Positions 1 through 64,000 of a DNA stretch of 64,000 nucleotides are shown here, piece by piece. How positions within the stretch are numbered: the first letter of the stretch is position 1; every line of letters begins with the position of its first letter. The stretch lies in the NCBI RefSeq assembly GCF_003018235.1, contig NZ_CP027437.1. One strand, written 5' to 3'. Both the position numbers and the translations under genes were made by a program. The DNA comes from Escherichia coli. Lineage in GTDB: Bacteria; Pseudomonadota; Gammaproteobacteria; Enterobacterales; Enterobacteriaceae. The notes under the pieces were generated by a model, which saw only the letters and a list, made by a program, of their open reading frames with translations, did no database searches and was not told where the DNA came from.

Positions 1-203
<203 letters not shown>

Positions 204-211
204 GAGAAAGT

Positions 212-1432
212 ATGACACCAGGCGGACAAGCTCAGATAGGTAATGTTGATCTCGTAAAACAGCTTAACAGCGCGGCGGTTTATCGCCTGATTGACCAGTA
301 TGGGCCAATCTCGCGGATTCAGATTGCCGAGCAAAGCCAGCTTGCCCCCGCCAGCGTAACCAAAATTACGCGTCAGCTTATCGAACGCGGGCTGATCAAA
401 GAAGTTGATCAGCAGGCCTCCACCGGGGGCCGCCGCGCTATCTCTATCGTCACCGAAACCCGCAATTTCCACGCAATCGGCGTACGGCTTGGTCGTCACG
501 ACGCCACCATCACTCTGTTTGATCTCAGTAGCAAAGTGCTGGCGGAAGAACATTACCCGCTGCCGGAACGTACCCAGCAGACGCTGGAACATGCCCTGCT
601 GAATGCCATTGCTCAGTTTATTGATAGCTACCAGCGCAAGCTGCGCGAGCTGATCGCCATTTCCGTGATCCTGCCAGGGCTTGTTGACCCGGACAGCGGC
701 AAAATTCATTACATGCCGCATATTCAGGTAGAAAACTGGGGGCTGGTAGAAGCACTGGAAGAACGTTTTAAAGTGACCTGTTTCGTCGGTCACGATATCC
801 GTAGTCTGGCGCTGGCGGAGCACTACTTCGGTGCAAGTCAGGATTGCGAAGACTCCATTCTGGTGCGTGTACATCGCGGAACCGGGGCCGGGATTATCTC
901 TAACGGGCGCATTTTTATTGGCCGCAACGGTAACGTCGGTGAAATTGGCCATATTCAGGTCGAACCGCTGGGTGAACGCTGCCACTGCGGCAACTTTGGC
1001 TGCCTGGAAACTATCGCCGCCAATGCTGCCATTGAACAACGGGTATTGAATCTGTTAAAGCAGGGCTACCAGAGCCGTGTGCCACTGGACGACTGCACCA
1101 TAAAAACTATCTGCAAAGCTGCGAACAAAGGCGATAGCCTGGCGTCGGAAGTGATTGAGTATGTCGGTCGTCATCTGGGCAAAACCATCGCCATTGCCAT
1201 CAACCTGTTTAACCCGCAAAAAATTGTTATTGCCGGAGAAATCACCGAAGCCGATAAAGTGCTGCTCCCTGCTATTGAAAGCTGCATTAATACCCAGGCG
1301 CTGAAGGCGTTTCGCACTAATCTGCCGGTGGTACGTTCTGAGCTGGATCACCGCTCGGCAATCGGCGCTTTTGCGCTGGTAAAACGCGCCATGCTCAACG
1401 GTATTTTGCTCCAGCATTTGCTGGAAAATTAA
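212..1432 (+). CDS. nagC: ROK-family transcriptional repressor of N-acetylglucosamine utilisation
   Basis: 406-aa ORF with N-terminal HTH and ROK sugar-kinase-like fold; position between nagA and nagD. Confidence 0.95.
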   Translation: MTPGGQAQIGNVDLVKQLNSAAVYRLIDQYGPISRIQIAEQSQLAPASVTKITRQLIERGLIKEVDQQASTGGRRAISIVTETRNFHAIGVRLGRHDATITLFDLSSKVLAEEHYPLPERTQQTLEHALLNAIAQFIDSYQRKLRELIAISVILPGLVDPDSGKIHYMPHIQVENWGLVEALEERFKVTCFVGHDIRSLALAEHYFGASQDCEDSILVRVHRGTGAGIISNGRIFIGRNGNVGEIGHIQVEPLGERCHCGNFGCLETIAANAAIEQRVLNLLKQGYQSRVPLDDCTIKTICKAANKGDSLASEVIEYVGRHLGKTIAIAINLFNPQKIVIAGEITEADKVLLPAIESCINTQALKAFRTNLPVVRSELDHRSAIGAFALVKRAMLNGILLQHLLEN

Positions 1433-1479
1433 TGTGCTTTTATAGTGGCGCTTATTGTTGTCAATATTCTGGGTAGTCC

Positions 1480-2232
1480 ATGACCATTAAAAATGTAATT
1501 TGCGATATCGACGGCGTGCTGATGCACGATAACGTCGCCGTACCGGGTGCAGCGGAATTTTTGCACGGGATTATGGATAAAGGCCTGCCGCTGGTGTTGC
1601 TGACCAACTATCCTTCGCAGACCGGGCAAGATCTGGCGAACCGCTTTGCCACTGCGGGTGTCGATGTGCCGGACAGCGTGTTTTATACCTCCGCGATGGC
1701 AACCGCCGATTTCCTGCGTCGCCAGGAAGGCAAGAAAGCATATGTGGTGGGCGAAGGCGCACTGATTCATGAACTGTACAAAGCCGGTTTCACTATTACC
1801 GATGTGAACCCTGATTTTGTGATTGTTGGCGAAACGCGTTCCTACAACTGGGACATGATGCATAAAGCAGCCTATTTCGTCGCTAACGGTGCACGCTTTA
1901 TCGCCACCAACCCGGACACCCATGGGCGCGGTTTTTATCCGGCCTGTGGCGCGCTATGCGCGGGGATCGAAAAAATCTCCGGACGTAAACCGTTCTATGT
2001 TGGTAAGCCGAGTCCGTGGATCATCCGCGCAGCATTAAACAAAATGCAGGCGCATTCGGAAGAAACGGTGATTGTCGGCGATAACCTGCGTACCGATATT
2101 CTGGCGGGCTTCCAGGCCGGTCTGGAGACGATTCTGGTACTCTCCGGTGTTTCGTCGCTCGACGATATCGACAGTATGCCATTCCGCCCCAGCTGGATTT
2201 ACCCATCGGTCGCCGAAATCGACGTTATCTGA
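1480..2232 (+). CDS. nagD: HAD-superfamily ribonucleotide monophosphatase
   Basis: 250-aa ORF beginning MTIKNVICDIDGVL (HAD motif I DxDG). Confidence 0.93.
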   Translation: MTIKNVICDIDGVLMHDNVAVPGAAEFLHGIMDKGLPLVLLTNYPSQTGQDLANRFATAGVDVPDSVFYTSAMATADFLRRQEGKKAYVVGEGALIHELYKAGFTITDVNPDFVIVGETRSYNWDMMHKAAYFVANGARFIATNPDTHGRGFYPACGALCAGIEKISGRKPFYVGKPSPWIIRAALNKMQAHSEETVIVGDNLRTDILAGFQAGLETILVLSGVSSLDDIDSMPFRPSWIYPSVAEIDVI

Positions 2233-2237
2233 ATAGC

Positions 2238-2268
2238 AACCACGCCTCAGGGCGTGGTTTCTTATTTT
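2238..2268 (+). terminator. Intrinsic terminator after nagD
   Basis: Hairpin aaccacgcc-tcag-ggcgtggtt followed by T-rich run. Confidence 0.6.
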
Positions 2269-2488
2269 TACCCATCACTAAAATTCGCCCATTCAATAAA
2301 ACCCGCCAAAAATTATCGATTCATCAATAAATACACCTCTACACCCTACCCTTTTTCATTAATCAGCAATCATCATTACGTTTTTTATTTACCCCCTGCC
2401 AAATCGCTTGCGCACAGTGCTGCTTTGCGGCATTTTTTTAAACAAGCAAACACAACAAGCAACAAATACCAGGTTAACGGAGAAGGTT

Positions 2489-4153
2489 ATGTGTTCAATT
2501 TTTGGCGTATTCGATATCAAAACAGACGCAGTTGAGCTGCGTAAGAAAGCACTCGAGCTGTCACGCCTGATGCGTCATCGTGGCCCGGACTGGTCCGGTA
2601 TTTATGCCAGCGATAACGCCATTCTCGCCCACGAACGTCTGTCCATTGTTGACGTTAACGCGGGGGCGCAACCTCTCTACAACCAACAAAAAACTCATGT
2701 GCTGGCGGTAAACGGTGAAATCTACAACCACCAGGCACTGCGCGCCGAATATGGCGATCGTTATCAGTTCCAGACCGGGTCTGACTGTGAAGTGATCCTC
2801 GCGCTGTATCAGGAAAAAGGGCCGGAATTTCTTGACGACTTGCAGGGCATGTTTGCCTTTGCCCTGTACGACAGCGAAAAAGATGCCTACCTGATTGGTC
2901 GCGACCATCTGGGGATCATCCCACTGTATATGGGCTATGACGAACATGGTCAGCTGTATGTGGCCTCAGAAATGAAAGCCCTGGTGCCGGTATGCCGCAC
3001 GATTAAAGAGTTCCCGGCGGGGAGCTATTTGTGGAGTCAGGACGGCGAAATCCGTTCTTATTATCACCGCAACTGGTTCGACTTTGATGCAGTGAAAGAT
3101 AACGTGACCGACAAAAACGAGCTGCGTCAGGCACTGGAAGATTCCGTTAAAAGCCATCTGATGTCTGATGTGCCTTACGGTGTGCTGCTTTCTGGTGGTC
3201 TGGATTCCTCAATTATTTCCGCGATCACCAAGAAATACGCCGCCCGTCGCGTGGAAGATCAGGAACGTTCTGAAGCCTGGTGGCCGCAGTTACACTCCTT
3301 TGCTGTAGGTCTGCCGGGTTCACCAGATCTGAAAGCAGCCCAGGAAGTGGCAAACCATCTGGGTACGGTGCATCACGAAATTCACTTCACTGTACAGGAA
3401 GGTCTGGACGCCATCCGCGACGTGATTTACCACATCGAAACCTATGATGTGACCACTATTCGCGCTTCAACACCGATGTATTTAATGTCGCGTAAGATCA
3501 AAGCGATGGGCATTAAAATGGTGCTGTCCGGTGAAGGTTCTGATGAAGTGTTTGGCGGTTATCTTTACTTCCACAAAGCACCGAATGCCAAAGAACTGCA
3601 TGAAGAGACGGTGCGTAAACTGCTGGCCCTGCATATGTATGACTGCGCGCGTGCCAACAAAGCGATGTCAGCCTGGGGCGTGGAAGCACGCGTTCCGTTC
3701 CTCGACAAAAAATTCCTTGATGTGGCGATGCGCATTAACCCACAGGATAAAATGTGCGGTAACGGCAAAATGGAAAAACACATCCTGCGTGAATGTTTTG
3801 AAGCATATCTGCCCGCAAGCGTGGCCTGGCGGCAGAAAGAGCAGTTCTCCGATGGCGTCGGTTACAGTTGGATTGACACCCTGAAAGAAGTAGCGGCGCA
3901 GCAGGTTTCTGATCAACAGCTGGAAACTGCCCGCTTCCGCTTCCCGTACAACACGCCGACGTCCAAAGAAGCGTATCTGTACCGGGAGATCTTTGAAGAA
4001 CTGTTCCCGCTTCCGAGCGCCGCTGAGTGCGTGCCGGGCGGCCCTTCCGTCGCGTGTTCTTCCGCTAAAGCGATCGAGTGGGATGAGGCGTTCAAGAAAA
4101 TGGACGATCCGTCTGGTCGTGCGGTTGGTGTTCACCAGTCGGCGTATAAGTAA
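2489..4153 (+). CDS. asnB: Asparagine synthetase B (glutamine-hydrolysing)
   Basis: 554-aa protein starting MCSIFGVFD (N-terminal Cys nucleophile), SGGLDSS PP-loop; the ORF-track start at 2408 is a TTG extension; GGAGAAGG SD precedes ATG 2489. Confidence 0.95.
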   Translation: MCSIFGVFDIKTDAVELRKKALELSRLMRHRGPDWSGIYASDNAILAHERLSIVDVNAGAQPLYNQQKTHVLAVNGEIYNHQALRAEYGDRYQFQTGSDCEVILALYQEKGPEFLDDLQGMFAFALYDSEKDAYLIGRDHLGIIPLYMGYDEHGQLYVASEMKALVPVCRTIKEFPAGSYLWSQDGEIRSYYHRNWFDFDAVKDNVTDKNELRQALEDSVKSHLMSDVPYGVLLSGGLDSSIISAITKKYAARRVEDQERSEAWWPQLHSFAVGLPGSPDLKAAQEVANHLGTVHHEIHFTVQEGLDAIRDVIYHIETYDVTTIRASTPMYLMSRKIKAMGIKMVLSGEGSDEVFGGYLYFHKAPNAKELHEETVRKLLALHMYDCARANKAMSAWGVEARVPFLDKKFLDVAMRINPQDKMCGNGKMEKHILRECFEAYLPASVAWRQKEQFSDGVGYSWIDTLKEVAAQQVSDQQLETARFRFPYNTPTSKEAYLYREIFEELFPLPSAAECVPGGPSVACSSAKAIEWDEAFKKMDDPSGRAVGVHQSAYK

Positions 4154-4464
4154 GAAATGCGGTACTGCCCCGGAGAAATCCGGGGCTGTTTCAGTTATTG
4201 AGCTGCTTGTTGATTCTGATATGCAGTAAGGAAATGTTCCGGTTTTGCCACATCACTGTTTGACAATTCATCACTGTAGGCCAGTACTTCATAGATTAAT
4301 TTCCCACCACTATTGTTGAATTCCGAATTTCATCCTGTATGACAAAAGAATGGCTGTAGGGTGGGGAAAAAACACAAAGTAAACAATAATTGACGAATAT
4401 AGCGCCACGCTGTTCGCAACCTAACCAAACAGTCACTTTCGAGCAATTTTCCTTGAAAAAGAGG

Positions 4465-4493
4465 TTGACGCTGCAAGGCTCTATACGCATAAT
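4465..4493 (+). promoter_or_regulatory. Sigma70 promoter of the tRNA operon (stringent-type)
   Basis: -35 TTGACG (4465-4470), 17-bp spacer, -10 CATAAT (4488-4493), GC-rich discriminator GCGCCCC, about 35 bp upstream of first tRNA. Confidence 0.6.
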
Positions 4494-4533
4494 GCGCCCC
4501 GCAACGCCGATAAGGTATCGCGAAAAAAAAGAT

Positions 4534-4610
4534 GGCTACGTAGCTCAGTTGGTTAGAGCACATCACTCATAATGATGGGGTCACAGGTTCGAATCCCGTC
4601 GTAGCCACCA
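4534..4610 (+). tRNA. metT: tRNA-Met (elongator, anticodon CAU)
   Basis: 77-nt cloverleaf GGCTACGTAGCTCAGTTGG...CCA; anticodon loop CTCATAA. Confidence 0.93.
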
Positions 4611-4620
4611 TCTTTTTTTT

Positions 4621-4705
4621 GCGGGAGTGGCGAAATTGGTAGACGCACCAGATTTAGGTTCTGGCGCCGCAAGGTGTGCGAGTTCAAGTCTCGCCTCCCG
4701 CACCA
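4621..4705 (+). tRNA. leuW: tRNA-Leu (anticodon UAG)
   Basis: 85-nt class II tRNA GCGGGAGTGGCGAAATTGGTAGACGC...; anticodon loop TTTAGGT; ends CCA. Confidence 0.92.
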
Positions 4706-4728
4706 TTCACCAGAAAGCGTTGTACGGA

Positions 4729-4803
4729 TGGGGTATCGCCAAGCGGTAAGGCACCGGTTTTTGATACCGGCATTCCCTGGTTCGAATCCAGGTACCCCAG
4801 CCA
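4729..4803 (+). tRNA. glnU: tRNA-Gln (anticodon UUG)
   Basis: 75-nt TGGGGTATCGCCAAGCGGTAAGG...; anticodon loop TTTTGAT; ends CCA. Confidence 0.92.
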
Positions 4804-4837
4804 TCTTCTTCGAGTAAGCGGTTCACCGCCCGGTTAT

Positions 4838-4912
4838 TGGGGTATCGCCAAGCGGTAAGGCACCGGTTTTTGATACCGGCATTCCCTGGTTCGAATCCAG
4901 GTACCCCAGCCA
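4838..4912 (+). tRNA. glnW: tRNA-Gln (anticodon UUG)
   Basis: Identical copy of the preceding tRNA-Gln(UUG). Confidence 0.92.
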
Positions 4913-4927
4913 TCGAAGAAACAATCT

Positions 4928-5004
4928 GGCTACGTAGCTCAGTTGGTTAGAGCACATCACTCATAATGATGGGGTCACAGGTTCGAATCCCGTCGTAGCC
5001 ACCA
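4928..5004 (+). tRNA. metU: tRNA-Met (elongator, anticodon CAU)
   Basis: Identical copy of the tRNA-Met at 4534..4610. Confidence 0.92.
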
Positions 5005-5051
5005 AATTCTGAATGTGTCGAATATGTTCGGCAAATTCAAAAACCAATTTG

Positions 5052-5126
5052 TTGGGGTATCGCCAAGCGGTAAGGCACCGGATTCTGATTCCGGCATTCC
5101 GAGGTTCGAATCCTCGTACCCCAGCC
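5052..5126 (+). tRNA. glnV: tRNA-Gln (anticodon CUG)
   Basis: 75-nt tRNA-Gln variant with anticodon loop TTCTGAT. Confidence 0.92.
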
Positions 5127-5164
5127 AATTTATTCAAGACGCTTACCTTGTAAGTGCACCCAGT

Positions 5165-5239
5165 TGGGGTATCGCCAAGCGGTAAGGCACCGGATTCTGA
5201 TTCCGGCATTCCGAGGTTCGAATCCTCGTACCCCAGCCA
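5165..5239 (+). tRNA. glnX: tRNA-Gln (anticodon CUG)
   Basis: Identical copy of the preceding tRNA-Gln(CUG). Confidence 0.92.
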
Positions 5240-5247
5240 CATTAAAA

Positions 5248-5272
5248 AAGCTCGCTTCGGCGAGCTTTTTGC
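5248..5272 (+). terminator. Intrinsic terminator of the tRNA operon
   Basis: AGCTCGC-TTCG-GCGAGCT hairpin followed by TTTTT. Confidence 0.8.
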
Positions 5273-5309
5273 TTTTCTGCGTATATTCAATGTCGAATGC
5301 GATGTTGAC

Positions 5310-5370
5310 ACGTCTTATCCTTCAAAGTCGGATGCGACGCTGATGCGTCTTATCCGACCTACAGTTGGCA
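5310..5370. repeat. REP/BIME-like palindromic unit cluster
   Basis: cggatgcgacgctgatgcgtcttatccgacctaca and a partial upstream copy resemble the enterobacterial REP consensus. Confidence 0.5.
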
Positions 5371-5392
5371 TGCATCCGGCAATGTTGTAAGG

Positions 5393-6568
5393 CTACAACC
5401 CTAACGCATATTTCAGCGCCTGACGTTTCAACATGCCAGCACGCTCCGCCGCCATCAAACCAAGATTACGCACAAAACGCAGCGGCGGCAGATTATTACT
5501 GAATCCGGCATAAAACAGATCCATACCACTTTGCATAATGAAGTTATCCGCCATGCGCCGCATCTGGTAACGCTTGAGGACAGGATAACTGGCCCACGCT
5601 TCGCCGTAGCTGCGAGCGTTGACCAGAACGTCAATCAGGGTATCGACATCACGATAACCAAGATTCACCCCCTGCCCCGCCAGCGGATGGATGGTGTGCG
5701 CGGCATCACCCACCAGCGCAAGCCCCGGCTGCACATACTGCAACGCATGGCGGCGTGTCAGCGGAAACGCACCAGCGGCAAGCGGTGTCACGTAACCCAG
5801 ACGCGACGGGAAATGCTTCGCGATTTCTGCCTGTAGCTGCGCCATATTCATATTCTGCAACTGGCGAATGCGCGCCGGAGAGTCATACCACACCAGCGAT
5901 GCCCAGTTATCAAACAACGGCAGAAACGCACGCGGTCCGTCCGGGGTAAATTGCTGCCAGGTGCTGTCGCCGGGATCGTTCTCACACTGGACGCTAATCA
6001 ACATACACGACTGTGCATACTGCCAGGCATGAACGCCAATTCCCGCCATCTGCCGCACCTGCGAATTTGCGCCGTCGGCACCAATCACCAGCTTCGCGCG
6101 GATCGTTTCACCGCCCTTCAGTTCCAGCTCCTGAAGATCATTATGGCGATGCAGCGCAATCAGCGAGCCTGGCACACGTAACGTTACTTTCGGATGTGCT
6201 TCCAGCGCCTGCCACAGCGCCTGTTGCAGGACTGTGTTTTCCACCATATAGCCAAGCAGCGGCAGCTTAAGTTCAGCGGCATCAAACACCACATGCGCCG
6301 TTTCCCACTCCCACGTTTCCAGTCTGCGGTAAGGATGGCAACGCATAGCCTGTACTGCATCCCAGACCCCTAACCCTTTAAGCAATGATACCGAAGCAGC
6401 GCTGATCGCCGAGATCCGCACGTCCGGTTGGCTATCAGCGACAAACGGCGCTGGTTCTGCGTGCTCGATCACCGTTACCGCAAATCCATGCTGTGCCAGC
6501 CCCAGCGCCAGTGCGCCGCCGACCATTCCTCCGCCGACAATGGCAATTTCCGTTGGTTGATTTGTCAT
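5393..6568 (-). CDS. ubiF: FAD-dependent 2-octaprenyl-3-methyl-6-methoxy-1,4-benzoquinol hydroxylase
   Basis: 391-aa protein MTNQPTEIAIVGGGMVGG (Rossmann GxGxxG); track start at 6574 is a TTG two codons upstream of the ATG. Confidence 0.92.
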   Translation of the reverse strand: MTNQPTEIAIVGGGMVGGALALGLAQHGFAVTVIEHAEPAPFVADSQPDVRISAISAASVSLLKGLGVWDAVQAMRCHPYRRLETWEWETAHVVFDAAELKLPLLGYMVENTVLQQALWQALEAHPKVTLRVPGSLIALHRHNDLQELELKGGETIRAKLVIGADGANSQVRQMAGIGVHAWQYAQSCMLISVQCENDPGDSTWQQFTPDGPRAFLPLFDNWASLVWYDSPARIRQLQNMNMAQLQAEIAKHFPSRLGYVTPLAAGAFPLTRRHALQYVQPGLALVGDAAHTIHPLAGQGVNLGYRDVDTLIDVLVNARSYGEAWASYPVLKRYQMRRMADNFIMQSGMDLFYAGFSNNLPPLRFVRNLGLMAAERAGMLKRQALKYALGL

Positions 6569-6713
6569 GGTCAATCATCCTGTTAGCAATATGCTTTAAG
6601 TTTACAGGATTTTTACCCCCAAGGGCTGATAACGCTCATACTGGTCACAACGGCAGCAAAGCATTACACTATGCGCCCTGCATTCCTGGCTACTATTTCG
6701 CAAGAGCAAGTCG

Positions 6714-8138
6714 ATGACCAAAAAACTCCATATTAAAACCTGGGGCTGTCAGATGAACGAGTACGATTCATCGAAGATGGCCGATCTGCTGGATGCCACC
6801 CACGGCTATCAACTGACCGACGTGGCGGAAGAAGCGGATGTGCTGCTGCTGAACACCTGCTCAATCCGCGAGAAGGCTCAGGAAAAAGTCTTCCATCAGT
6901 TGGGTCGCTGGAAACTGTTAAAAGAGAAGAATCCAGACCTGATTATCGGCGTCGGCGGCTGCGTGGCATCGCAAGAAGGTGAGCACATTCGCCAGCGCGC
7001 CCACTATGTCGATATTATTTTTGGGCCGCAAACGCTGCACCGTCTGCCGGAGATGATCAACTCCGTGCGCGGCGACCGCAGCCCGGTTGTAGATATCAGC
7101 TTCCCGGAAATCGAGAAGTTTGACCGTCTGCCGGAACCGCGTGCCGAAGGGCCGACCGCGTTTGTCTCCATCATGGAAGGCTGCAATAAATATTGTACCT
7201 ACTGCGTAGTGCCTTACACCCGTGGTGAAGAGGTAAGCCGTCCGTCCGACGATATTCTGTTTGAGATCGCCCAGCTTGCGGCTCAGGGCGTGCGTGAAGT
7301 CAACCTGCTCGGTCAGAACGTGAACGCCTGGCGTGGTGAAAACTACGACGGCACCACCGGATCGTTTGCCGATCTGCTGCGTCTGGTTGCTGCGATCGAC
7401 GGGATCGATCGTATTCGCTTTACCACCAGCCATCCGATCGAATTCACCGACGATATCATCGAAGTGTACCGCGACACGCCGGAGCTGGTGAGCTTCCTGC
7501 ATCTGCCGGTGCAGAGCGGTTCCGATCGCATTCTGAACCTGATGGGACGTACCCATACAGCGCTGGAGTACAAAGCGATCATCCGTAAGCTGCGTGCGGC
7601 GCGTCCGGATATTCAGATCAGTTCTGACTTCATCGTTGGCTTCCCTGGCGAAACCACCGAAGACTTCGAGAAAACGATGAAGCTGATTGCCGACGTCAAT
7701 TTCGACATGAGCTACAGCTTTATCTTCTCCGCTCGTCCAGGTACACCAGCCGCCGACATGGTTGATGATGTTCCGGAAGAAGAGAAGAAGCAGCGTCTGT
7801 ATATTCTGCAAGAACGCATTAATCAGCAAGCGATGGCATGGAGCCGCCGAATGCTCGGCACCACCCAGCGTATTCTGGTAGAAGGTACATCGCGTAAGAG
7901 CATCATGGAGCTTTCCGGTCGCACTGAAAATAACCGCGTGGTTAACTTCGAAGGTACACCGGATATGATCGGTAAATTCGTCGATGTAGAAATTACCGAC
8001 GTCTACCCGAACTCTCTGCGCGGTAAAGTGGTGCGAACTGAAGATGAAATGAGTCTGCGCGTGGCAGAAACACCGGAATCGGTGATTGCCCGTACCCGCA
8101 AAGAAAACGACCTTGGCGTGGGTTATTATCAGCCGTAA
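6714..8138 (+). CDS. miaB: tRNA i6A37 methylthiotransferase (radical SAM)
   Basis: 474-aa ORF with CxxxCxxC radical-SAM motif ([10 protein letters not shown]) and C-terminal TRAM domain. Confidence 0.95.
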
Positions 8139-8144
8139 TTCTCA

Positions 8145-8176
8145 GGCCCGCCGTTCCGGTGGGCCTTGTTTTTTCT
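8145..8176 (+). terminator. Intrinsic terminator after miaB
   Basis: GGCCCGCCGTTCCGGTGGGCC hairpin followed by TTGTTTTTT. Confidence 0.7.
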
Positions 8177-8290
8177 CTCTTTATCCCCATCTTTATCGCA
8201 ATGCTTGCGCCTTTTTCCTGTGGCGTGAATAATTTCCTTATAGGCCGGTGAATGTTCAGCTTCCGGCGGCATACAGATAAGAGGAACGGT

Positions 8291-9331
8291 TTGAACATAG
8301 ACACTCGCGAAATCACCCTGGAGCCAGCAGACAACGCGCGTCTGTTGAGCCTGTGCGGCCCGTTTGATGACAACATCAAGCAGCTCGAACGCCGTCTCGG
8401 CATCGAGATCAATCGCCGCGATAACCACTTTAAACTGACCGGCCGTCCGATTTGCGTCACCGCTGCGGCAGACATTCTGCGTAGCCTGTATGTCGATACC
8501 GCCCCGATGCGCGGTCAGATTCAGGATATCGAACCGGAACAGATCCACCTTGCGATTAAAGAAGCGCGGGTACTGGAGCAAAGCGCGGAGAGCGTGCCGG
8601 AGTACGGCAAAGCGGTCAATATCAAAACCAAACGCGGCGTAATCAAGCCGCGCACGCCAAACCAGGCGCAGTACATTGCCAATATTCTCGACCATGACAT
8701 CACCTTCGGCGTTGGCCCGGCGGGTACGGGTAAAACCTACCTGGCAGTGGCTGCGGCAGTTGATGCCCTGGAGCGTCAGGAAATTCGCCGTATTCTGCTG
8801 ACTCGTCCGGCGGTCGAAGCCGGTGAGAAACTGGGCTTCCTGCCTGGCGATTTAAGCCAGAAAGTAGACCCGTATCTGCGCCCACTGTACGACGCGCTGT
8901 TTGAAATGCTGGGCTTTGAGAAAGTCGAGAAACTGATTGAGCGCAACGTTATTGAAGTCGCGCCGCTGGCCTATATGCGTGGTCGTACGCTGAACGACGC
9001 GTTTATCATTCTCGATGAGAGCCAGAACACCACCATCGAACAGATGAAGATGTTCCTGACCCGTATCGGTTTTAACTCAAAAGCGGTTATCACCGGCGAC
9101 GTCACACAGATCGACCTGCCGCGTAATACCAAGTCAGGCTTGCGTCACGCCATCGAAGTGCTGGCCGATGTTGAAGAGATCAGCTTTAACTTCTTCCACA
9201 GCGAAGACGTGGTTCGTCACCCGGTGGTGGCGCGTATCGTTAACGCTTATGAAGCCTGGGAAGAAGCAGAACAAAAACGTAAAGCGGCGCTGGCAGCAGA
9301 ACGCAAGCGCGAAGAACAGGAACAAAAATGA
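8291..9331 (+). CDS. ybeZ: PhoH-like ATPase
   Basis: Walker A GPAGTGKT; likely TTG start at 8291 preceded by AAGAGGAA SD (346 aa); track ORF 8252 is a 13-codon extension. Confidence 0.9.
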
Positions 9332-9795
9332 GTCAGGTGATCCTCGATTTACAACTGGCATGTGAAGATAATTCCGGGTTACCGGAAGAGAGCCAGTTTC
9401 AAACATGGCTGAATGCGGTGATCCCGCAGTTTCAGGAAGAGTCGGAAGTGACGATTCGCGTGGTCGATACCGCCGAAAGCCACAGTCTGAATCTGACCTA
9501 TCGCGGTAAGGATAAGCCGACCAACGTGCTCTCCTTCCCGTTTGAAGTACCGCCTGGCATGGAAATGTCGCTACTGGGCGATCTGGTTATCTGCCGTCAG
9601 GTGGTTGAGAAGGAAGCACAGGAGCAAGGCAAACCACTGGAGGCGCACTGGGCGCATATGGTGGTGCACGGCAGTCTGCATTTGTTAGGTTACGATCACA
9701 TCGAAGATGACGAAGCAGAAGAAATGGAAGCCCTCGAAACAGAGATTATGCTTGCTCTGGGCTATGAGGATCCGTACATTGCCGAGAAAGAATAA
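9328..9795 (+). CDS. ybeY: Endoribonuclease YbeY (16S rRNA 3' maturation)
   Basis: 155-aa ORF with [11 protein letters not shown] zinc-binding motif; 4-bp overlap with ybeZ. Confidence 0.95.
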
Positions 9796-9884
9796 TTTGC
9801 CAGGCATTTGACTGGCAGACGTCCCCGCCGTTGGTGATTAACGACGGCGTTTTGATTAACTAACATGAGAACCCATACGACGCC

Positions 9885-10763
9885 ATGAGCGACGACAATT
9901 CACACAGTAGTGACACGATAAGCAACAAGAAGGGATTTTTCTCCCTGTTACTCAGCCAACTTTTCCACGGTGAACCGAAAAACCGTGACGAACTGCTGGC
10001 GCTGATCCGTGATTCCGGGCAGAACGACCTTATCGACGAAGATACGCGCGATATGCTCGAAGGGGTGATGGACATCGCAGACCAACGCGTCCGCGACATC
10101 ATGATCCCCCGCTCCCAGATGATTACCCTGAAACGCAACCAGACGCTGGACGAATGCCTTGATGTCATCATCGAGTCCGCCCACTCACGTTTCCCGGTGA
10201 TTAGCGAAGACAAAGATCACATTGAAGGGATTCTGATGGCGAAAGACTTGCTGCCGTTTATGCGCAGCGATGCTGAAGCCTTCAGCATGGACAAAGTGTT
10301 ACGTCAGGCAGTTGTCGTTCCTGAAAGTAAGCGCGTAGACCGGATGCTGAAAGAGTTTCGCTCTCAGCGTTACCACATGGCGATCGTCATTGACGAATTC
10401 GGTGGGGTTTCCGGTCTGGTGACCATTGAAGACATCCTGGAACTGATTGTTGGTGAGATTGAAGACGAGTATGACGAAGAAGATGATATCGACTTCCGTC
10501 AGCTGAGTCGTCATACCTGGACCGTGCGCGCACTGGCTTCCATTGAAGACTTCAACGAAGCGTTCGGCACCCACTTTAGCGATGAAGAGGTTGACACTAT
10601 CGGTGGTCTGGTGATGCAGGCATTTGGGCATCTTCCGGCGCGTGGCGAAACCATCGACATCGACGGTTACCAGTTCAAAGTGGCGATGGCCGACAGTCGG
10701 CGTATTATTCAGGTTCATGTCCAAATCCCGGATGACTCACCCCAGCCGAAGCTGGATGAATAA
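9885..10763 (+). CDS. corC: CBS-domain Mg/Co efflux-associated protein
   Basis: 292-aa ORF with tandem CBS and C-terminal CorC/HlyC domains. Confidence 0.93.
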
Positions 10764-10787
10764 AACCGAAACTGGATAGATAACTAC

Positions 10788-12326
10788 ATGGCTTTTGCCT
10801 CATTAATTGAACGCCAGCGCATTCGCCTGCTGCTGGCGTTATTATTCGGTGCCTGCGGAACGCTGGCCTTCTCTCCTTACGACGTCTGGCCTGCGGCGAT
10901 TATTTCGCTGATGGGGCTTCAGGCGCTGACCTTTAACCGCCGTCCACTCCAGTCTGCCGCTATTGGCTTTTGCTGGGGATTTGGCCTCTTTGGCAGCGGT
11001 ATTAACTGGGTCTATGTCAGCATCGCGACCTTTGGCGGAATGCCTGGCCCGGTTAACATCTTCCTGGTGGTACTGCTGGCGGCGTATTTGTCGCTGTATA
11101 CCGGATTATTTGCTGGCGTGCTGTCGCGTCTGTGGCCGAAAACCACCTGGCTGCGCGTGGCGATTGCCGCCCCTGCTCTCTGGCAAGTGACCGAGTTTCT
11201 GCGCGGTTGGGTGCTGACTGGTTTCCCGTGGTTACAGTTCGGCTATAGCCAGATTGATGGCCCGTTAAAAGGGCTGGCACCGATAATGGGCGTGGAAGCC
11301 ATTAACTTCCTGCTAATGATGGTTAGCGGCCTGCTGGCACTGGCGTTGGTTAAACGCAACTGGCGTCCGATGGTGGTGGCCGTCGTGCTGTTCGCCCTTC
11401 CCTTCCCGCTGCGTTACATCCAGTGGTTTACCCCGCAACCGGAGAAAACCATTCAGGTTTCGATGGTTCAGGGCGATATTCCGCAATCGCTGAAGTGGGA
11501 CGAAAGCCAGCTTCTTAATACGCTGAAAATTTATTACAACGCGACGGCACCGCTGATGGGCAAATCGTCGCTGATTATCTGGCCGGAGTCGGCGATAACC
11601 GATCTGGAAATTAATCAGCAACCGTTCCTCAAAGCACTGGACGGTGAGTTGCGTGATAAAGGTAGCTCGCTGGTAACCGGGATTGTCGACGCGCGTCTCA
11701 ATAAGCAGAACCGCTACGATACCTACAACACCATCATCACGCTGGGTAAAGGTGCACCGTACAGCTACGAATCAGCCGATCGCTATAACAAAAACCATCT
11801 GGTGCCGTTTGGCGAGTTTGTCCCGCTGGAGTCGATTCTGCGTCCGTTAGCGCCGTTCTTTGATCTGCCGATGTCGTCGTTCAGCCGTGGGCCATATATC
11901 CAGCCACCGCTGTCGGTAAACGGTATTGAGCTTACTGCGGCTATTTGCTACGAGATCATTCTTGGCGAGCAAGTGCGTGATAACTTCCGCCCGGATACCG
12001 ATTATCTGCTGACTATCTCCAACGATGCATGGTTTGGTAAGTCTATTGGTCCATGGCAGCACTTCCAGATGGCGCGAATGCGTGCGCTGGAGCTGGCGCG
12101 CCCGCTGCTACGCAGCACCAACAACGGCATTACGGCGGTGATTGGCCCGCAGGGTGAGATTCAGGCGATGATCCCGCAATTCACCCGCGAGGTGTTAACC
12201 ACTAACGTGACACCGACCACCGGACTCACACCGTACGCACGTACCGGCAACTGGCCGCTGTGGGTACTGACGGCACTGTTTGGTTTTGCTGCTGTGCTGA
12301 TGAGCCTGCGTCAACGACGTAAATAA
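10788..12326 (+). CDS. lnt: Apolipoprotein N-acyltransferase
   Basis: 512-aa ORF with N-terminal multi-TM region and C-terminal nitrilase-like domain. Confidence 0.95.
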
Positions 12327-12372
12327 TCCCTTCTTATCGTGCCGGAATACATCCCGTATTTCGGCACGCTCA

Positions 12373-12408
12373 CCGGATGCGGCATCAGTGCGTTATCCGG
12401 ATTACAAA
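12373..12408. repeat. REP-like palindromic element
   Basis: accggatgcggcatcagtgcgttatccggattac resembles the REP consensus GCCGGATGCGGCG...TTATCCGGCCTAC. Confidence 0.45.
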
Positions 12409-12722
12409 ATTCCCCTATCCAACTTTGGCACATCTATTGCTTTGTTATACAAGGCAAAGCTTGAACCAGCATCAGTACAACCCGGTTGCACCACAGCAAT
12501 CCACGGGTAGCACCAAAAGAGTGCATTTTAAGAATTTTGCTTCGGAATGGTGCGGCGCATCTCGCAAAAACAAACAATAAAACAGCAATATCTTTACATT
12601 TAGCCAAACTAAATGTTACCTAACAAGCACAACACTGCACAATAAAGTTGCAGATGATAACAACACAAACACTCACAACGGGTATCCATGCGTTCTTAAC
12701 GCAGAAGATAAAGGAGTTGGAT

Positions 12723-13631
12723 ATGCAATTACGTAAACCTGCCACAGCAATCCTGGCCTTGGCGCTTTCCGCAGGACTGGCACAGGCAGATGACGCCGCC
12801 CCGGCAGCGGGCAGTACGCTGGACAAAATCGCCAAAAACGGTGTGATTGTCGTCGGTCACCGTGAATCTTCAGTACCTTTCTCTTATTACGACAATCAGC
12901 AAAAAGTGGTGGGTTACTCGCAGGATTACTCCAACGCCATTGTTGAAGCAGTGAAAAAGAAACTCAACAAACCGGACTTGCAGGTAAAACTGATTCCGAT
13001 CACCTCACAAAACCGTATTCCACTGCTGCAAAACGGCACTTTCGATTTTGAATGTGGTTCTACCACCAACAACGTCGAACGCCAAAAACAGGCGGCTTTC
13101 TCTGACACTATTTTCGTGGTCGGTACGCGCCTTCTGACCAAAAAGGGCGGCGATATCAAAGATTTTGCCGACCTGAAAGGCAAAGCCGTAGTCGTCACTT
13201 CCGGCACTACCTCTGAAGTTTTGCTCAACAAACTGAATGAAGAGCAAAAAATGAATATGCGAATTATCAGCGCCAAAGATCACGGTGACTCTTTCCGTAC
13301 CCTGGAAAGCGGTCGTGCCGTTGCCTTTATGATGGATGATGCTCTGCTGGCTGGTGAACGTGCGAAAGCGAAGAAACCAGACAACTGGGAAATCGTCGGC
13401 AAGCCGCAGTCTCAGGAAGCCTACGGTTGCATGTTGCGTAAAGACGATCCGCAGTTCAAAAAGCTGATGGATGACACCATCGCGCAGGTGCAGACCTCCG
13501 GTGAAGCGGAAAAATGGTTTGATAAATGGTTCAAAAATCCAATTCCGCCGAAAAACCTGAACATGAATTTCGAACTGTCAGACGAAATGAAAGCACTGTT
13601 CAAAGAACCGAATGACAAGGCACTGAACTAA
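12723..13631 (+). CDS. gltI: Periplasmic glutamate/aspartate-binding protein
   Basis: 302-aa protein starting MQLRKPATAILALALSAGLAQA (signal peptide) after AAGGAG SD; track ORF 12648 is an N-terminal extension. Confidence 0.93.
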   Translation: MQLRKPATAILALALSAGLAQADDAAPAAGSTLDKIAKNGVIVVGHRESSVPFSYYDNQQKVVGYSQDYSNAIVEAVKKKLNKPDLQVKLIPITSQNRIPLLQNGTFDFECGSTTNNVERQKQAAFSDTIFVVGTRLLTKKGGDIKDFADLKGKAVVVTSGTTSEVLLNKLNEEQKMNMRIISAKDHGDSFRTLESGRAVAFMMDDALLAGERAKAKKPDNWEIVGKPQSQEAYGCMLRKDDPQFKKLMDDTIAQVQTSGEAEKWFDKWFKNPIPPKNLNMNFELSDEMKALFKEPNDKALN

Positions 13632-13788
13632 TTACAAGAACCAGGGGCGGAAATTCCAGCCCTCTCGATTGTTACGTAGCACGGACAGACTATACGCCTG
13701 ATGGTCGTTCCCCATCGGGCCTGAAAACCGCAATACGCTGGGTAACAATCTTCGAGGGTAGCAGTTAACGCTGCTACCCTCTTTTTTC
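13632..13788 (+). ncRNA. sroC: SroC-like small RNA from the gltI-gltJ spacer
   Basis: Location between gltI stop and gltJ start; 9-bp stem hairpin GGGTAGCAG/CTGCTACCC (13756-13779) followed by TCTTTTTT; 5' end is approximate. Confidence 0.55.
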
Positions 13789-13800
13789 TGGAGTAGATTT

Positions 13801-14541
13801 ATGTCTATAGACTGGAACTGGGGTATTTTTTTACAACAAGCCCCGTTCGGCAACACCACCTATCTTGGTTGGATCTGGAGTGGTTTTCAGGTGACGATCG
13901 CTTTGTCGATCTGCGCCTGGATTATCGCTTTCCTCGTCGGTTCATTTTTCGGCATTTTACGTACCGTTCCAAACCGTTTTCTCTCCGGTCTGGGTACGTT
14001 GTATGTCGAACTGTTCCGCAACGTGCCGTTGATTGTGCAATTCTTTACCTGGTATCTGGTGATCCCGGAGTTGCTGCCAGAGAAAATCGGCATGTGGTTT
14101 AAGGCCGAGCTGGATCCCAATATTCAGTTTTTCCTTTCATCCATGCTCTGCCTTGGGCTGTTTACCGCCGCCCGTGTTTGCGAACAGGTACGCGCCGCGA
14201 TTCAGTCGCTGCCGCGTGGGCAGAAGAATGCCGCGCTGGCGATGGGTCTGACACTACCGCAGGCTTACCGCTACGTACTGCTGCCTAATGCTTATCGCGT
14301 TATCGTCCCGCCGATGACCTCAGAGATGATGAACCTGGTGAAAAACTCCGCCATCGCCTCGACTATCGGTCTGGTGGATATGGCGGCGCAGGCGGGTAAA
14401 TTGCTCGATTACTCGGCCCACGCCTGGGAGTCGTTTACCGCCATTACGCTGGCGTATGTATTGATTAACGCTTTTATCATGCTGGTGATGACGCTGGTTG
14501 AACGTAAAGTTCGCCTGCCCGGCAACATGGGGGGCAAATAA
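13801..14541 (+). CDS. gltJ: Glutamate/aspartate ABC transporter permease
   Basis: 246-aa polytopic membrane ORF downstream of gltI. Confidence 0.93.
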
Positions 14542-15215
14542 TGTACGAGTTTGACTGGAGTTCCATTGTCCCTTCCCTGCCATATCTGCTGGATGGGCTG
14601 GTGATCACCCTGAAAATCACCGTCACGGCAGTGGTGATTGGTATTTTATGGGGCACCATGCTGGCGGTGATGCGCTTATCCAGCTTTGCGCCCGTAGCGT
14701 GGTTTGCCAAAGCCTACGTTAACGTATTCCGCTCGATTCCTTTAGTTATGGTTTTGCTGTGGTTTTACCTGATCGTGCCGGGTTTTCTGCAAAACGTGCT
14801 GGGATTATCGCCAAAAAATGATATCCGTTTAATTTCGGCAATGGTGGCGTTTTCGATGTTTGAAGCGGCCTACTATTCAGAGATTATCCGTGCCGGTATT
14901 CAAAGTATTTCCCGTGGTCAGTCGAGCGCCGCGCTGGCGTTGGGGATGACTCACTGGCAGTCGATGAAACTGATTATTCTGCCGCAGGCGTTCCGCGCGA
15001 TGGTGCCGCTGCTGCTCACTCAGGGCATCGTACTGTTCCAGGATACCTCACTGGTGTATGTGTTATCTCTGGCCGATTTCTTCCGTACCGCTTCAACCAT
15101 TGGTGAGCGTGATGGTACGCAGGTCGAGATGATCCTGTTTGCCGGATTTGTTTATTTCGTTATTAGCCTTAGCGCGTCGTTGTTGGTCAGCTACTTGAAA
15201 AGAAGGACAGCATAA
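14541..15215 (+). CDS. gltK: Glutamate/aspartate ABC transporter permease
   Basis: 224-aa membrane ORF; start overlaps gltJ stop. Confidence 0.93.
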
Positions 15216-15940
15216 TGATTACCCTGAAAAATGTTTCAAAATGGTATGGTCACTTTCAGGTGCTGACCGACTGCTCAACCGAAGTGAAAAAAGGCGAAGT
15301 GGTGGTGGTTTGCGGCCCGTCTGGTTCCGGCAAATCAACGCTGATTAAAACCGTCAACGGCCTCGAACCGGTGCAGCAAGGTGAAATTACCGTCGATGGT
15401 ATCGTGGTTAACGATAAGAAAACCGATCTGGCAAAGCTGCGTTCCCGCGTCGGGATGGTGTTCCAGCATTTCGAGTTGTTCCCCCATTTGTCGATTATCG
15501 AAAACCTGACCCTGGCGCAGGTGAAAGTGCTTAAACGCGATAAAGCGCCCGCTCGTGAAAAAGCATTGAAATTGCTGGAGCGCGTGGGACTTTCCGCACA
15601 TGCCAATAAATTTCCGGCGCAGCTTTCCGGCGGTCAGCAGCAGCGTGTGGCGATCGCTCGCGCATTGTGTATGGATCCTATTGCCATGCTGTTCGACGAA
15701 CCGACATCGGCGCTGGATCCGGAGATGATCAACGAAGTGCTGGACGTGATGGTGGAACTGGCGAACGAAGGAATGACCATGATGGTGGTGACCCACGAAA
15801 TGGGCTTTGCCCGTAAAGTGGCGAATCGGGTGATCTTTATGGATGAGGGTAAAATTGTCGAAGACTCGCCGAAAGATGCGTTCTTCGATGATCCGAAATC
15901 GGACCGCGCAAAAGACTTCCTCGCGAAAATCCTGCATTAA
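15215..15940 (+). CDS. gltL: Glutamate/aspartate ABC transporter ATP-binding protein
   Basis: 241-aa ORF with Walker [13 protein letters not shown] signature LSGGQQQR, Walker [12 protein letters not shown]. Confidence 0.95.
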
Positions 15941-16057
15941 TCACTCTGGCGCGCATACCCAAGTGCGCGCCATCTCACGCTTTATCGTTTCGCTCCTCGT
16001 ATCTGTTACATCCTGGCGTTACCCTTGTCGCAAAGAAGCACACAACAAGGAGCAACA

Positions 16058-16993
16058 ATGGCACTGCCAATTCTGTTAGATTGCGACCCAGGTCATGATG
16101 ACGCTATCGCAATAGTTCTCGCCCTCGCCTCACCAGAGCTTGATGTCAAAGCAATTACGTCTTCCGCCGGAAACCAGACACCAGAAAAAACCTTACGCAA
16201 TGTTCTGCGTATGCTGACCTTGCTTAATCGCACCGATATTCCGGTGGCAGGCGGCGCGGTAAAACCGTTAATGCGTGAGTTGATTATCGCGGACAATGTG
16301 CACGGTGAAAGCGGTCTCGACGGCCCGGCATTACCGGAACCGACGTTCGCACCGCAAAACTGTACGGCGGTGGAGCTGATGGCGAAAACGCTGCGTGAAA
16401 GTGAGGAACCTGTCACGATTGTGTCTACCGGACCGCAAACTAACGTTGCCTTGCTGCTCAATAGCCATCCGGAACTGCATAGCAAAATCGCCCGTATCGT
16501 GATTATGGGCGGCGCAATGGGGCTTGGTAACTGGACGCCAGCCGCCGAGTTTAATATTTATGTTGACCCGGAAGCGGCAGAAATTGTTTTCCAGTCAGGG
16601 ATCCCGGTGGTGATGGCCGGTCTGGATGTTACTCATAAAGCGCAAATCCACGTTGAAGACACCGAGCGTTTCCGCGCGATTGGCAACCCTGTTTCAACCA
16701 TTGTTGCCGAACTGCTGGATTTCTTCCTCGAATATCATAAAGACGAAAAATGGGGTTTTGTCGGCGCACCGCTGCATGACCCATGCACCATCGCCTGGCT
16801 GTTGAAACCGGAGTTGTTTACCACTGTTGAGCGCTGGGTTGGCGTGGAAACACAAGGGAAATATACCCAGGGTATGACGGTTGTTGATTATTATTATCTG
16901 ACTGGCAATAAACCGAATGCCACTGTAATGGTCGATGTTGATCGTCAGGGCTTTGTTGATTTACTGGCTGATCGTCTGAAATTTTACGCTTAA
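16058..16993 (+). CDS. rihA: Pyrimidine-specific ribonucleoside hydrolase
   Basis: 311-aa protein [16 protein letters not shown] (nucleoside hydrolase DxDxxxDD motif); AAGGAG SD; track ORF 16025 is an extension. Confidence 0.93.
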
Positions 16994-16997
16994 TCAC

Positions 16998-17023
16998 TCG
17001 CCGGATGACATCACGCCATCCGG
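16998..17023. terminator. Bidirectional hairpin between convergent rihA and ybeL
   Basis: GCCGGATGACATCACGCCATCCGGC inverted repeat in the 44-bp spacer. Confidence 0.5.
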
Positions 17024-17037
17024 CACCACTCATTTCA

Positions 17038-17520
17038 TTACGGCTCGAACGGGCGTCTCTGGAACTGGTCATGACCACATTTCGGGCATAGCGTCAGCAC
17101 TTCCGGTGTATAGATCGGGAGATGGAAATGACATTTCTCGCAGACCAGATTACCCAGCCCTACCACTTCTCCGCTGTGATAAACCCCGTGATGATTGAGG
17201 TCCTGGAAAACTTCGCGCCATTCAAGCTGCGTTTTATCGGTGATGTCTGCCAGCTCCTGCCACAAGCTTTCTTTAATCACCCGCATAAAGACGCTGTCAG
17301 ACTCTTCTTTCAGGCTCTCTTCATAGCTCATGGCGAACTCTTCCAGGTCACGTCTGACAGCTCGCGTCAGCTCATCGACTTCGGTTCGCGTTAACTCCCC
17401 TGTTTTTATTACGCGCTCGCGCGCCTGTTCCACCAGTGCGTCGATATCACGTTCGCCATTGCGCAGGCGTTCGCTCAGTGACGCGACCAGTTCACGGTAA
17501 TATTGAGCAACCTTGTTCAT
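17038..17520 (-). CDS. ybeL: DUF1451 protein with C-terminal zinc-ribbon (CxxC...CxxC)
   Basis: 160-aa ORF MNKVAQYYRELVASLSERLRNGERDIDALVEQ...; cysteine pairs CEKCHFH and CPKCGH. Confidence 0.85.
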   Translation of the reverse strand: MNKVAQYYRELVASLSERLRNGERDIDALVEQARERVIKTGELTRTEVDELTRAVRRDLEEFAMSYEESLKEESDSVFMRVIKESLWQELADITDKTQLEWREVFQDLNHHGVYHSGEVVGLGNLVCEKCHFHLPIYTPEVLTLCPKCGHDQFQRRPFEP

Positions 17521-17754
17521 CGTTTCATCTCCCGGGTCGTTAACTGACTATAATAATAGACGTTCTTTGTTCCTTGCTTTGCTAATACGCCCACAAACTC
17601 TGTAAATTAATGTATGAATAATCCGGGCATCATTTCAACGTCGAATGCGCGAAAGGCTGTTTTGACGCGGACGTTTGGGCTATGCTATGCGGATCTGAAA
17701 AACCACCTCAACGCTACATTTGTAGCCGTATTGAAAACAGGACCACTGGCTGCC

Positions 17755-20337
17755 ATGCAAGAGCAATACCGCCCGGAAGAGATAGAATCCAAAGTACAGC
17801 TTCATTGGGATGAGAAGCGCACATTTGAAGTAACCGAAGACGAGAGCAAAGAGAAGTATTACTGCCTGTCTATGCTTCCCTATCCTTCTGGTCGACTACA
17901 CATGGGCCACGTACGTAACTACACCATCGGTGACGTGATCGCCCGCTACCAGCGTATGCTGGGCAAAAACGTCCTGCAGCCGATCGGCTGGGACGCGTTT
18001 GGTCTGCCTGCGGAAGGCGCGGCGGTGAAAAACAACACCGCACCGGCACCGTGGACGTACGACAACATCGCGTACATGAAAAACCAGCTCAAAATGCTGG
18101 GCTTTGGTTATGACTGGAGCCGCGAGCTGGCAACCTGTACACCGGAATACTACCGTTGGGAACAGAAATTCTTCACCGAGCTGTATAAAAAAGGCCTGGT
18201 ATATAAGAAGACTTCTGCAGTCAACTGGTGCCCGAACGACCAGACCGTACTGGCGAACGAACAAGTTATCGACGGCTGCTGCTGGCGCTGCGATACCAAA
18301 GTTGAGCGTAAAGAGATCCCGCAATGGTTTATCAAAATCACCGCTTACGCTGACGAGCTGCTCAACGATCTGGATAAACTGGATCACTGGCCAGACACCG
18401 TTAAAACCATGCAGCGTAACTGGATTGGTCGTTCCGAAGGCGTAGAAATCACTTTCAACGTTAACGACTATGACAACACGCTGACCGTTTACACTACCCG
18501 CCCGGACACCTTTATGGGTTGTACCTACCTGGCGGTAGCGGCAGGTCATCCGCTGGCGCAGAAAGCGGCGGAAAATAATCCTGAACTGGCCGCCTTTATT
18601 GACGAATGCCGTAACACCAAAGTTGCCGAAGCTGAAATGGCAACGATGGAGAAAAAAGGCGTCGATACTGGCTTTAAAGCGGTTCACCCATTAACGGGCG
18701 AAGAAATTCCCGTTTGGGCAGCAAACTTCGTATTGATGGAGTACGGCACGGGCGCAGTTATGGCGGTTCCGGGTCACGACCAGCGCGACTACGAGTTTGC
18801 CTCTAAATACGGCCTGAACATCAAACCGGTTATCCTGGCAGCTGACGGCTCTGAGCCAGATCTTTCTCAGCAAGCCCTGACTGAAAAAGGCGTTCTGTTC
18901 AACTCTGGCGAGTTCAACGGTCTTGACCATGAAGCGGCCTTCAACGCTATCGCCGATAAACTGACTGCGATGGGCGTTGGCGAGCGTAAAGTGAACTACC
19001 GCCTGCGCGACTGGGGTGTTTCCCGTCAACGTTACTGGGGCGCGCCGATTCCGATGGTGACGCTGGAAGACGGTACCGTAATGCCGACCCCGGACGACCA
19101 GCTGCCGGTGATCCTGCCGGAAGATGTGGTGATGGACGGTATTACCAGCCCGATTAAAGCAGATCCGGAGTGGGCAAAAACTACGGTTAACGGTATGCCA
19201 GCGCTGCGTGAAACCGACACTTTCGACACCTTTATGGAGTCCTCCTGGTACTATGCGCGCTACACTTGCCCGGAGTACAAAGAAGGTATGCTGGATTCCA
19301 AAGCGGCTAACTACTGGCTGCCGGTGGATATCTACATTGGTGGTATCGAACACGCCATTATGCACCTGCTCTACTTCCGCTTCTTCCACAAACTGATGCG
19401 TGATGCAGGCATGGTGAACTCTGACGAACCAGCGAAACAGTTGCTGTGTCAGGGTATGGTGCTGGCAGATGCCTTCTACTATGTTGGCGAAAACGGCGAA
19501 CGTAACTGGGTTTCCCCGGTTGATGCTATCGTTGAACGTGACGAGAAAGGCCGTATCGTGAAAGCGAAAGATGCGGCAGGCCATGAACTGGTTTATACCG
19601 GCATGAGCAAAATGTCCAAGTCGAAGAACAACGGTATCGACCCGCAGGTGATGGTTGAACGTTACGGCGCGGACACCGTTCGTCTGTTTATGATGTTTGC
19701 TTCTCCGGCTGATATGACTCTCGAATGGCAGGAATCCGGCGTGGAAGGGGCTAACCGCTTCCTGAAACGTGTCTGGAAACTGGTTTACGAGCACACAGCG
19801 AAAGGTGATGTTGCGGCACTGAACGTTGATGCGCTGACTGAAGATCAGAAAGCGCTGCGTCGCGATGTGCATAAAACGATCGCTAAAGTGACCGATGATA
19901 TCGGCCGTCGTCAGACCTTCAACACCGCAATTGCGGCGATTATGGAGCTGATGAACAAACTGGCGAAAGCACCGACCGATGGCGAGCAGGACCGCGCCCT
20001 GATGCAGGAAGCGCTGCTGGCGGTAGTCCGTATGCTTAACCCGTTCACCCCGCACATCTGCTTCACGCTGTGGCAGGAACTGAAAGGCGAAGGCGATATC
20101 GACAACGCACCGTGGCCGGTTGCTGACGAAAAAGCGATGGTGGAAGACTCCACGCTGGTCGTGGTGCAGGTTAACGGTAAAGTCCGTGCAAAAATCACCG
20201 TTCCGGTGGACGCAACGGAAGAACAGGTTCGCGAACGTGCTGGCCAGGAACATCTGGTAGCAAAATATCTTGATGGCGTTACCGTGCGTAAAGTGATTTA
20301 CGTACCCGGTAAACTCCTCAATCTGGTCGTTGGCTAA
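17755..20337 (+). CDS. leuS: Leucyl-tRNA synthetase
   Basis: 860-aa protein from [15 protein letters not shown]; HMGH and KMSKS class I motifs; track ORF 17614 has a 47-codon upstream extension. Confidence 0.96.
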
Positions 20338-20351
20338 GCGCGGGAGGAAGC

Positions 20352-20933
20352 GTGCGATATCTGGCAACATTGTTGTTATCTCTGGCGGTGTTAATCACCG
20401 CCGGGTGTGGCTGGCATCTGCGTGATACCACGCAGGTTCCTTCCACTATGAAGGTCATGATCCTGGACTCAGGCGATCCGAACGGGCCATTAAGCCGTGC
20501 GGTGCGTAACCAGTTACGTCTGAATGGTGTCGAGTTGCTTGATAAAGAAACCACGCGTAAGGACGTTCCATCCCTGCGTTTGGGTAAAGTGAGCATCGCG
20601 AAAGATACCGCATCGGTATTCCGTAACGGTCAAACAGCAGAGTATCAGATGATCATGACGGTCAATGCGACCGTGTTGATCCCCGGCCGTGACATCTACC
20701 CGATTAGCGCCAAAGTCTTCCGTTCGTTCTTCGATAACCCGCAAATGGCGTTAGCGAAAGATAACGAACAAGACATGATCGTAAAAGAGATGTACGACCG
20801 TGCTGCCGAACAGCTGATTCGTAAGCTGCCAAGCATCCGTGCTGCGGATATTCGTTCCGACGAAGAACAGACGTCGACCACAACGGATACTCCGGCAACG
20901 CCTGCACGCGTCTCTACCACGCTGGGTAACTGA
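20352..20933 (+). CDS. lptE: LPS assembly lipoprotein LptE
   Basis: 193-aa ORF, GTG start, lipobox LITAGC; directly downstream of leuS. Confidence 0.93.
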
Positions 20934-21964
20934 TGATTCGGTTGTACCCGGAACAACTCCGCGCGCAGCTCAATGAAGGGCTGCGCGCGGCGTATCTTTT
21001 ACTTGGTAACGATCCTCTGTTATTGCAGGAAAGCCAGGACGCTATTCGTCAGGTCGCTGCGGCGCAAGGGTTCGAAGAACACCACACTTTTTCCATTGAT
21101 CCCAACACCGACTGGAATGCGATTTTTTCGTTATGCCAGGCCATGAGCCTGTTTGCCAGTCGACAAACGCTATTGCTGTTGTTACCCGAAAACGGACCGA
21201 ATGCGGCGATCAATGAACAACTTCTCACACTCACCGGACTTCTGCATGACGACCTGCTGTTGATCGTCCGCGGTAATAAATTAAGCAAAGCGCAAGAAAA
21301 TGCCGCCTGGTTTACTGCTCTTGCGAATCGCAGCGTGCAGGTGACCTGTCAGACACCGGAGCAGGCTCAGCTTCCCCGCTGGGTTGCTGCGCGTGCAAAA
21401 CAGCTCAACTTAGAACTGGATGACGCGGCAAACCAAGTGCTCTGCTACTGTTATGAAGGTAACCTGCTGGCGCTGGCTCAGGCACTGGAGCGTTTATCGC
21501 TACTCTGGCCAGACGGCAAACTGACATTACCTCGCGTTGAACAGGCGGTGAATGATGCCGCGCATTTCACCCCTTTTCATTGGGTTGATGCTTTGTTGAT
21601 GGGAAAAAGTAAGCGCGCGTTGCATATTCTTCAGCAACTGCGTCTGGAAGGCAGCGAACCGGTTATTTTGTTGCGCACATTACAACGTGAACTGTTGTTA
21701 CTGGTTAACCTGAAACGCCAGTCTGCCCATACGCCACTGCGTGCGTTGTTTGATAAGCATCGGGTATGGCAGAACCGCCGGGGCATGATGGGCGAGGCGT
21801 TAAATCGCTTAAGCCAGCCGCAGTTACGTCAGGCCGTGCAACTCCTGACACGAACGGAACTCACCCTCAAACAAGATTACGGTCAGTCAGTGTGGGCAGA
21901 GCTGGAAGAGTTATCTCTTCTGTTATGCCATAAACCCCTGGCGGACGTATTTATCGACGGTTGA
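20933..21964 (+). CDS. holA: DNA polymerase III delta subunit
   Basis: 343-aa ORF; start overlaps lptE stop. Confidence 0.93.
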
Positions 21965-21965
21965 T

Positions 21966-22607
21966 ATGAAATCTTTACAGGCTCTGTTTGGCGGCACCTT
22001 TGATCCGGTGCACTATGGTCATCTTAAACCCGTGGAAACGCTGGCGAATTTGATTGGTCTGACGCGGGTCACAATCATCCCTAATAATGTTCCTCCGCAT
22101 CGTCCCCAGCCGGAAGCGAACAGCGTGCAGCGTAAACACATGCTTGAACTGGCGATTGCCGACAAGCCATTATTTACTCTTGATGAACGCGAGCTAAAGC
22201 GCAATGCCCCCTCTTACACTGCGCAAACACTGAAAGAGTGGCGGCAGGAACAAGGGCCGGACGTGCCGCTGGCGTTTATTATTGGTCAGGATTCACTGCT
22301 GACCTTTCCGACCTGGTACGAATACGAAACGATACTCGACAATGCACATTTGATCGTCTGTCGGCGTCCAGGTTACCCACTTGAAATGGCGCAACCGCAA
22401 TACCAGCAATGGCTGGAAGATCATTTGACACATAACCCGGAAGATCTTCACCTTCAGCCTGCCGGTAAAATTTATCTGGCTGAAACGCCGTGGTTTAACA
22501 TCTCCGCGACCATCATCCGCGAACGTTTGCAAAACGGTGAATCGTGTGAGGATTTATTGCCGGAACCGGTACTGACTTACATTAACCAACAAGGCTTGTA
22601 TCGCTGA
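21966..22607 (+). CDS. nadD: Nicotinate-nucleotide adenylyltransferase
   Basis: 213-aa ORF with [11 protein letters not shown] nucleotidyltransferase motif. Confidence 0.95.
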
Positions 22608-22627
22608 TACCTGTCGTTACGGAGGGC

Positions 22628-23242
22628 ATGATGCGACTGTGGTTAATTCGTCATGGTGAAACGCAAGCGAATATCGATGGTCTGTACAGCGGTCATGCTC
22701 CCACACCCCTGACTGCGCGCGGTATTGAGCAAGCGCAAAATCTGCATACGCTGCTACATGGTGTTTCCTTTGACCTGGTTTTATGCAGTGAACTGGAACG
22801 GGCACAGCATACCGCGCGACTGGTTATCAGTGATCGCCAGCTCCCCGTGCAAATCATCCCTGAACTCAACGAAATGTTTTTTGGCGACTGGGAGATGCGA
22901 CATCATCGCGACCTCATGCAAGAAGATGCCGAAAACTATAGCGCGTGGTGCAATGACTGGCAGCATGCTATCCCCACGAACGGTGAAGGATTTCAGGCAT
23001 TTTCACAACGTGTGGAACGGTTTATCGCAAGGCTTAGTGAATTTCAGCACTATCAGAATATTTTAGTCGTCAGCCATCAGGGTGTACTGAGTCTGTTAAT
23101 CGCCCGTTTAATTGGTATGCCTGCCGAAGCTATGTGGCATTTTCGCGTTGACCAGGGGTGTTGGAGCGCCATTGATATCAACCAAAAATTCGCGACGCTA
23201 CGCGTCCTCAATAGCCGTGCCATCGGGGTCGAGAATGCATGA
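22628..23242 (+). CDS. cobC: Histidine-phosphatase-family alpha-ribazole phosphatase
   Basis: About 203-aa ORF with RHGET catalytic motif; start may be ATG 22631. Confidence 0.9.
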   Translation: MMRLWLIRHGETQANIDGLYSGHAPTPLTARGIEQAQNLHTLLHGVSFDLVLCSELERAQHTARLVISDRQLPVQIIPELNEMFFGDWEMRHHRDLMQEDAENYSAWCNDWQHAIPTNGEGFQAFSQRVERFIARLSEFQHYQNILVVSHQGVLSLLIARLIGMPAEAMWHFRVDQGCWSAIDINQKFATLRVLNSRAIGVENA

Positions 23243-23483
23243 CTTTTCTGTTTTTTTACGGGCAAGCCGCAACGACCATTGACAGCCCCGGGCAGGCTGA
23301 TATTCTCCGCAGCCAGACTTTTTTCGCCAGACACGACTTTGTAGAAATTGTTTTACAAAAATGGCGATGCAATCTGCGGCTCGGGGTGGGATGATAGCCC
23401 ACTTTCGAAAGCCGATTCGGCGACAATTGTCCCGAAATCGCCTCTGGTTCAGGTATACTGACAGACCATTTTTATCTATTTGA

Positions 23484-23819
<336 letters not shown>

Positions 23820-23822
23820 TGC

Positions 23823-24290
23823 GTGAAGCTGCAACTTGTCGCCGTGGGAACGAAAATGCCGGACTGGGTACAAACTGGTTTTACCGAGTACCTGCGTCGT
23901 TTTCCGAAAGATATGCCCTTCGAGCTGATTGAAATTCCGGCCGGAAAACGCGGCAAGAATGCGGACATCAAGCGCATACTCGACAAAGAGGGTGAGCAGA
24001 TGTTGGCGGCCGCAGGCAAAAACCGCATTGTCACCCTCGATATTCCAGGCAAGCCCTGGGATACGCCGCAGTTAGCCGCTGAGCTGGAACGCTGGAAGCT
24101 GGATGGTCGCGACGTCAGTCTACTGATTGGCGGGCCTGAAGGGTTGTCGCCTGCCTGTAAAGCGGCGGCGGAGCAGAGCTGGTCGCTGTCGGCGCTTACC
24201 CTTCCCCATCCGCTGGTTCGCGTGCTGGTCGCAGAGAGTCTGTACCGGGCGTGGAGCATCACCACCAACCATCCTTATCACCGTGAGTGA
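23823..24290 (+). CDS. rlmH: 23S rRNA m3-pseudouridine1915 methyltransferase
   Basis: 155-aa SPOUT-family ORF, GTG start, 3 bp after rsfS. Confidence 0.92.
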
Positions 24291-24320
24291 TAAGGGAGCT
24301 TTGAGTAGAAAACGCAGCGG

Positions 24321-26222
24321 ATGAAACTACAGAACTCTTTTCGCGACTATACGGCAGAGTCCGCGCTGTTTGTGCGCCGGGCGCTGGTCGCCTTTTTGGG
24401 GATTTTGCTGCTGACCGGCGTGCTTATCGCCAACCTGTATAATCTGCAAATTGTTCGCTTTACCGATTACCAGACCCGCTCTAATGAAAACCGCATTAAG
24501 CTGGTGCCTATCGCACCCAGCCGCGGCATTATCTACGACCGTAACGGTATCCCTCTGGCACTTAACCGCACTATCTACCAGATAGAAATGATGCCGGAGA
24601 AAGTCGATAACGTGCAGCAAACGCTGGACGCTTTGCGCAGCGTGGTTGATCTGACCGATGACGATATTGCTGCATTCCGAAAAGAGCGCGCACGTTCACA
24701 CCGTTTCACCTCCATTCCGGTGAAAACTAACCTGACCGAAGTACAAGTGGCGCGCTTTGCCGTCAATCAGTACCGTTTTCCGGGTGTTGAAGTTAAAGGC
24801 TATAAACGTCGTTACTATCCTTACGGTTCGGCGTTGACCCACGTCATCGGCTATGTGTCGAAAATCAACGATAAAGACGTCGAACGCCTGAATAATGACG
24901 GCAAACTGGCCAACTATGCGGCAACGCATGATATAGGTAAGCTGGGCATTGAGCGTTACTATGAAGACGTGCTGCACGGTCAGACTGGTTATGAAGAGGT
25001 TGAAGTTAACAACCGTGGGCGTGTTATCCGCCAGTTAAAAGAAGTACCACCGCAAGCCGGACACGATATTTACCTGACGCTGGATCTCAAACTCCAGCAA
25101 TATATTGAAACGCTGCTGGCGGGTAGCCGCGCAGCTGTGGTAGTCACCGATCCGCGTACAGGTGGGGTGCTGGCGCTGGTTTCCACGCCTAGTTATGACC
25201 CAAACCTATTTGTTGACGGTATCTCCAGCAAAGATTATTCCGCCTTGCTGAACGACCCGAATACACCGCTGGTGAACCGCGCCACACAGGGGGTTTATCC
25301 TCCCGCGTCTACAGTTAAACCCTATGTGGCGGTTTCGGCATTGAGCGCCGGAGTGATCACGCGCAATACGACGCTGTTTGACCCAGGCTGGTGGCAACTG
25401 CCAGGTTCGGAAAAACGTTATCGTGACTGGAAAAAATGGGGCCACGGGCGTCTGAATGTCACAAGATCGCTGGAAGAATCTGCGGATACCTTCTTCTATC
25501 AGGTGGCCTACGATATGGGAATCGATCGCCTCTCCGAATGGATGGGTAAATTCGGTTATGGTCATTACACCGGTATCGACCTGGCGGAAGAACGTTCCGG
25601 CAACATGCCTACCCGCGAATGGAAACAGAAACGCTTTAAAAAACCGTGGTATCAGGGTGACACCATTCCGGTTGGTATCGGTCAGGGTTACTGGACAGCG
25701 ACCCCAATCCAGATGAGTAAGGCACTGATGATCCTGATTAATGACGGTATCGTGAAGGTTCCGCATTTGTTGATGAGCACCGCCGAAGACGGCAAACAGG
25801 TGCCATGGGTACAACCGCATGAACCGCCCGTCGGCGATATTCATTCCGGTTACTGGGAGCTGGCAAAAGACGGTATGTACGGTGTTGCTAACCGCCCTAA
25901 CGGTACGGCGCATAAATACTTTGCCAGCGCACCGTACAAAATTGCGGCGAAATCTGGTACAGCTCAGGTCTTCGGTCTGAAAGCGAACGAAACCTATAAT
26001 GCGCACAAAATTGCCGAGCGTTTACGTGACCACAAACTGATGACTGCCTTTGCGCCATACAACAATCCGCAAGTGGCTGTCGCCATGATTCTGGAGAACG
26101 GTGGCGCGGGTCCAGCGGTTGGTACGCTGATGCGCCAGATCCTCGACCACATTATGCTGGGTGATAACAACACCGATCTGCCTGCGGAAAATCCAGCGGT
26201 TGCCGCAGCGGAGGACCATTAA
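24321..26222 (+). CDS. mrdA: Penicillin-binding protein 2 (elongasome transpeptidase)
   Basis: 633-aa ORF with transpeptidase motifs STVK and KSGTA. Confidence 0.96.
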
Positions 26223-26224
26223 TC

Positions 26225-27337
26225 ATGACGGATAATCCGAATAAAAAAACATTCTGGGATAAAGTCCATCTCGATCCCACAATGCTGCTGATCTTACTGG
26301 CATTGCTGGTTTACAGCGCCCTGGTTATCTGGAGCGCCAGCGGTCAGGATATTGGCATGATGGAGCGTAAAATCGGCCAAATCGCGATGGGTCTGGTCAT
26401 CATGGTGGTGATGGCGCAAATTCCTCCACGCGTTTATGAAGGCTGGGCCCCCTATCTCTATATCATCTGTATTATTTTGCTGGTGGCAGTAGATGCTTTT
26501 GGTGCCATCTCTAAAGGCGCTCAACGCTGGCTGGACCTCGGTATCGTTCGTTTTCAGCCGTCGGAAATTGCCAAAATAGCCGTACCACTGATGGTAGCGC
26601 GCTTTATCAACCGCGACGTTTGCCCGCCATCGTTGAAGAACACTGGCATCGCGCTGGTGCTGATATTTATGCCCACGCTGCTGGTGGCTGCACAGCCTGA
26701 CCTGGGAACATCAATCCTCGTTGCGCTTTCCGGTCTGTTTGTACTGTTCCTCTCTGGCCTTAGCTGGCGTCTGATTGGCGTCGCAGTAGTGCTGGTAGCG
26801 GCGTTCATTCCGATTCTGTGGTTCTTCCTGATGCATGATTACCAGCGCCAGCGCGTAATGATGCTCCTGGACCCGGAATCAGACCCACTCGGCGCGGGCT
26901 ATCACATTATTCAGTCTAAAATTGCTATTGGCTCCGGCGGATTACGCGGCAAAGGCTGGCTGCACGGCACTCAGTCACAACTTGAATTTCTCCCCGAACG
27001 CCATACCGACTTTATCTTCGCGGTACTGGCGGAAGAGCTGGGATTAGTGGGCATTTTGATTCTGCTCGCTCTCTACATTCTGCTGATCATGCGCGGGCTG
27101 TGGATAGCCGCCAGAGCGCAAACCACCTTTGGTCGCGTCATGGCTGGCGGCTTAATGCTGATATTATTCGTTTATGTCTTCGTAAATATTGGTATGGTAA
27201 GCGGTATTCTGCCGGTTGTAGGGGTTCCGCTCCCACTGGTCAGTTATGGAGGATCGGCGCTAATTGTGCTGATGGCTGGGTTCGGGATTGTAATGTCAAT
27301 CCACACCCACAGGAAAATGTTGTCGAAAAGCGTGTAA
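26225..27337 (+). CDS. mrdB: SEDS-family peptidoglycan glycosyltransferase RodA
   Basis: 370-aa polytopic membrane ORF immediately after mrdA. Confidence 0.95.
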
Positions 27338-27347
27338 GAGGTGCGCA

Positions 27348-28436
27348 ATGCGTAAGCTGTGGCTCGGGATCTGCATCGCGGCAGGAATGCTCGCGGCATG
27401 TACAAGCGATGATGGTCAGCAACAGACGGTAAGTGTACCGCAGCCTGCGGTATGTAACGGCCCCATAGTTGAAATTAGCGGGGCGGACCCGCGTTTCGAA
27501 CCACTGAACGCGACGGCAAATCAGGATTACCAGCGCGACGGTAAAAGCTACAAAATCGTGCAGGATCCGTCTCGATTTAGCCAGGCGGGACTGGCGGCAA
27601 TCTATGATGCCGAACCCGGCAGTAACCTGACGGCCTCTGGCGAAGCTTTCGATCCGACACAGCTGACGGCGGCCCATCCAACGCTTCCGATCCCCAGCTA
27701 CGCCAGAATCACTAACCTGGCTAACGGGCGAATGATCGTGGTGCGCATTAATGATCGCGGTCCTTACGGCAACGACCGCGTTATTTCGCTTTCTCGCGCG
27801 GCAGCTGACCGTCTTAACACGTCAAACAACACCAAAGTTCGTATCGATCCGATTATTGTCGCCCAGGATGGTTCGCTTTCTGGTCCTGGTATGGCCTGTA
27901 CCACAGTTGCTAAACAGACTTACGCCCTGCCTGCACCTCCCGATTTAAGCGGTGGCGCGGGAACAAGTTCAGTGTCTGGCCCGCAGGGTGACATTCTTCC
28001 GGTCAGTAATTCGACGCTAAAAAGCGAAGATCCGACCGGCGCGCCGGTAACCAGCAGCGGTTTCCTCGGTGCACCAACGACCTTAGCGCCTGGAGTTCTG
28101 GAAGGCAGCGAACCAACACCTGCGCCACAGCCCGTTGTTACAGCTCCGTCGACAACGCCTGCAACCTCGCCTGCAATGGTGACACCGCAAGCCGCCTCGC
28201 AAAGCGCCAGCGGCAACTTTATGGTGCAAGTTGGGGCCGTAAGCGATCAGGCGCGTGCGCAACAGTACCAACAGCAACTGGGACAGAAGTTCGGCGTCCC
28301 CGGTCGCGTAACTCAAAATGGCGCGGTCTGGCGGATCCAGCTTGGCCCATTCGCCAGCAAAGCCGAAGCCAGTACCTTGCAGCAACGTTTGCAAACCGAA
28401 GCCCAATTACAGTCATTTATTACCACCGCGCAGTAG
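27348..28436 (+). CDS. rlpA: Rare lipoprotein A (lytic transglycosylase-like, C-terminal SPOR domain)
   Basis: 362-aa ORF with lipobox LAAC, Pro/Ala/Thr-rich linker and C-terminal SPOR-like region. Confidence 0.93.
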   Translation: MRKLWLGICIAAGMLAACTSDDGQQQTVSVPQPAVCNGPIVEISGADPRFEPLNATANQDYQRDGKSYKIVQDPSRFSQAGLAAIYDAEPGSNLTASGEAFDPTQLTAAHPTLPIPSYARITNLANGRMIVVRINDRGPYGNDRVISLSRAAADRLNTSNNTKVRIDPIIVAQDGSLSGPGMACTTVAKQTYALPAPPDLSGGAGTSSVSGPQGDILPVSNSTLKSEDPTGAPVTSSGFLGAPTTLAPGVLEGSEPTPAPQPVVTAPSTTPATSPAMVTPQAASQSASGNFMVQVGAVSDQARAQQYQQQLGQKFGVPGRVTQNGAVWRIQLGPFASKAEASTLQQRLQTEAQLQSFITTAQ

Positions 28437-28575
28437 CGTAAAGCAGGCATCTGATGTGTCAATTTCTGTAAATGACGTTAACAAAGTCACGCGGAAAGTC
28501 AGATGCCTGCCGGTAGTGCATTTGCTATAGTAGGGCACTTTTTTTAATTCCATCACGGATGTCGTAGTTCAGACC

Positions 28576-29787
28576 ATGAATACCATTTTTTCCGCTCGTA
28601 TCATGAAGCGCCTGGCGCTCACCACGGCTCTTTGCACAGCCTTTATCTCTGCTGCACATGCCGATGACCTGAATATCAAAACTATGATCCCGGGTGTACC
28701 GCAGATCGATGCGGAGTCCTACATCCTGATTGACTATAACTCCGGCAAAGTGCTCGCCGAACAGAACGCAGATGTCCGCCGCGATCCTGCCAGCCTGACC
28801 AAAATGATGACCAGTTACGTTATCGGCCAGGCAATGAAAGCCGGTAAATTTAAAGAAACTGATTTAGTCACCATCGGCAACGACGCATGGGCCACCGGTA
28901 ACCCGGTATTTAAAGGTTCTTCGCTGATGTTCCTCAAACCGGGCATGCAGGTTCCGGTTTCTCAGCTGATCCGCGGTATTAACCTGCAATCGGGTAACGA
29001 TGCTTGTGTCGCCATGGCCGATTTTGCCGCTGGTAGCCAGGACGCTTTTGTTGGCTTGATGAACAGCTACGTTAACGCACTGGGCCTGAAAAATACCCAC
29101 TTCCAGACGGTACATGGTCTGGATGCTGATGGTCAGTACAGCTCCGCGCGAGATATGGCGCTGATCGGCCAGGCGTTGATCCGTGACGTACCGAATGAAT
29201 ACTCGATCTATAAAGAAAAAGAATTTACGTTTAACGGTATTCGCCAGCTGAACCGTAACGGTCTGTTATGGGATAACAGCCTGAATGTCGACGGCATCAA
29301 AACCGGACACACTGACAAAGCAGGTTACAACCTTGTTGCTTCTGCGACTGAAGGCCAGATGCGCTTGATCTCTGCGGTGATGGGCGGACGTACTTTTAAA
29401 GGCCGTGAAGCCGAAAGTAAAAAACTGCTGACCTGGGGCTTCCGTTTCTTCGAAACCGTTAACCCACTGAAAGTAGGTAAAGAGTTCGCCTCTGAACCGG
29501 TTTGGTTTGGTGATTCTGATCGCGCTTCGTTAGGTGTTGATAAAGACGTGTATCTGACCATTCCGCGTGGCCGCATGAAAGATCTGAAAGCCAGCTATGT
29601 GCTGAACAGCAGTGAATTGCATGCGCCGCTGCAAAAGAATCAGGTCGTCGGTACTATCAACTTCCAGCTTGATGGCAAAACGATCGAACAACGCCCGCTG
29701 GTTGTGCTGCAAGAAATCCCGGAAGGCAACTTCTTCGGCAAAATCATTGATTACATTAAATTAATGTTCCATCACTGGTTTGGTTAA
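28576..29787 (+). CDS. dacA: D-alanyl-D-alanine carboxypeptidase PBP5
   Basis: 403-aa ORF with signal peptide and SxxK (SLTK), SGN and KTG motifs. Confidence 0.95.
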
Positions 29788-29841
29788 AAATCGAACACTT
29801 GAAAGTGTAATTTCCGTCCCCATATACTAAGCATCAGTAAA

Positions 29842-29875
29842 AAACTCCCGCCTTCTGGCGGGAGTTGCTATTTAA
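29842..29875 (+). terminator. Intrinsic terminator after dacA
   Basis: ACTCCCGCC-TTCT-GGCGGGAGT hairpin followed by T-rich tract. Confidence 0.6.
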
Positions 29876-29896
29876 TTACGTTACGCCGGAGCTGAC

Positions 29897-30160
29897 ATGA
29901 AAACCAAACTTAACGAACTGCTTGAATTCCCTACTCCTTTTACTTACAAAGTTATGGGGCAGGCGTTACCTGAGCTGGTTGATCAGGTGGTTGAAGTGGT
30001 ACAGCGCCATGCGCCAGGTGACTACACCCCAACGGTAAAACCAAGCAGCAAAGGCAACTACCACTCGGTATCTATCACTATCAACGCTACTCATATCGAG
30101 CAGGTTGAAACACTGTATGAAGAACTGGGCAAAATCGATATTGTCCGCATGGTTCTGTAA
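29897..30160 (+). CDS. ybeD: UPF0250-family small protein
   Basis: 87-aa ORF immediately upstream of lipB. Confidence 0.9.
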
Positions 30161-30259
30161 CTCGCTTCTCCGTTACCCGGCTCCTGGTCGGGTAACTCCC
30201 CTCTCCTCGCTGTGATATACTTTTCCCCACTTTTACTCATTCTCCACGGAGATGCCGTT

Positions 30260-30901
30260 TTGTATCAGGATAAAATTCTTGTCCGCCAGCTCGGTCTTCA
30301 GCCTTACGAGCCAATCTCCCAGGCTATGCATGAATTCACCAATACCCGCGATGATAGTACCCTTGATGAAATCTGGCTGGTCGAGCACTATCCGGTATTC
30401 ACCCAAGGGCAGGCAGGAAAGGCGGAGCACATTTTAATGCCGGGTGATATTCCGGTGATTCAGAGCGATCGCGGTGGGCAGGTGACTTATCACGGGCCGG
30501 GGCAACAGGTGATGTATGTGTTGCTTAACCTGAAACGCCGTAAACTCGGTGTGCGTGAACTGGTGACCTTGCTTGAGCAAACAGTGGTGAATACCCTGGC
30601 TGAACTGGGTATAGAAGCGCATCCTCGGGCTGACGCGCCTGGTGTCTATGTCGGGGAAAAGAAAATTTGCTCACTGGGTTTACGTATTCGACGCGGTTGT
30701 TCATTCCACGGTCTGGCATTAAACGTCAATATGGATCTTTCACCATTTTTACGTATTAATCCTTGTGGGTATGCCGGAATGGAAATGGCTAAAATATCAC
30801 AATGGAAACCCGAAGCGACGACTAATAATATTGCACCACGTTTACTGGAAAATATTTTAGCGCTACTAAACAATCCTGACTTCGAATATATTACCGCTTA
30901 A
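30260..30901 (+). CDS. lipB: Octanoyl-[ACP]:protein N-octanoyltransferase
   Basis: 213-aa protein from TTG 30260 ([12 protein letters not shown]...); track ORF 30212 is an extension. Confidence 0.92.
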
Positions 30902-31160
30902 TTCCATACATCAATGGCCCAATTTACACTGGGTCATTACTCATAATACCTGCTAATGCTTTACATCTCCTTCGCGTTTGTATATTTTCTTTATCACTTG
31001 CAGAAATGCGATGCTACGCCTTGCTCCGTAACTCACCCCATTGATTAACTTATTGAAATAGTTGATTATGGTGAGCAAAAGCGTTCCGTTCCAATTAGAC
31101 ATAAGATTATTGTAATTTTTTTAAATATTATTTTTCCATGAATAAAATTGGAGTAAGTGC

Positions 31161-32114
31161 GTGGATAGTAATAATCAAATTGAAACCTGTTTAAGCAGAA
31201 AGTCGTCAGAAGGTAAACCACAAATATTTACAACCTTACGAAATATTGATCTTAACCTTCTGACTATTTTTGAAGCTGTATATGTACATAAAGGGATCGT
31301 TAATGCAGCGAAAGTGCTTAATCTGACACCCTCGGCAATCAGTCAGTCTATTCAGAAACTGCGCGTTATATTCCCTGACCCATTGTTTATTCGCAAAGGC
31401 CAGGGTGTCACTCCTACCGCATTTGCGATGCATCTACATGAGTATATCAGTCAGGGCCTTGAGTCCATTCTTGGCGCGCTGGATATCGAAGGAAGCTATG
31501 ATAAGCAACGAACGATAACTATTGCGACCACCCCCTCAGTCGGAGCCTTGGTCCTTCCTGTCATCTATCGGGCGATTAAAACTCACTATCCGCAGCTTTT
31601 ACTGCGCAACCCGCCCATCAGCGACGCGGAAAACCAACTCAGTCAGTTTCAAACCGATCTCATCATCGATAACATGTTTTGCACCAATCGTACGGTGCAA
31701 CATCATGTTCTGTTCACCGACAATATGGTGTTAATTTGCCGTGAGGGAAATCCACTACTCTCTTTAGAAGATGACAGGGAGACTATCGACAACGCTGCGC
31801 ATATACTCCTGTTACCGGAAGGGCAAAATTTCAGCGGTCTGCGGCAGAGAGTTCAAGAGATGTTTCCGGACCGGCAAATCAGTTTCACCAGCTACAACAT
31901 TTTGACAATCGCTGCACTGGTTGCCAACAGTGACATGTTAGCGATTATTCCCAGCCGTTTTTATAACCTGTTTAGCCGTTGTTGGCCGCTGGAAAAACTG
32001 CCTTTTCCGTCCTTAAATGAGGAGCAAATAGATTTCTCTATCCACTACAACAAATTCAGCCTGCGTGATCCCATCCTGCACGGGGTAATAGATGTTATCC
32101 GTAATGCATTTTGA
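31161..32114 (+). CDS. ybeF: LysR-family transcriptional regulator (AT-rich gene)
   Basis: 317-aa ORF with N-terminal LysR HTH (TPSAISQSIQKLR); GTG start; lower GC than neighbours. Confidence 0.85.
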   Translation: MDSNNQIETCLSRKSSEGKPQIFTTLRNIDLNLLTIFEAVYVHKGIVNAAKVLNLTPSAISQSIQKLRVIFPDPLFIRKGQGVTPTAFAMHLHEYISQGLESILGALDIEGSYDKQRTITIATTPSVGALVLPVIYRAIKTHYPQLLLRNPPISDAENQLSQFQTDLIIDNMFCTNRTVQHHVLFTDNMVLICREGNPLLSLEDDRETIDNAAHILLLPEGQNFSGLRQRVQEMFPDRQISFTSYNILTIAALVANSDMLAIIPSRFYNLFSRCWPLEKLPFPSLNEEQIDFSIHYNKFSLRDPILHGVIDVIRNAF

Positions 32115-32322
32115 AAAAGTATTGTTACAGCCAGATCACAGCGAAGAGCGAAAAAATGGCACAATCCAACAACAATTTTACATTTTCGCGACCGCTTTGG
32201 CTGCTTTCAGGTCCGTTTCAATGATATACTGCCAGTCGTTAATTCAAAAATAGTTGATAATTACAACAATCTATTGAATTGAAACGCTTTCCTTCGTAAT
32301 TCGCAACTGGAACACGCACGCT

Positions 32323-33288
32323 ATGAGTAAACCCATTGTGATGGAACGCGGTGTTAAATACCGCGATGCCGATAAGATGGCCCTTATCCCGGTTAAAAAC
32401 GTGGCAACAGAGCGCGAAGCCCTGCTGCGCAAGCCGGAATGGATGAAAATCAAGCTTCCAGCGGACTCTACACGTATCCAGGGCATCAAAGCCGCAATGC
32501 GCAAAAATGGCCTGCATTCTGTCTGCGAGGAAGCCTCCTGCCCTAACCTGGCGGAATGCTTCAACCACGGCACAGCAACGTTTATGATCCTCGGCGCTAT
32601 TTGTACCCGCCGTTGTCCGTTCTGTGACGTTGCCCACGGTCGCCCGGTAGCTCCGGATGCCAATGAACCAGTGAAACTGGCGCAGACCATTGCCGATATG
32701 GCGCTGCGTTATGTGGTTATCACCTCCGTTGACCGTGATGACCTGCGCGATGGCGGTGCCCAGCACTTTGCGGATTGCATTACTGCCATTCGGGAAAAAA
32801 GCCCGCAAATCAAAATTGAAACTCTGGTGCCGGATTTCCGCGGTCGTATGGATCGTGCTCTGGATATTCTGACCGCCACACCACCAGATGTGTTCAACCA
32901 TAACCTGGAAAACGTACCGCGTATTTACCGTCAGGTACGGCCTGGTGCAGATTACAACTGGTCGCTGAAGCTGCTGGAACGCTTTAAAGAAGCGCATCCG
33001 GAAATCCCGACCAAGTCTGGTCTGATGGTGGGTCTGGGTGAAACCAATGAAGAAATTATTGAGGTAATGCGCGACCTGCGCCGTCATGGTGTGACGATGC
33101 TAACGCTGGGGCAATATTTGCAGCCAAGCCGCCATCACCTGCCGGTTCAACGTTACGTTAGCCCGGATGAGTTCGACGAAATGAAAGCCGAAGCGCTGGC
33201 GATGGGCTTTACCCATGCTGCATGCGGTCCGTTTGTCCGCTCGTCTTACCACGCCGATTTGCAGGCGAAAGGGATGGAAGTTAAGTAA
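32323..33288 (+). CDS. lipA: Lipoyl synthase (radical SAM)
   Basis: 321-aa ORF with CPNLAEC and CTRRCPFC cluster motifs. Confidence 0.96.
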
Positions 33289-33316
33289 TCCTGTAATAAT
33301 TACTTACATCTGTCTG

Positions 33317-33349
33317 ATAAAAAACCCGCTTTTTGAAGCGGGTTTTTTG
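33317..33349. terminator. Bidirectional intrinsic terminator between convergent lipA and tatE
   Basis: AAAAAACCCGCTTTTTGAAGCGGGTTTTTTG: hairpin flanked by A-run and T-run. Confidence 0.75.
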
Positions 33350-33388
33350 TATCGAACAAGATATTGAGGGAGCGTCCTGCTCGCCACG

Positions 33389-33592
33389 TCACTCTTTATG
33401 AGAGAGCTTTTCAGCCTGAAGATCAACGTCTGCGCCTTTTTTCGCCGCAGCATCGTCATCATTCATCGCCTTCTTGAACCCTTTAATGGCCGCTCCAAGG
33501 TCTCCGCCCAGCGTACGTAACTTCTTAGTCCCAAACAGCAGAACGACCAGCGCCGCAACTACCAGCAGTTTGGTAATACTAATCTCACCCAT
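33389..33592 (-). CDS. tatE: Twin-arginine translocase subunit TatE (TatA paralogue)
   Basis: 67-aa [29 protein letters not shown]... Confidence 0.93.
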
Positions 33593-33720
33593 AGATACCT
33601 TCTTGACATATAACCGGCAACAGAACGCGCCTTAAAAACCAGAGAATATTAACGGTCATTCGACGCGCGCACACAATAGCAATCTGTAACAAGGTGAATC
33701 AAGCGCCGAGTAAAAAAACA

Positions 33721-34515
33721 TCATAATAATTGCGGCGGCGCAAAGCGACGGTTGTTTAAGACGGGCAGTTGCGCGCGCACCTGACGCACACGTTCGGGCG
33801 TCACTTCCGCCATAATGAGTGCAGGCATTTCTGACGCTGCCGCAATGGTGACGCCAAAGGGATCTATAATCCGGCTTTGCCCGATATTTTTGTTCCCGCA
33901 CTCCCCCGCCGCCACCATATAACAGGTGGTATCCAGCGCACGAGCGGCAAGCAACGTTGACCAGTGATGCTCTTTGAGCGGCCCGCGAACCCAGGCGGCA
34001 GGAAGTACCAGGATTTCAGCTCCCTGTAATGCCTGTGCCAGCGCCAGCTCTGGAAAGCGTAAGTCATAACAGGTCATCAGACCGACCTTCATCCCTTCCA
34101 CCTCCAGTAACGGAGCTATTTCATTACCAGCATCAACATGGCGTGATTCCTGAATGGCAAATGCATCATAGAGATGCAGTTTGGCATAACGGGCGACGAT
34201 GTTTCCTGCCTGAAGTGCCACCAGCATATTCCATGCGCGCCCCGGCGTTGAAGGAACATGAATCGTCAGAATTGTCGTCATCATGTTACGTTTACTTTCT
34301 CGCCGTAAACGTCCGAGGAATTCGCCTTCCAGCAGCTGCGCTGATTTAACCGATAGATCTGCATCATGATCATCACGCGCCAACAATGCTTCCGGCAGGA
34401 CAAACAGCGAAACGTCGTTTTCCGCCGCCTGCGCCATCAACGAGGCACAAATCTCAGCGTTCTTTTCCCACACAGATGTAACAGCAAACTGTCCTGCGGC
34501 AACCAGCATTGCCAC
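33721..34515 (-). CDS. ybeM: Nitrilase-superfamily carbon-nitrogen hydrolase, apparently intact
   Basis: 264-aa uninterrupted ORF with C-N hydrolase fold; upstream of tatE on the same strand. Confidence 0.8.
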
Positions 34516-34604
34516 CTCCTCCTGTCAGAGTCGTAAAATTCGCCAACGGCGATTATTCGGCGTTACACTTATCACTCATACAAATCAAATAGCAGGATTT
34601 TGCA

Positions 34605-34988
34605 GTGTTACAACTTCTTTTAGCAGTTTTTATTGGCGGTGGTACGGGAAGCGTGGCGAGATGGCTGTTAAGTATGCGATTTAACCCGCTGCATCAAGCG
34701 ATTCCGTTGGGGACGCTGGCTGCAAACCTGATTGGGGCATTCATCATAGGAATGGGATTCGCCTGGTTTAGCAGGATGACGAACATTGATCCAGTGTGGA
34801 AAGTATTAATCACCACCGGATTTTGTGGCGGTCTAACAACCTTCTCAACATTTTCGGCAGAAGTGGTGTTTTTGTTACAAGAGGGCCGCTTTGGCTGGGC
34901 GTTACTGAACGTTTTCGTCAACCTTTTGGGGTCTTTTGCCATGACCGCACTGGCTTTCTGGCTGTTTTCCGCCTCAACCGCACACTAA
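34605..34988 (+). CDS. crcB: Fluoride channel CrcB/Fluc
   Basis: 127-aa four-TM ORF, GTG start, [12 protein letters not shown] signature. Confidence 0.92.
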
Positions 34989-34993
34989 AGACC

Positions 34994-35026
34994 AAAAAAA
35001 ACCCGCTGATTAAGCGGGTTTTGAAT
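34994..35026. terminator. Bidirectional intrinsic terminator between convergent crcB and cspE
   Basis: AAAAAAAACCCGCTGATTAAGCGGGTTTTG hairpin flanked by A- and T-runs. Confidence 0.75.
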
Positions 35027-35041
35027 TCTTGCTGACGTATC

Positions 35042-35251
35042 TTACAGAGCGATTACGTTTGCAGCAGAAGGGCCTTTGGCACCGTTAGTGATTTCGAACT
35101 CTACGCGCTGACCTTCAGCAAGAGTTTTAAAACCATTAGTCTGGATTGCAGAGAAGTGTACGAACACGTCTTTGCTGCCGTCTTCCGGAGTAATGAAACC
35201 GAATCCTTTGGACTCATTAAACCACTTAACGTTACCTTTAATCTTAGACAT
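35042..35251 (-). CDS. cspE: Cold-shock-domain protein CspE
   Basis: 69-aa protein [20 protein letters not shown] (RNP1 motif); track ORF extends 28 codons upstream. Confidence 0.95.
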
Positions 35252-35425
35252 CAAAATTACCTTTACATGAAAAATAGACACAAATGCTGTGTCGGTTACC
35301 AGTACACCAATTGTGGTACGCTTTGTCCAGTGCAACTTTACTAAAAAGTGATAAAAGTCGCGTTATTTTTGATGTTAATTATTTTACTCATTGATTTTAA
35401 AGAGTTTACTAAAATTTCATTTGTC

Positions 35426-35986
35426 TCAAAACTGAAAGCGCATCCAGGCAAAGTACACATTGCCATTGTTATAGGTACCCGGAATGTAGGTCATCTGAAA
35501 AGTCACTGGACCATAACCCACAGAGGCCAATGGCAGTAGAACCGGGAGAGGGATGTAATTCCAGTTATCGCGTGCCGTTACGCCAGCGGTGAATCCCAGT
35601 CCTAAATGAAAATTTTCATCTGCCAGCGGTCGCCAGGTACTTTCCCATCCGTATCCGGCAATCGGTTCCCATTTGTTCCACGAGTCCTTAAATGCCATGG
35701 CATACAGGCCATGCCAGTTTCCTTTTTCATCCCATCGCGACTGACCAAAACCGCCCCCCCACGGTCGCTCGTTATAGCGATCGGTTTTTTCTTTGTCGTA
35801 AGCGAAACGTGCATGCCAGGTGATGGCAGGAATATATAAATCATAATGTTCAGGCTGTTGCCAGGTTTGTGCAATATTTTCTCTAAACGTTGTCATCCAC
35901 TCATCTGCGTTAGCAAAAACTTTACCAACGCTGATTAACTGAATAAAAACAAAGGAAAAGATAGCGACATATTTACTCACGTTCAT
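35426..35986 (-). CDS. pagP: Lipid A palmitoyltransferase PagP (outer-membrane beta-barrel)
   Basis: 186-aa protein [25 protein letters not shown]... with C-terminal FAWMRFQF. Confidence 0.93.
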
Positions 35987-36576
35987 TTGTGACCATAAAA
36001 CATTTATCAAAAATCTACTACTAGCATAGCAAAGCTACAATTAACATAACCTTAATAGCCCCAACATAAAGAACAATCTGAATAGCTGCTCTATTTATTT
36101 CCGCTTGTTTAAGTTAAATATTTCCGCGCATCGATTAAAGATGATGCGTCGTTTTCTGCGATGGGAATAGTCAAAAAAGAAAAACCAAGTCTTTTTTGAT
36201 GACAAAATGCAACCAAGAAAAAATTACTTTATTTTTTAATGAGATACAAAAAAAATTCCTTAACGAAAAATATATTATATATCGTCAACCCATGATCATG
36301 GTAGATTATTTTTTGAGCGCACACCCGCGGCTAACACCATTGCAATTAACAAATTTGCATCAATCCACCATCAATTTACACACATTATTATGTGATAATT
36401 GCCAACCGCTAAATATGCGTTTTGTTATCTATGTATAAAAACAGCAACTTCAATGTCTTAATGGCAGTTTTTCTTGATTTTAATCAGCATTCACCGCCAA
36501 TTTATTGGGCATATTTTTTCCTTAAGCTTTAGGAATTTTTTATTATTTACTTTGGGGCCTGGAGACAGGAAAAATT

Positions 36577-37962
36577 ATGCTGACATTCATTGAACTCCTT
36601 ATTGGGGTTGTGGTTATTGTGGGTGTAGCTCGCTACATCATTAAAGGGTATTCCGCCACTGGCGTGTTATTTGTCGGTGGCCTGTTATTGCTGATTATCA
36701 GTGCCATTATGGGGCACAAAGTGTTACCGTCCAGCCAGGCTTCAACAGGCTACAGCGCCACGGATATCGTTGAATACGTTAAAATATTGCTAATGAGCCG
36801 CGGCGGCGACCTCGGCATGATGATTATGATGCTGTGTGGCTTTGCCGCTTACATGACCCATATCGGCGCTAATGATATGGTGGTCAAGCTGGCGTCAAAA
36901 CCATTGCAGTATATTAACTCCCCTTACCTGCTGATGATTGCCGCCTATTTTGTCGCCTGTCTGATGTCTCTGGCCGTCTCTTCCGCGACCGGTCTGGGTG
37001 TTTTGCTGATGGCAACCCTGTTTCCGGTGATGGTAAACGTTGGTATCAGCCGTGGTGCAGCTGCTGCTATTTGTGCCTCCCCGGCGGCGATTATTCTCGC
37101 ACCGACTTCAGGGGATGTGGTGCTGGCGGCGCAGGCTTCCGAAATGTCGCTGATTGACTTCGCCTTCAAAACAACGCTGCCTATCTCAATTGCTGCAATT
37201 ATCGGCATGGCAATCGCCCACTTCTTCTGGCAACGTTATCTGGATAAAAAAGAACACATCTCTCATGAAATGTTAGATGTCAGTGAAATCACCACCACTG
37301 CCCCTGCGTTTTATGCCATTTTGCCGTTCACGCCGATCATCGGAGTGCTGATTTTTGACGGCAAATGGGGTCCGCAATTACACATCATCACTATTCTGGT
37401 GATTTGTATGCTGATTGCCTCCATTCTGGAGTTCATCCGCAGCTTTAATACCCAGAAAGTTTTCTCTGGTCTGGAAGTGGCTTATCGCGGGATGGCAGAT
37501 GCATTTGCAAACGTGGTGATGCTGCTGGTTGCCGCTGGGGTATTCGCTCAGGGGCTTAGCACCATCGGCTTTATTCAAAGTCTGATTTCTATCGCTACCT
37601 CGTTTGGTTCGGCGAGCATCATCCTGATGCTGGTATTGGTGATCCTGACAATGCTGGCGGCAGTCACGACCGGTTCAGGCAATGCGCCGTTTTATGCGTT
37701 TGTTGAGATGATCCCGAAACTGGCGCACTCTTCCGGCATTAACCCGGCGTATTTGACTATCCCAATGCTGCAGGCGTCAAACCTCGGCCGTACCCTGTCA
37801 CCCGTTTCTGGCGTAGTCGTTGCGGTTGCCGGGATGGCGAAAATCTCACCATTTGAAGTCGTAAAACGCACCTCGGTGCCGGTGCTTGTTGGGCTGGTGA
37901 TTGTTATCGTTGCTACAGAGCTGATGGTGCCAGGAACGGCAGCCGCGGTCACAGGCAAGTAA
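36577..37962 (+). CDS. dcuC: Anaerobic C4-dicarboxylate carrier
   Basis: 461-aa polytopic membrane ORF. Confidence 0.93.
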   Translation: MLTFIELLIGVVVIVGVARYIIKGYSATGVLFVGGLLLLIISAIMGHKVLPSSQASTGYSATDIVEYVKILLMSRGGDLGMMIMMLCGFAAYMTHIGANDMVVKLASKPLQYINSPYLLMIAAYFVACLMSLAVSSATGLGVLLMATLFPVMVNVGISRGAAAAICASPAAIILAPTSGDVVLAAQASEMSLIDFAFKTTLPISIAAIIGMAIAHFFWQRYLDKKEHISHEMLDVSEITTTAPAFYAILPFTPIIGVLIFDGKWGPQLHIITILVICMLIASILEFIRSFNTQKVFSGLEVAYRGMADAFANVVMLLVAAGVFAQGLSTIGFIQSLISIATSFGSASIILMLVLVILTMLAAVTTGSGNAPFYAFVEMIPKLAHSSGINPAYLTIPMLQASNLGRTLSPVSGVVVAVAGMAKISPFEVVKRTSVPVLVGLVIVIVATELMVPGTAAAVTGK

Positions 37963-37970
37963 ATAGTCAT

Positions 37971-37999
37971 GCCGGAGGCAAGTTTCCTCCGGCTTTATC
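37971..37999. terminator. Hairpin between convergent dcuC and dpiA
   Basis: GCCGGAGG-CAAGTTT-CCTCCGGC followed by TTTATCA. Confidence 0.55.
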
Positions 38000-38002
38000 A
38001 TG

Positions 38003-38683
38003 TCACCCACTGTGGTATATGCGTTGCGGTCTGCCAACTTTGCCGTGAACAATTTCAGCAATAATCAGATGGCGGCTGGCGCAATATTCAAGATAACGTC
38101 TGGCAGTGGTGCGGCTGATAGTCAGTGCCTGCGCCACCGTTTCTGCCGTATGTTGCACACCAGGCTCTTTAAACAGTTTTCGCACTGCGTTTAGCGTCAA
38201 GGGGTCAATGCCGGTCGGCAGTTCGTCTTTGGGTTCACCGCGAGCATAGGCATTAAACATCTCATCAATTTGCTTCTGGCTGGCGCTATCAATACTTTCC
38301 AGCATATGTTTACGCTGGCGGAAGCGGGTTAGCGTTTGCCCCAGCCGTTCATAGGCAATTGGCTTAATGAGATAATCAAATACACCACAACGTACGGCTT
38401 CAGACACCGTTTCCATATCACTGGCTGCAGTGGTAAACACCACGTCGCCGGGATAATGCGCCTGCACCAGTTCATGCAGTAAATTAATCCCTCTACCGTC
38501 AGGAAGATAGTTATCAAGCAAGATTAGCCCCGGCTTAAAACGCTCGATCATCATTCGGGCCTGCGCCAGGTTTCCCGCCAGTAATATCTGACTGAATCCG
38601 GGAATGTGACGAATATATTCCGCATGCATCTCTGCCAGCGGCGTTTCGTCCTCAACGATCAATAGGGTTAATGGAGCTGTCAT
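38003..38683 (-). CDS. dpiA: Two-component response regulator DpiA (CitB)
   Basis: 226-aa ORF with receiver domain (LLIVEDETPL, conserved Asp) and C-terminal HTH. Confidence 0.93.
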   Translation of the reverse strand: MTAPLTLLIVEDETPLAEMHAEYIRHIPGFSQILLAGNLAQARMMIERFKPGLILLDNYLPDGRGINLLHELVQAHYPGDVVFTTAASDMETVSEAVRCGVFDYLIKPIAYERLGQTLTRFRQRKHMLESIDSASQKQIDEMFNAYARGEPKDELPTGIDPLTLNAVRKLFKEPGVQHTAETVAQALTISRTTARRYLEYCASRHLIIAEIVHGKVGRPQRIYHSG

Positions 38684-40310
38684 TAGGTTTCACTTTCGGA
38701 ATATAGATTGAAAATAAGGTACCGCAGGGATCATTATCTTCGAGAGTGATAACACCACCGCAGCGCGTTACGTAGCTGGCAATCAAGTACAACCCAATGC
38801 CATGTTCGCCGGGCTCGTCAGCACGCGTACTGACACCCTGCTCAAATATTTTGTCTCGTAGAGACTCTGGAACGCCGCAGCCCTGATCGGCGACTTCAAT
38901 CACCACATCATCGCCTTCATCGCTGAGGAATAATTCAACGATCTTGTTTCCTTCATCGCTACGCAGGCTGGCTTCGAAGGCGTTATCAAGTAAATTGCCC
39001 ACAATGGCTGCAAACTCGGTGCTGTCCAGTCCTGGCGGCAGTTGCGAAAGCTGACTTCCGGGGACGATGACCATTTTTAGCCCCAGTTCGCGGGCGCGCT
39101 GCACTTTACCAAAAAGCAGCCCCGCCACCTGGCGATCGGCAAACGCCTCGCGCAGGCTATCAATAAGCTGTTGCTGGGCCTGAGACTCCCCCTGCACCAT
39201 CGCCAACACGCGATCATACTCTTTCATCTGCAACAGACCATTGAGCGTCGACATCCAATTGAGATGCTCGTGTCGCAATGTGCGCAGGCTCTCGACGTAT
39301 TGTTTAATTTGCGTCAGTTGCGCATTGAGGGTGGATATTTCGTCTTTACTACGAAAGCTGATAATGGCCCCCAGCAAATCATCACCAGAACGAATAGCTT
39401 CCCGGTTGGCAATAACGCTCAGACCGTTAAAGTTCGCCACCACATCCTGACGTTTTTCATCAATCTGTTCGGTAAAGAAATCGGCGGGCCTGACCACTTC
39501 AGCAATGGGTTTACCCAACCATTGCCGTCCGGGGGAACTCAGACCCAGCATCTTTCTTGCGTTACGATTGATGGCGGTAATGTAACCATGCGGATCCACC
39601 GCAATGAGCCCTTCATAAACCGAACTAAACAGCGCCTCTTGCTGACGGACCACGCGTGCGATTTGCTTTGGCTCCATGCCCATCATCTGCCGACGGATAT
39701 GCGCGGCCAGGAACCACGATAGCAACATCAGAATCCCTAACAGCACGACAAACACGCCAGCCATCGGTAATAAAAACTCAGCCCGCCAGCTATCGATTTT
39801 ACTCACCAGGTAGCCAATCGACACCACGCCGATGACTTTTCCATCGTCATCAAAGATTGGCGTTTTGGCACGCATCGCCATGCCAATTGACCCTTTCCCG
39901 GTGATGAAGTAGCTCTCCCCTTTCTCCAGCGCGCCCGGTTTGGTGAACTGCATAGGATAACCAATTTTCTCCGGATTAGGATGGTAAAGACGAATCGAGT
40001 GGCGATCGCCAATCACCACATAATCGAAATCAGTATCTCTTTGTAATTTATCAGCGATGGTCGCCAGCCTCTTGTAGTCACGCGTTTTCACTGCGCTGAT
40101 GATACTGTCATTAGAAGCAATAATTTTTGCCTGATTCATTGCCATGTCGCGCACATGAAGCGTTAAATAGTCCTCAAAACTGGCCGTAAAATATTGCGCC
40201 AGGGCTGCAATGACAAATATTGAGAACACCAGAATCAGCAAAAAGATACGCAGCGGAAATGCCAGTCTTTGGAAAAATGCAAACTGTTTATTCTCGTTAA
40301 GCTGCAACAT
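38652..40310 (-). CDS. dpiB: Citrate-sensing histidine kinase DpiB (CitA)
   Basis: 552-aa protein from MLQLNENKQFAFFQRL; two TM segments, periplasmic sensor, PAS and kinase core; track ORF has a 20-codon extension. Confidence 0.93.
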   Translation of the reverse strand: MLQLNENKQFAFFQRLAFPLRIFLLILVFSIFVIAALAQYFTASFEDYLTLHVRDMAMNQAKIIASNDSIISAVKTRDYKRLATIADKLQRDTDFDYVVIGDRHSIRLYHPNPEKIGYPMQFTKPGALEKGESYFITGKGSIGMAMRAKTPIFDDDGKVIGVVSIGYLVSKIDSWRAEFLLPMAGVFVVLLGILMLLSWFLAAHIRRQMMGMEPKQIARVVRQQEALFSSVYEGLIAVDPHGYITAINRNARKMLGLSSPGRQWLGKPIAEVVRPADFFTEQIDEKRQDVVANFNGLSVIANREAIRSGDDLLGAIISFRSKDEISTLNAQLTQIKQYVESLRTLRHEHLNWMSTLNGLLQMKEYDRVLAMVQGESQAQQQLIDSLREAFADRQVAGLLFGKVQRARELGLKMVIVPGSQLSQLPPGLDSTEFAAIVGNLLDNAFEASLRSDEGNKIVELFLSDEGDDVVIEVADQGCGVPESLRDKIFEQGVSTRADEPGEHGIGLYLIASYVTRCGGVITLEDNDPCGTLFSIYIPKVKPNDSSINPIDR

Positions 40311-40370
40311 TGTTTTCCTTGCGGGTTGTCCCGAGCCTCTTTGACGAATGTAATTAAAATGTTGAATCAA

Positions 40371-40689
40371 AATACATAGATATTAAATATAATCGTGGCA
40401 AATTTTATTCATTAAATCAATTAAATCACTTAAAACTGCGGGTCATTTCGTAATTACATTAATTAAAAAACTTAAAACCATTAAATAAATAAAAAACCAC
40501 TAACTCTATGTGAAATAAATCAAAATTTCACGCTGCAATACTCCTTAGGATGTATAGCGAAAGGAGAAAAAGATATACCTCGATCGCCCCCCTTTCTCCC
40601 AAGTAAAAATAAAAGGTTATCAGTTTGCAACATCGAACAACATTCGTTGCAAATCGATAACAACATGCACCTTCAGGATACTATTTATT
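40371..40689. promoter_or_regulatory. Divergent dpiB / citC control region (AT-rich, motif-repeat laden)
   Basis: 319-bp spacer with iterated TTAAAT/CATTAAAT motifs and a 22-bp palindrome GTGAAATAAATCAAAATTTCAC (40510-40531). Confidence 0.5.
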
Positions 40690-41748
40690 ATGTTCGGCAA
40701 TGATATTTTCACCCGTGTAAAACGTTCAGAAAATAAAAAAATGGCGGAAATCGCCCAATTCCTGCATGAAAATGATTTGAGCGTTGACACCACAGTCGAA
40801 GTATTTATTACCGTAACCCGCGATGAAAAGCTTATCGCGTGCGGTGGAATTGCCGGAAATATTATTAAATGCGTTGCTATCAGTGAATCCGTTCGCGGTG
40901 AAGGACTGGCGCTGACATTAGCCACCGAGCTAATTAACCTCGCCTATGAGCGGCACAGCACGCATCTGTTTATTTATACCAAAACCGAATACGAGGCGCT
41001 GTTCCGCCAGTGCGGTTTTTCCACGCTGACCAGCGTACCCGGCGTGATGGTGCTGATGGAAAACAGCGCCACGCGACTGAAACGCTATGCCGAATCGCTG
41101 AAAAAATTTCGTCATCCAGGGAACAAGATTGGCTGCATTGTGATGAACGCCAATCCCTTTACGAATGGTCACCGTTATCTGATTCAACAGGCTGCAGCAC
41201 AGTGCGACTGGTTGCATCTGTTTTTAGTTAAAGAAGATTCTTCACGCTTTCCCTATGAAGACCGGCTGGATCTGGTGTTAAAAGGCACCGCCGATATTCC
41301 ACGCCTGACTGTGCATCGCGGCTCCGAATACATCATCTCCCGCGCTACGTTCCCTTGCTACTTCATTAAAGAACAGAGCGTCATTAACCATTGTTACACC
41401 GAAATTGATCTGAAGATTTTCCGTCAGTACCTCGCTCCCGCGCTGGGTGTAACTCACCGCTTTGTCGGTACTGAACCCTTTTGTCGCGTTACCGCCCAGT
41501 ACAACCAGGATATGCGCTACTGGCTGGAAACGCCGACTATCTCCGCACCGCCCATCGAACTGGTTGAAATTGAGCGGCTGCGTTACCAGGAGATGCCGAT
41601 ATCCGCTTCCCGGGTACGTCAACTGCTGGCGAAAAACGATCTCACGGCTATCGCGCCGCTGGTCCCTGCAGTCACGCTGCATTATTTGCAGAACCTGCTT
41701 GAGCACTCCCGCCAGGACGCGGCAGCTCGTCAAAAGACCCCCGCATGA
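40690..41748 (+). CDS. citC: [Citrate lyase] ligase (acetate:SH-citrate lyase ligase)
   Basis: 352-aa ORF; first gene of the cit cluster. Confidence 0.93.
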   Translation: MFGNDIFTRVKRSENKKMAEIAQFLHENDLSVDTTVEVFITVTRDEKLIACGGIAGNIIKCVAISESVRGEGLALTLATELINLAYERHSTHLFIYTKTEYEALFRQCGFSTLTSVPGVMVLMENSATRLKRYAESLKKFRHPGNKIGCIVMNANPFTNGHRYLIQQAAAQCDWLHLFLVKEDSSRFPYEDRLDLVLKGTADIPRLTVHRGSEYIISRATFPCYFIKEQSVINHCYTEIDLKIFRQYLAPALGVTHRFVGTEPFCRVTAQYNQDMRYWLETPTISAPPIELVEIERLRYQEMPISASRVRQLLAKNDLTAIAPLVPAVTLHYLQNLLEHSRQDAAARQKTPA

Positions 41749-41762
41749 GAAACAGGTGAAAA

Positions 41763-42059
41763 ATGAAAATAAACCAGCCCGCCGTTGCAGGCACCCTTGA
41801 GTCTGGGGATGTGATGATACGCATCGCCCCACTCGATACGCAGGATATCGACCTGCAAATCAACAGCAGCGTTGAGAAACAGTTTGGCGATGCCATTCGC
41901 ACCACCATTCTGGACGTTCTCGCCCGCTACAACGTGCGCGGCGTACAGCTGAATGTCGATGACAAAGGCGCACTGGACTGCATTTTACGTGCACGACTGG
42001 AAGCCCTGCTGGCACGCGCCAGCGGTATCCCGGCTCTGCCATGGGAGGATTGCCAATGA
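41763..42059 (+). CDS. citD: Citrate lyase acyl carrier protein (gamma subunit)
   Basis: 98-aa ORF; prosthetic-group serine in ...TLESGDV... Confidence 0.93.
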
Positions 42060-42964
42060 TTTCCGCTTCGCTGCAACAACGTAAAACTCGCACCCGCCGC
42101 AGCATGTTGTTTGTGCCTGGTGCCAATGCCGCGATGGTCAGCAACTCCTTCATCTACCCGGCTGATGCCCTGATGTTTGACCTCGAAGACTCCGTGGCTT
42201 TGCGTGAAAAAGACACCGCCCGCCGCATGGTTTACCACGCGCTGCAACATCCGCTGTATCGCGATATTGAAACCATTGTGCGTGTCAACGCGCTGGATTC
42301 CGAATGGGGTGTCAACGACCTGGAAGCCGTCGTTCGCGGTGGTGCGGACGTTGTGCGTCTGCCGAAAACCGATACCGCTCAGGATGTTCTGGATATCGAA
42401 AAAGAGATCCTGCGTATCGAAAAAGCCTGTGGTCGTGAACCCGGCAGCACCGGCCTGCTGGCGGCGATTGAATCTCCGCTGGGGATTACCCGCGCAGTGG
42501 AAATCGCTCACGCTTCCGAGCGTTTGATCGGTATCGCCCTCGGTGCAGAAGACTATGTGCGCAACCTGCGTACAGAACGCTCCCCGGAAGGAACTGAACT
42601 GCTGTTCGCTCGCTGCTCCATTTTGCAGGCCGCGCGCTCTGCGGGTATTCAGGCGTTCGATACCGTCTATTCCGACGCTAACAACGAAGCCGGATTCCTG
42701 CAAGAAGCCGCCCACATCAAACAGCTGGGCTTTGACGGCAAATCGCTGATCAACCCGCGTCAGATTGATCTGCTGCACAACCTCTACGCACCGACCCAGA
42801 AAGAAGTGGATCACGCCCGCCGCGTCGTAGAAGCCGCTGAAGCCGCCGCTCGCGAAGGCCTCGGCGTAGTTTCCCTGAACGGCAAGATGGTGGACGGTCC
42901 GGTTATCGATCGCGCCCGTCTGGTGCTCTCCCGCGCAGAACTTTCCGGCATCCGCGAAGAATAA
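42056..42964 (+). CDS. citE: Citrate lyase beta subunit (citryl-ACP lyase)
   Basis: 302-aa protein from ATG 42056 ([10 protein letters not shown]...); 4-bp overlap with citD. Confidence 0.93.
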
Positions 42965-42974
42965 GGCAATCAAA

Positions 42975-44507
42975 ATGACGCAGAAAATTGAACAATCTCA
43001 ACGACAAGAACGGGTAGCGGCCTGGAATCGTCGCGCTGAATGCGATCTTGCCGCTTTCCAGAACTCGCCAAAGCAAACCTACCAGGCTGAAAAAGCGCGC
43101 GATCGCAAACTGTGCGCCAACCTGGAAGAAGCGATTCGTCGCTCTGGTTTACAGGACGGCATGACGGTTTCCTTCCATCACGCTTTCCGTGGCGGTGACC
43201 TGACCGTCAATATGGTGATGGACGTCATCGCGAAGATGGGCTTTAAAAACCTGACTCTGGCCTCCAGCTCCCTGAGTGATTGCCATGCGCCGCTGGTAGA
43301 ACACATTCGCCAGGGCGTGGTTACCCGCATTTATACCTCTGGCCTGCGCGGTCCACTGGCGGAAGAAATCTCCCGTGGTCTGCTGGCGGAACCGGTGCAA
43401 ATCCACTCTCACGGCGGACGTGTGCATCTGGTACAGAGCGGCGAACTGAATATCGACGTGGCTTTCCTCGGCGTCCCGTCCTGTGATGAATTCGGCAATG
43501 CCAACGGCTACACCGGTAAAGCCTGCTGCGGCTCCCTCGGCTATGCAATGGTTGATGCCGACAACGCGAAACAGGTTGTGATGCTCACTGAAGAACTGCT
43601 GCCTTATCCGCATAATCCGGCAAGCATTGAGCAAGATCAGGTTGATCTGATCGTCAAAGTTGATCGCGTTGGCGATGCCGCGAAAATCGGCGCTGGCGCG
43701 ACCCGTATGACCACTAACCCGCGCGAACTGCTTATTGCCCGTAGCGCTGCGGATGTGATTGTCAACTCTGGCTACTTCAAAGAAGGTTTCTCCATGCAGA
43801 CCGGCACCGGCGGCGCATCGCTGGCGGTAACCCGTTTCCTGGAAGACAAAATGCGTAGCCGCGATATTCGCGCCGACTTCGCCCTTGGCGGTATTACCGC
43901 AACGATGGTTGATCTGCACGAAAAAGGGCTGATCCGCAAACTGCTGGATGTACAGAGCTTTGACAGCCACGCTGCACAATCGCTGGCCCGTAACCCCAAT
44001 CACATCGAAATCAGCGCCAACCAGTACGCTAACTGGGGTTCAAAAGGCGCATCGGTTGATCGTCTCGACGTGGTGGTACTGAGCGCGCTGGAAATTGACA
44101 CCCAGTTCAACGTTAACGTGCTGACCGGCTCTGACGGCGTACTGCGTGGTGCTTCCGGTGGTCACTGCGATACCGCGATTGCCTCTGCGCTTTCCATCAT
44201 CGTCGCGCCGCTGGTACGCGGTCGTATTCCGACTCTGGTGGATAACGTGCTGACCTGCATCACCCCGGGCTCCAGTGTCGATATTCTGGTCACTGACCAC
44301 GGTATCGCAGTTAACCCGGCACGTCCGGAGCTGGCAGAACGTCTGCAGGAAGCGGGGATCAAAGTGGTTTCTATTGAGTGGCTGCGTGAACGTGCGCGTC
44401 TGCTGACCGGTGAACCACAGCCGATTGAATTCACCGACCGCGTCGTTGCCGTTGTGCGTTACCGCGATGGCTCGGTGATCGATGTTGTGCATCAGGTGAA
44501 GGAATAA
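42975..44507 (+). CDS. citF: Citrate lyase alpha subunit (citrate CoA-transferase)
   Basis: 510-aa ORF downstream of citE. Confidence 0.94.
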   Translation: MTQKIEQSQRQERVAAWNRRAECDLAAFQNSPKQTYQAEKARDRKLCANLEEAIRRSGLQDGMTVSFHHAFRGGDLTVNMVMDVIAKMGFKNLTLASSSLSDCHAPLVEHIRQGVVTRIYTSGLRGPLAEEISRGLLAEPVQIHSHGGRVHLVQSGELNIDVAFLGVPSCDEFGNANGYTGKACCGSLGYAMVDADNAKQVVMLTEELLPYPHNPASIEQDQVDLIVKVDRVGDAAKIGAGATRMTTNPRELLIARSAADVIVNSGYFKEGFSMQTGTGGASLAVTRFLEDKMRSRDIRADFALGGITATMVDLHEKGLIRKLLDVQSFDSHAAQSLARNPNHIEISANQYANWGSKGASVDRLDVVVLSALEIDTQFNVNVLTGSDGVLRGASGGHCDTAIASALSIIVAPLVRGRIPTLVDNVLTCITPGSSVDILVTDHGIAVNPARPELAERLQEAGIKVVSIEWLRERARLLTGEPQPIEFTDRVVAVVRYRDGSVIDVVHQVKE

Positions 44508-44510
44508 GCC

Positions 44511-45915
<1,405 letters not shown>

Positions 45916-45965
45916 TTATTTAAGCACTTGATAAATTTGGAAATATTAATTTTCGGAGAACCCGT

Positions 45966-47429
45966 ATGTCTTTAGCAAAAGATAATATATGGAAACTATT
46001 GGCCCCACTGGTGGTGATGGGCGTCATGTTTCTTATCCCTGTCCCCGACGGTATGCCACCGCAGGCATGGCATTACTTCGCTGTGTTTGTGGCAATGATT
46101 GTCGGCATGATCCTCGAGCCAATTCCGGCAACAGCGATCAGTTTTATTGCGGTTACTATTTGCGTTATTGGCAGTAATTACCTGCTCTTTGATGCCAAAG
46201 AATTAGCTGACCCAGCGTTTAATGCGCAAAAACAGGCGCTGAAATGGGGTCTGGCTGGTTTTTCCAGCACCACGGTATGGCTGGTATTTGGCGCATTTAT
46301 TTTTGCATTAGGGTATGAAGTTTCCGGGTTAGGCCGTCGTATTGCCCTTTTCCTGGTGAAATTCATGGGCAAACGCACGCTGACGTTGGGTTATGCGATT
46401 GTCATTATCGACATTCTGCTGGCACCGTTTACACCGTCCAACACCGCGCGTACCGGGGGTACGGTTTTTCCGGTCATTAAAAACCTGCCGCCGCTGTTTA
46501 AATCATTCCCGAACGATCCGTCCGCGCGTCGTATTGGCGGCTATTTGATGTGGATGATGGTCATTAGTACCAGTCTGAGTTCGTCCATGTTTGTCACCGG
46601 TGCGGCACCAAACGTGCTGGGTCTGGAGTTCGTCAGCAAAATTGCCGGTATCCAGATTAGCTGGTTGCAGTGGTTCCTCTGCTTCCTGCCGGTTGGGGTT
46701 ATCTTGCTTATCATTGCGCCGTGGCTTTCCTACGTGCTGTACAAACCGGAAATCACACACAGTGAAGAAGTGGCAACCTGGGCGGGTGATGAACTAAAAA
46801 CCATGGGTGCGCTGACACGCAGAGAGTGGACGCTGATTGGCCTTGTATTGCTCAGCTTAGGTTTGTGGGTATTTGGCAGTGAAGTCATTAATGCTACTGC
46901 GGTAGGTCTGCTGGCAGTTTCGCTAATGCTGGCCCTGCACGTTGTGCCGTGGAAAGACATTACCCGCTATAACAGCGCGTGGAACACACTGGTCAACCTG
47001 GCAACTCTGGTTGTGATGGCTAATGGCCTGACTCGTTCTGGTTTTATTGACTGGTTCGCCGGTACCATGAGTACGCACCTGGAAGGATTCTCACCAAACG
47101 CAACGGTGATTGTACTGGTTCTGGTGTTCTACTTTGCACACTACCTGTTTGCCAGCCTGTCTGCGCACACCGCAACCATGCTGCCGGTTATTCTGGCCGT
47201 CGGTAAAGGTATTCCGGGCGTACCAATGGAACAACTGTGTATTCTGCTGGTGCTGTCTATCGGTATCATGGGCTGTCTGACGCCGTATGCAACCGGTCCT
47301 GGGGTGATTATTTACGGCTGTGGCTATGTGAAATCAAAAGATTACTGGCGACTTGGTGCAATCTTCGGGGTGATTTACATCTCTATGCTGCTGTTGGTTG
47401 GCTGGCCGATTCTCGCCATGTGGAACTAA
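45966..47429 (+). CDS. citT: Citrate:succinate antiporter (DASS family)
   Basis: 487-aa polytopic membrane ORF at the end of the cit cluster. Confidence 0.93.
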   Translation: MSLAKDNIWKLLAPLVVMGVMFLIPVPDGMPPQAWHYFAVFVAMIVGMILEPIPATAISFIAVTICVIGSNYLLFDAKELADPAFNAQKQALKWGLAGFSSTTVWLVFGAFIFALGYEVSGLGRRIALFLVKFMGKRTLTLGYAIVIIDILLAPFTPSNTARTGGTVFPVIKNLPPLFKSFPNDPSARRIGGYLMWMMVISTSLSSSMFVTGAAPNVLGLEFVSKIAGIQISWLQWFLCFLPVGVILLIIAPWLSYVLYKPEITHSEEVATWAGDELKTMGALTRREWTLIGLVLLSLGLWVFGSEVINATAVGLLAVSLMLALHVVPWKDITRYNSAWNTLVNLATLVVMANGLTRSGFIDWFAGTMSTHLEGFSPNATVIVLVLVFYFAHYLFASLSAHTATMLPVILAVGKGIPGVPMEQLCILLVLSIGIMGCLTPYATGPGVIIYGCGYVKSKDYWRLGAIFGVIYISMLLLVGWPILAMWN

Positions 47430-47460
47430 TACGTTCGCCAAACGCTGAATAAATCATCAC

Positions 47461-47496
47461 GCCCGCCAGGTAAGCCCACCTGGCGGGCTTTTTTAT
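47461..47496 (+). terminator. Intrinsic terminator after citT
   Basis: GCCCGCCAGGTAAGCCCACCTGGCGGGC followed by TTTTTTAT. Confidence 0.8.
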
Positions 47497-47542
47497 GATT
47501 TAATAGATAGTATTCAGTATATGTATGAGTTCCACACCCATT

Positions 47543-48349
47543 ATGAAAGCATTCTGGCGTAACGCCGCGTTGCTCGCGGTTTCTCTGCTTCCCTTCTCTT
47601 CTGCCAACGCCGTGGCGTTGCAGGCAAAACAGTATGGCGATTTTGATCGCTATGTCCTGGCCCTCTCCTGGCAAACCGGATTTTGCCAGAGTCAACACGA
47701 TCGAAATCGTAACGAACGAGATGAATGTCGCCTGCAAACCGAAACGACCAACAAAGCTGATTTTCTGACCGTACATGGTCTGTGGCCAGGATTGCCTAAA
47801 TCGGTTGCTGCCCGTGGTGTTGATGAACGCCGCTGGATGCGCTTCGGTTGCGCTACCCGCCCAATCCCGAATCTACCAGAAGCGCGCGCCAGCCGAATGT
47901 GTTCATCGCCGGAAACTGGGTTATCGCTGGAAACGGCAGCTAAACTAAGTGAAGTCATGCCAGGAGCTGGCGGACGTTCCTGCCTGGAACGCTACGAATA
48001 TGCCAAACACGGTGCCTGCTTTGGTTTTGATCCAGACGCATACTTCGGCACGATGGTACGCCTGAATCAAGAAATTAAAGAGAGCGAAGCCGGAAAATTC
48101 CTTGCGGATAATTACGGTAAAACAGTGAGCCGCCGTGACTTTGACGCCGCCTTTGCCAAAAGCTGGGGAAAAGAGAACGTGAAAGCAGTTAAGCTAACGT
48201 GCCAGGGTAACCCTGCGTATTTGACTGAAATTCAGATCTCGATCAAAGCTGACGCCATCAACGCTCCGCTTTCTGCCAACTCATTCTTGCCACAACCACA
48301 CCCAGGCAACTGTGGCAAAACCTTTGTGATTGATAAAGCAGGTTATTAA
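47543..48349 (+). CDS. rna: Periplasmic ribonuclease I (RNase T2 family)
   Basis: 268-aa protein MKAFWRNAALLAVSLLPFSSANA (signal peptide); T2 motifs HGLWP and KHGAC. Confidence 0.93.
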   Translation: MKAFWRNAALLAVSLLPFSSANAVALQAKQYGDFDRYVLALSWQTGFCQSQHDRNRNERDECRLQTETTNKADFLTVHGLWPGLPKSVAARGVDERRWMRFGCATRPIPNLPEARASRMCSSPETGLSLETAAKLSEVMPGAGGRSCLERYEYAKHGACFGFDPDAYFGTMVRLNQEIKESEAGKFLADNYGKTVSRRDFDAAFAKSWGKENVKAVKLTCQGNPAYLTEIQISIKADAINAPLSANSFLPQPHPGNCGKTFVIDKAGY

Positions 48350-48496
48350 TCCTCTGATTTACAAAACACGCTAATTCGTCTTCCATAAACCATGACGATT
48401 AAGATTTATACATAATGCGCTACATTGAGGAATTCCCTGAATGTGACGCAAATCACTTCAAAGAGTGAGCAACAGTCAGTATCATCATGTGAGTTA

Positions 48497-48530
48497 AACC
48501 CTCGCCGCCTGACGGTGAGGGTTTTCTTTT
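48497..48530 (+). terminator. Hairpin plus T-run in the rna-rnk spacer
   Basis: AACCCTCGCC-GCCTGAC-GGTGAGGGTT followed by TTCTTTTG, about 50 bp upstream of rnk ATG. Confidence 0.55.
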
Positions 48531-48578
48531 GGGTATGTTTATCTGCGACACTCGCAGTACCGACGACATGGAGTAAAA

Positions 48579-48989
48579 ATGTCCAGACCAACTATCATCA
48601 TTAACGACCTGGATGCCGAACGCATCGATATTCTGCTGGAGCAACCCGCCTATGCTGGTTTGCCAATCGCCGACGCGTTAAACGCAGAGTTGGATCGCGC
48701 CCAAATGTGTTCGCCAGAAGAGATGCCACACGACGTGGTGACAATGAACAGCCGGGTTAAATTCCGCAATCTTAGCGATGGCGAAGTGCGTGTGCGCACG
48801 CTGGTGTATCCGGCAAAAATGACCGACAGCAATACTCAGCTTTCCGTTATGGCTCCGGTAGGTGCCGCACTGCTGGGGCTGCGCGTTGGCGATTCCATTC
48901 ACTGGGAACTTCCGGGCGGCGTTGCAACCCACCTTGAAGTACTGGAACTCGAATACCAGCCAGAAGCTGCTGGCGACTACCTGCTTTAA
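48579..48989 (+). CDS. rnk: Regulator of nucleoside diphosphate kinase (GreA/GreB-like)
   Basis: 136-aa [25 protein letters not shown]... Confidence 0.92.
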
Positions 48990-49024
48990 TCCCATCTGCA
49001 CAAGCGATAACTCGCTTTGCCCAG

Positions 49025-49048
49025 AGGATGCACTCGCATCCTCTTTCC
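49025..49048 (+). terminator. Intrinsic terminator after rnk
   Basis: GAGGATGC-ACTC-GCATCCTC followed by TTTCC. Confidence 0.55.
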
Positions 49049-49131
49049 GCTCAAATATCAACCAGATTTATCATTTTGCTCTTAAGCGCAGCATTCTAAT
49101 CTGAACTGGTTATTCATCTGCGGAACCTCAT

Positions 49132-49221
49132 ATGAGCGAAGCTCTCGGTATCACTGCATTTTATATATTCATAGCAGCAATTATTGTTGCTGCAGTGCTA
49201 TACCTTGAACAACGCTGGTAG
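49132..49221 (+). CDS. Candidate 29-codon hydrophobic small ORF (single predicted TM helix); speculative
   Basis: ATG 49132 to TAG 49219: MSEALGITAFYIFIAAIIVAAVLYLEQRW; weak SD; not in supplied ORF track because under 60 aa. Confidence 0.2.
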   Translation: MSEALGITAFYIFIAAIIVAAVLYLEQRW

Positions 49222-49344
49222 CGCCTGGTTTTATTTATTTTCCAGCTCAATAGCAAATTCAGATCAAATCAGCCTCGCAAATCATAGATTCATAACCAAT
49301 AATGTGCTGTTATGTATACATGCAAAAACAAGGAGAGAATGCTT

Positions 49345-49773
49345 ATGTACAAAACAATCATCATGCCAGTGGATGTTTTCGAAATGGAATTGAGCGACAA
49401 AGCGGTTCGCCACGCTGAATTCCTCGCCCAGGATGACGGAGTTATTCATCTACTTCACGTACTACCGGGGTCAGCCAGCCTGAGCCTGCACCGTTTTGCC
49501 GCTGATGTACGTCGTTTTGAAGAGCATCTGCAACATGAAGCAGAAGAACGTTTGCAAACGATGGTCAGCCACTTCACCATCGATCCTTCCCGCATTAAAC
49601 AACATGTCCGTTTTGGTAGCGTGCGGGATGAAGTCAATGAGTTGGCAGAAGAACTGGGGGCTGATGTTGTCGTTATCGGTTCGCGCAACCCATCGATTTC
49701 GACCCATCTGTTAGGTTCTAACGCCTCAAGCGTTATCCGCCACGCCAATCTGCCGGTGCTGGTTGTGCGTTAA
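49345..49773 (+). CDS. uspG: Universal stress protein G
   Basis: 142-aa UspA-fold protein from [20 protein letters not shown]; AGGAG SD 9 nt upstream. Confidence 0.92.
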
Positions 49774-49787
49774 TTGCCAGAATAAAT

Positions 49788-49828
49788 ATCCCGCCCTGCC
49801 CGGAGCCATCCCGGCGGGGCTTTTTATT
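49788..49828 (+). terminator. Intrinsic terminator after uspG
   Basis: CCCGCC...GGCGGGG hairpin followed by CTTTTTA. Confidence 0.65.
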
Positions 49829-49833
49829 GCCAT

Positions 49834-49863
49834 AAAAAAGCCGCCAGGTTTGACCCCGGCGGC
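49834..49863 (-). terminator. Intrinsic terminator after ahpF (minus strand)
   Basis: GCCGCC...GGCGGC hairpin with T-run on the minus strand. Confidence 0.6.
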
Positions 49864-49893
49864 TAAGCAATTGCAGGTGAATCTTACTTCTTC

Positions 49894-51459
49894 TTATGCA
49901 GTTTTGGTGCGAATCAGGTAGTCAAAAGCACTCAGAGAGGCTTTGGCACCTTCGCCAGTGGCGATGATGATCTGCTTGTACGGAACCGTCGTACAGTCAC
50001 CCGCTGCGAACACGCCTTTCACGTTGGTTTCGCATTTCGCATCAATGATAATCTCGCCCATGCGGTTACGTTCGACTGCGCCTTCGAGCCAGTTGGTGTT
50101 CGGCAGCAGACCAATCTGCACGAAAATACCGGCCAGTTCGATGTTGTGAATATCGCCGCTGACACGATCTCGATATTCCAGACCTACGACTTTGCTACCG
50201 TCGCCTTTCACTTCCGTGGTTTGCGCATTCAGAATAATGTCGACGTTTTTCAGGCTGCGCAGTTTGTCCTGCAGAACCTGGTCGGCTTTCATTTCTGGCG
50301 CAAATTCCAGCAGCGTTACGTGCTCAACGATACCCGCCAGGTCAATTGCCGCTTCCACGCCGGAGTTACCGCCGCCGATAACCGCTACGCGTTTACCTTT
50401 AAACAGCGGGCCGTCGCAGTGCGGGCAGTAGGTCACGCCTTTGGTGCGATACTGATCTTCGCCCGGAACGTTCATGTTGCGCCATTTTGCACCGGTCGCC
50501 ACGATAATGCTGCGTGCTTTCAGTACCGCGCCAGAAGCTGTTTCAATCTGATGCAGGCCACCTTCAACCGCTGCCGGGATCAGTTTGCTGGCGCTCTGGC
50601 TGTCGATCACATCAACGTCGTATTCATCAACGTGAACTTTCAGCGCACCTGCCAGTTTCTGGCCTTCGGTCTTCGGTACAGAAATGTAGTTTTCGATATC
50701 AACGGTATCGAGGATCTGACCACCAAAACGTTCGCCCATCAAACCAGTACGGATACCTTTACGTGCGGAGTAAATTGCTGCCGCTGCACCCGCCGGGCCG
50801 GAACCGACGATTAATACGTCATAAGCATCACGCTTGTTCAGCTCTTCTGCCGCACGTTTTTCCGCGCCAGTATCAATTTTGGCGACGATTTCAGTCAACG
50901 TCATGCGACCCTGACCAAACTCTTTCCCGTTTACGAACACTGCCGGAACGCCCATCACGTTGCGATCGGTGATTTCGTTCTGGAAGGTGCCGCCGTCAAT
51001 TGCAGTGTGCTTGATGCGCGGGTTCAGTACGCTCATCAGATTCAGCGCCTGCACCACATCCGGGCAGTTGTGGCAAGAGAGCGAGTAATAGGTTTCGAAT
51101 TCAAAATCACCGTCAATATGGCGAATCTGCTCCAGCAGAGACTGCGCTTCTTTCGACGGATGACCACCGGTCCACAACAACGCCAGTACCAGCGAGGTAA
51201 ACTCGTGGCCCAGCGGGGAACCTGCAAAACGTGGCCCCTGGTTGGAACCTGGGTTAGTGATCAGGAAAGACGGCTTACGCACCGGCAAGCTGTTATCTTC
51301 TTTAAAGGTGACTTTGTCTGACAGTTCTGCGATTTCAGCCAACAGTTCCTTGATTTCTGCCGATTTAGCGCTGTCATCCAGCGTGGCAATTAACTCAACA
51401 GGCTTGGTCAATTTCTCAAGGTAAGCCTTGAGTTGAGTTTTCATATTTGTGTCGAGCAT
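49894..51459 (-). CDS. ahpF: Alkyl hydroperoxide reductase subunit F
   Basis: 521-aa protein from [17 protein letters not shown]; redox CHNC and CPHC motifs and FAD/NAD Rossmann folds. Confidence 0.95.
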
Positions 51460-51629
51460 GTTTATCTCCTGGGCTTTAAACATCATCATGCAAGCGGCCT
51501 CTGCGGCTACCTGGATGCAGCTTGCATCATGGTGCGGGGAAGAAAATCGGGTGCCGCAGCACCCGAAGAATTAGGTGAATTTCCGAAGTATTTCGCGCCG
51601 GAGTTGGTAGCGCGAAAGACGAAGGAAAT

Positions 51630-52193
51630 TTAGATTTTACCAACCAGGTCCAGAGACGGAGCCAGAGTTGCTTCACCTTCTTTCCATTTAGCCGGGCAAA
51701 CTTCACCTGGGTGAGAAGCTACGTACTGTGCTGCTTTGATTTTACGCAGCAGGTCAGACGCGTCACGGCCAATGCCTTCAGCGGTAACTTCGATTGCCTG
51801 GATGATACCCTGCGGGTCAACAACGAAGGTCGCACGGTCAGCCAGACCTTCATCTTCACGCATGTTGTCGAAGTTACGGGTCAGGGCGCCAGTCGGGTCG
51901 CCGATCATCGCATATTTGATTTTAGCGATGGTTTCAGAGCTGCTGTGCCATGCTTTGTGGGTGAAGTGAGTATCGGTAGATACTGCGTATACGTCTACGC
52001 CCAGTTTCTGCAGTTCTTCGTAGTGGTCAGCAACGTCACCCAGTTCGGTCGGGCATACGAAAGTAAAGTCAGCCGGGTAGAAGAAGAAGACGCTCCAGCG
52101 GCCTTCGGTATCTTTTTCGGTGATTTCGATGAATTCGCCGTTTTTGAATGCCTGGTTTTTAAAAGGTTTAATTTTGGTGTTAATCAAGGACAT
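51630..52193 (-). CDS. ahpC: Alkyl hydroperoxide reductase subunit C (2-Cys peroxiredoxin)
   Basis: 187-aa ORF with peroxidatic Cys in FTFVCPTEL and resolving Cys near C-terminus. Confidence 0.96.
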
Positions 52194-52494
52194 CTATACT
52201 TCCTCCGTGTTTTCGATGAGATGTAAGGTAACCAATTTTTGCCGATTCGGCTAATGCGTTTCCATTATCAAATCGATAAGTTTTACCTTACAACCTTCGT
52301 AAGACAACTTTGTGAACTTTGCACCGCCAGCGGCGATAAAAAGTAAAATGGCCCCCTTTCCAGGTGACCGTGTAATCTGAACTACCCTTTGGTATCTTCA
52401 GCGCCTGCCTGCAGGCTGAGGTGTTGCCCTTACAAATGCAACAACGACATGGATTACAACACCCTCATAAACAAAGGGCAATCACCTGATCTAA

Positions 52495-52530
52495 GCTCTT
52501 ACCTATGACAGTGATAGGTTATGCCTTTTA
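52495..52530. promoter_or_regulatory. Candidate OxyR-type operator in the ahpC / dsbG divergent region
   Basis: CTAT-N7-ATAG core (ACCTATGACAGTGATAGGTTATG) matches the centre of the OxyR tetrad consensus; exact site not verified. Confidence 0.35.
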
Positions 52531-52564
52531 CCCGACTTTTGCACTGACTGAAAAGGACAAATTA

Positions 52565-53311
52565 ATGTTAAAAAAGATACTTTTACTGGCTCTGCTTCCT
52601 GCAATCGCCTTCGCAGAGGAACTTCCTGATCCAGTAAAAGCGATTGAAAAACAGGGCATTACAATCATCAAAACGTTCGATGCTCCCGGAGGAATGAAAG
52701 GTTATCTCGGCAAGTATCAGGATATGGGCGTCACCATCTACCTGACTCCAGATGGTAAGCACGCTATCTCCGGTTACATGTACAACGAGAAAGGTGAAAA
52801 CCTGAGTAACACACTTATCGAAAAAGAAATTTACGCACCAGCCGGGCGCGAAATGTGGCAACGGATGGAACAATCCCACTGGCTCCTCGACGGTAAAAAA
52901 GACGCGCCGGTCATTGTCTACGTCTTCGCCGATCCGTTCTGCCCATATTGTAAACAGTTCTGGCAGCAGGCTCGCCCGTGGGTTGATTCTGGCAAAGTGC
53001 AATTAAGAACATTGTTGGTTGGCGTTATCAAGCCAGAAAGCCCGGCGACAGCAGCGGCAATTCTTGCCTCCAAAGATCCCGCAAAAACCTGGCAAGAATA
53101 TGAAGCCTCTGGTGGCAAGCTTAAGCTAAACGTGCCTGCAAACGTAAGTACAGAGCAAATGAAAGTGTTAAGCGACAACGAGAAACTGATGGACGATCTG
53201 GGGGCAAATGTCACACCAGCTATCTACTACATGAGTAAGGAAAATACGCTGCAACAGGCCGTGGGGTTGCCCGATCAGAAAACGCTTAATATCATTATGG
53301 GGAATAAATAA
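52565..53311 (+). CDS. dsbG: Periplasmic thiol:disulfide oxidoreductase DsbG
   Basis: 248-aa protein from [17 protein letters not shown] (signal peptide) with CPYC active site. Confidence 0.92.
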
Positions 53312-53518
53312 AAGATAATTCATGGATGGTTGAAATATATCCCTGTTTTTCAACCATCCTAAAAAAGCATGAATTGCTCGCTCTGCCCTAAGTGGCTGTG
53401 CTATTTTAGAAAAACTTAATTCTGAGTTAAGCAAAAAAATATAATACAAATAAATACAACAGCAACATTATTGAACAAATGAATGATTTATAGAAGAGAT
53501 AATATAACGGAGTATGTT

Positions 53519-54421
53519 ATGGCGAATCTTTATGACCTAAAAAAATTTGATCTGAATTTACTGGTCATATTTGAGTGCATTTATCAACACCTCAGCATTA
53601 GCAAAGCAGCAGAATCATTATATATAACGCCCTCTGCTGTTAGTCAGTCGTTACAACGTTTACGCGCGCAATTTAATGACCCGTTATTCATCCGCTCAGG
53701 GAAAGGTATCGCGCCGACTACGACAGGGTTAAACCTGCATCACCATCTTGAGAAGAATCTCCGAGGCCTTGAACAAACGATCAATATTGTTAATAAGTCT
53801 GAGCTAAAGAAAAATTTTATTATCTACGGTCCTCAGCTTATTTCTTGTACTAATAACAACATGCTAATCTGCTGTCTTAGACAAGATACTTCAATCGATA
53901 TAGAATGCCATGACATACTGCTTTCAGCTGAAAATGCCGAAGAACTGTTGGTTCAACGCAAAACTGACCTGGCAATTACACTACAACCAGTAATTAGCCG
54001 CTCTGTCATCTGCATGCCGTTACATACTATTCGCAATTCTCTTATATGTAGCAATAAACATCCTCGTATTACCGATACCAGTAACTATGAACAAATTATC
54101 GCCGAAGAATTCACCTTGTTGATATCTAAATCAGCAGGGATTGACGAAATTCAAATGGACATAGATGAACGTTTTATGAACCGTAAAGTTTCATTTCGCA
54201 GTTCTTCTTTGTTGACGATAATTAATAGTATTTCTGTTACTGACTTATTGGGCATTGTGCCCACCGAACTGTACGATTTACATCGTGATTTTTTGAAGTT
54301 ACAAGAGATAAAACTGGAACGACCACTTCCTGCGGTTAAACTTTATATTTCCTATAACAAGGCTTCGTTGAACAACCTTGTCTTCTCACGATTCATAGAT
54401 CGTTTAAATGATAGCTTCTGA
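53519..54421 (+). CDS. ybdO: LysR-family transcriptional regulator (AT-rich gene)
   Basis: 300-aa protein MANLYDLKKFDLNLLVIFECIY... with LysR HTH (TPSAVSQSLQRLR). Confidence 0.88.
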   Translation: MANLYDLKKFDLNLLVIFECIYQHLSISKAAESLYITPSAVSQSLQRLRAQFNDPLFIRSGKGIAPTTTGLNLHHHLEKNLRGLEQTINIVNKSELKKNFIIYGPQLISCTNNNMLICCLRQDTSIDIECHDILLSAENAEELLVQRKTDLAITLQPVISRSVICMPLHTIRNSLICSNKHPRITDTSNYEQIIAEEFTLLISKSAGIDEIQMDIDERFMNRKVSFRSSSLLTIINSISVTDLLGIVPTELYDLHRDFLKLQEIKLERPLPAVKLYISYNKASLNNLVFSRFIDRLNDSF

Positions 54422-54460
54422 TTTATTACCACGGATAAATGTTATATTACGCATCAATTG

Positions 54461-54475
54461 ATTCATTGTGTGAAT
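54461..54475. promoter_or_regulatory. Candidate LysR-type T-N11-A box upstream of ybdN
   Basis: ATTCATTGTGTGAAT dyad (TTCA-N5-TGAA) about 95 bp upstream of ybdN start, adjacent to LysR gene ybdO. Confidence 0.3.
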
Positions 54476-54567
54476 ATAAAATAATGTGCTCTATCTTGCT
54501 TCGTTTACCCTATAATTAACGGATTCATCTCACGAGTCACCCCGTAACGTTCAGAGAGCGTTTTCAG

Positions 54568-55788
54568 ATGTCTATTTATAAAATCCCGCTTCCACTGAAT
54601 ATTCTGGAAGCTGCAAAAGAACGTATTACCTGGACACTTAACACCCTACCCCGCGTCTGCGTTTCTTTTTCGGGTGGTAAAGATTCCGGATTAATGCTGC
54701 ATCTGACCGCCGAACTTGCCCGACAAATGGGCAAAAAAATTTGTGTTTTATTTATCGACTGGGAAGCTCAGTTCTCTTGCACCATTAACTATGTTCAGTC
54801 TCTGCGCGAGTTGTACACCGATGTCATCGAAGAGTTTTACTGGATTGCGCTCCCGCTTACAACGCAAAATTCCCTATCACAATACCAACCCGAATGGCAG
54901 TGCTGGGAACCTGATGTCGAATGGGTACGTCAGCCCCCGCAAGATGCGATAACCGATCCTGACTTTTTCTCCTTTTACCAGCCTGGCATGACCTTCGAAC
55001 AATTTGTGCGTGAGTTTGCCGAATGGTTTTCGCAAAAACGTCCGGCGGCGATGATGATCGGCATCCGTGCGGATGAGTCCTACAACCGTTTTGTCGCCAT
55101 CGCCAGTTTAAATAAACAACGTTTTGCCGATGATAAGCCCTGGACTACTGCCGCACCAGGCGGTCATAGCTGGTACATTTACCCCATCTACGACTGGAAA
55201 GTCGCTGATATCTGGACCTGGTATGCTAGCCATCAACGCCTCTGTAACCCACTGTATAATATAATGTATCAGGCAGGCGTTCCTCTACGTCATATGCGAA
55301 TTTGCGAACCTTTTGGTCCGGAACAACGGCAAGGATTATGGCTCTATCACGTTATCGAACCGGATCGCTGGGCTGCTATGTGCGCACGAGTCAGCGGGGT
55401 AAAAAGTGGCGGCATTTACGCCGGACATGACAACCATTTTTATGGTCATCGGAAAATCCTCAAGCCCGAACATTTAGACTGGCAGGAGTATGCATTATTG
55501 CTACTCAACAGCATGCCGGAGAAAACAGCTGAGCATTATCGCAATAAAATCGCCATTTATTTGCACTGGTATCAGAAAAAAGGCATCGAGGTTCCACAAA
55601 CCCAGCAAGGGGACATTGGCGCGAAAGATATCCCCTCCTGGCGGCGAATATGCAAAGTTTTACTCAATAACGATTACTGGTGTCGGGCATTATCATTTAG
55701 CCCGACCAAAGCGAAGAACTATCAGCGTTATAACGAACGAATAAAAGGAAAACGTCAGGAATGGGGGATACTATGCAACAACGATTAA
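54568..55788 (+). CDS. ybdN: PAPS-reductase-like PP-loop ATP pyrophosphatase family protein (IbrA-like)
   Basis: 406-aa ORF with PP-loop motif SFSGGKDSG near N-terminus. Confidence 0.85.
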   Translation: MSIYKIPLPLNILEAAKERITWTLNTLPRVCVSFSGGKDSGLMLHLTAELARQMGKKICVLFIDWEAQFSCTINYVQSLRELYTDVIEEFYWIALPLTTQNSLSQYQPEWQCWEPDVEWVRQPPQDAITDPDFFSFYQPGMTFEQFVREFAEWFSQKRPAAMMIGIRADESYNRFVAIASLNKQRFADDKPWTTAAPGGHSWYIYPIYDWKVADIWTWYASHQRLCNPLYNIMYQAGVPLRHMRICEPFGPEQRQGLWLYHVIEPDRWAAMCARVSGVKSGGIYAGHDNHFYGHRKILKPEHLDWQEYALLLLNSMPEKTAEHYRNKIAIYLHWYQKKGIEVPQTQQGDIGAKDIPSWRRICKVLLNNDYWCRALSFSPTKAKNYQRYNERIKGKRQEWGILCNND

Positions 55789-56390
55789 CGCAGGATTTAA
55801 CCCAATTTCTCGCCAGCTTGCCGGAAGACGATCGCATCAAAGCGATTAATGAAATCCGCATGGCGATCCATCAGGTTAGCCCCTTTCGAGAAGAGCCAGT
55901 GGATTGCGTTCTGTGGGTTAAAAACAGCCAACTTATGCCTAATGATTACAACCCAAACAACGTGGCACCACCCGAAAAAAAACTGCTGAAAAAATCCATT
56001 GAAATAGATGGTTTTACCCAACCCATTGTGGTCACGCATACGGATAAAAATGCCCTGGAAATCGTGGATGGTTTTCACCGCCATGAAATTGGTAAAGGCT
56101 CATCATCGTTAAAATTACGCTTAAAAGGTTATTTGCCGGTGACCTGTCTGGAAGGTACGCGTAATCAACGCATCGCCGCGACTATTCGTCATAACCGCGC
56201 TCGTGGACGTCACCAAATCACTGCCATGTCAGAAATCGTCCGTGAACTCAGCCAGTTGGGATGGGACGATAATAAAATTGGCAAAGAGCTGGGAATGGAC
56301 AGCGACGAAGTGCTACGCCTGAAGCAAATTAACGGCCTGCAAGAGTTGTTTGCCGACCGTCAATATTCCCGCGCCTGGACGGTTAAATAG
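55761..56390 (+). CDS. ybdM: ParB/sulfiredoxin-like domain protein (IbrB-like)
   Basis: 209-aa ORF with DGFHRH motif; 28-bp overlap with ybdN. Confidence 0.85.
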   Translation: MGDTMQQRLTQDLTQFLASLPEDDRIKAINEIRMAIHQVSPFREEPVDCVLWVKNSQLMPNDYNPNNVAPPEKKLLKKSIEIDGFTQPIVVTHTDKNALEIVDGFHRHEIGKGSSSLKLRLKGYLPVTCLEGTRNQRIAATIRHNRARGRHQITAMSEIVRELSQLGWDDNKIGKELGMDSDEVLRLKQINGLQELFADRQYSRAWTVK

Positions 56391-57551
56391 CTAAAGCTGG
56401 CGCAGGCGTTCAGCTGCTGCCAGCAACGTCGATTCCTTCTTGGCAAAACAGAGACGAATCAGTTTATGTGGGAAGGGATCGGCGCAAAACACCGATAGCG
56501 GAATCGCCGCTACGCCGTGCTCCTGCGTCAGCCACTGGCAAAACTCAACGTCATCCAGGGTAGATACGGCGCTGTAATCCACCAGCAAAAAGTATGTACC
56601 TTCGCACGGTAAAATCTCCAGCCGGCTTTCATTTAAGGCATTCACCAGAATATCGCGCTTCTGGCGATAAAAGTCCGGTAACGCAAGATAATGCTCAGGT
56701 TCTGCACGTAGCATATCGGCAAGCGCCAGCTGTGCCGGGGTATTCACCGAAAAGGTCAGATACTGATGTACCTTGCGAATTTCGGCACTGATGGGCGCTG
56801 GCGCAACGCAATAACCCACTTTCCAGCCGGTCATATGATAGGTCTTGCCAAACGATGACACCGCCACCGCCCGCTCACGCAGCTGCGGATGCGCCTGCAC
56901 GCTGGCATGGCCCTGTTGTGAAAAGTTGATGTGCTCGTAAACTTCATCGCTAATGACAAAAATCTCGTGCCCGGCAATTGCCTGCCACAAAGCGGCGAAA
57001 TCAGCCTGCTGCCAGACAGTTGCACTGGGGTTATGCGGGGTGTTGAGGATCACCAGTCGGGTGCGCTCGCTTAACAATGCGGCAAATTCCTGCCAGTCCA
57101 CGCGAAAATGCGGTGGTTGCAGTGCAATACGTTTCACTATTCCCCCCGAAAGCGCGATGGCGGGCGCGTAACTGTCATAGCTGGGATCAAAGCAGATCAC
57201 TTCATCACCATTGCGCACCAATGCGGTAATCGCTGCATATAACGCTTCCGTCGCCCCTGCCGTTACGGTGATATCACTATCGGCATCCGGTTGATAGCCA
57301 TACAGACGTTCCGTTTTCTGAGCAATCGCCTCGCGCAAGGCCTGCACGCCAGTCATAGGCGCGTATTGGTTTGCCCCCTGGTCAACATGGTACGCCAGCC
57401 GCTCCTGCAAATAGCGCGGACCATCAAAATCAGGAAAGCCTTGCGAAAGGTTAATCGCCTGGTGTTGCTGCGCCAGCGCGCTCATCTGGGTGAAAATAGT
57501 GGTGCCAAGTTGTGGAAGTTTGCTTTGTGGAATCAGAGGGTTATTTGTCAT
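56391..57551 (-). CDS. ybdL: PLP-dependent aminotransferase (methionine aminotransferase family)
   Basis: 386-aa ORF with fold-type I aminotransferase features and PLP-lysine context SSFGKTYHMTGWKVG. Confidence 0.9.
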   Translation of the reverse strand: MTNNPLIPQSKLPQLGTTIFTQMSALAQQHQAINLSQGFPDFDGPRYLQERLAYHVDQGANQYAPMTGVQALREAIAQKTERLYGYQPDADSDITVTAGATEALYAAITALVRNGDEVICFDPSYDSYAPAIALSGGIVKRIALQPPHFRVDWQEFAALLSERTRLVILNTPHNPSATVWQQADFAALWQAIAGHEIFVISDEVYEHINFSQQGHASVQAHPQLRERAVAVSSFGKTYHMTGWKVGYCVAPAPISAEIRKVHQYLTFSVNTPAQLALADMLRAEPEHYLALPDFYRQKRDILVNALNESRLEILPCEGTYFLLVDYSAVSTLDDVEFCQWLTQEHGVAAIPLSVFCADPFPHKLIRLCFAKKESTLLAAAERLRQL

Positions 57552-57658
57552 TTTTTATTGTGCCTGACGAAGTTGTGTTGAAGGCACTATAACACGATGC
57601 TAGTATTTGGCGATCAAGACGTTTAGATGTCTAAATAAAACAATAAGGACAACACAAC

Positions 57659-58747
57659 ATGCCTCACAATCCTATCCGCGTGGTCGTCGGCCCGGCTAAC
57701 TACTTTTCACATCCCGGCAGTCTCAATCACCTGCACGATTTTTTCACTGATGAACAACTTTCTCGCGCGGTGTGGATCTACGGCGAACGCGCCATTGCTG
57801 CGGCGCAAACAAAACTTCCGCCAGCGTTTGAACTGCCAGGGGCAAAGCATATTTTGTTTCGCGGCCATTGCAGCGAAAGCGATGTACAACAACTGGCGGC
57901 TGAGTCCGGTGACGATCGCAGCGTGGTGATTGGCGTCGGCGGCGGCGCACTGCTCGACACCGCGAAAGCCCTCGCCCGCCGTCTCGGTCTGCCGTTTGTT
58001 GCCGTTCCGACGATCGCCGCCACCTGCGCCGCCTGGACACCGCTCTCCGTCTGGTATAACGATGCCGGACAGGCGCTGCATTATGAGATTTTCGACGACG
58101 CCAATTTTATGGTGCTGGTGGAGCCAGAGATTATCCTCAATGCGCCGCAAGAATATCTGCTGGCGGGGATCGGTGACACGCTGGCGAAATGGTATGAAGC
58201 GGTGGTGCTGGCCCCGCAACCAGAAACGTTGCCGCTAACCGTGCGACTGGGGATCAATAATGCGCAGGCCATTCGCGACGTCTTGTTAAACAGTAGCGAA
58301 CAGGCGCTTGCCGATCAGCAAAATCACCAGTTAACGCAATCATTTTGCGATGTGGTGGATGCGATTATCGCCGGAGGTGGAATGGTCGGTGGTCTGGGCG
58401 ATCGTTTTACGCGTGTGGCGGCGGCCCATGCCGTGCATAACGGTCTGACCGTGCTGCCGCAAACCGAGAAGTTTCTTCACGGCACCAAAGTCGCCTACGG
58501 AATTCTGGTGCAAAGCGCCTTGCTGGGTCAGGATGATGTGCTGGCGCAATTAACAGAGGCGTATCAGCGTTTTCATCTGCCGACTACGCTGGCGGAGCTG
58601 GAAGTGGATATCAATAATCAGGCGGAGATCGACAAAGTGATTGCCCACACCTTGCGCCCGGTGGAATCCATTCATTACCTGCCGGTCACGCTGACACCGG
58701 ATACGTTGCGTGCAGCGTTCGAAAAAGTGGAATCGTTTAAAGCCTGA
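57659..58747 (+). CDS. ybdH: Iron-containing alcohol/glycerol dehydrogenase-family oxidoreductase
   Basis: 362-aa ORF with GVGGGALLDTAKA NAD-binding motif. Confidence 0.88.
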   Translation: MPHNPIRVVVGPANYFSHPGSLNHLHDFFTDEQLSRAVWIYGERAIAAAQTKLPPAFELPGAKHILFRGHCSESDVQQLAAESGDDRSVVIGVGGGALLDTAKALARRLGLPFVAVPTIAATCAAWTPLSVWYNDAGQALHYEIFDDANFMVLVEPEIILNAPQEYLLAGIGDTLAKWYEAVVLAPQPETLPLTVRLGINNAQAIRDVLLNSSEQALADQQNHQLTQSFCDVVDAIIAGGGMVGGLGDRFTRVAAAHAVHNGLTVLPQTEKFLHGTKVAYGILVQSALLGQDDVLAQLTEAYQRFHLPTTLAELEVDINNQAEIDKVIAHTLRPVESIHYLPVTLTPDTLRAAFEKVESFKA

Positions 58748-58756
58748 CGTACATAT

Positions 58757-58954
58757 TTAGCAGCAGCGCGCGCCGCCTTTTCCACCGTAGCGCGCGTCCT
58801 GCCGCTCACGGAAAAACTCCTCGTAGGTCATCGGCGTTTGATCGGGATGGTTAACCCGCATATGTTCGACATAGTTGTCGTAATCAGGCATACCAATCAT
58901 CAGTTTCGCCGCCTGACCTAAATATTTTCCGGCTTTTGCCAGTGAATCAAACAT
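58757..58954 (-). CDS. ybdD: Small DUF466-family protein downstream of cstA
   Basis: 65-aa [61 protein letters not shown]... Confidence 0.88.
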
Positions 58955-59066
58955 CTAAACCTCCGGTAATACAAATGCCCTCCTGAATTAAGAGGGCTTA
59001 ATTGCTATCAACACGCTCGGGCTGAGAGTAAGGGGAACGCTCAGCACATCCCCCCTCACTCTGACT

Positions 59067-61039
59067 TTAGTGCGCGCCTTTCGCCTGCGCCACGATCTCT
59101 TCGACATTTTCCGGCATCGGCTCATATGGCGTTTCTTTCGCCGTTGGCTTCGGCTCTTTCAATGCCGCCAGTGCCGTCTTAATCGAGAACAGCGCCAGAA
59201 CCACCACGACCACCATAAAGAAGATGGTTAACCCGGCATCAAGACGGTTGTTGAATACCAGTTGCGCCAGCTGTGACTCAGTATACTGCGACGGAATATT
59301 GCCGCTGTCGATCATTGCCTGGAACTTATTAGCAATCGCCTGGAAGCCGACTTTCGCATCCGGGCTAAACGCTTTCTGCCAGCCTGCGGTCAGGGTACAA
59401 ATCAGCAGCCAGGCCGTTGGTACCAGCGCCACCCAGGCGTAACGTTGACGTTTCATTTTGAACAGCACCACAGCACAGAGCATCAGCGCCATCCCTGCCA
59501 GCATCTGGTTGGCAATACCAAACAGCGGCCACAAGGTGTTAATACCGCCCAGCGGATCGACCACACCCTGATGGAGGAAGTAGCCCCACGCCAGTACGCA
59601 CAGCGCCGTTGCCAGCAGGTTAGCAGGCAGTGAATCGGTCCGTTTCAGGCCCGGAGACACCACGCCCAGCAGATCCTGCAACATAAAGCGCGCAGCACGC
59701 GTACCTGCATCCACCGCCGTCAGAATAAACAGTGCTTCAAACAAAATGGCGAAGTGATACCAGAACGCCACATCCATCATGCCGCCCAGCGCGCCGTGCA
59801 GAATGTAGGCCATCCCCACCGCCAGCGTCGGCGCACCGCCCGCACGGGAAATGATCGACTGTTCACCCACTTCGCTGGCAATCTGGTTGAGCGTATCTGG
59901 TGTAATGCTAAATCCCCAGCTACTCACCACCTGCGCGGCAGAAGCAACCACATCCGCCGTACCTGCCGGAGCCAGCACCGCCATCGGGCTGTTCATAGCG
60001 AAGTACACACCCGGATCGATGATACAGGCGGAAACCAGCGCCATAATCGCTACGAAGGATTCCATTAACATCCCGCCGTAGCCGATAAAACACGCCTGCC
60101 CTTCGTTCGCCAGCATCTTCGGCGTGGTACCGGAAGAGATCAGCGCATGGAAGCCAGACACCGCGCCACAAGCGATGGTGATAAACAGGAACGGGAACAG
60201 GTTACCGGTCCATACCGGGCCTGTGCCATCGACAAATTTAGTTAGCGCAGGCATGGTCAGCGTCGGGCGCATAATCAAAATGCCTACCGCCAGACCGACG
60301 ATAGTCCCGATTTTCAGGAAGGTTGAGAGGTAGTCACGCGGAGCCAGCAGCAGCCACACCGGCAGCACCGCCGCCACAAAACCGTAACCCACCAGCATCC
60401 AGGTCAGCTGCACGCCGGTAAAGTCAAAGTACGGTGCCCAGGTCGGGCTTTCTGCCACCCAGCCGCCAGAGATAATGGCGAAAATCAGGAACACCAGACC
60501 AATCACCGACACTTCGCCAATACGCCCCGGACGCAGATAACGCAGGTAGATCCCCATAAACAGCGCCAGCGGAATGGTGAACGCAACGGTATACGTTCCC
60601 CACGGGCTATGGGTCAGGGCTTTCACCACGATCATCGCCAGCACGGCAAGGATAATGACCATGATCATAAAGCAGGCCACCAGCGCAATCACCCCGGCAG
60701 GTAACCCATTTGCGCCGCCAGCACCGGCCCCACCAGCGGGCCTGCTCCGGCAATGGCCGCAAAATGGTGACCGAACAGCACTTTTTTGTCCGTCGGCACA
60801 TAGTCCAGCCCGTCGTTATGGCGCACCGCTGGCGTCATACGCGTCGGGTCAACCGCCAGCACATTTTTGGCGATATACAGGCCATAAAAACGGTAAGCGA
60901 TCAGATAGATACAGACCGACGCCACCACAATCCACAGCGCGTTGATCTGTTCCCCACGATTTAAAGCAATGTATCCCAGAGCAAATGCTCCCATTACAGA
61001 GAGCACTGTCCAGACGAGGTATTTCCCTGATTTGTTCAT
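59067..61039 (-). pseudogene. cstA: cstA (CstA-family peptide/pyruvate transporter) split into two reading frames
   Basis: N-terminal ORF 60689..61039 (116 aa, ends ...AAQMGYLPG then TGA) and C-terminal ORF 59067..60692 (541 aa, begins GVIALVACFMIMVIIL) are in different frames and overlap by 4 bp; combined length is roughly 44 residues short of the ~700-aa full-length protein I recall. Confidence 0.6.
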
Positions 61040-61158
61040 AGTTGTTATCCGTGTGCGTGTCCATAGAGATGTTACATTTTGTTTCTATAACATCTTTGCG
61101 CAATTTAACAACACAGCAACCATGTAAATCGGAGTTGAAACCAATATTTAACTTAACA

Positions 61159-61176
61159 ATGTTAACTCGATCACTC
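61159..61176. promoter_or_regulatory. Candidate CRP-like site upstream of cstA
   Basis: Minus-strand GTGATCGAGTTAACA resembles TGTGA-N6-TCACA, about 120 bp upstream of the cstA start. Confidence 0.3.
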
Positions 61177-61219
61177 CGTTAACCGAGTTTTCCTGCAATC
61201 TCATTTAATTCTGTCGGGT

Positions 61220-62381
<1,162 letters not shown>

Positions 62382-62382
<1 letters not shown>

Positions 62383-63239
62383 TATTTCACCTCGCGGGAA
62401 AGTAGCTTCCACCAGGCGTCGATGGTCGGGTTTTTCGCCAGCATGACAAAGTCGATATCGCCATGCACTTTGCGCCAGCGCGCCGCCAGCGCCATCATCC
62501 GCACCGAATCCAGACCGTAGTCGATCAGGTTGTCGTCATCGAACGGTTCATCGGACTCGTCCAGCAACGGCAGGATCACCTCACGCAGCGCCGCTTTGCT
62601 GGCGGGGATAGGTGCTGGCAGTAATTCTTCGGTCATCACCACCCGGCCAGAACGTCCGGCCACATATTTCAGCGACATCAAATGCTCGTCACGGCTGAAA
62701 TCGGCCAGCGCATCTGCCACCATAAACGGTTTAATATCGCGCATAAATGCGTCGGTTGCGGTGGTCATACAGCCAATGTGGGCATATACCCCGGTAATAA
62801 TCAGCTGGTTACGTCCACTCTCTTTCAGCATTTGCTCCAGCGGGGAACGATGAAACGCGCTATAGCGCCACTTCACCAGCACCGTGTCGTCGGCATCTGG
62901 CGTCAGGCTATCCACCACCTTTTGCTGTTCCGGCGAACGGGTCAGGCCAGGCCCCCACATATCATTCAACAGCGCCCGATCTTCATCGCTCTGCTCTTTC
63001 GGCTGGGCGGTGTAATAAACCGGGATATTGTGCTGTTTGCAGTAGTCGCGTAGTGCCGCAATATTCGCGATCACCTGCTCCATCATCGGGCAGTTCTCGC
63101 CCCAGAAGCTGACAAAATAGTCCTGCATATCATGGATTAACAACGCGGCACGTTGCGGTTCAAAGGCCCAGTCGACTTTATTCTGCGGAATATCGTGAGA
63201 CTCCGGCAGTGCGTAAGCCTGTAATTTTGGAATAGCCAT
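62382..63239 (-). CDS. entB: Isochorismatase / aryl carrier protein
   Basis: 285-aa ORF with N-terminal isochorismatase domain and C-terminal ArCP (LIDYGLDSVRMMAL phosphopantetheine site). Confidence 0.94.
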
Positions 63240-63252
63240 CGTGTTCTCTCCT

Positions 63253-64000
63253 TCAGGCTGATGCGCGTGACGCCAGCCACTGACGTAATTGTTTTTTATC
63301 GACTTTCCCGACCGCCGTCAGCGGAAGTGAATCCACACACTCCACGCGATCCGGTAATTTAAATTCGGCAATACCCTGTTCACGCAGGAAACGACGCACC
63401 TGCACCGCGCGTAGAGGCTCTTTTACCACCAGATAAGCACAGCTTTTTTCGCCCATCAGCTCATCTTCCATGCTCACCAGTGCGGCGTAGATCACCGCCG
63501 GATGGCGCAGCAGCAGGTTTTCGATCTCTTCGGCAGCGATCTTCTCGCCGCCACGGTTGATCTGATCTTTCTCGCGCCCCTGCACGGTGATGTACCCCTC
63601 TGGATCAATAGAGATCAGATCGCCGGAACAGTAAAAACCGTTGGCATCAAAGGCGCTGGCATTGTGCTGCGGGCTTTTGTAATAGCCACGGAAGGTGTAC
63701 GGACCGCGCGTCATCAGGCGTCCAACTTCTCCTTGCGGTAGTGGATTTCCTTCAGCATCGGCAACCCACACTTCATCGTCCGGACACATTGGATAGCCCT
63801 GGGTATGGATAATTTTCTCCGCGCTATCATCAAGACGGGTGTAGTTCACCAGCCCTTCCGCCATGCCAAACACCTGCTGCAACTGGCAGCCAATCTCAGC
63901 GGGAATACGCGCCGCAAGCGTGGCAGAAAGACGTGCGCCGCCGACCTGTAACAGTTTTAGCGAGGCAAGCTGCGCCTGGCTTTCGCCTTCGGTCAGCGCC
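63253..64000 (-). CDS. entE: 2,3-dihydroxybenzoate-AMP ligase, C-terminal part (gene continues beyond window end)
   Basis: ORF 63253..63882 plus open frame to window edge; adenylation-domain C-terminal motifs ([24 protein letters not shown]). Confidence 0.88.

Follow-up and report, generated by a model that had tools for sequence, protein, structure and literature searches.

What is the array of tRNA genes that occupies the asnB-ubiF interval of this Escherichia coli DNA, how is it likely to be expressed, and do its repeated members really make it prone to gain and loss of genes? The window, a stretch of 64 kb analysed as a whole, had been given a preliminary description as carrying an operon of seven tRNA genes with pairwise-identical copies, preceded by a stringent-type promoter and followed by a strong terminator. 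The reading that best explains the locus as a whole, and of which we are nearly certain, is the metT operon: one sigma-70 transcript, processing by RNase E and RNase P, and duplicated genes that recombine. This operon is among the best studied of all tRNA operons and has been a model substrate of RNase E and RNase P since 1981.

ARAGORN called seven tRNA genes between 4534 and 5239, all on the plus strand and the only ones in the 64-kb window. The Rfam tRNA model returned the same seven intervals with scores of 57.6-71.1 bits, compared with a gathering score of 29. Both programs gave one gene order on one strand, Met(CAU)-Leu(UAG)-Gln(UUG)x2-Met(CAU)-Gln(CUG)x2. The genes, each identical to its K-12 counterpart, are metT for tRNA-Met(CAU) (4534-4610), leuW for tRNA-Leu(UAG) (4621-4705), glnU and glnW for tRNA-Gln(UUG) (4729-4803 and 4838-4912), metU for a second tRNA-Met(CAU) (4928-5004), and glnV and glnX for tRNA-Gln(CUG) (5053-5127 and 5165-5239). 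The classical supE44 (glnX44) amber suppressor maps to the last of these genes; the glnX44 allele itself was found in one laboratory strain. CCA is encoded in every gene, and from the first to the last the array measures 706 bp. A script comparison showed 100% identity within each of the three pairs (metT/metU, glnU/glnW and glnV/glnX), and a repeat finder recovered the same duplicate families; the Gln(UUG) and Gln(CUG) genes differ from each other at 7 of 75 positions. The proposed gene set, anticodons and order were thus confirmed, prediction failed on none of the seven genes, and the claimed identity of the copies was exact in all three pairs. The spacers between the tRNAs had been called short and A/T-rich. 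They are short (10, 23, 34, 15, 48 and 37 nt from 5' to 3'), and their A+T content ranges from 0.47 to 0.90 against 0.49 for the window. Four of the six are A/T-rich; the leuW-glnU (0.52) and glnU-glnW (0.47) spacers are on par with the window, and for these two the description did not hold. The longest spacer, between metU and glnV (5005-5052, plus strand, 48 nt, A+T 0.69), is the region reported to be cut by RNase E on the 3' side of metU. Rfam matches below the gathering score (Plastid-ycf2, rsmX, isrB, istR and naRNA4) overlapped tRNAs, the terminator or REP-like repeats and were set aside as chance or low-information matches.

A CAU anticodon does not define a tRNA by itself. ARAGORN assigns identity by anticodon alone, and CAU is common to elongator tRNA-Met, initiator tRNA-fMet and tRNA-Ile2, in which it is lysidine-modified. 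The two CAU genes could in principle therefore be initiator or Ile2 genes. Three features speak against this. In both genes position 1 pairs with position 72 (GGCTACG with CGTAGCC; G1-C72), and the anticodon stem is CATCA/TGATG and lacks the three G-C pairs of the initiator. A paired 1-72 position and the absence of these three pairs each exclude a bacterial initiator. Both genes also have the sequence of K-12 metT and metU, which encode elongator tRNA-Met (PMC6265465). This identity with characterised genes refutes an initiator or Ile2 assignment, which we regard as having almost no chance of being right; judged from their sequence, both CAU genes are elongator tRNA-Met genes.

The same comparison settles the identity of the cluster. 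In K-12 MG1655 the neighbourhood reads nagD, asnB, seven tRNAs, ubiF (on the minus strand) and miaB. The window matches this synteny, with the operon between asnB and ubiF, and its open reading frames fit the K-12 neighbours of 250, 554, 391 and 474 amino acids (the second lying within a 581-residue and the third within a 393-residue reading frame). Over 1101 bp the identity to MG1655 is 98.9%, and in the alignment the promoter, discriminator, leader, seven tRNAs and terminator are all invariant. Between promoter and terminator there are only three differences, all in spacers: a 1-nt difference in the length of a T run between metT and leuW, and one substitution and a 1-nt indel between metU and glnV. 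The others lie in flanking intergenic DNA. By these matches, which no observation contradicts, the cluster at 4534-5239 is the long-known E. coli metT operon, an ordinary one; there is nothing new here, since this is a textbook locus that the preliminary description had not recognised as such. The operon was reportedly first described and sequenced by Nakajima, Ozeki and Shimura in Cell in 1981. Around it we noted a strain-specific insertion between asnB and the promoter, and REP-like repeats downstream of the terminator.

Phages and genomic islands often carry clusters of tRNA genes, and four to six of the places hit by repeat queries were located on plasmids, which would be expected if the array were a horizontally acquired or phage-derived tRNA island and not a core operon. 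The distribution of the locus rules this out. Megablast of positions 4300-5400 gave a match in 5424 of 5426 complete E. coli genomes, with at least 80% of the query covered in one place in 5278 of them, and the annotation beneath the matches was tRNA-Leu, two tRNA-Met, four tRNA-Gln and ubiF. Every E. coli locus inspected had the asnB-ubiF position, and among the matches listed the Met-Leu-Gln backbone and the promoter were conserved across Enterobacterales. The cluster carries the sole copies of essential tRNAs, and in the one plasmid row inspected the match was confined to the downstream REP-like sequence. A mobile origin is accordingly extremely improbable, and we continue with the metT operon as a core locus.

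The operon is preceded by a promoter-like site, the sole one on the plus strand, made of TTGACG (4465-4470) and CATAAT (4488-4493) separated by 17 bp and matching the consensus at 10 of 12 positions. The -10 hexamer is followed directly by the GC-rich discriminator GCGCCCCGC (4494-4502, plus strand). The consensus scan by itself was not above chance, with one site found against 1.9 expected in shuffled sequence. What supports the promoter is its conservation between species, together with the literature. Of the 118 Enterobacterales loci among the matches listed that extended far enough upstream, 114 had exactly TTGACG-17-CATAAT, and 110 of these 114 also had GCGCCCCGC. In a conservation profile of 113 distinct sequences from the same matches, anchored on the -10 hexamer, the major-allele frequency reached 1.00 in the two hexamers and in the discriminator, against 0.69 in the 17-bp spacer and 0.65 in the upstream DNA. 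Selection on a promoter predicts precisely such invariant hexamers and discriminator against a variable spacer, and the profile is therefore far stronger evidence than the match to the consensus. Conservation extended through GCGCCCCGCAACGCCG, and the profile contained a conserved CAAACAG about 62 nt upstream of the -10 hexamer. The near-consensus promoter with a GC-rich discriminator that had been proposed is thus confirmed as a site, and its hexamers and discriminator are invariant across the 113 sequences. Upstream of the -35 hexamer lies an A/T-rich region, GCAATTTTCCTTGAAAAAGAGG (4443-4464, plus strand), whose composition and conservation make it a possible UP element. This 22-nt region has a mean A+T of 0.64 in the 113 homologous sequences, and the A-tract immediately next to the hexamer, conserved at 95% or more, could be a proximal UP element.

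Transcription probably starts near 4500, inside the discriminator. This position is 7 nt past the -10 hexamer, in agreement with the start predicted from promoter geometry, and a precursor synthesised in vitro was designed to start at window position 4500, with a forward primer beginning at CGCAACGCCGATAAGGTA (PMC3985628). With the length set by the promoter position, the primary transcript would carry a 5' leader at 4500-4533 on the plus strand, to be removed by RNase P. GC-rich discriminators are associated with stable-RNA promoters sensitive to ppGpp and DksA. The stringent-type label is a reasonable one to infer for the metT promoter from its discriminator and the conservation of that element; a literature search for direct stringent control of this promoter returned no specific report, and none on its response to Fis or an UP element. 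By analogy with rRNA and other tRNA promoters, the output of the operon is likely tied to growth rate and to ppGpp/DksA.

The strong terminator claimed downstream of the genes was also borne out. A Rho-independent terminator is found at 5245-5280 on the plus strand, in which an 11-bp stem closes a UUCG loop (5245-5270; AAAAAGCTCGC-TTCG-GCGAGCTTTTT) and is followed by the T-rich tail GCTTTTCTGC. The hairpin folds at -16.4 kcal/mol, compared with -7.7 ± 2.3 kcal/mol for shuffled sequences (z = -3.9). Among the matches listed, 76 of 102 species loci had a GC-rich hairpin with a T run behind the last tRNA, and the stems differed in sequence (for example GCTCGC/GCGAGC, GCCCGC/GCGGGC and GCCCTACT/AGTAGGGC). 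The rule behind this count, a core stem plus a T run, misses imperfect stems such as those of loci with a CGGGGCGACAGTCGAAAGACGTCGCCCCGTTTT-type hairpin, and most of the other loci had an imperfect hairpin that failed the strict stem rule. A criterion based on the minimum free energy of the whole segment, with the tail taken after the last paired base, recognised only 34 of 102 loci, as the T run is drawn into pairing with the A-tract, and it was replaced.

How the transcript is matured has been worked out in K-12, both by northern analysis and in vitro. Northern analysis by Mohanty and Kushner detected one full-length transcript with seven tRNAs and the Rho-independent terminator, which is thereby demonstrated experimentally; the terminator is removed by RNase E, with RNase G as a backup, and RNase P then separates the tRNAs (PMC2241853). 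In rnpA49 mutants, probes to the 5' non-coding region reveal precursors that retain the leader (PMC2241853). The triphosphorylated precursor is cleaved by RNase E through direct entry, with in vivo sites mapped only downstream of metU (PMC3985628), and the upstream glnW tRNA stimulates cleavage 3' of metU (PMC9841416). The sequence identity with K-12 lets this polycistronic processing be applied to the operon in the window. The sigma-70 promoter would start a single transcript of about 780 nt near 4500, comprising a leader of about 34 nt, seven tRNAs with spacers of 10-48 nt and the terminator hairpin. RNase E, backed up by RNase G, would act first, removing the terminator and cutting 3' of metU; RNase P would next cut at every mature 5' end and so separate the tRNAs; and 3' exonucleases would trim the products to the encoded CCA.

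The operon contains all genomic copies of the genes for elongator Met(CAU), Leu(UAG), Gln(UUG) and Gln(CUG) tRNAs (PMC11480407, PMC6265465), and deletion of the transcription unit is possible only with complementation (PMC11480407). As the sole source of these tRNA genes, it is essential. Its practical relevance lies in its being the only set of genes for four essential tRNA species, in the supE44 (glnX44) site and in the real copy-number polymorphism to which its internal repeats give rise.

The remaining part of the question is whether the duplicates change in number. Identical copies of 75-77 nt would be substrates for unequal homologous recombination, by which Gln copies or whole Met-Leu-Gln units could be gained or lost, in laboratory as well as natural lineages. 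The unit that duplicates from Met to Met is 394 bp, and identical direct repeats lie 109-112 bp apart. We built the junctions expected from unequal recombination and searched each in the 5426 complete E. coli genomes. A single Gln(CUG) copy was found in 152 genomes (for example the six-gene form of E2348/69) and a single Gln(UUG) copy in 71 (for example ST131 strain 751, also with six genes). Three or more Gln(UUG) copies occurred in 35 genomes and three or more Gln(CUG) copies in 29. The junction of metU with a following leuW, diagnostic of a duplicated Met-Leu-Gln unit, was present in 10 genomes, including an Origami2-DE3 assembly with eleven tRNA genes. Fusion of metT to the metU-glnV spacer, with loss of leuW, glnU and glnW, was present in 8, among them E. 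coli 536, MC1061 and HS13-1. Added together, these departures from the seven-gene form make up about 5% of the complete E. coli genomes; by subtraction the seven-gene form accounts for about 95%, a figure that further junction classes would lower.

Two of these counts depend on how the query was defined. The junction for Gln(UUG) loss was counted with short flanks. A version with 45 nt of metU in the right flank was uninformative: 5413 genomes passed 80% coverage, a meaningless count because the metU flank also matches metT and the pieces were joined. The count for Met-Leu duplication consists of the ten full-length, single-piece matches; the count at 80% coverage (5192) was inflated by the resemblance of the metT leader to the glnW-metU spacer and was discarded.

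Variation of the same kind is seen between species. An exact-pattern scan for the metT-leuW junction, with one genome per species, found at least 120 loci. The named ones among the 80 listed were all from Enterobacterales, such as Yersinia, Serratia, Pantoea, Erwinia, Photorhabdus and Edwardsiella; the exceptions were two metagenome-assembled genomes labelled just 'Proteobacteria bacterium'. According to ARAGORN, the cluster was complete in 95 loci among the matches listed. The seven-gene order was the same in 38 of these 95, a single Gln(CUG) and six genes were found in 28, a single Gln(UUG) in 8, and the rest were arranged in other ways, among them a duplication of the Met-Leu-Gln unit. The proposal that the duplicates could mediate recombination or copy-number change is thus supported by predicted junctions in 8-152 of 5426 genomes and by variable Gln copies among Enterobacterales. 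A literature search for earlier strain-level copy variation at the metT locus found nothing specific.

Identical repeats of 75-77 nt can also mislead an assembler, and the copy-number differences might be assembly artefacts and not products of recombination. Some of the data fit this explanation. Eight assemblies labelled 'complete', including those of 536 and MC1061, retain only Met-Gln(CUG) and are devoid of leuW and Gln(UUG); with no copies elsewhere, loss of leuW, glnU and glnW should be lethal, so these eight are probably collapsed, and the other variants may then include artefacts as well. Extra Gln(UUG) copies were moreover seen in laboratory strains with consecutive accessions (CP080620, CP081007-9, CP081489, CP084529). 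As a general account of the variation, misassembly is nevertheless unlikely in our view. Repeats of 75 nt are far below the length of long reads; the single-Gln(CUG) form is shared by 152 genomes and turns up in two separate records of the O127:H6 E2348/69 lineage; and many other species among the matches listed normally carry six genes or another variant form, which means that real gain and loss must have recurred. We therefore retain recombination between the duplicates as the source of the variation. Internal repeats of this kind occasionally collapse in assembly, and the tRNA inventories of 'complete' genomes can be wrong as a result.

The spacers are possibly the only part of the locus with any novelty. 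The glnV-glnX spacer contains a conserved stem-loop, CGCTTAC-CTT-GTAAGTG (5140-5156, plus strand), whose pairing is kept across Enterobacterales by compensatory changes, more clearly than in the other spacers. In this stem (5140-5146 with 5150-5156), 96.5% of cells were paired, and all 7 pairs had changed on both sides. None of 500 shuffles reached the observed percentage of pairing or the covariation score, 2 of 500 reached the number of pairs changed on both sides, and controls slid along the sequence paired at no more than 48%. A small hairpin in the metU-glnV spacer (5017-5021 with 5028-5032) showed some compensatory changes and was weaker than the glnV-glnX stem. A further hairpin in the glnU-glnW spacer, GCGG-TTCA-CCGC (4818-4829), was noticed by eye only. 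Within E. coli, the dosage of Gln tRNA genes ranges from one to three or more copies per isoacceptor. That the spacer stem-loops are functional elements of the precursor and, separately, that the Gln tRNA dosage polymorphism within the species is selected and not neutral, is a tentative idea that we think considerably more likely to be wrong than right. Possible roles of the stem-loops would be to prevent neighbouring identical tRNAs from misfolding with each other or to guide RNase P, RNase E or 3' exonucleases. Neither a function of the stem-loops nor selected Gln dosage was found in literature searches that targeted other questions.

Compared with known systems, the locus is closest to the K-12 metT operon, with which it shares gene content and order, tRNA sequences, promoter, discriminator, leader, terminator and flanking genes, and from which it differs by the three spacer differences and a few substitutions in flanking intergenic DNA. 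The promoter resembles rrn P1 and tyrT-type promoters in its near-consensus hexamers, in the GC-rich discriminator right after the -10 hexamer and in the A/T-rich upstream region; the tyrT discriminator is presumably also GCGCCCCGC. The spacer of rrn P1 is typically 16 bp, whereas that of the metT promoter is 17 bp. Recombination between tandem tRNA duplicates belongs to classical genetics, and duplicate genes for tRNA2Gln were reportedly described by Inokuchi et al. in 1979. The metT operon resembles tyrT-tyrV and the duplicate tRNA2Gln genes in having identical direct repeats, and the junctions of both deletion and amplification were found here in genomes. Evidence in the classical systems came from genetic segregation, whereas that for the metT operon comes from population genomics; the metT operon differs further in that a larger unit, the 394 bp from Met to Met, is duplicated too.

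Compensatory changes maintain the pairing of small predicted stem-loops in the spacers between the tRNA genes of the metT operon across Enterobacterales, the best case being the glnV-glnX spacer. The stem-loop there (window 5140-5156) is defined by pairing and covariation measured against shuffles and slid controls. Among the Enterobacterales loci compared, 96.5% of cells were paired and all seven pairs (7/7) had changes on both sides. None of 500 shuffles matched the observed percentage of paired cells or the covariation score, and the slid controls reached at most 48% pairing. The hairpin in the metU-glnV spacer (window 5017-5032) makes a weaker case than that in the glnV-glnX spacer; another in the glnU-glnW spacer (window 4818-4829) was noticed by eye only.

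Degenerate Gln-like segments (TGGGGTATCTCCAGGCTGTA...-type) were found in a glnV-glnX spacer of 169 nt and in a metU-glnV spacer of 77 nt, each in one other species' locus. ARAGORN made no tRNA call on the Gln-like segments of either spacer, and they look like extra gene copies in decay.

Conservation around the promoter was assessed in 113 distinct upstream sequences from the loci listed. The conserved block 3' of the -10 hexamer (window 4494-4509) runs beyond the discriminator through GCGCCCCGCAACGCCG and reaches into the first transcribed bases. The motif CAAACAG (window 4426-4432), which precedes the -10 hexamer by about 62 nt, shows at least 80-95% conservation in these sequences and could be a candidate site for Fis or another factor. 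In E. coli 24A16CRGN010 and the ST131 strain 751, an additional segment of ~430 bp separates asnB from the metT promoter; it is absent from the window (~4154-4290) and from K-12. The segment contains a 438-nt hypothetical ORF on the opposite strand (2465-2902 in L002 and 144-581 in L004, two versions of the locus in their own coordinates). On the other side of the operon, past the terminator and before ubiF ends, a repeat finder detected two REP-like direct repeats of 35 nt each, 83% identical (window 5286-5355). The Rfam family naRNA4 matched this stretch weakly (29.3 and 22.3 bits versus a gathering score of 59.5), and the match of one plasmid was confined to it.

Gene content at the locus varies among E. 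coli assemblies. E. coli Origami2-DE3 (NZ_CP084529.1) carries eleven tRNA genes at the metT locus (L005, 265-1361) in the order Met-Leu-Gln x3-Met-Leu-Gln-Met-Gln x2, an arrangement in which a Met-Leu-Gln unit is duplicated and the Gln(UUG) copies are split unevenly. Additional Gln(UUG) copies also occur in several laboratory-strain assemblies numbered with consecutive accessions; the extra copies in these and in Origami2-DE3 may be real alleles or assembly artefacts. Conversely, the asnB-ubiF interval of eight "complete" assemblies, including those of E. coli 536 (NC_008253.1), MC1061 (NZ_CP195014.1) and HS13-1, holds just tRNA-Met and one or two Gln(CUG) genes, and neither leuW nor a Gln(UUG) gene. 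These genes have their sole copies within this operon, which is essential (PMC11480407). The reduced locus most likely represents repeats collapsed during assembly.

The locus of E. coli TUM22768 shows just three tRNA-Gln genes in its RefSeq record, because the record lacks annotation for a gene with a CTA anticodon. That gene (1363-1437 in L003, the counterpart of window 5165-5239) is the seventh of the operon and bears CTA in place of CTG. It is the supE44 amber suppressor, which is now attributed to glnX and named glnX44 (PMC4444293).

Follow-up and report, generated by a model that had tools for sequence, protein, structure and literature searches.

The gltI-gltJ spacer of an Escherichia coli genome and the small RNA SroC

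The 64,000-nt stretch of Escherichia coli DNA that was analysed (the window) contains a spacer between gltI and gltJ that ends in a hairpin followed by a T-run. An initial annotation, made from the letters alone, assigned this spacer to SroC, the small RNA (sRNA) released from the gltIJKL transcript. The question raised by this locus was whether the spacer encodes this RNA or whether its hairpin and structured sequence have to be explained in another way.

Identity and position of SroC in the glt operon

A covariance-model scan of the whole window with Rfam 15 yielded a match to RF00369 (sroC) at 13627-13789 on the plus strand, with 174.8 bits (E = 7.4e-37) against a gathering score of 45 bits and with model positions 1-163 of 163 aligned. 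The matched segment was found to be identical at 163 of 163 positions to the E. coli K-12 ncRNA gene sroC, b4763 (NC_000913.3 686681-686843). The assignment to SroC was thus borne out both by the covariance-model search, which had been suggested as a check, and by this identity. Therefore, 13627-13789 (+) encodes SroC, a known sRNA that associates with Hfq and is derived from the 3' end of the gltI mRNA. This reading is hardly in doubt; the same degree of confidence was given to the whole explanation, identity together with the mechanism proposed below, and nothing was found that contradicts it. The locus is arranged as follows.

12647-12680, plus strand: C/A-rich element in the leader of gltI, with complementarity to R1, the G/U-rich region of GcvB
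12723-13631, plus strand: gltI, periplasmic glutamate/aspartate-binding protein, the parental mRNA of SroC (Pfam SBP_bac_3, 6e-29; K-12 gltI is 909 nt)
13627-13789, plus strand: SroC sRNA, 163 nt by the K-12 annotation, bounded by a processing site within the last nucleotides of gltI (5' end) and by the terminator T-run (3' end)
13790-15940, plus strand: gltJ Shine-Dalgarno sequence and gltJKL, expressed only from transcripts reading through the SroC terminator (ORFs, Pfam and K-12 annotation)
13801-14541, plus strand: gltJ (Pfam BPD_transp_1)
14541-15215, plus strand: gltK (Pfam BPD_transp_1)
15215-15940, plus strand: gltL (Pfam ABC_tran)

The gene order gltI-gltJ-gltK-gltL was obtained from the ORFs, the Pfam domains and the RefSeq names, the flanking genes being annotated as gltI and gltJ in E. 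coli genomes that are 100% identical here; the hairpin does lie inside an ABC-transporter operon just before gltJ, as had been stated. The interval originally proposed, 13632-13800, equals the whole gltI-gltJ spacer, but the RNA itself occupies 13627-13789, with its 5' end in the gltI coding sequence and its 3' end at about 13789. SroC comprises the last 5 nt of gltI and the adjoining spacer and stops 11 nt short of the gltJ ATG, directly before the gltJ Shine-Dalgarno sequence GGAG (13790-13793); in K-12, sroC likewise overlaps the last 5 nt of gltI and ends 11 nt before gltJ. The position of the mature 5' end carries an uncertainty of about 3 nt, since the K-12 annotation places it at 13627 and the Salmonella numbering implies approximately 13624. 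Of 5426 complete E. coli genomes, 5421 had the spacer between annotated gltI and gltJ, 5371 of them with at least 99% identity.

A promoter scan of the plus strand across 12300-16200 gave no sigma-70-like site, a weak negative that agrees with an origin by processing. A discrete SroC transcript in E. coli has been detected by northern blots (PMC10250213), and the transcript is also credited to Vogel et al. (2003) where that work is cited in PMC10250213 and PMC9438474.

Upstream of the operon, positions 12659-12668 of the gltI leader form a 10-nt perfect complementary run with GcvB 73-82, and the energy of the local duplex was -33.9 kcal/mol. The C/A-rich leader site is where GcvB represses gltI, as established with the delta-CA mutant (PMC4474525). 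The lnt-gltI intergenic region (12327-12722, approximately 400 bp) contains no insertion sequence; in MG1655, IS5D (insH3) lies between gltI and lnt, so that the window comes from an E. coli strain other than MG1655.

SroC is already known: it is annotated in the reference genome and curated in Rfam, and its mechanism has been dissected, so that nothing in the element is new and its importance as a finding is low. It is a useful positive control, being a textbook mRNA-derived sponge by which a single amino-acid transporter operon is tied to the GcvB regulon as a whole. A processed intra-operon sRNA proved recognisable from raw sequence.

Several further RNA features were recorded elsewhere in the window. 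A hairpin comparable to that of the spacer is located at 47461-47494 (+); it reads GCCCGCCAGGT-AAGCCC-ACCTGGCGGGC followed by TTTTTT and is presumably a strong intrinsic terminator. The Rfam model of the enterobacterial rnk leader was matched over its full length at 48425-48533 (+) with 124.9 bits (gathering score 50). The cspA thermoregulator model matched 34994-35352 (-) with 123 bits (gathering score 78), the 5' part being poorly aligned, and its genomic position makes the cspE paralogue more probable than cspA. Seven tRNA genes, including repeated near-identical copies, are clustered within approximately 700 bp at 4534-5236 (+). The match to the STnc70 sRNA at 52338-52431 (-) was marginal (44.1 bits; gathering score 40), with model positions 1-149 compressed into just 94 nt, and may represent a partial or degenerate copy. 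Among relatives, the E. albertii locus L008 contains an Rfam match to the ES036 (CssrF) sRNA at 42-84 (-), with 45.5 bits against a gathering score of 37.6, several kb from the glt operon.

Fold, GcvB pairing sites and conservation

The 163-nt segment had a minimum free energy (MFE) of -66.3 kcal/mol (z = -6.5), and none of 200 shuffled sequences was as stable. The following elements were distinguished within it.

13644-13663, plus strand: stem-loop 1 (GGGGCGG...CCAGCCC), from the MFE structure
13667-13750, plus strand: stem-loop 2, a large interrupted domain with both GcvB contact sites, from the MFE structure (helices 2-6)
13683-13690, plus strand: contact with GcvB within the internal bulge, GGACAGAC (SroC 57-64), pairing with GcvB 156-163
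13705-13711, plus strand: contact with GcvB at the stem-loop 2 tip, UCGUUCC (TCGTTCC in the DNA; SroC 79-85), pairing with GcvB 13-19
13747-13753, plus strand: AATCTTC block, invariant or near-invariant, directly before the terminator; part of it closes the base of stem-loop 2
13754-13787, plus strand: intrinsic (Rho-independent) terminator, with the hairpin at 13754-13781 and T6 at 13782-13787; the 3' end of SroC and of monocistronic gltI

The MFE structure of the window segment was projected onto an alignment of 50 distinct full-length-type spacers from other species (A1). Standard pairs were formed in 87.9% of the alignment cells, compared with 40-52% when the partners were slid by 1-3 columns. 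Changes on both sides were observed in 22 of 48 pairs, and the observed covariation score was reached by none of 500 column shuffles. In helix 1 (stem-loop 1), 85.7% of the cells were paired and three pairs had changed on both sides; in helix 6, the upper stem of stem-loop 2, the corresponding share was 94.9%, with compensatory changes in seven of nine pairs. The 3-bp MFE helix over GGACAGAC was paired in just 48% of the cells, and this weak pairing fits the accessible internal bulge revealed by probing (PMC4474525). Within the AATCTTC block, T123-T126 were invariant and A121, A122 and C127 were conserved in at least 90% of the sequences. The SroC secondary structure, consisting of stem-loop 1, the long stem-loop 2 with its internal bulge and the terminator hairpin, is conserved.

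Exact complementary runs and local duplexes were computed with the K-12 gcvB sequence. The earlier suggestion to look for a GcvB-complementary stretch within 13632-13755 led to two: GGACAGAC at 13683-13690 is perfectly complementary to E. coli GcvB over 8 nt, with -15.3 kcal/mol for the local duplex, and UCGUUCC at 13705-13711 is so over 7 nt, the two facing G160 and G14, respectively. They are separated by 14 nt in SroC and by approximately 136 nt in GcvB, as in the published geometry, in which sites 7 or 8 nt long lie at a distance of 14 nt (PMC4474525) and their GcvB partners at one of 137 nt (PMC10250213). The sites are named here by sequence and GcvB partner, the labels BS1 and BS2 being inconsistent between sections of PMC4474525. 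Across the 50 species, SroC 58-64 were invariant at the bulge site and C80-C86 at the loop site.

Taken alone, the complementarity to GcvB was not significant: a run of at least 8 nt occurred in 29% of dinucleotide shuffles of SroC, and two runs of at least 7 nt occurred in 43%. Since complementarity of this kind is common in shuffles, the proof of pairing rests on the published compensatory-mutation and half-life experiments, and the SroC sequence is consistent with the GcvB interaction rather than being an independent proof of it. In Salmonella, the compensatory mutations combined SroC C63 with GcvB G160 (G160C) and SroC C87 with GcvB G14 (G14C) (PMC4474525). The equivalents of these SroC residues in the window are 13686 for C63 and 13710 for C87, the Salmonella numbering being offset by 3 nt from that of K-12.

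Orthologous loci were gathered by means of a degenerate pattern covering gltJ codons 1-8, an anchor that was used because it avoids selecting on the SroC sequence itself. This yielded 120 loci from Enterobacterales and, between the gltI stop codon and gltJ, 112 complete spacers of 85-374 nt, which fell into five classes.

Class 1 (66 of 112): both GcvB sites 13-14 nt apart, the GGGTAGC...GCTACCC hairpin and a T-run 17-23 nt before gltJ; mainly Escherichia, Salmonella, Citrobacter, Enterobacter, Klebsiella, Kluyvera, Dickeya, Pectobacterium, Brenneria and others
Class 2 (7 of 112): as class 1, with an insertion between the two GcvB sites; Erwinia, Pantoea and Winslowiella
Class 3 (13 of 112): both sites kept, with a different 3' part; mostly Serratia
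Class 4 (23 of 112): the loop site alone kept, with a T-run usually directly after stem-loop 2; Yersinia, Photorhabdus, Providencia, Rahnella and others
Class 5 (3 of 112): neither site; Edwardsiella (2) and Serratia silvae (1)

The Rfam scores agreed with these classes. The sroC model scored above its threshold for Salmonella (187.6 bits), E. albertii (171.5 bits), Klebsiella (151.3 bits) and Dickeya (52.2 bits), and below it for the representatives of Yersinia, Serratia, Erwinia, Pantoea, Pectobacterium (a long spacer), Photorhabdus, Providencia, Rahnella, Hafnia, Moellerella, Enterobacillus and Edwardsiella. In the Yersinia spacer, the bulge site is decayed, the loop site is retained and a T-run follows straight after stem-loop 2. 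The truncated SroC homologue of Y. pestis was reported to be inactive and unable to regulate GcvB (PMC4474525), so that the form found here reproduces the phylogenetic pattern described in that work.

Long gltI-gltJ spacers of 284-374 nt were observed at seven loci from several species. In three Citrobacter genomes among them, approximately 126 nt are inserted between the gltI stop codon and the SroC body, and this insertion should change the precursor from which SroC is processed.

The terminator and rival explanations

The terminator reads GAGGGTAGCAGT-TAAC-GCTGCTACCCTC followed by TTTTTT (13754-13787). The perfect 9-bp stem initially reported at 13756-13779 is exactly present, 13756-13764 (GGGTAGCAG) pairing with 13771-13779 (CTGCTACCC), but the true hairpin is longer: two outer pairs (GA with TC) and one inner G-U pair extend this core to 12 bp at 13754-13781 (11 Watson-Crick pairs and one G-U) around a TAAC loop. 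Its predicted energy is -21.3 kcal/mol. Likewise, the tail TCTTTTTT is present at 13780-13787, but its TC pairs with the GA at 13754-13755, and the T-run proper is the T6 at 13782-13787. When a perfect stem of 9 bp or more, a loop of 3-8 nt and T6 within 2 nt were required together, the 64-kb window yielded two sites (13754 and 47461) and 40 dinucleotide-preserving shuffles of it yielded none. Therefore, the hairpin with its T6 is not a chance feature. That it would attenuate read-through into gltJKL, as was first proposed, agrees with the "leaky Rho-independent terminator" of the literature, at which monocistronic gltI and SroC are made alongside full-length gltIJKL (PMC4474525, Discussion).

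The core of the terminator stem, GGGTAG/CTACCC, was invariant in the 50 species of the alignment, 9 of the 12 pairs of this helix (helix 7) never varying, and the neighbouring stems covaried. Such invariance of sequence is unusual for an intrinsic terminator. Variation was observed at the loop, where an insertion corresponding to 13763-13771 of the window occurred in E. coli, in E. albertii and, independently, in Kluyvera and lengthened the stem from 9 to 11-12 bp; the extended stem of E. albertii contains one C-A mismatch and has an energy of -14.6 kcal/mol. Furthermore, GcvB contains an internal hairpin, GGUAGCAAAGCUACC followed by U6 (K-12 gcvB, locus L002, 510-530), whose arms GGUAGC...GCUACC match those of the SroC terminator (13757-13778). 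The pattern GGTAGC-N(3-12)-GCTACC was found once in the window and in none of 100 shuffles. This likeness may be a coincidence, a shared recognition module or a sign of contact between the two hairpins.

These observations bear on the explanation that the structured spacer works mainly in cis, as a sensor (a riboswitch-like element or a binding site for a protein or RNA) that tunes termination before gltJ, the release of SroC being its regulated output. The constraint on GGGTAG/CTACCC and on AATCTTC across 50 species, unlike that on ordinary terminators and next to freely covarying stems, speaks for it, as does the match of the terminator arms to GGUAGCAAAGCUACC with its U6, and the same possibility was raised by the authors of PMC4474525. 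However, no other Rfam cis-regulatory family matched at the spacer, no alternative (antiterminator) pairing was identified, and the invariance would be equally accounted for by recognition by Hfq or RNase E or by pairing with other targets. Moreover, a sensor would supplement the function of SroC and not replace it. Apparently, this explanation is an unlikely one.

A narrower proposal, which we consider somewhat less likely still, is that the frequency of stopping before gltJ is set by a factor with sequence specificity or by RNA-RNA contact of the two look-alike hairpins, the one in GcvB (GGUAGC-AAA-GCUACC-U6) being an internal leaky terminator. In PMC4474525, conserved nucleotides outside the GcvB contacts were noted and regulated termination was a matter of speculation. 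If the proposal were true, the release of SroC, the GltI:GltJKL ratio and the level of GcvB would constitute a regulated switch, not a fixed leak. The invariance of the terminator is the sole thread of research value at this locus, and it bears on the question of the original authors whether the release of SroC is regulated.

The hairpin could also be regarded as just an attenuator within the operon, or a stabiliser of the 3' end, by which the amount of the binding protein GltI relative to the membrane components GltJKL is set, the spacer having no trans-acting RNA function. The terminator does lie between cistrons 1 and 2 of an operon for an ABC transporter, a place at which differential expression would be expected, and it yields an excess of monocistronic gltI mRNA (PMC4474525, Discussion). 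In that respect, attenuation belongs to the accepted picture and is no true alternative to it. As a complete account, it leaves unexplained approximately 125 nt of structured upstream sequence with covarying stems, as well as two GcvB-complementary sites that are invariant across 50 species. It was also already reported for Salmonella that point mutations at the equivalents of 13686 and 13710 alter the stability of GcvB at unchanged levels of gltI and gltJKL mRNA, and sroC point mutants with an intact terminator lose GcvB turnover (PMC4474525). Attenuation as the sole function of the spacer is therefore very improbable.

The reading of the spacer as coding for an antisense small protein, which would draw on a minus-strand ORF of 75 open codons with a GTG start (75 aa, 13632-13859), was rejected and is practically negligible, because this ORF has no Pfam match and runs antisense into gltJ, the indels of orthologous spacers are not multiples of three (lengths modulo 3 were distributed as 21/15/14), any antisense frame is open across the spacer in just 8 of 50 sequences, and the substitutions track RNA base-pair covariation and not codon periodicity.

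Proposed mechanism and comparison with known systems

The preferred reading is that the spacer encodes SroC acting as a sponge of GcvB, and the following sequence of events is proposed. Transcription from a single gltIJKL promoter would halt in part at the terminator 13754-13787, giving monocistronic gltI mRNA, and the remainder would read through into gltJKL. With the site defined by Hfq, RNase E acting from the 5' side would trim the short transcript to a very stable SroC of approximately 160 nt with a 5' monophosphate. SroC would then pair with GcvB at the two short sites, GGACAGAC with 156-163 and UCGUUCC with 13-19, and this pairing would expose GcvB to RNase E, with SroC itself surviving. 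The loss of GcvB would de-repress many mRNAs for amino-acid and peptide transport, including gltI through the leader target at 12647-12680.

The identity, position, fold and terminator of SroC, its two conserved sites, the operon context and the gltI-leader target were determined in this analysis; the leakiness, the processing by RNase E, the dependence on Hfq, the decay of GcvB and the MgrR, fliE and flhBAE targets are derived from the literature. It was demonstrated there that the trimming of SroC by RNase E depends on the 5' end and needs Hfq for accuracy (PMC4474525). Hfq-dependent, RNase E-mediated destabilisation of GcvB in vivo has been published for Salmonella (PMC4474525) and for E. 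coli (PMC10250213). In Salmonella, the half-life of GcvB increased from 1.7 to more than 15 min in the sroC deletion strain or the double point mutant (PMC4474525). In E. coli, SroC shortened GcvB's half-life from more than 16 min to 3.8 min, and SroC itself had a half-life of more than 16 min (PMC10250213, Table 1); in a two-plasmid assay, the homologues from E. coli also proved functional (PMC4474525). Further actions of SroC are the sponging of MgrR and the repression of fliE and flhBAE (PMC9438474).

The closest known system is SroC of K-12 and Salmonella (Miyakoshi, Chao and Vogel 2015), which shares the locus, the fold, the position of the terminator and the two GcvB sites 14 nt apart. 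The window sequence does not differ from that of K-12 SroC (163 of 163 nt identical), although the window strain, unlike MG1655, has no IS5 upstream of gltI. Compared with Salmonella and most Enterobacteriaceae, the terminator loop of E. coli carries a 7-nt insertion, by which the stem is lengthened from 9 to 12 bp and its predicted energy is changed from -13.1 to -21.3 kcal/mol.

Like CpxQ, SdhX, GlnZ, NarS and MalH, SroC is freed by RNase E from the 3' part of an mRNA whose intrinsic terminator it shares, and a 5' monophosphate and stability are common to all of them (PMC9438474, PMC10250213). However, SroC lies within an operon behind a leaky internal terminator and not at the operon end, and its main target is another sRNA rather than mRNAs. 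In pairing with an sRNA, lowering its activity and thereby creating cross-talk among its targets, SroC resembles the chbBC spacer acting on ChiX, 3'ETS-leuZ acting on RyhB and RybB, and the prophage-encoded AgvB acting on GcvB. SroC binds GcvB outside the mRNA-binding seed regions, at two distant sites and with RNase E-dependent decay (PMC4474525). Unlike SroC, AgvB was proposed to be a target mimic that competes without destabilising GcvB, and the decay of ChiX follows a route different from that of the SroC-driven decay of GcvB (PMC4474525).

Finally, the truncated spacers of Yersinia, Photorhabdus, Providencia and Rahnella occupy the same locus and keep the tip of stem-loop 2 with the CGUUCC loop, but their bulge site is decayed and they score below the Rfam threshold, whereas the window carries the full-length active type.

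Follow-up and report, generated by a model that had tools for sequence, protein, structure and literature searches.

The convergent rihA and ybeL genes of Escherichia coli: a probable ancestral-type, unoccupied allele of an insertion hotspot

In Escherichia coli K-12 MG1655 the region b0643-b0651 reads ybeL, ybeQ, ybeR, djlB, ybeT, ybeU, djlC, hscC, rihA. HscC is a specialised member of the Hsp70 family, and DjlC stimulates its ATPase. In the 64-kb stretch of E. coli DNA analysed here (the window) the two outer genes, rihA and ybeL, face each other across 44 bp, which raises the question of whether this spacer is the sequence that preceded the K-12 block or what remained after the block had been lost. 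The original prediction had taken it for the insertion-free state of a variable locus. The comparisons below support that view, and with a probability of about 0.8 the window carries the unoccupied, ancestral-type allele of an insertion hotspot between convergent rihA and ybeL.

The empty junction and its K-12 counterpart

The genes of the window follow the order gltJ, gltK, gltL and rihA (plus strand), ybeL (minus strand), then leuS, lptE and holA (plus strand). The features that define the locus are, in window coordinates:

15215-15940, plus strand: gltL, last gene of gltIJKL, upstream of rihA, conserved anchor of the left flank; 100% amino acid identity to K-12 GltL (tblastn), and annotated in an identical stretch
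16058-16993, plus strand: rihA, intact, 311 aa, pyrimidine-specific ribonucleoside hydrolase; its stop codon TAA (16991-16993) is the left boundary of the variable site
16994-17037, no strand: spacer between convergent rihA and ybeL, 44 bp, TCACTCGCCGGATGACATCACGCCATCCGGCACCACTCATTTCA; unoccupied site where K-12 has 7,976 bp (ybeQ to hscC)
17000-17024, no strand: REP/BIME-like palindrome GCCGGATG-ACATCACGC-CATCCGGC (N9 loop), described from its fold energies, its uniqueness and a position shared with outgroup REP pairs
17038-17520, minus strand: ybeL, intact, 160 aa, DUF1451 zinc-ribbon protein; its stop codon TAA (17038-17040) is the right boundary of the variable site
17755-20337, plus strand: leuS, divergent from ybeL, conserved anchor of the right flank; TIGR00396 at 1317.5 bits, tblastn match 17755-20334

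RihA matches the NCBIfam equivalog NF007761 with 643.6 bits (cutoff 433) over residues 12-322 of an ORF that starts at 16025, and the true start of rihA is therefore placed at 16058. The protein is 99% identical to K-12 RihA (tblastn), and NZ_OZ547043.1, which carries an identical stretch, has the gene annotated as rihA. YbeL matches NF008261 over its full length with 299.7 bits (cutoff 183) and shows 100% amino acid identity to K-12 YbeL (tblastn). The coordinates and equivalog scores confirm that the two genes are convergent and exactly 44 bp apart with a single hairpin between them. The junction contains no IS, direct repeat or pseudogene fragment, and the palindrome is its sole structured element, in agreement with the claim that it bears no scar, repeat or mobile-element remnant. 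A search of the 64-kb window with the seven block proteins (tblastn) and the block itself (blastn) gave noise only, with best E values of 0.08-0.9, which upholds the predicted absence of hscC, djlB and djlC at rihA-ybeL and finds no homologues of them elsewhere in the window.

Window and K-12 have identical flanking genes in identical orientation, and the difference between their alleles runs exactly from one stop codon to the other. Where the window has its 44-bp palindrome spacer, K-12 carries accessory genes over 7,976 bp, and the two fillings share no sequence. The original prediction named the K-12 gene content correctly, as the MG1655 annotation places all seven genes between rihA and ybeL, but put the block at 9-10 kb; the stop-to-stop segment measures 8.0 kb. 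The 44-bp spacer finds 0 matches at up to three mismatches in the K-12 region, and the palindrome is absent from the block allele. In block-bearing genomes megablast matches break at query position 1037/1038, equivalent to window 17036/17037. The block has a G+C content of 46.9% versus about 52% in the flanks. Its ends in K-12 carry no terminal direct or inverted repeats and share only chance 9-mers, with no common word of 10 nt or more. A classical integrase-type genomic island was considered and rejected, since the K-12 block has no integrase or recombinase, no tRNA or attachment site and no flanking direct repeats, and only its low G+C content fits.

The palindrome has perfect 8-bp arms and forms 11 pairs on the minus strand. 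Folded as RNA, the plus strand reaches -14.8 kcal/mol (z -3.1, with 1 of 200 shuffles as good) and the minus strand -20.1 kcal/mol (z -2.2). The pattern GCCGGATG-N(4-14)-CATCCGGC occurs once in 64 kb versus 0 expected. A canonical intrinsic (Rho-independent) terminator was rejected: the element is a GC-rich stem-loop but lacks a T-tract on either strand, and the interval 16700-17800 holds 0 terminator-like sites. Judged on its sequence, it is a REP/BIME-like element, a GC-rich imperfect palindrome with conserved GCCGGATG...CATCCGGC-type arms, and like the REP/BIME elements of Enterobacteriaceae it is extragenic and situated between convergent genes. It differs from the canonical REP, which is about 35 nt long, ends in a GCCTAC-type tail and is present in many copies per genome, in being 25 nt long, tailless and single-copy within the 64 kb. 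Its probable role is that of a 3'-end hairpin common to the rihA and ybeL transcripts, which it would protect or end in the manner of other REP elements.

Outside this site the window is collinear with K-12 positions 701,805-626,933 (about 75 kb) apart from a few discrete indels. Other variable sites were noted along this stretch. At 49050-49330 ybdR (K-12 b0608) is missing, rnk, yldA and uspG lie side by side, and the 1.6 kb of K-12 is replaced by about 277 bp; ST2747 and E2348/69 share this ybdR-less state, which was counted in 1,815 of 5,422 complete E. coli genomes. The lnt-gltI intergenic region (window ~12616-12623) is without the K-12 IS5D/insH3 copy, and in ST131 the same spot holds a gene for a 626-aa rhomboid-family protease (locus L084, 231-2108), a second variable site 4 kb from rihA-ybeL. 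A 7.4-kb segment at 51610-58969, which corresponds to K-12 632,167-639,528 and runs from ahpC through ybdD including dsbG, citR, ybdN, ybdM, ybdL and hcxA, is 93.8% identical to K-12, whereas the remainder of the window reaches 97-98%, and may thus be divergent or recombinant. Rfam matches at 4534-5236, 13627-13789, 34994-35352, 48425-48533 and 52338-52431 comprise seven tRNAs (Gln/Met/Leu cluster), sroC, a cspA-type 5' UTR, the rnk leader and STnc70, as expected for this K-12 region.

Distribution of the two alleles and decay of the block

The survey set comprised 5,426 complete E. coli genomes, in 5,424 of which the flanks were found. rihA and ybeL are contiguous in 982 of the 5,424 (about 18%). 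The block is present in 4,449 genomes (about four in five), at a coverage of at least 80% in 3,663, and the remaining block-bearing genomes mostly hold decayed forms of about 5.2 kb. Since the empty and block-bearing genomes nearly partition the 5,426, those with an empty site are as a rule without the block anywhere. The spacer is identical or near-identical in 889 empty-site genomes of divergent phylogroups, 372 of them at least 99% identical over a 67-bp junction query and the others off by one or two bases.

Empty-site strains include CFT073, 536, Nissle 1917, E2348/69 and JCM 5491. The first four share the gltL-rihA-ybeL-leuS order of the window with both junction genes intact and no hscC block, and their spacer is also 44 bp long, one base off that of the window (A or G after the right arm). 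The flanking genes of CFT073-type B2 strains are about 1-4% off (ybeL 0.8%, rihA 3.2%), and the nearest relatives of the window are not these named B2 strains but ST2747-, AF40- and O17-type strains. The empty site is thus an ordinary and common presence/absence polymorphism that is already visible in hundreds of annotated genomes, and it involves no novel element or mechanism. A literature search found no published description of the rihA-ybeL locus as variable and returned general Hsp70 reviews and pan-genome tables.

Insertion of the block did not happen recently in the K-12 lineage. It occupies the rihA-ybeL site in E. whittamii, Escherichia sp. E1V33 and MOD1-EC7003 and, in truncated form, in E. 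marmotae, and aligned junction sequences show the same block junctions in E. coli, E. whittamii, ST131 and NCTC10537. S. enterica is syntenic, with rihA, a gene for 412 aa, hscC (83% amino acid identity), two Djl genes, a DUF1266 gene, a YbeQ-like gene and ybeL in this order, and the sequence upstream of its hscC is homologous to K-12. The empty site occurs beyond E. coli in SCPM-O-B-8794, which represents an Escherichia lineage with about 5% divergence in leuS and has an identical hairpin loop. As both block and empty site are found in several Escherichia lineages, the two alleles have long coexisted in the genus.

Two further differences in gene content were observed in these relatives. The 412-aa ORF between rihA and hscC of S. 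enterica (locus L089, 8687-9925) belongs to no Pfam family and is missing from E. coli; the E. coli block begins where this gene ends, and the left junction in Escherichia may therefore derive by deletion from a Salmonella-like block. MOD1-EC7003 has an extra 2.5 kb of 43.7% G+C between ybeL and ybeQ (locus L006, 10481-12996) with two ORFs of about 320 aa that have no Pfam match; a tblastn match to DjlC at 29% identity lies across the region.

The block is eroding in many E. coli strains through pseudogenes, internal-deletion forms of about 5.2 kb and one IS1 deletion. ST131 carries a decayed 5.2-kb block in which ybeQ and djlB are truncated, and NCTC10537 has a different 5.2-kb form whose internal deletion is independent of that of ST131. 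Pseudogenes or internal stops in djlC or ybeQ occur in O157:H7, PS_131_S11 and others. In EM20-18-50 (locus L091, 4001-4946) rihA is followed by 121 bp of block, IS1, 57 bp of block and ybeL. This near-complete, IS1-mediated deletion is an independent route to loss of the module.

Origin of the empty allele

The ancestral state was read from an outgroup scan of 80 loci with one genome per species, a set without E. albertii, E. fergusonii, E. ruysiae, S. bongori or an E. coli representative. In most of these 80 representatives ybeL directly neighbours rihA or, in genomes that lack rihA, gltL; one or the other arrangement is seen in Citrobacter, Kluyvera, Enterobacter, Lelliottia, Pseudocitrobacter, Phytobacter and Trabulsiella and in Salmonella arizonae. 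Direct ybeL-rihA adjacency was found in 31 loci from other Enterobacteriaceae genera.

The spacer itself is also conserved in kind. Canonical REP pairs, e.g. GCCGGATGGCGCTAACGCTTATCCGGCCTAC with an inverted partner, occupy the orthologous spacer in Citrobacter and S. arizonae, and a REP/BIME is found in that of Lelliottia. In C. portucalensis, C. youngae and S. arizonae the spacer consists of an inverted REP pair of about 96 bp (101-102 bp including both stop codons). Its GCCGGATG starts 5 nt after the rihA stop in C. portucalensis and S. arizonae, with GCCGGACG instead in C. youngae, and in all three its CATCCGGC ends 9 nt before the ybeL stop. Citrobacter sp. FP75 has a spacer of 35 bp (41 bp with stop codons) that retains the outer arms only. 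Across the Citrobacter species including FP75 and S. arizonae the arms are offset by 5-6 nt from rihA and 6-9 nt from ybeL; the corresponding offsets in the window are 6 and 13 nt. These conserved offsets speak for the E. coli palindrome as an orthologous, partly collapsed BIME and hence for the empty allele as the pre-insertion sequence. More specifically, the window palindrome is probably what is left of the outer arms of an ancestral inverted REP pair. The block allele is without the palindrome, so deletion of the block could not have recreated the spacer. Outgroup adjacency, the REP offsets, the palindrome-free block allele and the scarred form of the one true deletion together support the predicted insertion-free state.

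Two considerations weigh on the other side. REP elements are a multi-copy family, and the resemblance of the E. coli palindrome to those of Citrobacter might in principle reflect family membership rather than orthology; only the conserved offsets oppose this. The other is that several Escherichia species and S. enterica have the block at this very site, which, taken alone, could mean that the occupied state is old and the empty sites are losses.

With the empty allele as the pre-insertion sequence, the block would have entered once in an ancestor of Escherichia, because its junctions in E. coli and E. whittamii are identical, and a related version would have entered, or been shared with, S. 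enterica. Homologous recombination in the conserved flanks would since have carried empty and occupied alleles from one lineage to another, in which case the exchanged flanking tracts would be short. Allele state differs between closely related E. coli strains. Over the adjacent 24 kb, ST2747 and AF40, which are empty, and O17_K12a and PS_131_S11, which have the full block, are all four about 99.4% identical to the window; on the shared B2 flanks (gltK 100%, leuS 99.7%) CFT073 is empty versus the decayed block of ST131. The flanking SNPs group the strains by phylogroup and not by allele state; linkage to the empty state is confined to one or two sites within about 100 bp (72 bp from the stop on the ybeL side), so that no imported tract can be demonstrated.

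The alternative that survives best concerns the immediate history of the window. An ancestor of this lineage may have had the block and lost it secondarily when recombination in rihA/gltL and ybeL/leuS imported an empty allele from elsewhere in E. coli or Escherichia; the allele would then remain of ancestral type, but the absence of the block would be derived for this lineage. This is possible, at less than even odds. It draws on the mixture of full and empty alleles among the closest relatives, on a spacer that is one base off B2 strains such as CFT073 despite 2-3% flank divergence, and on the mismatches between window and PS_131_S11, which number 8 (rihA side) and 4 (ybeL side) within 300 bp of the junction versus 0-3 per 300 bp in most bins farther away. 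These observations would be equally compatible with O17_K12a and PS_131_S11 having imported the block, and the direction cannot be read from them; the near-junction differences are mostly private SNPs rather than donor-type haplotypes, and no recombination breakpoints were identified.

A de novo deletion or excision of the block in situ, with the 44-bp spacer as its leftover, is very improbable and close to refuted. The erosion of the block in E. coli, with its ybeQ and djlC pseudogenes, two independent deletions to about 5.2 kb and the IS1 deletion of EM20-18-50, speaks for it, but no part of the spacer is present in the block allele, and the spacer agrees with the outgroup REP/BIME in both sequence and offset. 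The same spacer recurs in 889 genomes of divergent phylogroups and in a separate Escherichia lineage. In the sole true deletion seen, the block ends persist as pieces of 121 bp and 57 bp together with IS1, and the block ends have no repeats that could drive a precise excision.

The last alternative, that a collapsed or mis-joined contig dropped the block, found no support and can practically be dismissed, as 982 genomes that were finished independently, reference strains among them, have the identical junction. The flanking genes are moreover both intact, and collinearity with K-12 holds over the 75 kb bar the few indels.

Other cargo at the junction and the meaning of the HscC module

The unoccupied site of E. 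coli has differently filled counterparts in other genera. Citrobacter sp. MGH106 carries a chaperone-usher fimbrial operon between ybeL and rihA/gltL (locus L014, 10481-17355), and Citrobacter sp. Cu233 (locus L018, 10481-19052) has an array of ORFs whose sizes match those of MGH106, one of which was scanned and gave no Pfam match. TpsA/TpsB two-partner secretion genes are found at this position in Leclercia, Silvania and Klebsiella oxytoca (loci L048, L053 and L069, 10481-~14600), and K. grimontii has an insert of similar size. Enterobacter quasihormaechei (locus L032, 5719-7573) has an Hcp gene together with an unknown gene at 35.7% G+C, and further genera have unknown ORFs between ybeL and rihA/gltL. 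Since the cargo differs between genera, the ybeL-rihA/gltL junction is an insertion hotspot. It resembles the integrase-independent hotspots of E. coli and Enterobacteriaceae in its conserved core flanks (leuS-ybeL and rihA/gltL), its varied cargo of lower G+C content and the lack of mobility genes; the window differs from these in being the empty state, with no island content to classify.

The sporadic distribution of HscC has been ascribed to horizontal transfer (review, PMC8215388). A screen of the block for known anti-phage defence against PADLOC-DB was negative, as six of the seven proteins had no match and YbeQ had one sub-threshold match of 19 bits with no qualifying stretch, and a literature search on hscC and phage defence found no link. 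A bolder reading would make the BIME-marked ybeL-rihA spacer a family-wide, integrase-independent hotspot of cargo exchange, and the HscC-DjlB/DjlC-Sel1-DUF1266 block a mobile conflict or stress module, e.g. a membrane-targeted Hsp70 with a defence-like role. This is unlikely. If true, it would explain the patchy distribution, the fast-evolving co-chaperones and the frequent pseudogenisation, and strains with the empty site would be natural knock-outs in which a defence-like role could be tested.

The HscC/DjlB/DjlC chaperone module would appear to be dispensable, and strains with the empty site may therefore lose nothing essential. Its Hsp70 system is accessory in E. coli: about 18% of finished genomes lack it, well-studied B2 pathogens and the probiotic Nissle 1917 among them, and many more have it in a state of decay. 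Studies of HscC, and work that takes K-12 as the reference for gene content, can draw on this. Overall, the ybeL-rihA/gltL junction is documented here as a recurrent insertion site across the Enterobacteriaceae.

Follow-up and report, generated by a model that had tools for sequence, protein, structure and literature searches.

The 64,000-nucleotide stretch of DNA that we analysed, hereafter the window, carries ybeM on its minus strand in the gene order crcB < > ybeM > tatE < lipA. The downstream neighbour is tatE (33389..33592, minus strand), which encodes a TatA-type subunit of the Tat translocase of 67 aa, and lipA is located beyond it. A spacer of 128 nt (33593..33720, minus strand) separates ybeM from tatE. 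The placement of ybeM upstream of tatE in the initial annotation is thus borne out; that annotation had left out the strand of ybeM. Upstream of ybeM lies a divergent neighbour, the fluoride channel gene crcB (34605..34988, plus strand). The same arrangement of crcB, ybeM, tatE and lipA is kept in Salmonella, Kosakonia, Leclercia, Enterobacter and Citrobacter. Compared over 24 kb, the window is E. coli chromosome and reaches at most 99.5% identity with any complete genome, strain 042 (99.4%) being one of the nearest.

On the minus strand, a stop-free open reading frame extends from a GTG (34515) as far as position 33721 and could encode 264 aa, according to both the list of open reading frames and the sequence; it closes with a TGA stop at 33721-33723. 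The in-frame GTG that opens it (34513..34515, minus strand) is probably not the true start. It abuts the Shine-Dalgarno run GGAGGAGG (34515..34522, minus strand) with no spacer between them, while an ATG two codons 3’ of it (34507-34509, minus strand) stands 5 nt past GGAGG. This ATG is the start used by RefSeq, and it is where alignments to the Salmonella and Kosakonia orthologues begin. On the grounds of Shine-Dalgarno spacing and orthologue alignment we dropped the GTG start in favour of the ATG. Translation most likely begins with this ATG (34509), and the gene then comprises 262 codons plus the TGA stop (33721..34509, minus strand) rather than 264. The uninterrupted frame reported earlier at 33721-34515 therefore stands together with its coordinates, and only its length of 264 codons is likely to need revision.

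The coding sequence so defined is 100% identical to the ybeM gene of E. coli PCN033 (789 nt, 262 aa, WP_001305561.1), which RefSeq names deaminated glutathione amidase. Its protein matches the family models NF033621 and PF00795. With an identical protein and a shared locus, the open reading frame in the window is the E. coli ybeM gene. It is no chance open reading frame, since the exact protein sequence is recorded on at least 1000 contigs. Compared with other alleles, the protein differs by one amino acid from that of O157:H7, by two from that of ATCC 25922 and by three from a repaired K-12 version. The Shine-Dalgarno run contains one AGG more than its K-12 counterpart (GGAGG), and this longer allele is present in 848 of 5426 complete E. 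coli genomes. The ybeM promoter must lie within the 95-nt spacer between crcB and ybeM (34510-34604). A consensus promoter scan of 33300-34700 returned no site, including none upstream of ybeM, and Rfam searches at permissive thresholds matched nothing in ybeM or in either spacer. Sub-threshold Rfam matches were confined to the 3’ end of tatE and the cspE region.

The initial annotation had described ybeM as a frameshifted pseudogene in K-12, and both the K-12 annotation and a direct alignment agree. In NC_000913.3, ybeM of MG1655 (b4581) is annotated as a pseudogene of 788 nt. Pairwise alignment shows that the K-12 gene lacks one G in the motif GGAC[G]TTTA, at nt 200 of the coding sequence in codon 67; the reading frame would end after 75 aa. 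The missing base is present in the window at 34310..34310 (minus strand), where the frame stays open. Once the deletion is repaired, the K-12 gene differs from that of the window by nine substitutions over 789 nt, three of which change an amino acid. Locus and flanks are the same as in the window, and the spacer to tatE is identical. The K-12 pseudogene serves as a neutral chromosomal insertion site (PMC4788846).

The deletion is not confined to K-12. A 40-nt probe that spans it, and does not seed on intact ybeM sequence, detects the K-12 allele in 860 (16%) of the 5426 complete E. coli genomes, each time at 100% identity. The matching intact probe is found in 3680 of the 5426, and roughly 884 genomes fall outside both counts as a result of substitutions within the probe window. 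Besides K-12 derivatives, carriers of the deletion include isolates from human clinical samples, animals, milk and wastewater with genomes of 4.7-5.2 Mb. Two of them, LC-1302-2020 (rectal swab, Italy) and CFS3292 (bovine, France), combine the K-12 deletion with two substitutions relative to K-12, and RefSeq labels their ybeM ‘frameshifted’. In the O166:H15 strain JNE21-003, ybeM is split by an IS21-family element (ISEc62). Since the frameshift is carried by 16% of the complete genomes, including those of natural isolates, YbeM must be dispensable. This is consistent with the lack of an obvious phenotype reported for loss of Nit1, the enzyme to which we relate YbeM below, in other organisms (PMC7041631).

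The spacer between ybeM and tatE bears on how the two genes are transcribed. Its mean pairwise identity across six genera (82%) equals that of tatE (82%) and exceeds that of the ybeM coding sequence (70%). Within it, alignments delimit a near-invariant block of 57 nt (33648..33704, minus strand), more conserved at the nucleotide level than either flanking coding sequence, that reads as a putative sigma-70 promoter for tatE. The candidate -35 element is TTGATT (33697-33702, minus strand), with a run of seven T about 10 nt upstream; an 18-nt spacer ending in TGC leads to the candidate -10 element TATTGT (33673-33678, minus strand), which a GC-rich stretch follows. This candidate matches the consensus at 8 of 12 positions and was hence not called by the promoter scan, for which the threshold was 9 of 12. 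The 35-nt core of the block recurs in 67 species-representative genomes, which represent at least 14 genera. Wherever flanking sequence is available, it lies about 21 nt past the ybeM stop and about 110 nt ahead of the tatE ATG. Every genome with the block has both ybeM and tatE, so its presence across genomes fits a tatE promoter and a 3’ element of ybeM equally. No Rfam family matches the block.

We found little in the spacer that could end a transcript. The terminator scan returned a single terminator-like feature there, a weak 5-bp hairpin that overlaps the ybeM stop and has its T-run displaced; a second hairpin lies inside tatE. The fold of the spacer is no more stable than that of shuffled sequence (z = +1.0). 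Neither the scan nor the folding supports a terminator between the two genes.

Two accounts of tatE transcription can be weighed against this background. Most likely, to judge from the conserved block, tatE is transcribed from a promoter of its own within the spacer, to which read-through from ybeM may add. Alternatively, ybeM and tatE could form one operon, with tatE expressed mainly from a start upstream of ybeM. The genes share a strand, lie only 128 nt apart without a convincing intrinsic terminator, and are adjacent at a fixed spacing in all 65 species representatives that have both flanks. However, a spacer that outstrips the ybeM coding sequence in conservation and holds a near-invariant TTGATT-TATTGT pair is not what the operon account would lead one to expect. 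Moreover, translation of ybeM stops prematurely at codon 75 in K-12 and 859 other genomes, and in JNE21-003 an IS element separates the ybeM promoter from tatE; both lesions are tolerated. Either would be polar on tatE under a shared promoter. Both fit a tatE promoter of its own but prove nothing, as tatE is dispensable, with TatA covering its function. Jack et al. reportedly described tatE in 2001 as an independent monocistronic unit. In work on Salmonella, tatE is taken to have a promoter region of its own (PMC6361445). On balance we consider the operon account rather unlikely, while granting it real weight, and prefer a separate tatE promoter. SMRT-Cappable-seq supplements contain no occurrence of tatE or ybeM among their transcription start sites or operon calls, and our literature search on the ybeM-tatE pair returned a filamentation screen only.

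At the protein level, YbeM is a carbon-nitrogen hydrolase, as the initial annotation had proposed. PF00795 (CN_hydrolase) matches residues 5-247 of the 264-aa open reading frame with 141.4 bits against a gathering score of 23.2 (E 4.3e-41). The NCBIfam model NF033621 (‘deaminated glutathione amidase’, de_GSH_amidase) matches over profile positions 2-260 of 260 with 451.5 bits against a cut-off of 355; this is an ‘exception’-type model centred on YbeM’s own protein group, and passing it does little more than confirm identity and is not independent evidence on substrate. Other models of the superfamily score far lower. YbeM reaches 82.7 bits with the Yersinia-type dGSH amidase model (cut-off 500) and 63.3 bits with the AguB model (cut-off 410). 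With the archaeal nitrilase model NF040852 (nitrile_Arch) it obtains 61.5 bits (cut-off 500), and true nitrilases (branch 1), which turn nitriles into acid and ammonia, are absent from its top sequence and structure matches. A nitrilase in the strict sense is consequently not supported, and the protein is better called an amidase.

Sequence comparison with solved structures places YbeM among the Nit proteins. The best PDB sequence matches are C. elegans NitFhit (1ems, 1.7e-29) and then S. cerevisiae Nit2 (4h5u, 1.1e-26), with mouse Nit2 (2w1v, 4.4e-22) and yeast Nit3 (1f89, 6.4e-20) ranked lower. A structure of YbeM itself is not among these matches, the best of which has about 30% identity. 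By this ranking of sequence matches YbeM is nearer to the Nit1 type than to the Nit2/omega-amidase type, by a modest margin. Peracchi et al. reportedly identified yeast Nit2 as the Nit1 orthologue in 2017. The Nit domain of NitFhit corresponds to Nit1 (PMC9913352).

The initial annotation had made the Glu-Lys-Cys triad the test of the family assignment, and all three residues align with the motifs of NitFhit and yeast Nit2. Numbered on the 262-aa protein, they are Glu40 in an LPE motif (codon 34390..34392, minus strand), the general base of the triad; Lys110 in a YAKLHLYD motif (34180..34182, minus strand), aligned with the KLH of both proteins; and Cys147 in an MTCYD motif (34069..34071, minus strand), the nucleophile, aligned with their CYD. 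In the column of Cys147, wild-type yeast Nit2 (4h5u) has Cys as well, whereas 4hgd, a mutant whose PDB title gives C169S, has Ser. A further residue, Glu121 in a QES motif (34147..34149, minus strand), aligns with the ES motif of the same two proteins and is, from what is known of the superfamily, a probable second catalytic glutamate. None of these four residues varies among 21 enterobacterial orthologues of 71-84% identity.

Structure prediction points in the same direction. An AlphaFold2 model of YbeM (pLDDT 81.4, pTM 0.84) has low confidence in the loop 113-125 that holds Glu121 (pLDDT <50), at residues 174-178 and in the C-terminal tail. In Foldseek searches with this model, the best matches are K. 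lactis and S. cerevisiae Nit2 (7elf, 4h5u; TM 0.86), and these matches include the C169S structure, which contains an endogenous peptide-like ligand. Mouse Nit2 2w1v (TM 0.86), NitFhit 1ems and yeast Nit3 1f89 (TM 0.81) follow. With TM values of 0.81-0.86, the predicted structure has the alpha-beta-beta-alpha sandwich of the superfamily.

YbeM is thus related to, and distinct from, the eukaryotic Nit1 orthologues (the NitFhit Nit domain 1ems and the S. cerevisiae and K. lactis Nit2 structures 4h5u, 4hgd and 7elf). It shares their fold (TM 0.86), their Glu-Lys-Cys triad and their ES motif, and the reaction assigned to Nit1, the conversion of deaminated glutathione (dGSH) to 2-oxoglutarate and L-cysteinylglycine (PMC10452834), is the one assigned to YbeM. 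However, identity to these proteins is only 28-31%, and YbeM is shorter (262 aa vs about 300), lacking the insertions of the yeast enzymes and the Fhit fusion.

We estimate a probability of about 0.9 that ybeM in the window is an intact, functional allele encoding a Nit1-type amidase that belongs to branch 10 of the nitrilase superfamily, acts in the cytoplasm and has dGSH as its physiological substrate. Because the open reading frame is intact, the triad is present and the K-12 copy is frameshifted, the source strain very probably keeps an active enzyme that has no counterpart in K-12. The substrate had been described as unknown in the initial annotation; that description gives way to the NF033621 match and to the RefSeq name dGSH amidase carried across E. 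coli.

The chemistry would follow that of the family. E. coli makes glutathione, and dGSH, the 2-oxo analogue of glutathione, would arise from transaminase side reactions on it. With Glu40 acting as general base, the thiolate of Cys147 would attack the amide carbonyl that joins the 2-oxoglutaryl moiety to Cys-Gly, and Lys110 and Glu121 would stabilise and position the tetrahedral intermediate. L-cysteinylglycine would then depart, and hydrolysis of the thioester acyl-enzyme would yield 2-oxoglutarate. In this way YbeM may turn a useless by-product of glutathione back into usable metabolites. Nit1 homologues from E. coli and other glutathione-producing bacteria are said to have proved excellent dGSH amidases in the work of Peracchi et al. 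in 2017. Nit1, which acts on dGSH formed by unspecific transamination, is regarded as a metabolite-repair enzyme (PMC10452834). Nit1-type dGSH amidases occur in many bacteria as well (PMC7041631 and PMC10452834, both citing Peracchi et al. 2017), and YbeM has been equated with NIT1/dGSH amidase (PMC8788347). The gene is already known, with a function assigned since 2017 and carried through RefSeq.

A different amide could be the main physiological substrate of an active YbeM, with dGSH a substrate in vitro only. Candidates are 2-oxoglutaramate and 2-oxosuccinamate, as for an omega-amidase of the Nit2 type, or some other N-acyl or peptide-like compound. Proteins of the Nit2/omega-amidase type (2w1v, 1f89 and the YafV type of NF007757) share with YbeM the superfamily branch, the fold and the catalytic residues. 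Fold and triad are in fact common to the whole branch, and specificity lies beyond the reach of sequence or structure comparison; mouse Nit2 and yeast Nit3 are strong matches too (E 4e-22 and 6e-20, TM 0.86 and 0.81). Against an omega-amidase role for YbeM, E. coli has a separate Nit2-like gene, yafV; the YafV-type amidohydrolase model NF007757 matches over residues 90-254 only, with 61.5 bits against a cut-off of 249, and the NitFhit Nit domain and yeast Nit2 outrank mouse Nit2 by sequence, while the curated dGSH amidase model is passed. The substrate of Nit2/omega-amidase is 2-oxoglutaramate, not dGSH (PMC10452834). We therefore regard another main substrate as highly improbable and retain dGSH.

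Conservation of the gene indicates that the enzyme has been maintained. Of 5426 complete E. coli genomes, 5424 contain a ybeM region of 1021 nt, and in essentially all of them the gene bears the name deaminated glutathione amidase. Among intact alleles (window, ATCC 25922, O157:H7 and TW10590) dN/dS ranges from 0 to 0.07; it is 0.03-0.07 in every pair but one, and the exception is without amino-acid change. Pairs that include the repaired K-12 gene give 0.07-0.16, and few changes lie behind these figures. By these ratios ybeM is under strong purifying selection in E. coli. Beyond the species, an intact open reading frame of at least 262 codons occupies the position between crcB and tatE/lipA in 54 of 55 enterobacterial species representatives, the 55 being those with enough flanking sequence. 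The sole exception is the Leclercia adecarboxylata NCTC13032 assembly, which has a frameshift near residue 176 that could be an assembly error. Across the species representatives, nucleotide identity is about 70% and protein identity 72-85%. As judged from these genomes, E. coli and related genera normally have an intact ybeM, which is no peculiarity of the source strain.

Expression data from other strains are also on record. NsrR ChIP peaks lie inside ybeM in both CFT073 and K-12, and the ybeM transcript of the uropathogenic strain CFT073 falls 0.30-fold under NO stress (PMC5320621); since its levels respond to NO, ybeM is transcribed in CFT073. In Salmonella, FliA binds upstream of ybeM, and reporter fusions, a translational fusion among them, were very weak and FliA-independent (bioRxiv 10.1101/2020.09.09.289983). 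FliA-dependent transcription of ybeM can be set aside, as the source paper itself concludes that the gene is probably not transcribed by FliA (bioRxiv 10.1101/2020.09.09.289983).

That an intact ybeM might be effectively silent or decaying, a cryptic gene without current function on its way to the K-12 state, is suggested by the frameshift in 860 of 5426 genomes, the IS-split copy of JNE21-003, the one frameshifted Leclercia assembly, the very weak Salmonella fusion (bioRxiv 10.1101/2020.09.09.289983) and the upstream promoter that the consensus scan did not find, but this is extremely unlikely given dN/dS of 0.03-0.07 among intact alleles of distant E. coli lineages, invariant catalytic residues with 54 of 55 species representatives intact, a strong Shine-Dalgarno sequence and a detectable, regulated transcript in CFT073 (PMC5320621).

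With ybeM read as an intact dGSH amidase gene, K-12 is unrepresentative at this locus. Most E. coli keep a glutathione-repair amidase that K-12 and about 16% of complete genomes are without. Metabolic models and metabolomics based on K-12 miss the dGSH amidase reaction, because ybeM is broken there. Beyond careful annotation, the intact gene matters little, and two points are mildly new: how often the K-12 frameshift allele occurs in the population, and the strongly conserved block ahead of tatE that resembles a promoter, which is a small lead on tatE regulation. One could envision larger consequences, although we regard them as a long shot. The 57-nt block could be more than a plain promoter, in which case a regulated promoter and 5’-leader element, fixed beside ybeM in at least 14 enterobacterial genera, would tie the supply of TatE to some signal. 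The deletion allele, in turn, could be a loss-of-function polymorphism with a measurable metabolic consequence; dGSH would then accumulate or be excreted, and K-12 and its wild relatives would be natural ‘Nit1 knock-outs’. The filamentation screen mentioned above concerned ybeM of UTI89, of which over-expressed out-of-frame fragments cause filamentation while the full open reading frame does not (PMC6206680).

The one-base deletion that makes ybeM a pseudogene in K-12 removes a G at nucleotide 200 of the gene, window position 34310. Of 5426 complete E. coli genomes, 860 carry this deletion, those of the compared loci L002, L003, L005 and L013 among them. The carriers include isolates from human clinical samples, cattle, cats, milk and wastewater, so this allele did not arise as an artefact of laboratory culture but is a polymorphism of natural lineages. 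Two database protein clusters, P0044 (215 residues, 537 members) and P0046 (214 residues, 945 members), contain proteins that are 98–99% identical to YbeM, with coverage restricted to its C-terminal 81%. These clusters probably represent gene-finder calls of the downstream ORF in genomes with the K-12-type frameshift.

Other disruptions of ybeM are found in the genomes compared with the window. In E. coli O166:H15 JNE21-003 (locus L004, positions 781-3698), the IS21-family element ISEc62 (istA/istB) cuts the gene into a 241-residue 5’ part and a 32-residue 3’ remnant, and lies between the ybeM promoter and tatE. The ybeM ORF is intact in all but one of 55 species representatives, the exception being Leclercia adecarboxylata NCTC13032, in which the homologue (positions 2645-3431 of locus L074) changes frame near residue 176. 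The homologue may truly be a pseudogene there, or the frame change may come from an indel introduced during assembly.

The 128-nt spacer between ybeM and tatE (33593-33720) holds a near-invariant 57-nt block, GCTTGATTCACCTTGTTACAGATTGCTATTGTGTGCGCGCGTCGAATGACCGTTAAT, at window 33648-33704 on the minus strand, which is more conserved across genera than the ybeM coding sequence itself. Judged by its motifs, the block reads as a putative sigma-70 promoter, with TTGATT and TATTGT separated by 18 nt ending in TGC. A 35-nt core of the block has matches in 67 species-representative enterobacterial genomes; wherever flanking sequence is available, it lies in the ybeM–tatE interval and keeps a constant distance from both genes.

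Variation is also evident in the Shine-Dalgarno region of ybeM, where the window carries a 3-nt AGG duplication, GGAGGAGG (34515-34522, minus strand), at the site that reads GGAGG in K-12. This duplication allele is found in 848 of the 5426 genomes. The duplication leaves the spacing between the ATG and the proximal GGAGG unchanged, and an effect on ybeM translation is therefore doubtful.

Within ybeM, a 47-codon ORF beginning MFLQRRGAH lies out of frame on the minus strand (window 34116-34259). Its peptide is the same as that reported for a 29-bp ybeM fragment of UTI89, over-expression of which resulted in filamentation (PMC6206680). The filamentation effect is probably an artefact of over-expression. 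NsrR ChIP peaks have been reported within ybeM, approximately 345 bp into the gene, in CFT073 as well as in K-12; under nitric oxide stress the CFT073 ybeM transcript is lowered (0.30-fold) (PMC5320621).

On the crcB side of ybeM, a 5’-truncated match to the Rfam cspA thermoregulator overlies the end of the neighbouring cspE (window 34994-35100, minus strand). With 33.2 bits (E = 2.2e-6), the match stays below the gathering score of 78, and it most likely reflects sequence similarity within the csp family.

Follow-up and report, generated by a model that had tools for sequence, protein, structure and literature searches.

The dpiB-citC intergenic control region of Escherichia coli: a comparative map of putative DpiA repeats, a CRP-type site and a NarL-like element

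The citrate-fermentation locus and its divergent spacer

The window, a stretch of 64 kb of E. coli DNA from contig NZ_CP027437.1, carries the citrate-fermentation locus in the reverse orientation relative to K-12. Within it lie dcuC (36577-37962, + strand), dpiA (38003-38683, - strand), dpiB (38652-40310, - strand), and citC (40690-41748, + strand, with its ATG at 40690), which is followed by citD, citE, and citF. By tblastn, CitC is 100% and DpiB 98.9% identical to the K-12 protein. These identities and the K-12 annotation bear out the preliminary description of the region, which had placed it between the divergent genes dpiB and citC. The left edge given there, position 40371, is however an artefact of an open reading frame extended to a TTG codon; as in K-12, dpiB begins with the ATG at 40310, so that the spacer starts at 40311. 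Taken together, the K-12 annotation, the tblastn result, and an Escherichia alignment define the complete divergent control region as 40311-40689, a length of 379 bp. The genes dpiB and dpiA are adjacent to their target operon citCDEF, which is the gene context of a CitB/DpiA regulon. The reading frames of dpiA and dpiB share 32 nt (38652-38683), again as in K-12, and this overlap suggests translational coupling of the sensor and the regulator.

As had been described, the spacer is AT-rich, with a GC fraction of 0.19-0.24 over 40350-40549 compared to about 0.5 in the flanks. It is present in 5419 of 5426 complete E. coli genomes, mostly at 95-99% identity, and coverage of the spacer falls below 80% in about 50 of these 5419. 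(Megablast with a 106-bp AT-rich block retrieved 882 E. coli genomes; this count is attributed to low-complexity filtering and word size, and it was not used as a measure of conservation.) In E. coli LB19b (NZ_CM196076.1, 3158131-3158899), an IS1A element stands in place of the segment that corresponds to 40387-40619; IS1 is then directly upstream of citC, and three features described below, namely the DpiA repeats, the -10 element, and the CRP-type site, are lost.

For the comparison among genera, a CitC scan using one genome per species yielded 80 loci. In Escherichia, Citrobacter, Salmonella, Hafnia, Buttiauxella, Edwardsiella, and others, citC is preceded by a divergent dpiB, and the spacer between the two genes is of comparable length. 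(A locus of Klebsiella spallanzanii was dropped as the Klebsiella comparator because its gene arrangement differs.) The block 40451-40556 hardly varies within Escherichia. When conservation was scored across 20 genera-level sequences, a series of islands emerged: ATGTAAT(T/A)AAAATGTT at 40347-40362, ATCGT(G/T)(G/A)CA(A/G)ATT at 40391-40404, TTAAATCAATTAAA at 40412-40425, TTAATTAAAAAACTTAAAACCAT(T/A)AA at 40459-40486, TTTGTGAAATA..TCAAAA at about 40507-40525, ATACTCCTTA(C/G)GAT at about 40538-40551, and AAAA.GTTATCA at about 40613-40622.

A scan of 40200-40800 for σ70 promoter and terminator consensus sequences found nothing, which is consistent with a promoter that depends on an activator and has no -35 hexamer. 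An Rfam scan of the region returned a single sub-threshold match (SCARNA7, E=0.086), which is attributable to chance, and a known RNA element is thereby ruled out.

The CRP/FNR-type site and the geometry of the citC promoter

A sequence of the CRP/FNR type, TGTGA-AATAAA-TCAAA, occupies 40509-40524, centred at 40516.5. It agrees with the CRP consensus TGTGA-N6-TCACA, the kind of site expected of a class II CRP promoter, at 9 of the 10 core positions, and it is the single match to TGTGAN6TCAMA in the 64-kb window, where 0.33 would be expected. When the 450 nt 5' of citC were searched in 78 loci, TGTGA-N6-T[CG]A was present in 60, including loci in which dcuC rather than dpiBA is the neighbouring gene. 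These 60 loci and the window make up a gap-free alignment of 61 sequences, which is anchored on the TGTGA site. In all 61 a hexamer TAnn[AC]T follows; counted from the T of TGTGA, its distance is 36-38 nt, and in 55 of them it is exactly 37 nt. Hexamer positions 1, 2, 5, and 6 are conserved across the 61 sequences, and positions 3 and 4 are free. This pattern is the signature of a σ70 -10 element, and TAGGAT (40546-40551, + strand) is therefore taken as the putative -10 hexamer of citC. From its position, transcription of citC would start on the + strand at about 40558 (range 40556-40559), giving a leader of about 132 nt. The gap between the CRP-type site and the -10 is fixed at 21 nt; if TAnnAT is indeed the -10, the site would be centred at -41.5, the class II position.

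The most likely occupant of 40509-40524, judging from this geometry and from related systems, would be cAMP-CRP acting in the class II mode. The left half carries the CRP-type base (GTGA) in every one of the 61 sequences. In Klebsiella pneumoniae, citrate fermentation is controlled by CitB and cAMP-CRP, and CRP binds the citC-citS spacer. The Klebsiella CRP sites are reportedly centred at -41.5, and CitB is said to have stimulated the binding, in work of Meyer, Dimroth and Bott from 2001. According to a 2025 study, a citrate sensor made from the dpiAB-PcitC region of Citrobacter rodentium and placed in an E. coli host was subject to cross-regulation by the host DpiAB, NarL, and cAMP-CRP (PMC12405535).

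Could this site instead be filled by FNR, or by FNR and CRP in turn, so that it provides the anaerobic induction of citC? This reading, in which GTGAA-ATAA-ATCAA is recognised as a relative of TTGAT-N4-ATCAA, draws on several features: the operon is induced anaerobically, -41.5 is also the standard position for activation by FNR, in Escherichia, Citrobacter, and Salmonella the right half (ATCAA) agrees fully with an FNR half-site, and the FNR-type TCAA is present in 56 of the 61 sequences, with the CRP-optimal TCAC in only 2. Yet the site matches the FNR consensus at just 8 of 10 positions, the left half is GTGAA in 61 of 61 with the FNR-type TTGA never seen, and the A of ATCAA is not conserved beyond the closest genera. 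Matches to the consensus with 2 mismatches are uninformative, given that the window holds 52 of them and 33 are expected. In the available part of the FNR ChIP-seq supplements, which cover the wild type and an hns stpA mutant, neither citC nor dpiB is among the peaks; as far as that part goes, citCDEFXGT is listed in the hns stpA mutant solely for an O2-dependent change in expression (PMC3688515). The Klebsiella site, moreover, has been assigned to CRP. An FNR or dual CRP/FNR site is consequently considered unlikely. Elsewhere in the window, TTGATTTTAATCAG at 36474-36487 has a single mismatch to TTGAT-N4-ATCAA. The ATG of dcuC, a gene activated by FNR, follows at a distance of about 100 nt (36577), and the match is probably the FNR site of dcuC.

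The right half-site also bears on how CRP itself would use the position. It reads TCAA or TCAT in 59 of the 61 sequences, and TCAA has the FNR-type base, which speaks against a simple cAMP-CRP site. Neither citC nor dpiB is mentioned in the genomic SELEX study of E. coli CRP, supplements included, so that CRP alone may bind weakly. Furthermore, the orthologous promoter is strongly induced in medium with 20 mM glucose (PMC12405535), a poor fit to strict dependence on cAMP-CRP. The asymmetric core GTGA...TCAA, with a left half of the CRP type and a right half of the FNR type, might be a selected hybrid open to both cAMP-CRP and FNR, or else a deliberately weak CRP site that is filled only cooperatively with phosphorylated DpiA (DpiA-P). 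Either version is given a low probability here; if the hybrid were true, the citC promoter would combine its carbon and oxygen inputs at one position, -41.5.

A NarL/NarP-like element with 7-2-7 spacing, TACTCCT-TA-GGATGTA (40539-40554), overlaps the -10 hexamer. The first heptamer, TACTCCT (40539-40545), fits TACYYMT at 7 of 7 positions and adjoins the -10, and the second, GGATGTA (reverse complement TACATCC), fits at 5 of 7; a single NarL heptamer is not rare, with 38 in the window and 28 expected. Some Citrobacter and Buttiauxella sequences have TACCCCT, and such Y-to-Y substitutions keep the NarL consensus. The orthologous promoter is inhibited by nitrate and cross-regulated by NarL (PMC12405535). 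A NarL-like element over the -10 fits this known nitrate repression, and, with support from the conservation of the first heptamer, the 7-2-7 element may be the operator concerned. Two other reports touch on this spacer: SELEX with the RpoS holoenzyme gave a weak peak within it, and deletion of citR (ybdO) raises the expression of citCDEF, with no binding of CitR at the spacer reported.

Phased TTAAA repeats as putative DpiA operators

The spacer had been described as carrying iterated TTAAAT motifs, and these are readily found: four copies are present, at 40383, 40412, 40421, and 40481, all on the + strand, and the related CATTAAAT occurs twice, again on the + strand both times. Such repeats are scarce when the spacer, or its AT-rich core, is shuffled with dinucleotides preserved. 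Shuffles of the spacer give 0.89 copies of TTAAAT for the four seen (P=0.009) and 0.07 copies of CATTAAAT for the two seen (P=0.0005), and for TTAAA[AT], with 8 copies on one strand compared to 2.3 expected (P<0.0005), the observed count was reached in none of 2000 shuffles. Six of these 8 copies form two triplets with an exact period of 9 bp, an arrangement present in 0.02% of 5000 AT-matched shuffles (P about 2e-4). All of these repeat P values are indicative only, because the motif was picked after inspection.

Cluster A, nearer to dpiB, has its TTAAA[AT] copies at 40412, 40421, and 40430 (40412-40438, + strand); its core box, the TTAAATCAATTAAA island at 40412-40425, is near-invariant across genera. 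Cluster B has copies at 40463, 40472, and 40481 (40463-40489, + strand) and spans about -95 to -69 relative to the putative citC start. Its core box, TTAAAACCATTAAA at 40472-40485, is the best-conserved AT-rich element, and TWAAW is found at the offset of this box in 51 of 61 loci. Both triplets are conserved across the Enterobacterales (20 to 61 sequences). They have in common a 14-bp box, TTAAAWCMATTAAA, whose only exact matches in the 64-kb window are at 40412-40425 and 40472-40485.

Insight into what these triplets do comes from the C. rodentium sensor, for which the DpiA sites were taken from EcoCyc's map of E. coli; a truncated C. rodentium promoter from which these sites were deleted no longer responds to citrate (PMC12405535). 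Alignment of the truncation primer, DTR305_Fwd, shows that it starts at CATCTAACTCTTTGTGAAATAAATCAAA, which corresponds to position 40497 of the window. In terms of the window, both repeat triplets are lost in the truncation, and the TGTGA site and the -10 remain. The loss of the citrate response along with the triplets supports the repeats as DpiA operators; since the region of the flagged palindrome (40510-40531, discussed below) was kept and there was no induction, that region alone is insufficient. The phased and conserved repeats, considered with the deletion in the orthologous promoter, are what would be expected if AT-rich target sequences are needed for citrate induction. The TTAAA(T/A) triplets are thus most likely operators for phosphorylated DpiA (CitB), and we infer that cluster A is the dpiB-proximal operator and that cluster B is the one that activates citC. 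DpiA is also reported to target the uxaC-exuT spacer; the TTAAA-N4-TTAAA box, with its 9-bp period, was looked for there and none was present, and a general DpiA motif is therefore not claimed.

The low GC content of the region (19-24%) would also suit a more generic role, in which the repeats are curved DNA that serves as a platform for silencing by H-NS/StpA, or as an UP-like element, rather than as specific operators. In keeping with this, the available part of one study has citCDEFXGT induced anaerobically, in glucose medium, only in the hns stpA double mutant (PMC3688515). However, exact 9-bp phasing in two triplets exceeds an effect of composition, TTAAATCAATTAAA and TTAAAACCATTAAA are conserved base by base over large evolutionary distances, and deletion of the segment in the orthologous promoter abolishes the citrate response specifically. 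Generic AT-rich DNA is accordingly an improbable account of the repeats. Binding of H-NS and DpiA operators can in any case coexist, and an influence of H-NS would complement the assignment of the triplets to DpiA; the mutant data suggest that nucleoid proteins damp the citC promoter or its AT-rich region.

The flagged palindrome and the organisation of the control region

The preliminary description had singled out a 22-bp palindrome with perfect arms, GTGAAAT-N8-ATTTCAC, and this is found exactly as given at 40510-40531. Of the dinucleotide-preserving shuffles of the spacer, 59% contain one or more inverted repeats whose perfect 7-bp arms are at most 20 nt apart, so the palindrome alone is no evidence of function. 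Its two arms, furthermore, are conserved to different extents. The left arm (40510-40516) lies within the CRP-type site, and the right arm, ATTTCAC (40525-40531), would fall inside the promoter spacer that separates the -35 and -10 positions, from about -33 to -27. Mean information in the 61-sequence alignment is 1.71 bits for the left arm, a value due in part to the anchor, which fixes four of its bases, and 0.69 bits for the right. The islands conserved across the 20 genera-level sequences do not include the right arm. In Citrobacter and Salmonella it reads ATTTACC, ATTTATC, or AATTACC, and elsewhere outside Escherichia it has other sequences; its TCAC is confined to Escherichia. The palindrome thus fails as a unit when orthologous cit regions are compared. 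It had also been held that the palindrome does not match canonical CRP or FNR spacing and that its binding partner was unassigned. Neither statement survives, since the left arm and the bases that follow it belong to TGTGA-N6-TCAAA, which has the canonical spacing and would lie at the class II position. On its sequence and conservation, the palindrome is best read as a probable CRP-type site joined to an Escherichia-specific coincidence. That the full palindrome is the operator of an Escherichia-specific dimeric regulator yet to be identified is very improbable: its perfect 7-bp arms do not vary among seven Escherichia lineages, E. albertii and E. whittamii among them, but the whole of 40451-40556 is nearly invariant as well, with no special conservation of the arm, while Citrobacter, Salmonella, and all other genera lose the right arm and keep the left arm and TCAA, chance supplies similar palindromes in more than half of the shuffles, and the right arm falls inside the promoter spacer.

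The spacer is therefore read, with a good though not complete degree of confidence, as one that holds the triplets of DpiA repeats, a class II CRP-type site whose apparent right arm is coincidental, and a NarL-like element over the -10. What is observed are the sequence features, together with the fact that they are not random, are conserved, and keep a fixed geometry. The dependence on the DpiA operators, the control by CitB and CRP in Klebsiella, and the effects of nitrate/NarL and cAMP-CRP on the orthologous promoter are taken from published papers; from the two together we infer the citC start site and the protein that would sit on each element in this strain. In the mechanism that follows, the spacer would drive dpiBA leftward and citCDEFXGT rightward. 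DpiA-P would bind the triplets, the citC-proximal one (about -95 to -69) supplying activation in response to citrate. Contact between RNA polymerase and cAMP-CRP at -41.5 would raise the output of the DpiA-dependent promoter, which would provide catabolite control, and the NarL-like element overlapping the -10 would mediate repression by nitrate. The earlier proposal that multiple inputs, DpiA plus global regulators, converge here is thereby strengthened: phased, conserved repeats lie where deletion removed the DpiA operators, and papers report control by citrate/DpiAB, anaerobiosis, nitrate/NarL, and cAMP-CRP.

The control region is already known and documented, and its architecture is ordinary. 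What is added here is a comparative map at the level of the base, which covers the DpiA triplets, the CRP-type site, the -10, and the NarL-like element. Its main value lies in annotation, in that a seeming orphan operator resolves into a CRP-type half-site and a lineage-specific coincidence. There is also a practical use, given that the citC promoter serves as a part in a gut biosensor (PMC12405535), and the distinction between conserved and dispensable bases is a guide when that part is trimmed or tuned.

The closest known system is the same locus in K-12, where citCp and dpiBp (EcoCyc/RegulonDB; Yamamoto et al. 2008/2009; Scheu et al. 2012) share the 379-bp spacer. Between K-12 and the window, the palindrome, the CRP-type site, and the -10 do not differ, and the two repeat clusters differ at base 40478 alone; over the whole spacer there are only strain-level substitutions (roughly 2-3%). 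The citS-citC region of K. pneumoniae (Bott, Meyer and Dimroth 1995-2001) likewise has divergent citrate-fermentation promoters with AT-rich upstream targets for CitB, and CRP is a co-activator in both systems. The divergent partner differs, being dpiBA itself in E. coli and citS-oadGAB-citAB in Klebsiella. In the E. coli spacer a clear CRP-type site is present on the citC side only. With class II CRP promoters of the galP1 and melAB type, in which the site at -41.5 overlaps the -35 region, the citC promoter has in common the TGTGA-N6-TCA core, the lack of a recognisable -35 hexamer, and a fixed gap of 21 nt to the -10; unlike them, it needs a second upstream activator, DpiA, and its promoter-proximal half-site is consistently TCAA rather than TCAC.

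Several further elements flank this core. On the dpiB side, the block ATGTAATTAAAATGTT (40347-40362) is conserved from Escherichia to Edwardsiella, and its distance upstream of the dpiB ATG is 37-52 nt. A possible -10 for dpiB (TACATT) is found in it on the minus strand. The block also resembles an ArcA direct repeat (TGTAA-N6-TGTTG); in the ArcA ChIP supplements neither citC nor dpiB is listed, and an ArcA site at 40347-40362 was set aside as a likeness only. Between this block and cluster A, (A/G)ATCGT(G/T)(G/A)CA(A/G)ATT (40391-40404) is again conserved from Escherichia to Edwardsiella and has a near-copy, TCGTTGCAAAT, at 40644-40654.

On the citC side, the putative leader contains an inverted repeat (40616-40661) with 16-nt arms that are 88% complementary and a 14-nt gap. 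RNAalifold on 12 genera-level sequences found no conserved pairs at this repeat, and a conserved riboswitch or attenuator in the citC leader was rejected for this reason. In the leader segment 40613-40664 the blocks AAAA.GTTATCA, (A/G)CAACA, and AACAA are conserved across genera, with no conserved structure. The leader is much shorter, about 40-50 nt, in four loci from several Enterobacteriaceae in which dpiBA does not intervene and citC directly follows dcuC in the same orientation; a TGTGA-N6-TCA site, a single TTAAAACC box, and the -10 are still present there. Read on the minus strand (40603-40661), the inverted repeat folds as a hairpin that is followed by the T-run CCUUUUAUUUUUAC (z = -2.2). 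The hairpin is specific to Escherichia, and with its T-run it looks like an intrinsic terminator for antisense transcription, that is, in the direction of nog1. Also on the minus strand, an open reading frame of 101 aa with a GTG start (40620-40925) runs antisense to the 5' end of citC. It matches nog1, an overlapping gene of EHEC (PMC4683798), in length and position, and, with the citC start placed where it is now, the final 70 nt of the frame fall within the spacer.

Follow-up and report, generated by a model that had tools for sequence, protein, structure and literature searches.

A terminator hairpin between rna and rnk of Escherichia coli: a catalogued rnk leader that ends rna, with a CRP site and a candidate rnk promoter just upstream

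The rna–rnk interval and its hairpin

The window analysed here is a stretch of 64,000 nucleotides of Escherichia coli DNA, in which the gene of RNase I, rna, is followed on the same strand by rnk, the gene of a protein with a Gre-family fold. The features that occupy the space between these two genes are collected in Table 1. A first-pass annotation, made from the letters of the DNA, had drawn attention to a strong hairpin with a T-run at 48497-48530, which it saw as following some 150 bp of untranslated DNA after rna and as standing only about 50 bp ahead of the rnk start codon. This description is correct to within a single nucleotide: the stem starts at 48496, the spacer between the rna stop codon and the stem measures 146 nt, and the last T of the run lies 48 nt from the rnk ATG.

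Table 1. Features of the rna–rnk interval, in window coordinates
Feature	Position	Strand	Basis or detail
rna (RNase I) CDS	47543-48349	+	RefSeq annotation of the identical E. coli locus; ORF list
RF01771 match, 'Enterobacteria rnk leader' (cis-regulatory leader)	48425-48533	+	cmscan
CRP binding site; core TGTGA (48442-46), N6, TCACT (48453-57)	48439-48460	.	motif, ChIP-seq, SELEX
-35-like hexamer TTCAAA of the inferred rnk promoter	48457-48462	+	promoter scan, alignment
-10-like hexamer TATCAT of the inferred rnk promoter	48480-48485	+	promoter scan, alignment
Predicted transcription start of the inferred rnk promoter	48491-48493	+	-10 position and purine pair
rna terminator / rnk leader stem-loop	48496-48524	+	12 bp, loop CCTGA
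T-run / U-tract TTTTCTTTT	48522-48530	+	sequence
Small palindrome/hairpin CTGCGA-cac-TCGCAG in the rnk 5' UTR	48543-48557	+	alignment
rnk Shine-Dalgarno GGAG in the nearly invariant block CATGGAGTAA	48570-48573	+	alignment of 81 upstream regions
rnk CDS (Gre-family fold; Pfam Rnk_N and GreA_GreB)	48579-48989	+	ORF list, annotation, Pfam

The hairpin reads AAACCCTCGCCG-CCTGA-CGGTGAGGGTTT, continues as TCTTTT to the end of the T-run and is then followed by GGG. In the terminator scan seven of the 12 pairs of its stem are G-C and the loop counts 5 nt; the first three T of the T-run pair with an AAA of the stem. The 46 nt at 48490-48535 fold with -21.3 kcal/mol, as against -11.1 +/- 2.35 for shuffled versions (z = -4.3), and none of 200 shuffles did as well. 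A REP-like repeat was considered and rejected, as the hairpin is single-copy in the 64-kb window and occurs about once per genome: a query region of 351 bp has its match, usually a single one, in 5422 of the 5426 complete E. coli genomes.

Comparison with relatives drew on 80 rnk loci, one per species, together with ten Salmonella contigs, the genera sampled being Escherichia, Citrobacter, Salmonella, Enterobacter, Lelliottia, Leclercia, Kluyvera, Kosakonia, Trabulsiella, Yokenella, Phytobacter, Shimwellia and others. The locus alignment holds 78 distinct sequences and that of the upstream regions 81; a search for Rnk homologues aimed at Klebsiella, Serratia and Yersinia returned only relatives of at least 78% identity. 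Over the 78 distinct enterobacterial sequences the terminator stem is 99.2% paired, with three pairs changed on both sides and six showing one-sided wobble changes, and the RNAalifold consensus retains it. The T-run is either invariant or TTTTTCTTT across all genomes of the alignment. We therefore find together the attributes of an intrinsic terminator, namely a G+C-rich stem with an adjoining U-run, upkeep by compensatory or wobble changes and, from published data, RNA 3' ends in vivo.

These in vivo ends come from strain MG1655, the coordinates of which equal 692546 minus the window coordinate. No indels separate MG1655 from the window in the intergenic region, and the two agree letter for letter in the hairpin and T-run, while the nine SNPs found in 48150-48600 all fall outside the elements discussed here. 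SMRT-Cappable-seq of MG1655 in M9 medium (Yan 2018, Supplementary Data 1) reports a reverse-strand transcript at 644017-645034 which covers b0611 (rna), with 37 reads from the rna start site at 645034. Ten reads end at 644017, which is window position 48529, the penultimate T of the run; four end at most 50 bp downstream of this position, and two pass the hairpin, by a median of ~470 nt, which takes them approximately as far as rnk extends. An estimate of read-through at the hairpin would be based on very few reads, ten ending against two going through. The start of rna was placed independently by Kim 2012, 31 nt upstream of the rna ATG. The curated Term-seq tables of Adams 2021 hold no 3' end at the rnk hairpin (64401x). 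Because the rna transcripts of MG1655 have their 3' ends at window position 48529, the hairpin is the terminator of rna in E. coli: the rna mRNA extends through the intergenic region as far as the hairpin, with a 3' UTR of ~180 nt.

A catalogued leader that accompanies rnk

The hairpin is already known, as it belongs to the catalogued rnk leader, a fact of which the first-pass annotation was unaware, as it was of the CRP site and candidate promoter just upstream. In an Rfam scan covering 47300-49400, the coding strand matches RF01771 with 124.9 bits, the gathering score of the family being 50 (E = 1.6e-24). The match covers positions 1-109 of the 109 of the model, and its end is 46 nt upstream of the rnk ATG. 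A match to snoZ223 at 49044-49126 was dismissed as due to chance, being below threshold and belonging to a eukaryotic family. The RF01771 family originates from Naville & Gautheret 2010, who predicted an attenuator, grouped it with the greA leader, reported a 'clear antiterminator' in the rnk leader and noted that the rna-rnk intergenic region had been co-immunoprecipitated with Hfq. Locus, strand and extent are the same in the work of Naville & Gautheret 2010 and here, with a terminator stem-loop and a U-tract before rnk in both, and there is no sequence difference to speak of: the window is a member of the family. Where we differ is in the reading of the model, since its helix 1 behaves as a CRP palindrome devoid of covariation and its 'linker' resembles -35 and -10 elements. 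That the hairpin and its U-run form a working Rho-independent terminator and belong to RF01771 is thus almost certain.

The leader keeps company with rnk rather than with rna. RF01771 is present in nine of the ten other genera tested, likewise upstream of rnk, and the hairpin and T-run are retained in all sampled rnk loci, where they precede the rnk ATG by 46-90 nt. The gene rna is the immediate upstream neighbour in no other genera than Escherichia, Salmonella, Kosakonia, Phytobacter and, in a few cases, Citrobacter; in Enterobacter, Kluyvera, Lelliottia, Leclercia and Trabulsiella it ends at a distance of 850-1240 nt, and it is not found within 1.5 kb upstream in many Citrobacter, Superficieibacter, Silvania and Intestinirhabdus. 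In the loci examined of Citrobacter, Kluyvera, Superficieibacter, Silvania and Intestinirhabdus the neighbour of rnk is a divergent gene of an alpha/beta hydrolase, and in Enterobacter it is a gene of a flavin-reductase-like protein, transcribed away from rnk. RF01771 still scores above threshold where the upstream neighbour is divergent. The hairpin is kept where there is no upstream gene to terminate, and it is therefore part of the 5' region of rnk; to judge from these gene orders, termination of rna is probably a second job of the hairpin, specific to some lineages. In E. coli the hairpin very probably has this dual use, as rna terminator and as rnk leader. Closer to the gene, the small palindrome of the rnk 5' UTR is kept in Escherichia, Citrobacter, Enterobacter and Lelliottia and is missing from Kluyvera and Kosakonia.

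A CRP site and promoter-like elements upstream of the hairpin

Immediately upstream of the stem lies a block of striking regularity. In 90 of 91 loci it can be written as (N)GTG(N)-N6-TCACT-TC(A/C)(A/C)(A/T), exactly 17 nt, TAT(C/G/T)AT, 9-13 nt and the hairpin, and 47 of its alignment columns are gap-free over the 78 distinct sequences, TCACT being invariant. The N6 segment is ~0.6 conserved and fixed in length. The 17-nt spacer is fixed in length as well, its first 13 columns ~0.5 conserved and its last four (T/C-C-A-G) 0.77-1.0. Such fixed length combined with free sequence is to be expected from the geometry of proteins bound to DNA.

The downstream part of the block resembles a sigma-70 promoter. 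In the promoter scan TTCAAA-17-TATCAT shows nine of twelve consensus matches with a 17-nt spacer; the promoter rule holds at this position in 79 of 81 genomes, and the site is flagged in E. coli, Kluyvera, Enterobacter and Salmonella when each is scanned by itself. The -35-like hexamer is TTCAAA in 79 of 90 loci and TTCACA, which is nearer to consensus and is the form of Kosakonia, in nine of the 90 (column conservation 0.97). The -10-like hexamer is TAT(C/G/T)AT in 90 of 91 loci (conservation 0.94), its fourth position alone being variable. A conserved purine pair, AG, follows 7-8 nt past the -10 hexamer, at 48492-93, and the predicted start would fall 3-5 nt before the stem. Experimental starts at ~48492 are found neither in Adams 2021 nor in Kim 2012 nor, among the entries listed, in Cappable-seq 2016 (6440xx), and the only 'rnk' start reported by Kim 2012 lies inside rna, at window position 48201. 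The rnk 'TSS' given as 642779 in Latif 2018 S1 is uninformative, since it corresponds to the left boundary of the gene in an older numbering. A leader peptide was also considered and set aside, as no ORF is conserved, neither the ATG-TGA at 48487-92 nor any of the long ORFs that begin with TTG. It must be stressed that a start only 4 nt ahead of a strong terminator would be an unusual arrangement, which counts against the candidate promoter.

The upstream part of the block is a CRP site. TGTGACGCAAATCACT (48442-57) matches nine of the ten core bases of TGTGA-N6-TCACA, and TGTGA-N6-TCAC occurs once in the 64-kb window. The promoter-proximal half-site overlaps the -35-like hexamer, and a distance of 30.5 bp separates the centre of the site, at 48449/48450, from the base with which the -10 hexamer begins. 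In class II promoters CRP binds at a site centred near -41.5, overlapping the -35 region, and the site at hand would be centred at -41.5 or -42.5 of the predicted start, the distance of a class II activator. CRP ChIP-seq of ETEC H10407 lists the reverse complement, AGTGATTTGCGTCACA, for rnk, and Genomic SELEX counts rnk among 119 new CRP targets. The chances appear even that TTCAAA-17-TATCAT, overlapped by CRP, is the main start of rnk in E. coli.

The CRP site coincides with 'hairpin 1' of RF01771, and it is of interest to ask how that element fares as an RNA helix. Over the 78 sequences, three of its seven pairs never vary, and compensatory changes are absent from all seven; the remaining four are broken in 5-24 of the 78. 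Every change falls on the left arm, the right arm, which overlaps the -35 hexamer, never changing at all, and RNAalifold keeps only the three invariant pairs, GUG/CAC. The 5' helix of RF01771 does not behave here as a conserved RNA structure, a result that concerns the interpretation of the model and leaves the membership of the sequence unaffected.

A short RNA has been described at this place in Salmonella Typhimurium. Sridhar et al. 2010 predicted sRNA10 with sRNAscanner between rnk (STM0616) and rna (STM0617), on the same strand, at 679927-679828 (~100 nt), with a 5' RACE end at 679922. It was Northern-positive only in late stationary phase, depends on sigma-S (six reads in an rpoS mutant against 117 in the wild type), is listed among the sRNAs with SPI2-like expression and is present in Hfq libraries. 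The Salmonella locus is RF01771 at 125.7 bits. Under either plausible coordinate convention the RACE end lies upstream of the CRP palindrome, and a long leader is therefore transcribed in Salmonella; the conserved blocks could thus also act at the RNA level. At ~30 nt ahead of the CRP site, Salmonella and Citrobacter carry a further promoter of good quality, TTGAGA-18-(C)TAAAAT. Its E. coli version is degenerate (TAAGAT at 48400-05, devoid of a -35 element and unflagged by the scan), and a nearer TACATT of the window is TGCATT in MG1655. In three Citrobacter genomes the rna stop codon abuts the CRP site, leaving no room for an upstream promoter. As to the relation with the present locus, sRNA10 occupies the corresponding interval and strand and has its 3' end at the orthologous hairpin; it has been shown experimentally only in Salmonella, where the upstream promoter is strong, whereas that of E. 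coli is degenerate. In E. coli, RIL-seq has recorded '5'rnk' as an Hfq-associated partner of fepA, in the form of chimeras.

Readings of the locus and likenesses to known systems

It could be argued that we are dealing with an ordinary gene-end terminator: the hairpin would end rna only, the promoter of rnk would overlap it or lie downstream (48510-48578), and no rnk transcript would ever cross it. The rna transcripts do end there, and a weak TATGTT can be read at 48534-39 in E. coli. This hexamer is not conserved, however, Enterobacter having TTGGATTGGTTTCTG instead; the E. coli scan finds no promoter-like site between the hairpin and the ATG, and a match downstream of the hairpin appears in only four of 81 genomes, each time overlapping the ATG, the other 77 being devoid of any. 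Room is also scarce, as Kluyvera and Kosakonia have only ~15-20 nt between the T-run and the Shine-Dalgarno sequence. Finally, the hairpin and T-run are kept beside a divergent gene or with rna more than 850 nt away, so that this account is highly improbable. The opposite emphasis would make the element a gene of a trans-acting, Hfq-binding sRNA, either a homologue of sRNA10 or an RNA derived from the rna 3'UTR, in which the hairpin serves as terminator and Hfq module while read-through into rnk is incidental. Detection of sRNA10 by Northern blot in Salmonella, its sigma-S dependence, its presence in Hfq libraries and the '5'rnk'-fepA chimeras of E. coli all speak for such a gene, and conserved unpaired stretches could be seed regions. 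Its targets, however, are only putative. Moreover, the element always stands at a short fixed distance from the rnk ATG, there is no other conserved rnk promoter, spacers of fixed length and variable sequence fit protein-DNA geometry better than the body of an sRNA, and the sRNA10-type promoter is poor in E. coli. We hold it to be quite unlikely.

The reading of Naville & Gautheret and of Rfam, that of a classical attenuator, deserves closer scrutiny. A leader of ~100-120 nt, begun upstream of 48440, would fold into hairpin 1 together with either an antiterminator or the terminator, the choice being made by a signal. The model and its match are those of RF01771, an antiterminator has been reported, the 5' end of sRNA10 lies upstream of the palindrome, and Salmonella and Citrobacter have the good TTGAGA-18-TAAAAT promoter to produce such a leader. 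Against this stands hairpin 1 itself, with no compensatory change, with variation confined to one arm and with a palindrome that is a CRP site bound in vivo. The antiterminator fares no better: it is absent from the RNAalifold consensus fold, which keeps just three invariant pairs upstream, and when the leaders of five genera were folded without the 3' arm, the partners of the 5' arm were weak and genus-specific, with z-scores of -2.2 to +0.7 that are not significant. The antiterminator stated by Naville & Gautheret 2010 could therefore not be reproduced by consensus folding or by folding deprived of the 3' arm. The upstream promoter, for its part, exists in E. coli only in a degenerate form, and the loci in which the rna stop codon adjoins the CRP site lack it altogether. 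A classical attenuator is in our opinion unlikely.

We are left with an explanation that unites the observations, to which we assign a probability of about 70%: the hairpin would be the terminator of the RF01771 leader and the terminator of rna, with the CRP-overlapped promoter of rnk upstream. The hairpin would lie inside the transcription unit of rnk, downstream of every plausible rnk promoter. All conserved promoter-like sites are upstream of it, and it is kept where no upstream gene needs it; for these two reasons RNA polymerase would have to cross it in order to make rnk mRNA. Molecules terminated there would come free as a short leader RNA with a U tail, to which sRNA10 would correspond in Salmonella and possibly the Hfq-associated '5'rnk' in E. 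coli. No conserved antiterminator pairing being present, one should think of a constitutive partial block or of modulation in trans rather than of a classical switch, and termination indeed looks like a leaky, constitutively partial event or one modulated in trans. Transcription from the best candidate promoter, TTCAAA-17-TATCAT, would start near 48492, ~4 nt before the stem, in which case the 5' two-thirds of the RF01771 model would largely be promoter DNA and the read-through mRNA would begin with the hairpin, which may be a 5'-terminal stabilizer.

It is worth considering how the three proposals of the first-pass annotation now stand. It had suggested a terminator of rna followed by a very short rnk promoter: the terminator is borne out by the rna transcripts that end at 48529 in SMRT-Cappable-seq, and the short promoter has to be given up, as 48530-48579, where it had called for promoter prediction, contains no promoter-like site in E. 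coli and no conserved -10 element in 81 genomes. It had suggested a leader attenuator of rnk: a published class, RF01771, does correspond to it, and the module follows rnk in the absence of rna, but a conserved antiterminator is missing. The 3' end of a small transcript, its last suggestion, receives support from the homology with Salmonella sRNA10 and from the '5'rnk' RNA of E. coli RIL-seq.

The same explanation can be pushed further, in a form that we put forward tentatively and that is more apt to fail than to hold. Most of what is called the rnk leader RNA would be a class II, CRP-activated sigma-70 promoter placed ~4 nt before a terminator, and rnk would be expressed solely by read-through of a hairpin at about +5. 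Every round of initiation would lead to one of two products, a U-tailed RNA of ~38 nt that binds Hfq or an rnk mRNA with a protective stem-loop at its 5' end, and the same hairpin would end rna where this gene is adjacent. The terminated product of ~38 nt, longer in Salmonella, may speculatively act with Hfq. Since Rnk resembles the Gre proteins and binds RNA polymerase, it may, again as a matter of speculation, feed back on read-through, which would make autoregulation possible.

The consequences are of a practical nature. In genome annotation, the feature should be labelled both as RF01771 (rnk leader) and as terminator of rna. For Rfam curation, RF01771 may need revision of the start of the RNA, of its extent and of its mechanism, because its helix 1 is without covariation and coincides with a bound CRP site and a promoter-like block. 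What is new here is limited to this angle: part of the RF01771 model seems to describe a promoter and its CRP site, not a helix of RNA. The presence of the CRP site and of a leaky terminator also bears on the weak expression of citT from the captured promoter; a link to the timing of citT expression after exhaustion of glucose would be inference only.

A close likeness is to be found in the leader of greA. Details of its short RNAs, GraL, have reportedly been given by Potrykus et al. in 2010. As is proposed for the rnk leader, an intrinsic terminator close to the promoter releases short leader RNAs, and the gene concerned is a paralogous member of the Gre family; the greA and rnk leaders were discussed together by Naville & Gautheret 2010. 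With class II CRP promoters such as galP1, the rnk candidate shares a consensus-like CRP site laid over the -35 region, the start and the activation being only predicted in the case of rnk; it is unlike the galP1 type in having a terminator at about +5. The dual use of one hairpin also has a parallel, as the terminator of the E. coli frd operon is said to double as the attenuator of ampC, a finding ascribed to Grundstrom and Jaurin in 1982. In frd/ampC, and probably also in rna-rnk, a single hairpin placed past the promoter of the downstream gene ends the upstream unit and serves as a leader terminator; the sequences are unrelated, and at rnk this dual use is restricted to those genera in which rna is adjacent.

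Starts and promoters upstream of the terminator

A start assigned to rnk by Kim et al. (2012) corresponds to position 48201 of the window, within the rna coding sequence and 378 nt before the rnk ATG, and transcripts initiated there would also run into the hairpin of the intrinsic terminator between rna and rnk. Salmonella and Citrobacter carry a good promoter, TTGAGA-18-(C)TAAAAT, some 30 nt ahead of the CRP site; it is probably the sigma-S-dependent promoter of sRNA10, the short RNA found between rna and rnk in Salmonella Typhimurium. Its TAAAAT block is widely conserved among rnk upstream regions, while the E. coli counterpart is degenerate, reading TAAGAT (48400-48405) and lacking a -35 element.

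In the Salmonella intergenic region the CRP-site block also occurs a second time in degenerate form, CCCGAATGTAGACTAAAATTCAC as compared with CCCGAATGTGAACTAAATCAC (about 1309-1331 and 1359-1379 of its locus, respectively), which suggests an old local duplication. In many genera a divergent alpha/beta-hydrolase gene, or in Enterobacter a flavin-reductase-like gene, separates rna from rnk; the conserved CRP site is then placed in a divergent intergenic region, where it might serve both genes.

Features of the rnk leader and neighbouring genes

Features located in the window and in other enterobacterial rnk loci (L numbers; L021, Salmonella)
Feature	Position	Strand	Remark
-10-like TAAGCT	window 48190-48195		accompanies the 48201 start
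Promoter TTGAGA-18-(C)TAAAAT	L021 1297-1326		promoter scan
Divergent gene between rna and rnk	L006, L058, L063, L025, L047: about 400-1360	minus
Divergent gene between rna and rnk	L026 641-1381
Small palindrome CTGCGA-cac-TCGCAG	window 48543-48557		rnk 5' UTR; sequence alignment
Two-codon mini-ORF ATG-GAG-TAA	window 48568-48576		overlaps rnk Shine-Dalgarno GGAG (48570-73)
Strong terminator-like hairpin and T-run	window 47461-47488		directly after citT, some 50 nt ahead of the rna ATG; terminator scan

Downstream of the terminator, the alignment of rnk upstream regions shows that the outer 5 bp of the 5' UTR palindrome are kept in Escherichia, Citrobacter, Enterobacter and Lelliottia while its inner positions vary, and that Kluyvera and Kosakonia have no equivalent; the element may represent either an RNA hairpin or a binding site for a protein. 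The block CATGGAGTAA around the Shine-Dalgarno sequence is almost invariant across the 81 aligned genomes. Since either the ATG or the TAA of the mini-ORF is missing in a few of them, this reading frame probably reflects simply the context of the ribosome-binding site. Some database Rnk proteins (P0006, P0007 and P0014; 212 aa) carry an N-terminal extension starting within the leader region, with an additional Pfam match (PF23689), and are probably gene-calling artefacts.

The gene order after rnk was compared between this strain (48990-49900) and MG1655 (642088-643419). Here yldA, uspG and ahpF come next, and the ybdR gene that MG1655 has between uspG and yldA is absent; in Salmonella, a gene for a ybdR-like alcohol dehydrogenase lies beyond rnk.

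The citT-rna junction

The arrangement at rnk has a parallel upstream of rna, where the citT-rna junction displays the same kind of tight packing of terminator and promoter. The 50-nt upstream sequence listed by Kim et al. (2012) for the rna start site takes in most of the hairpin that follows citT.
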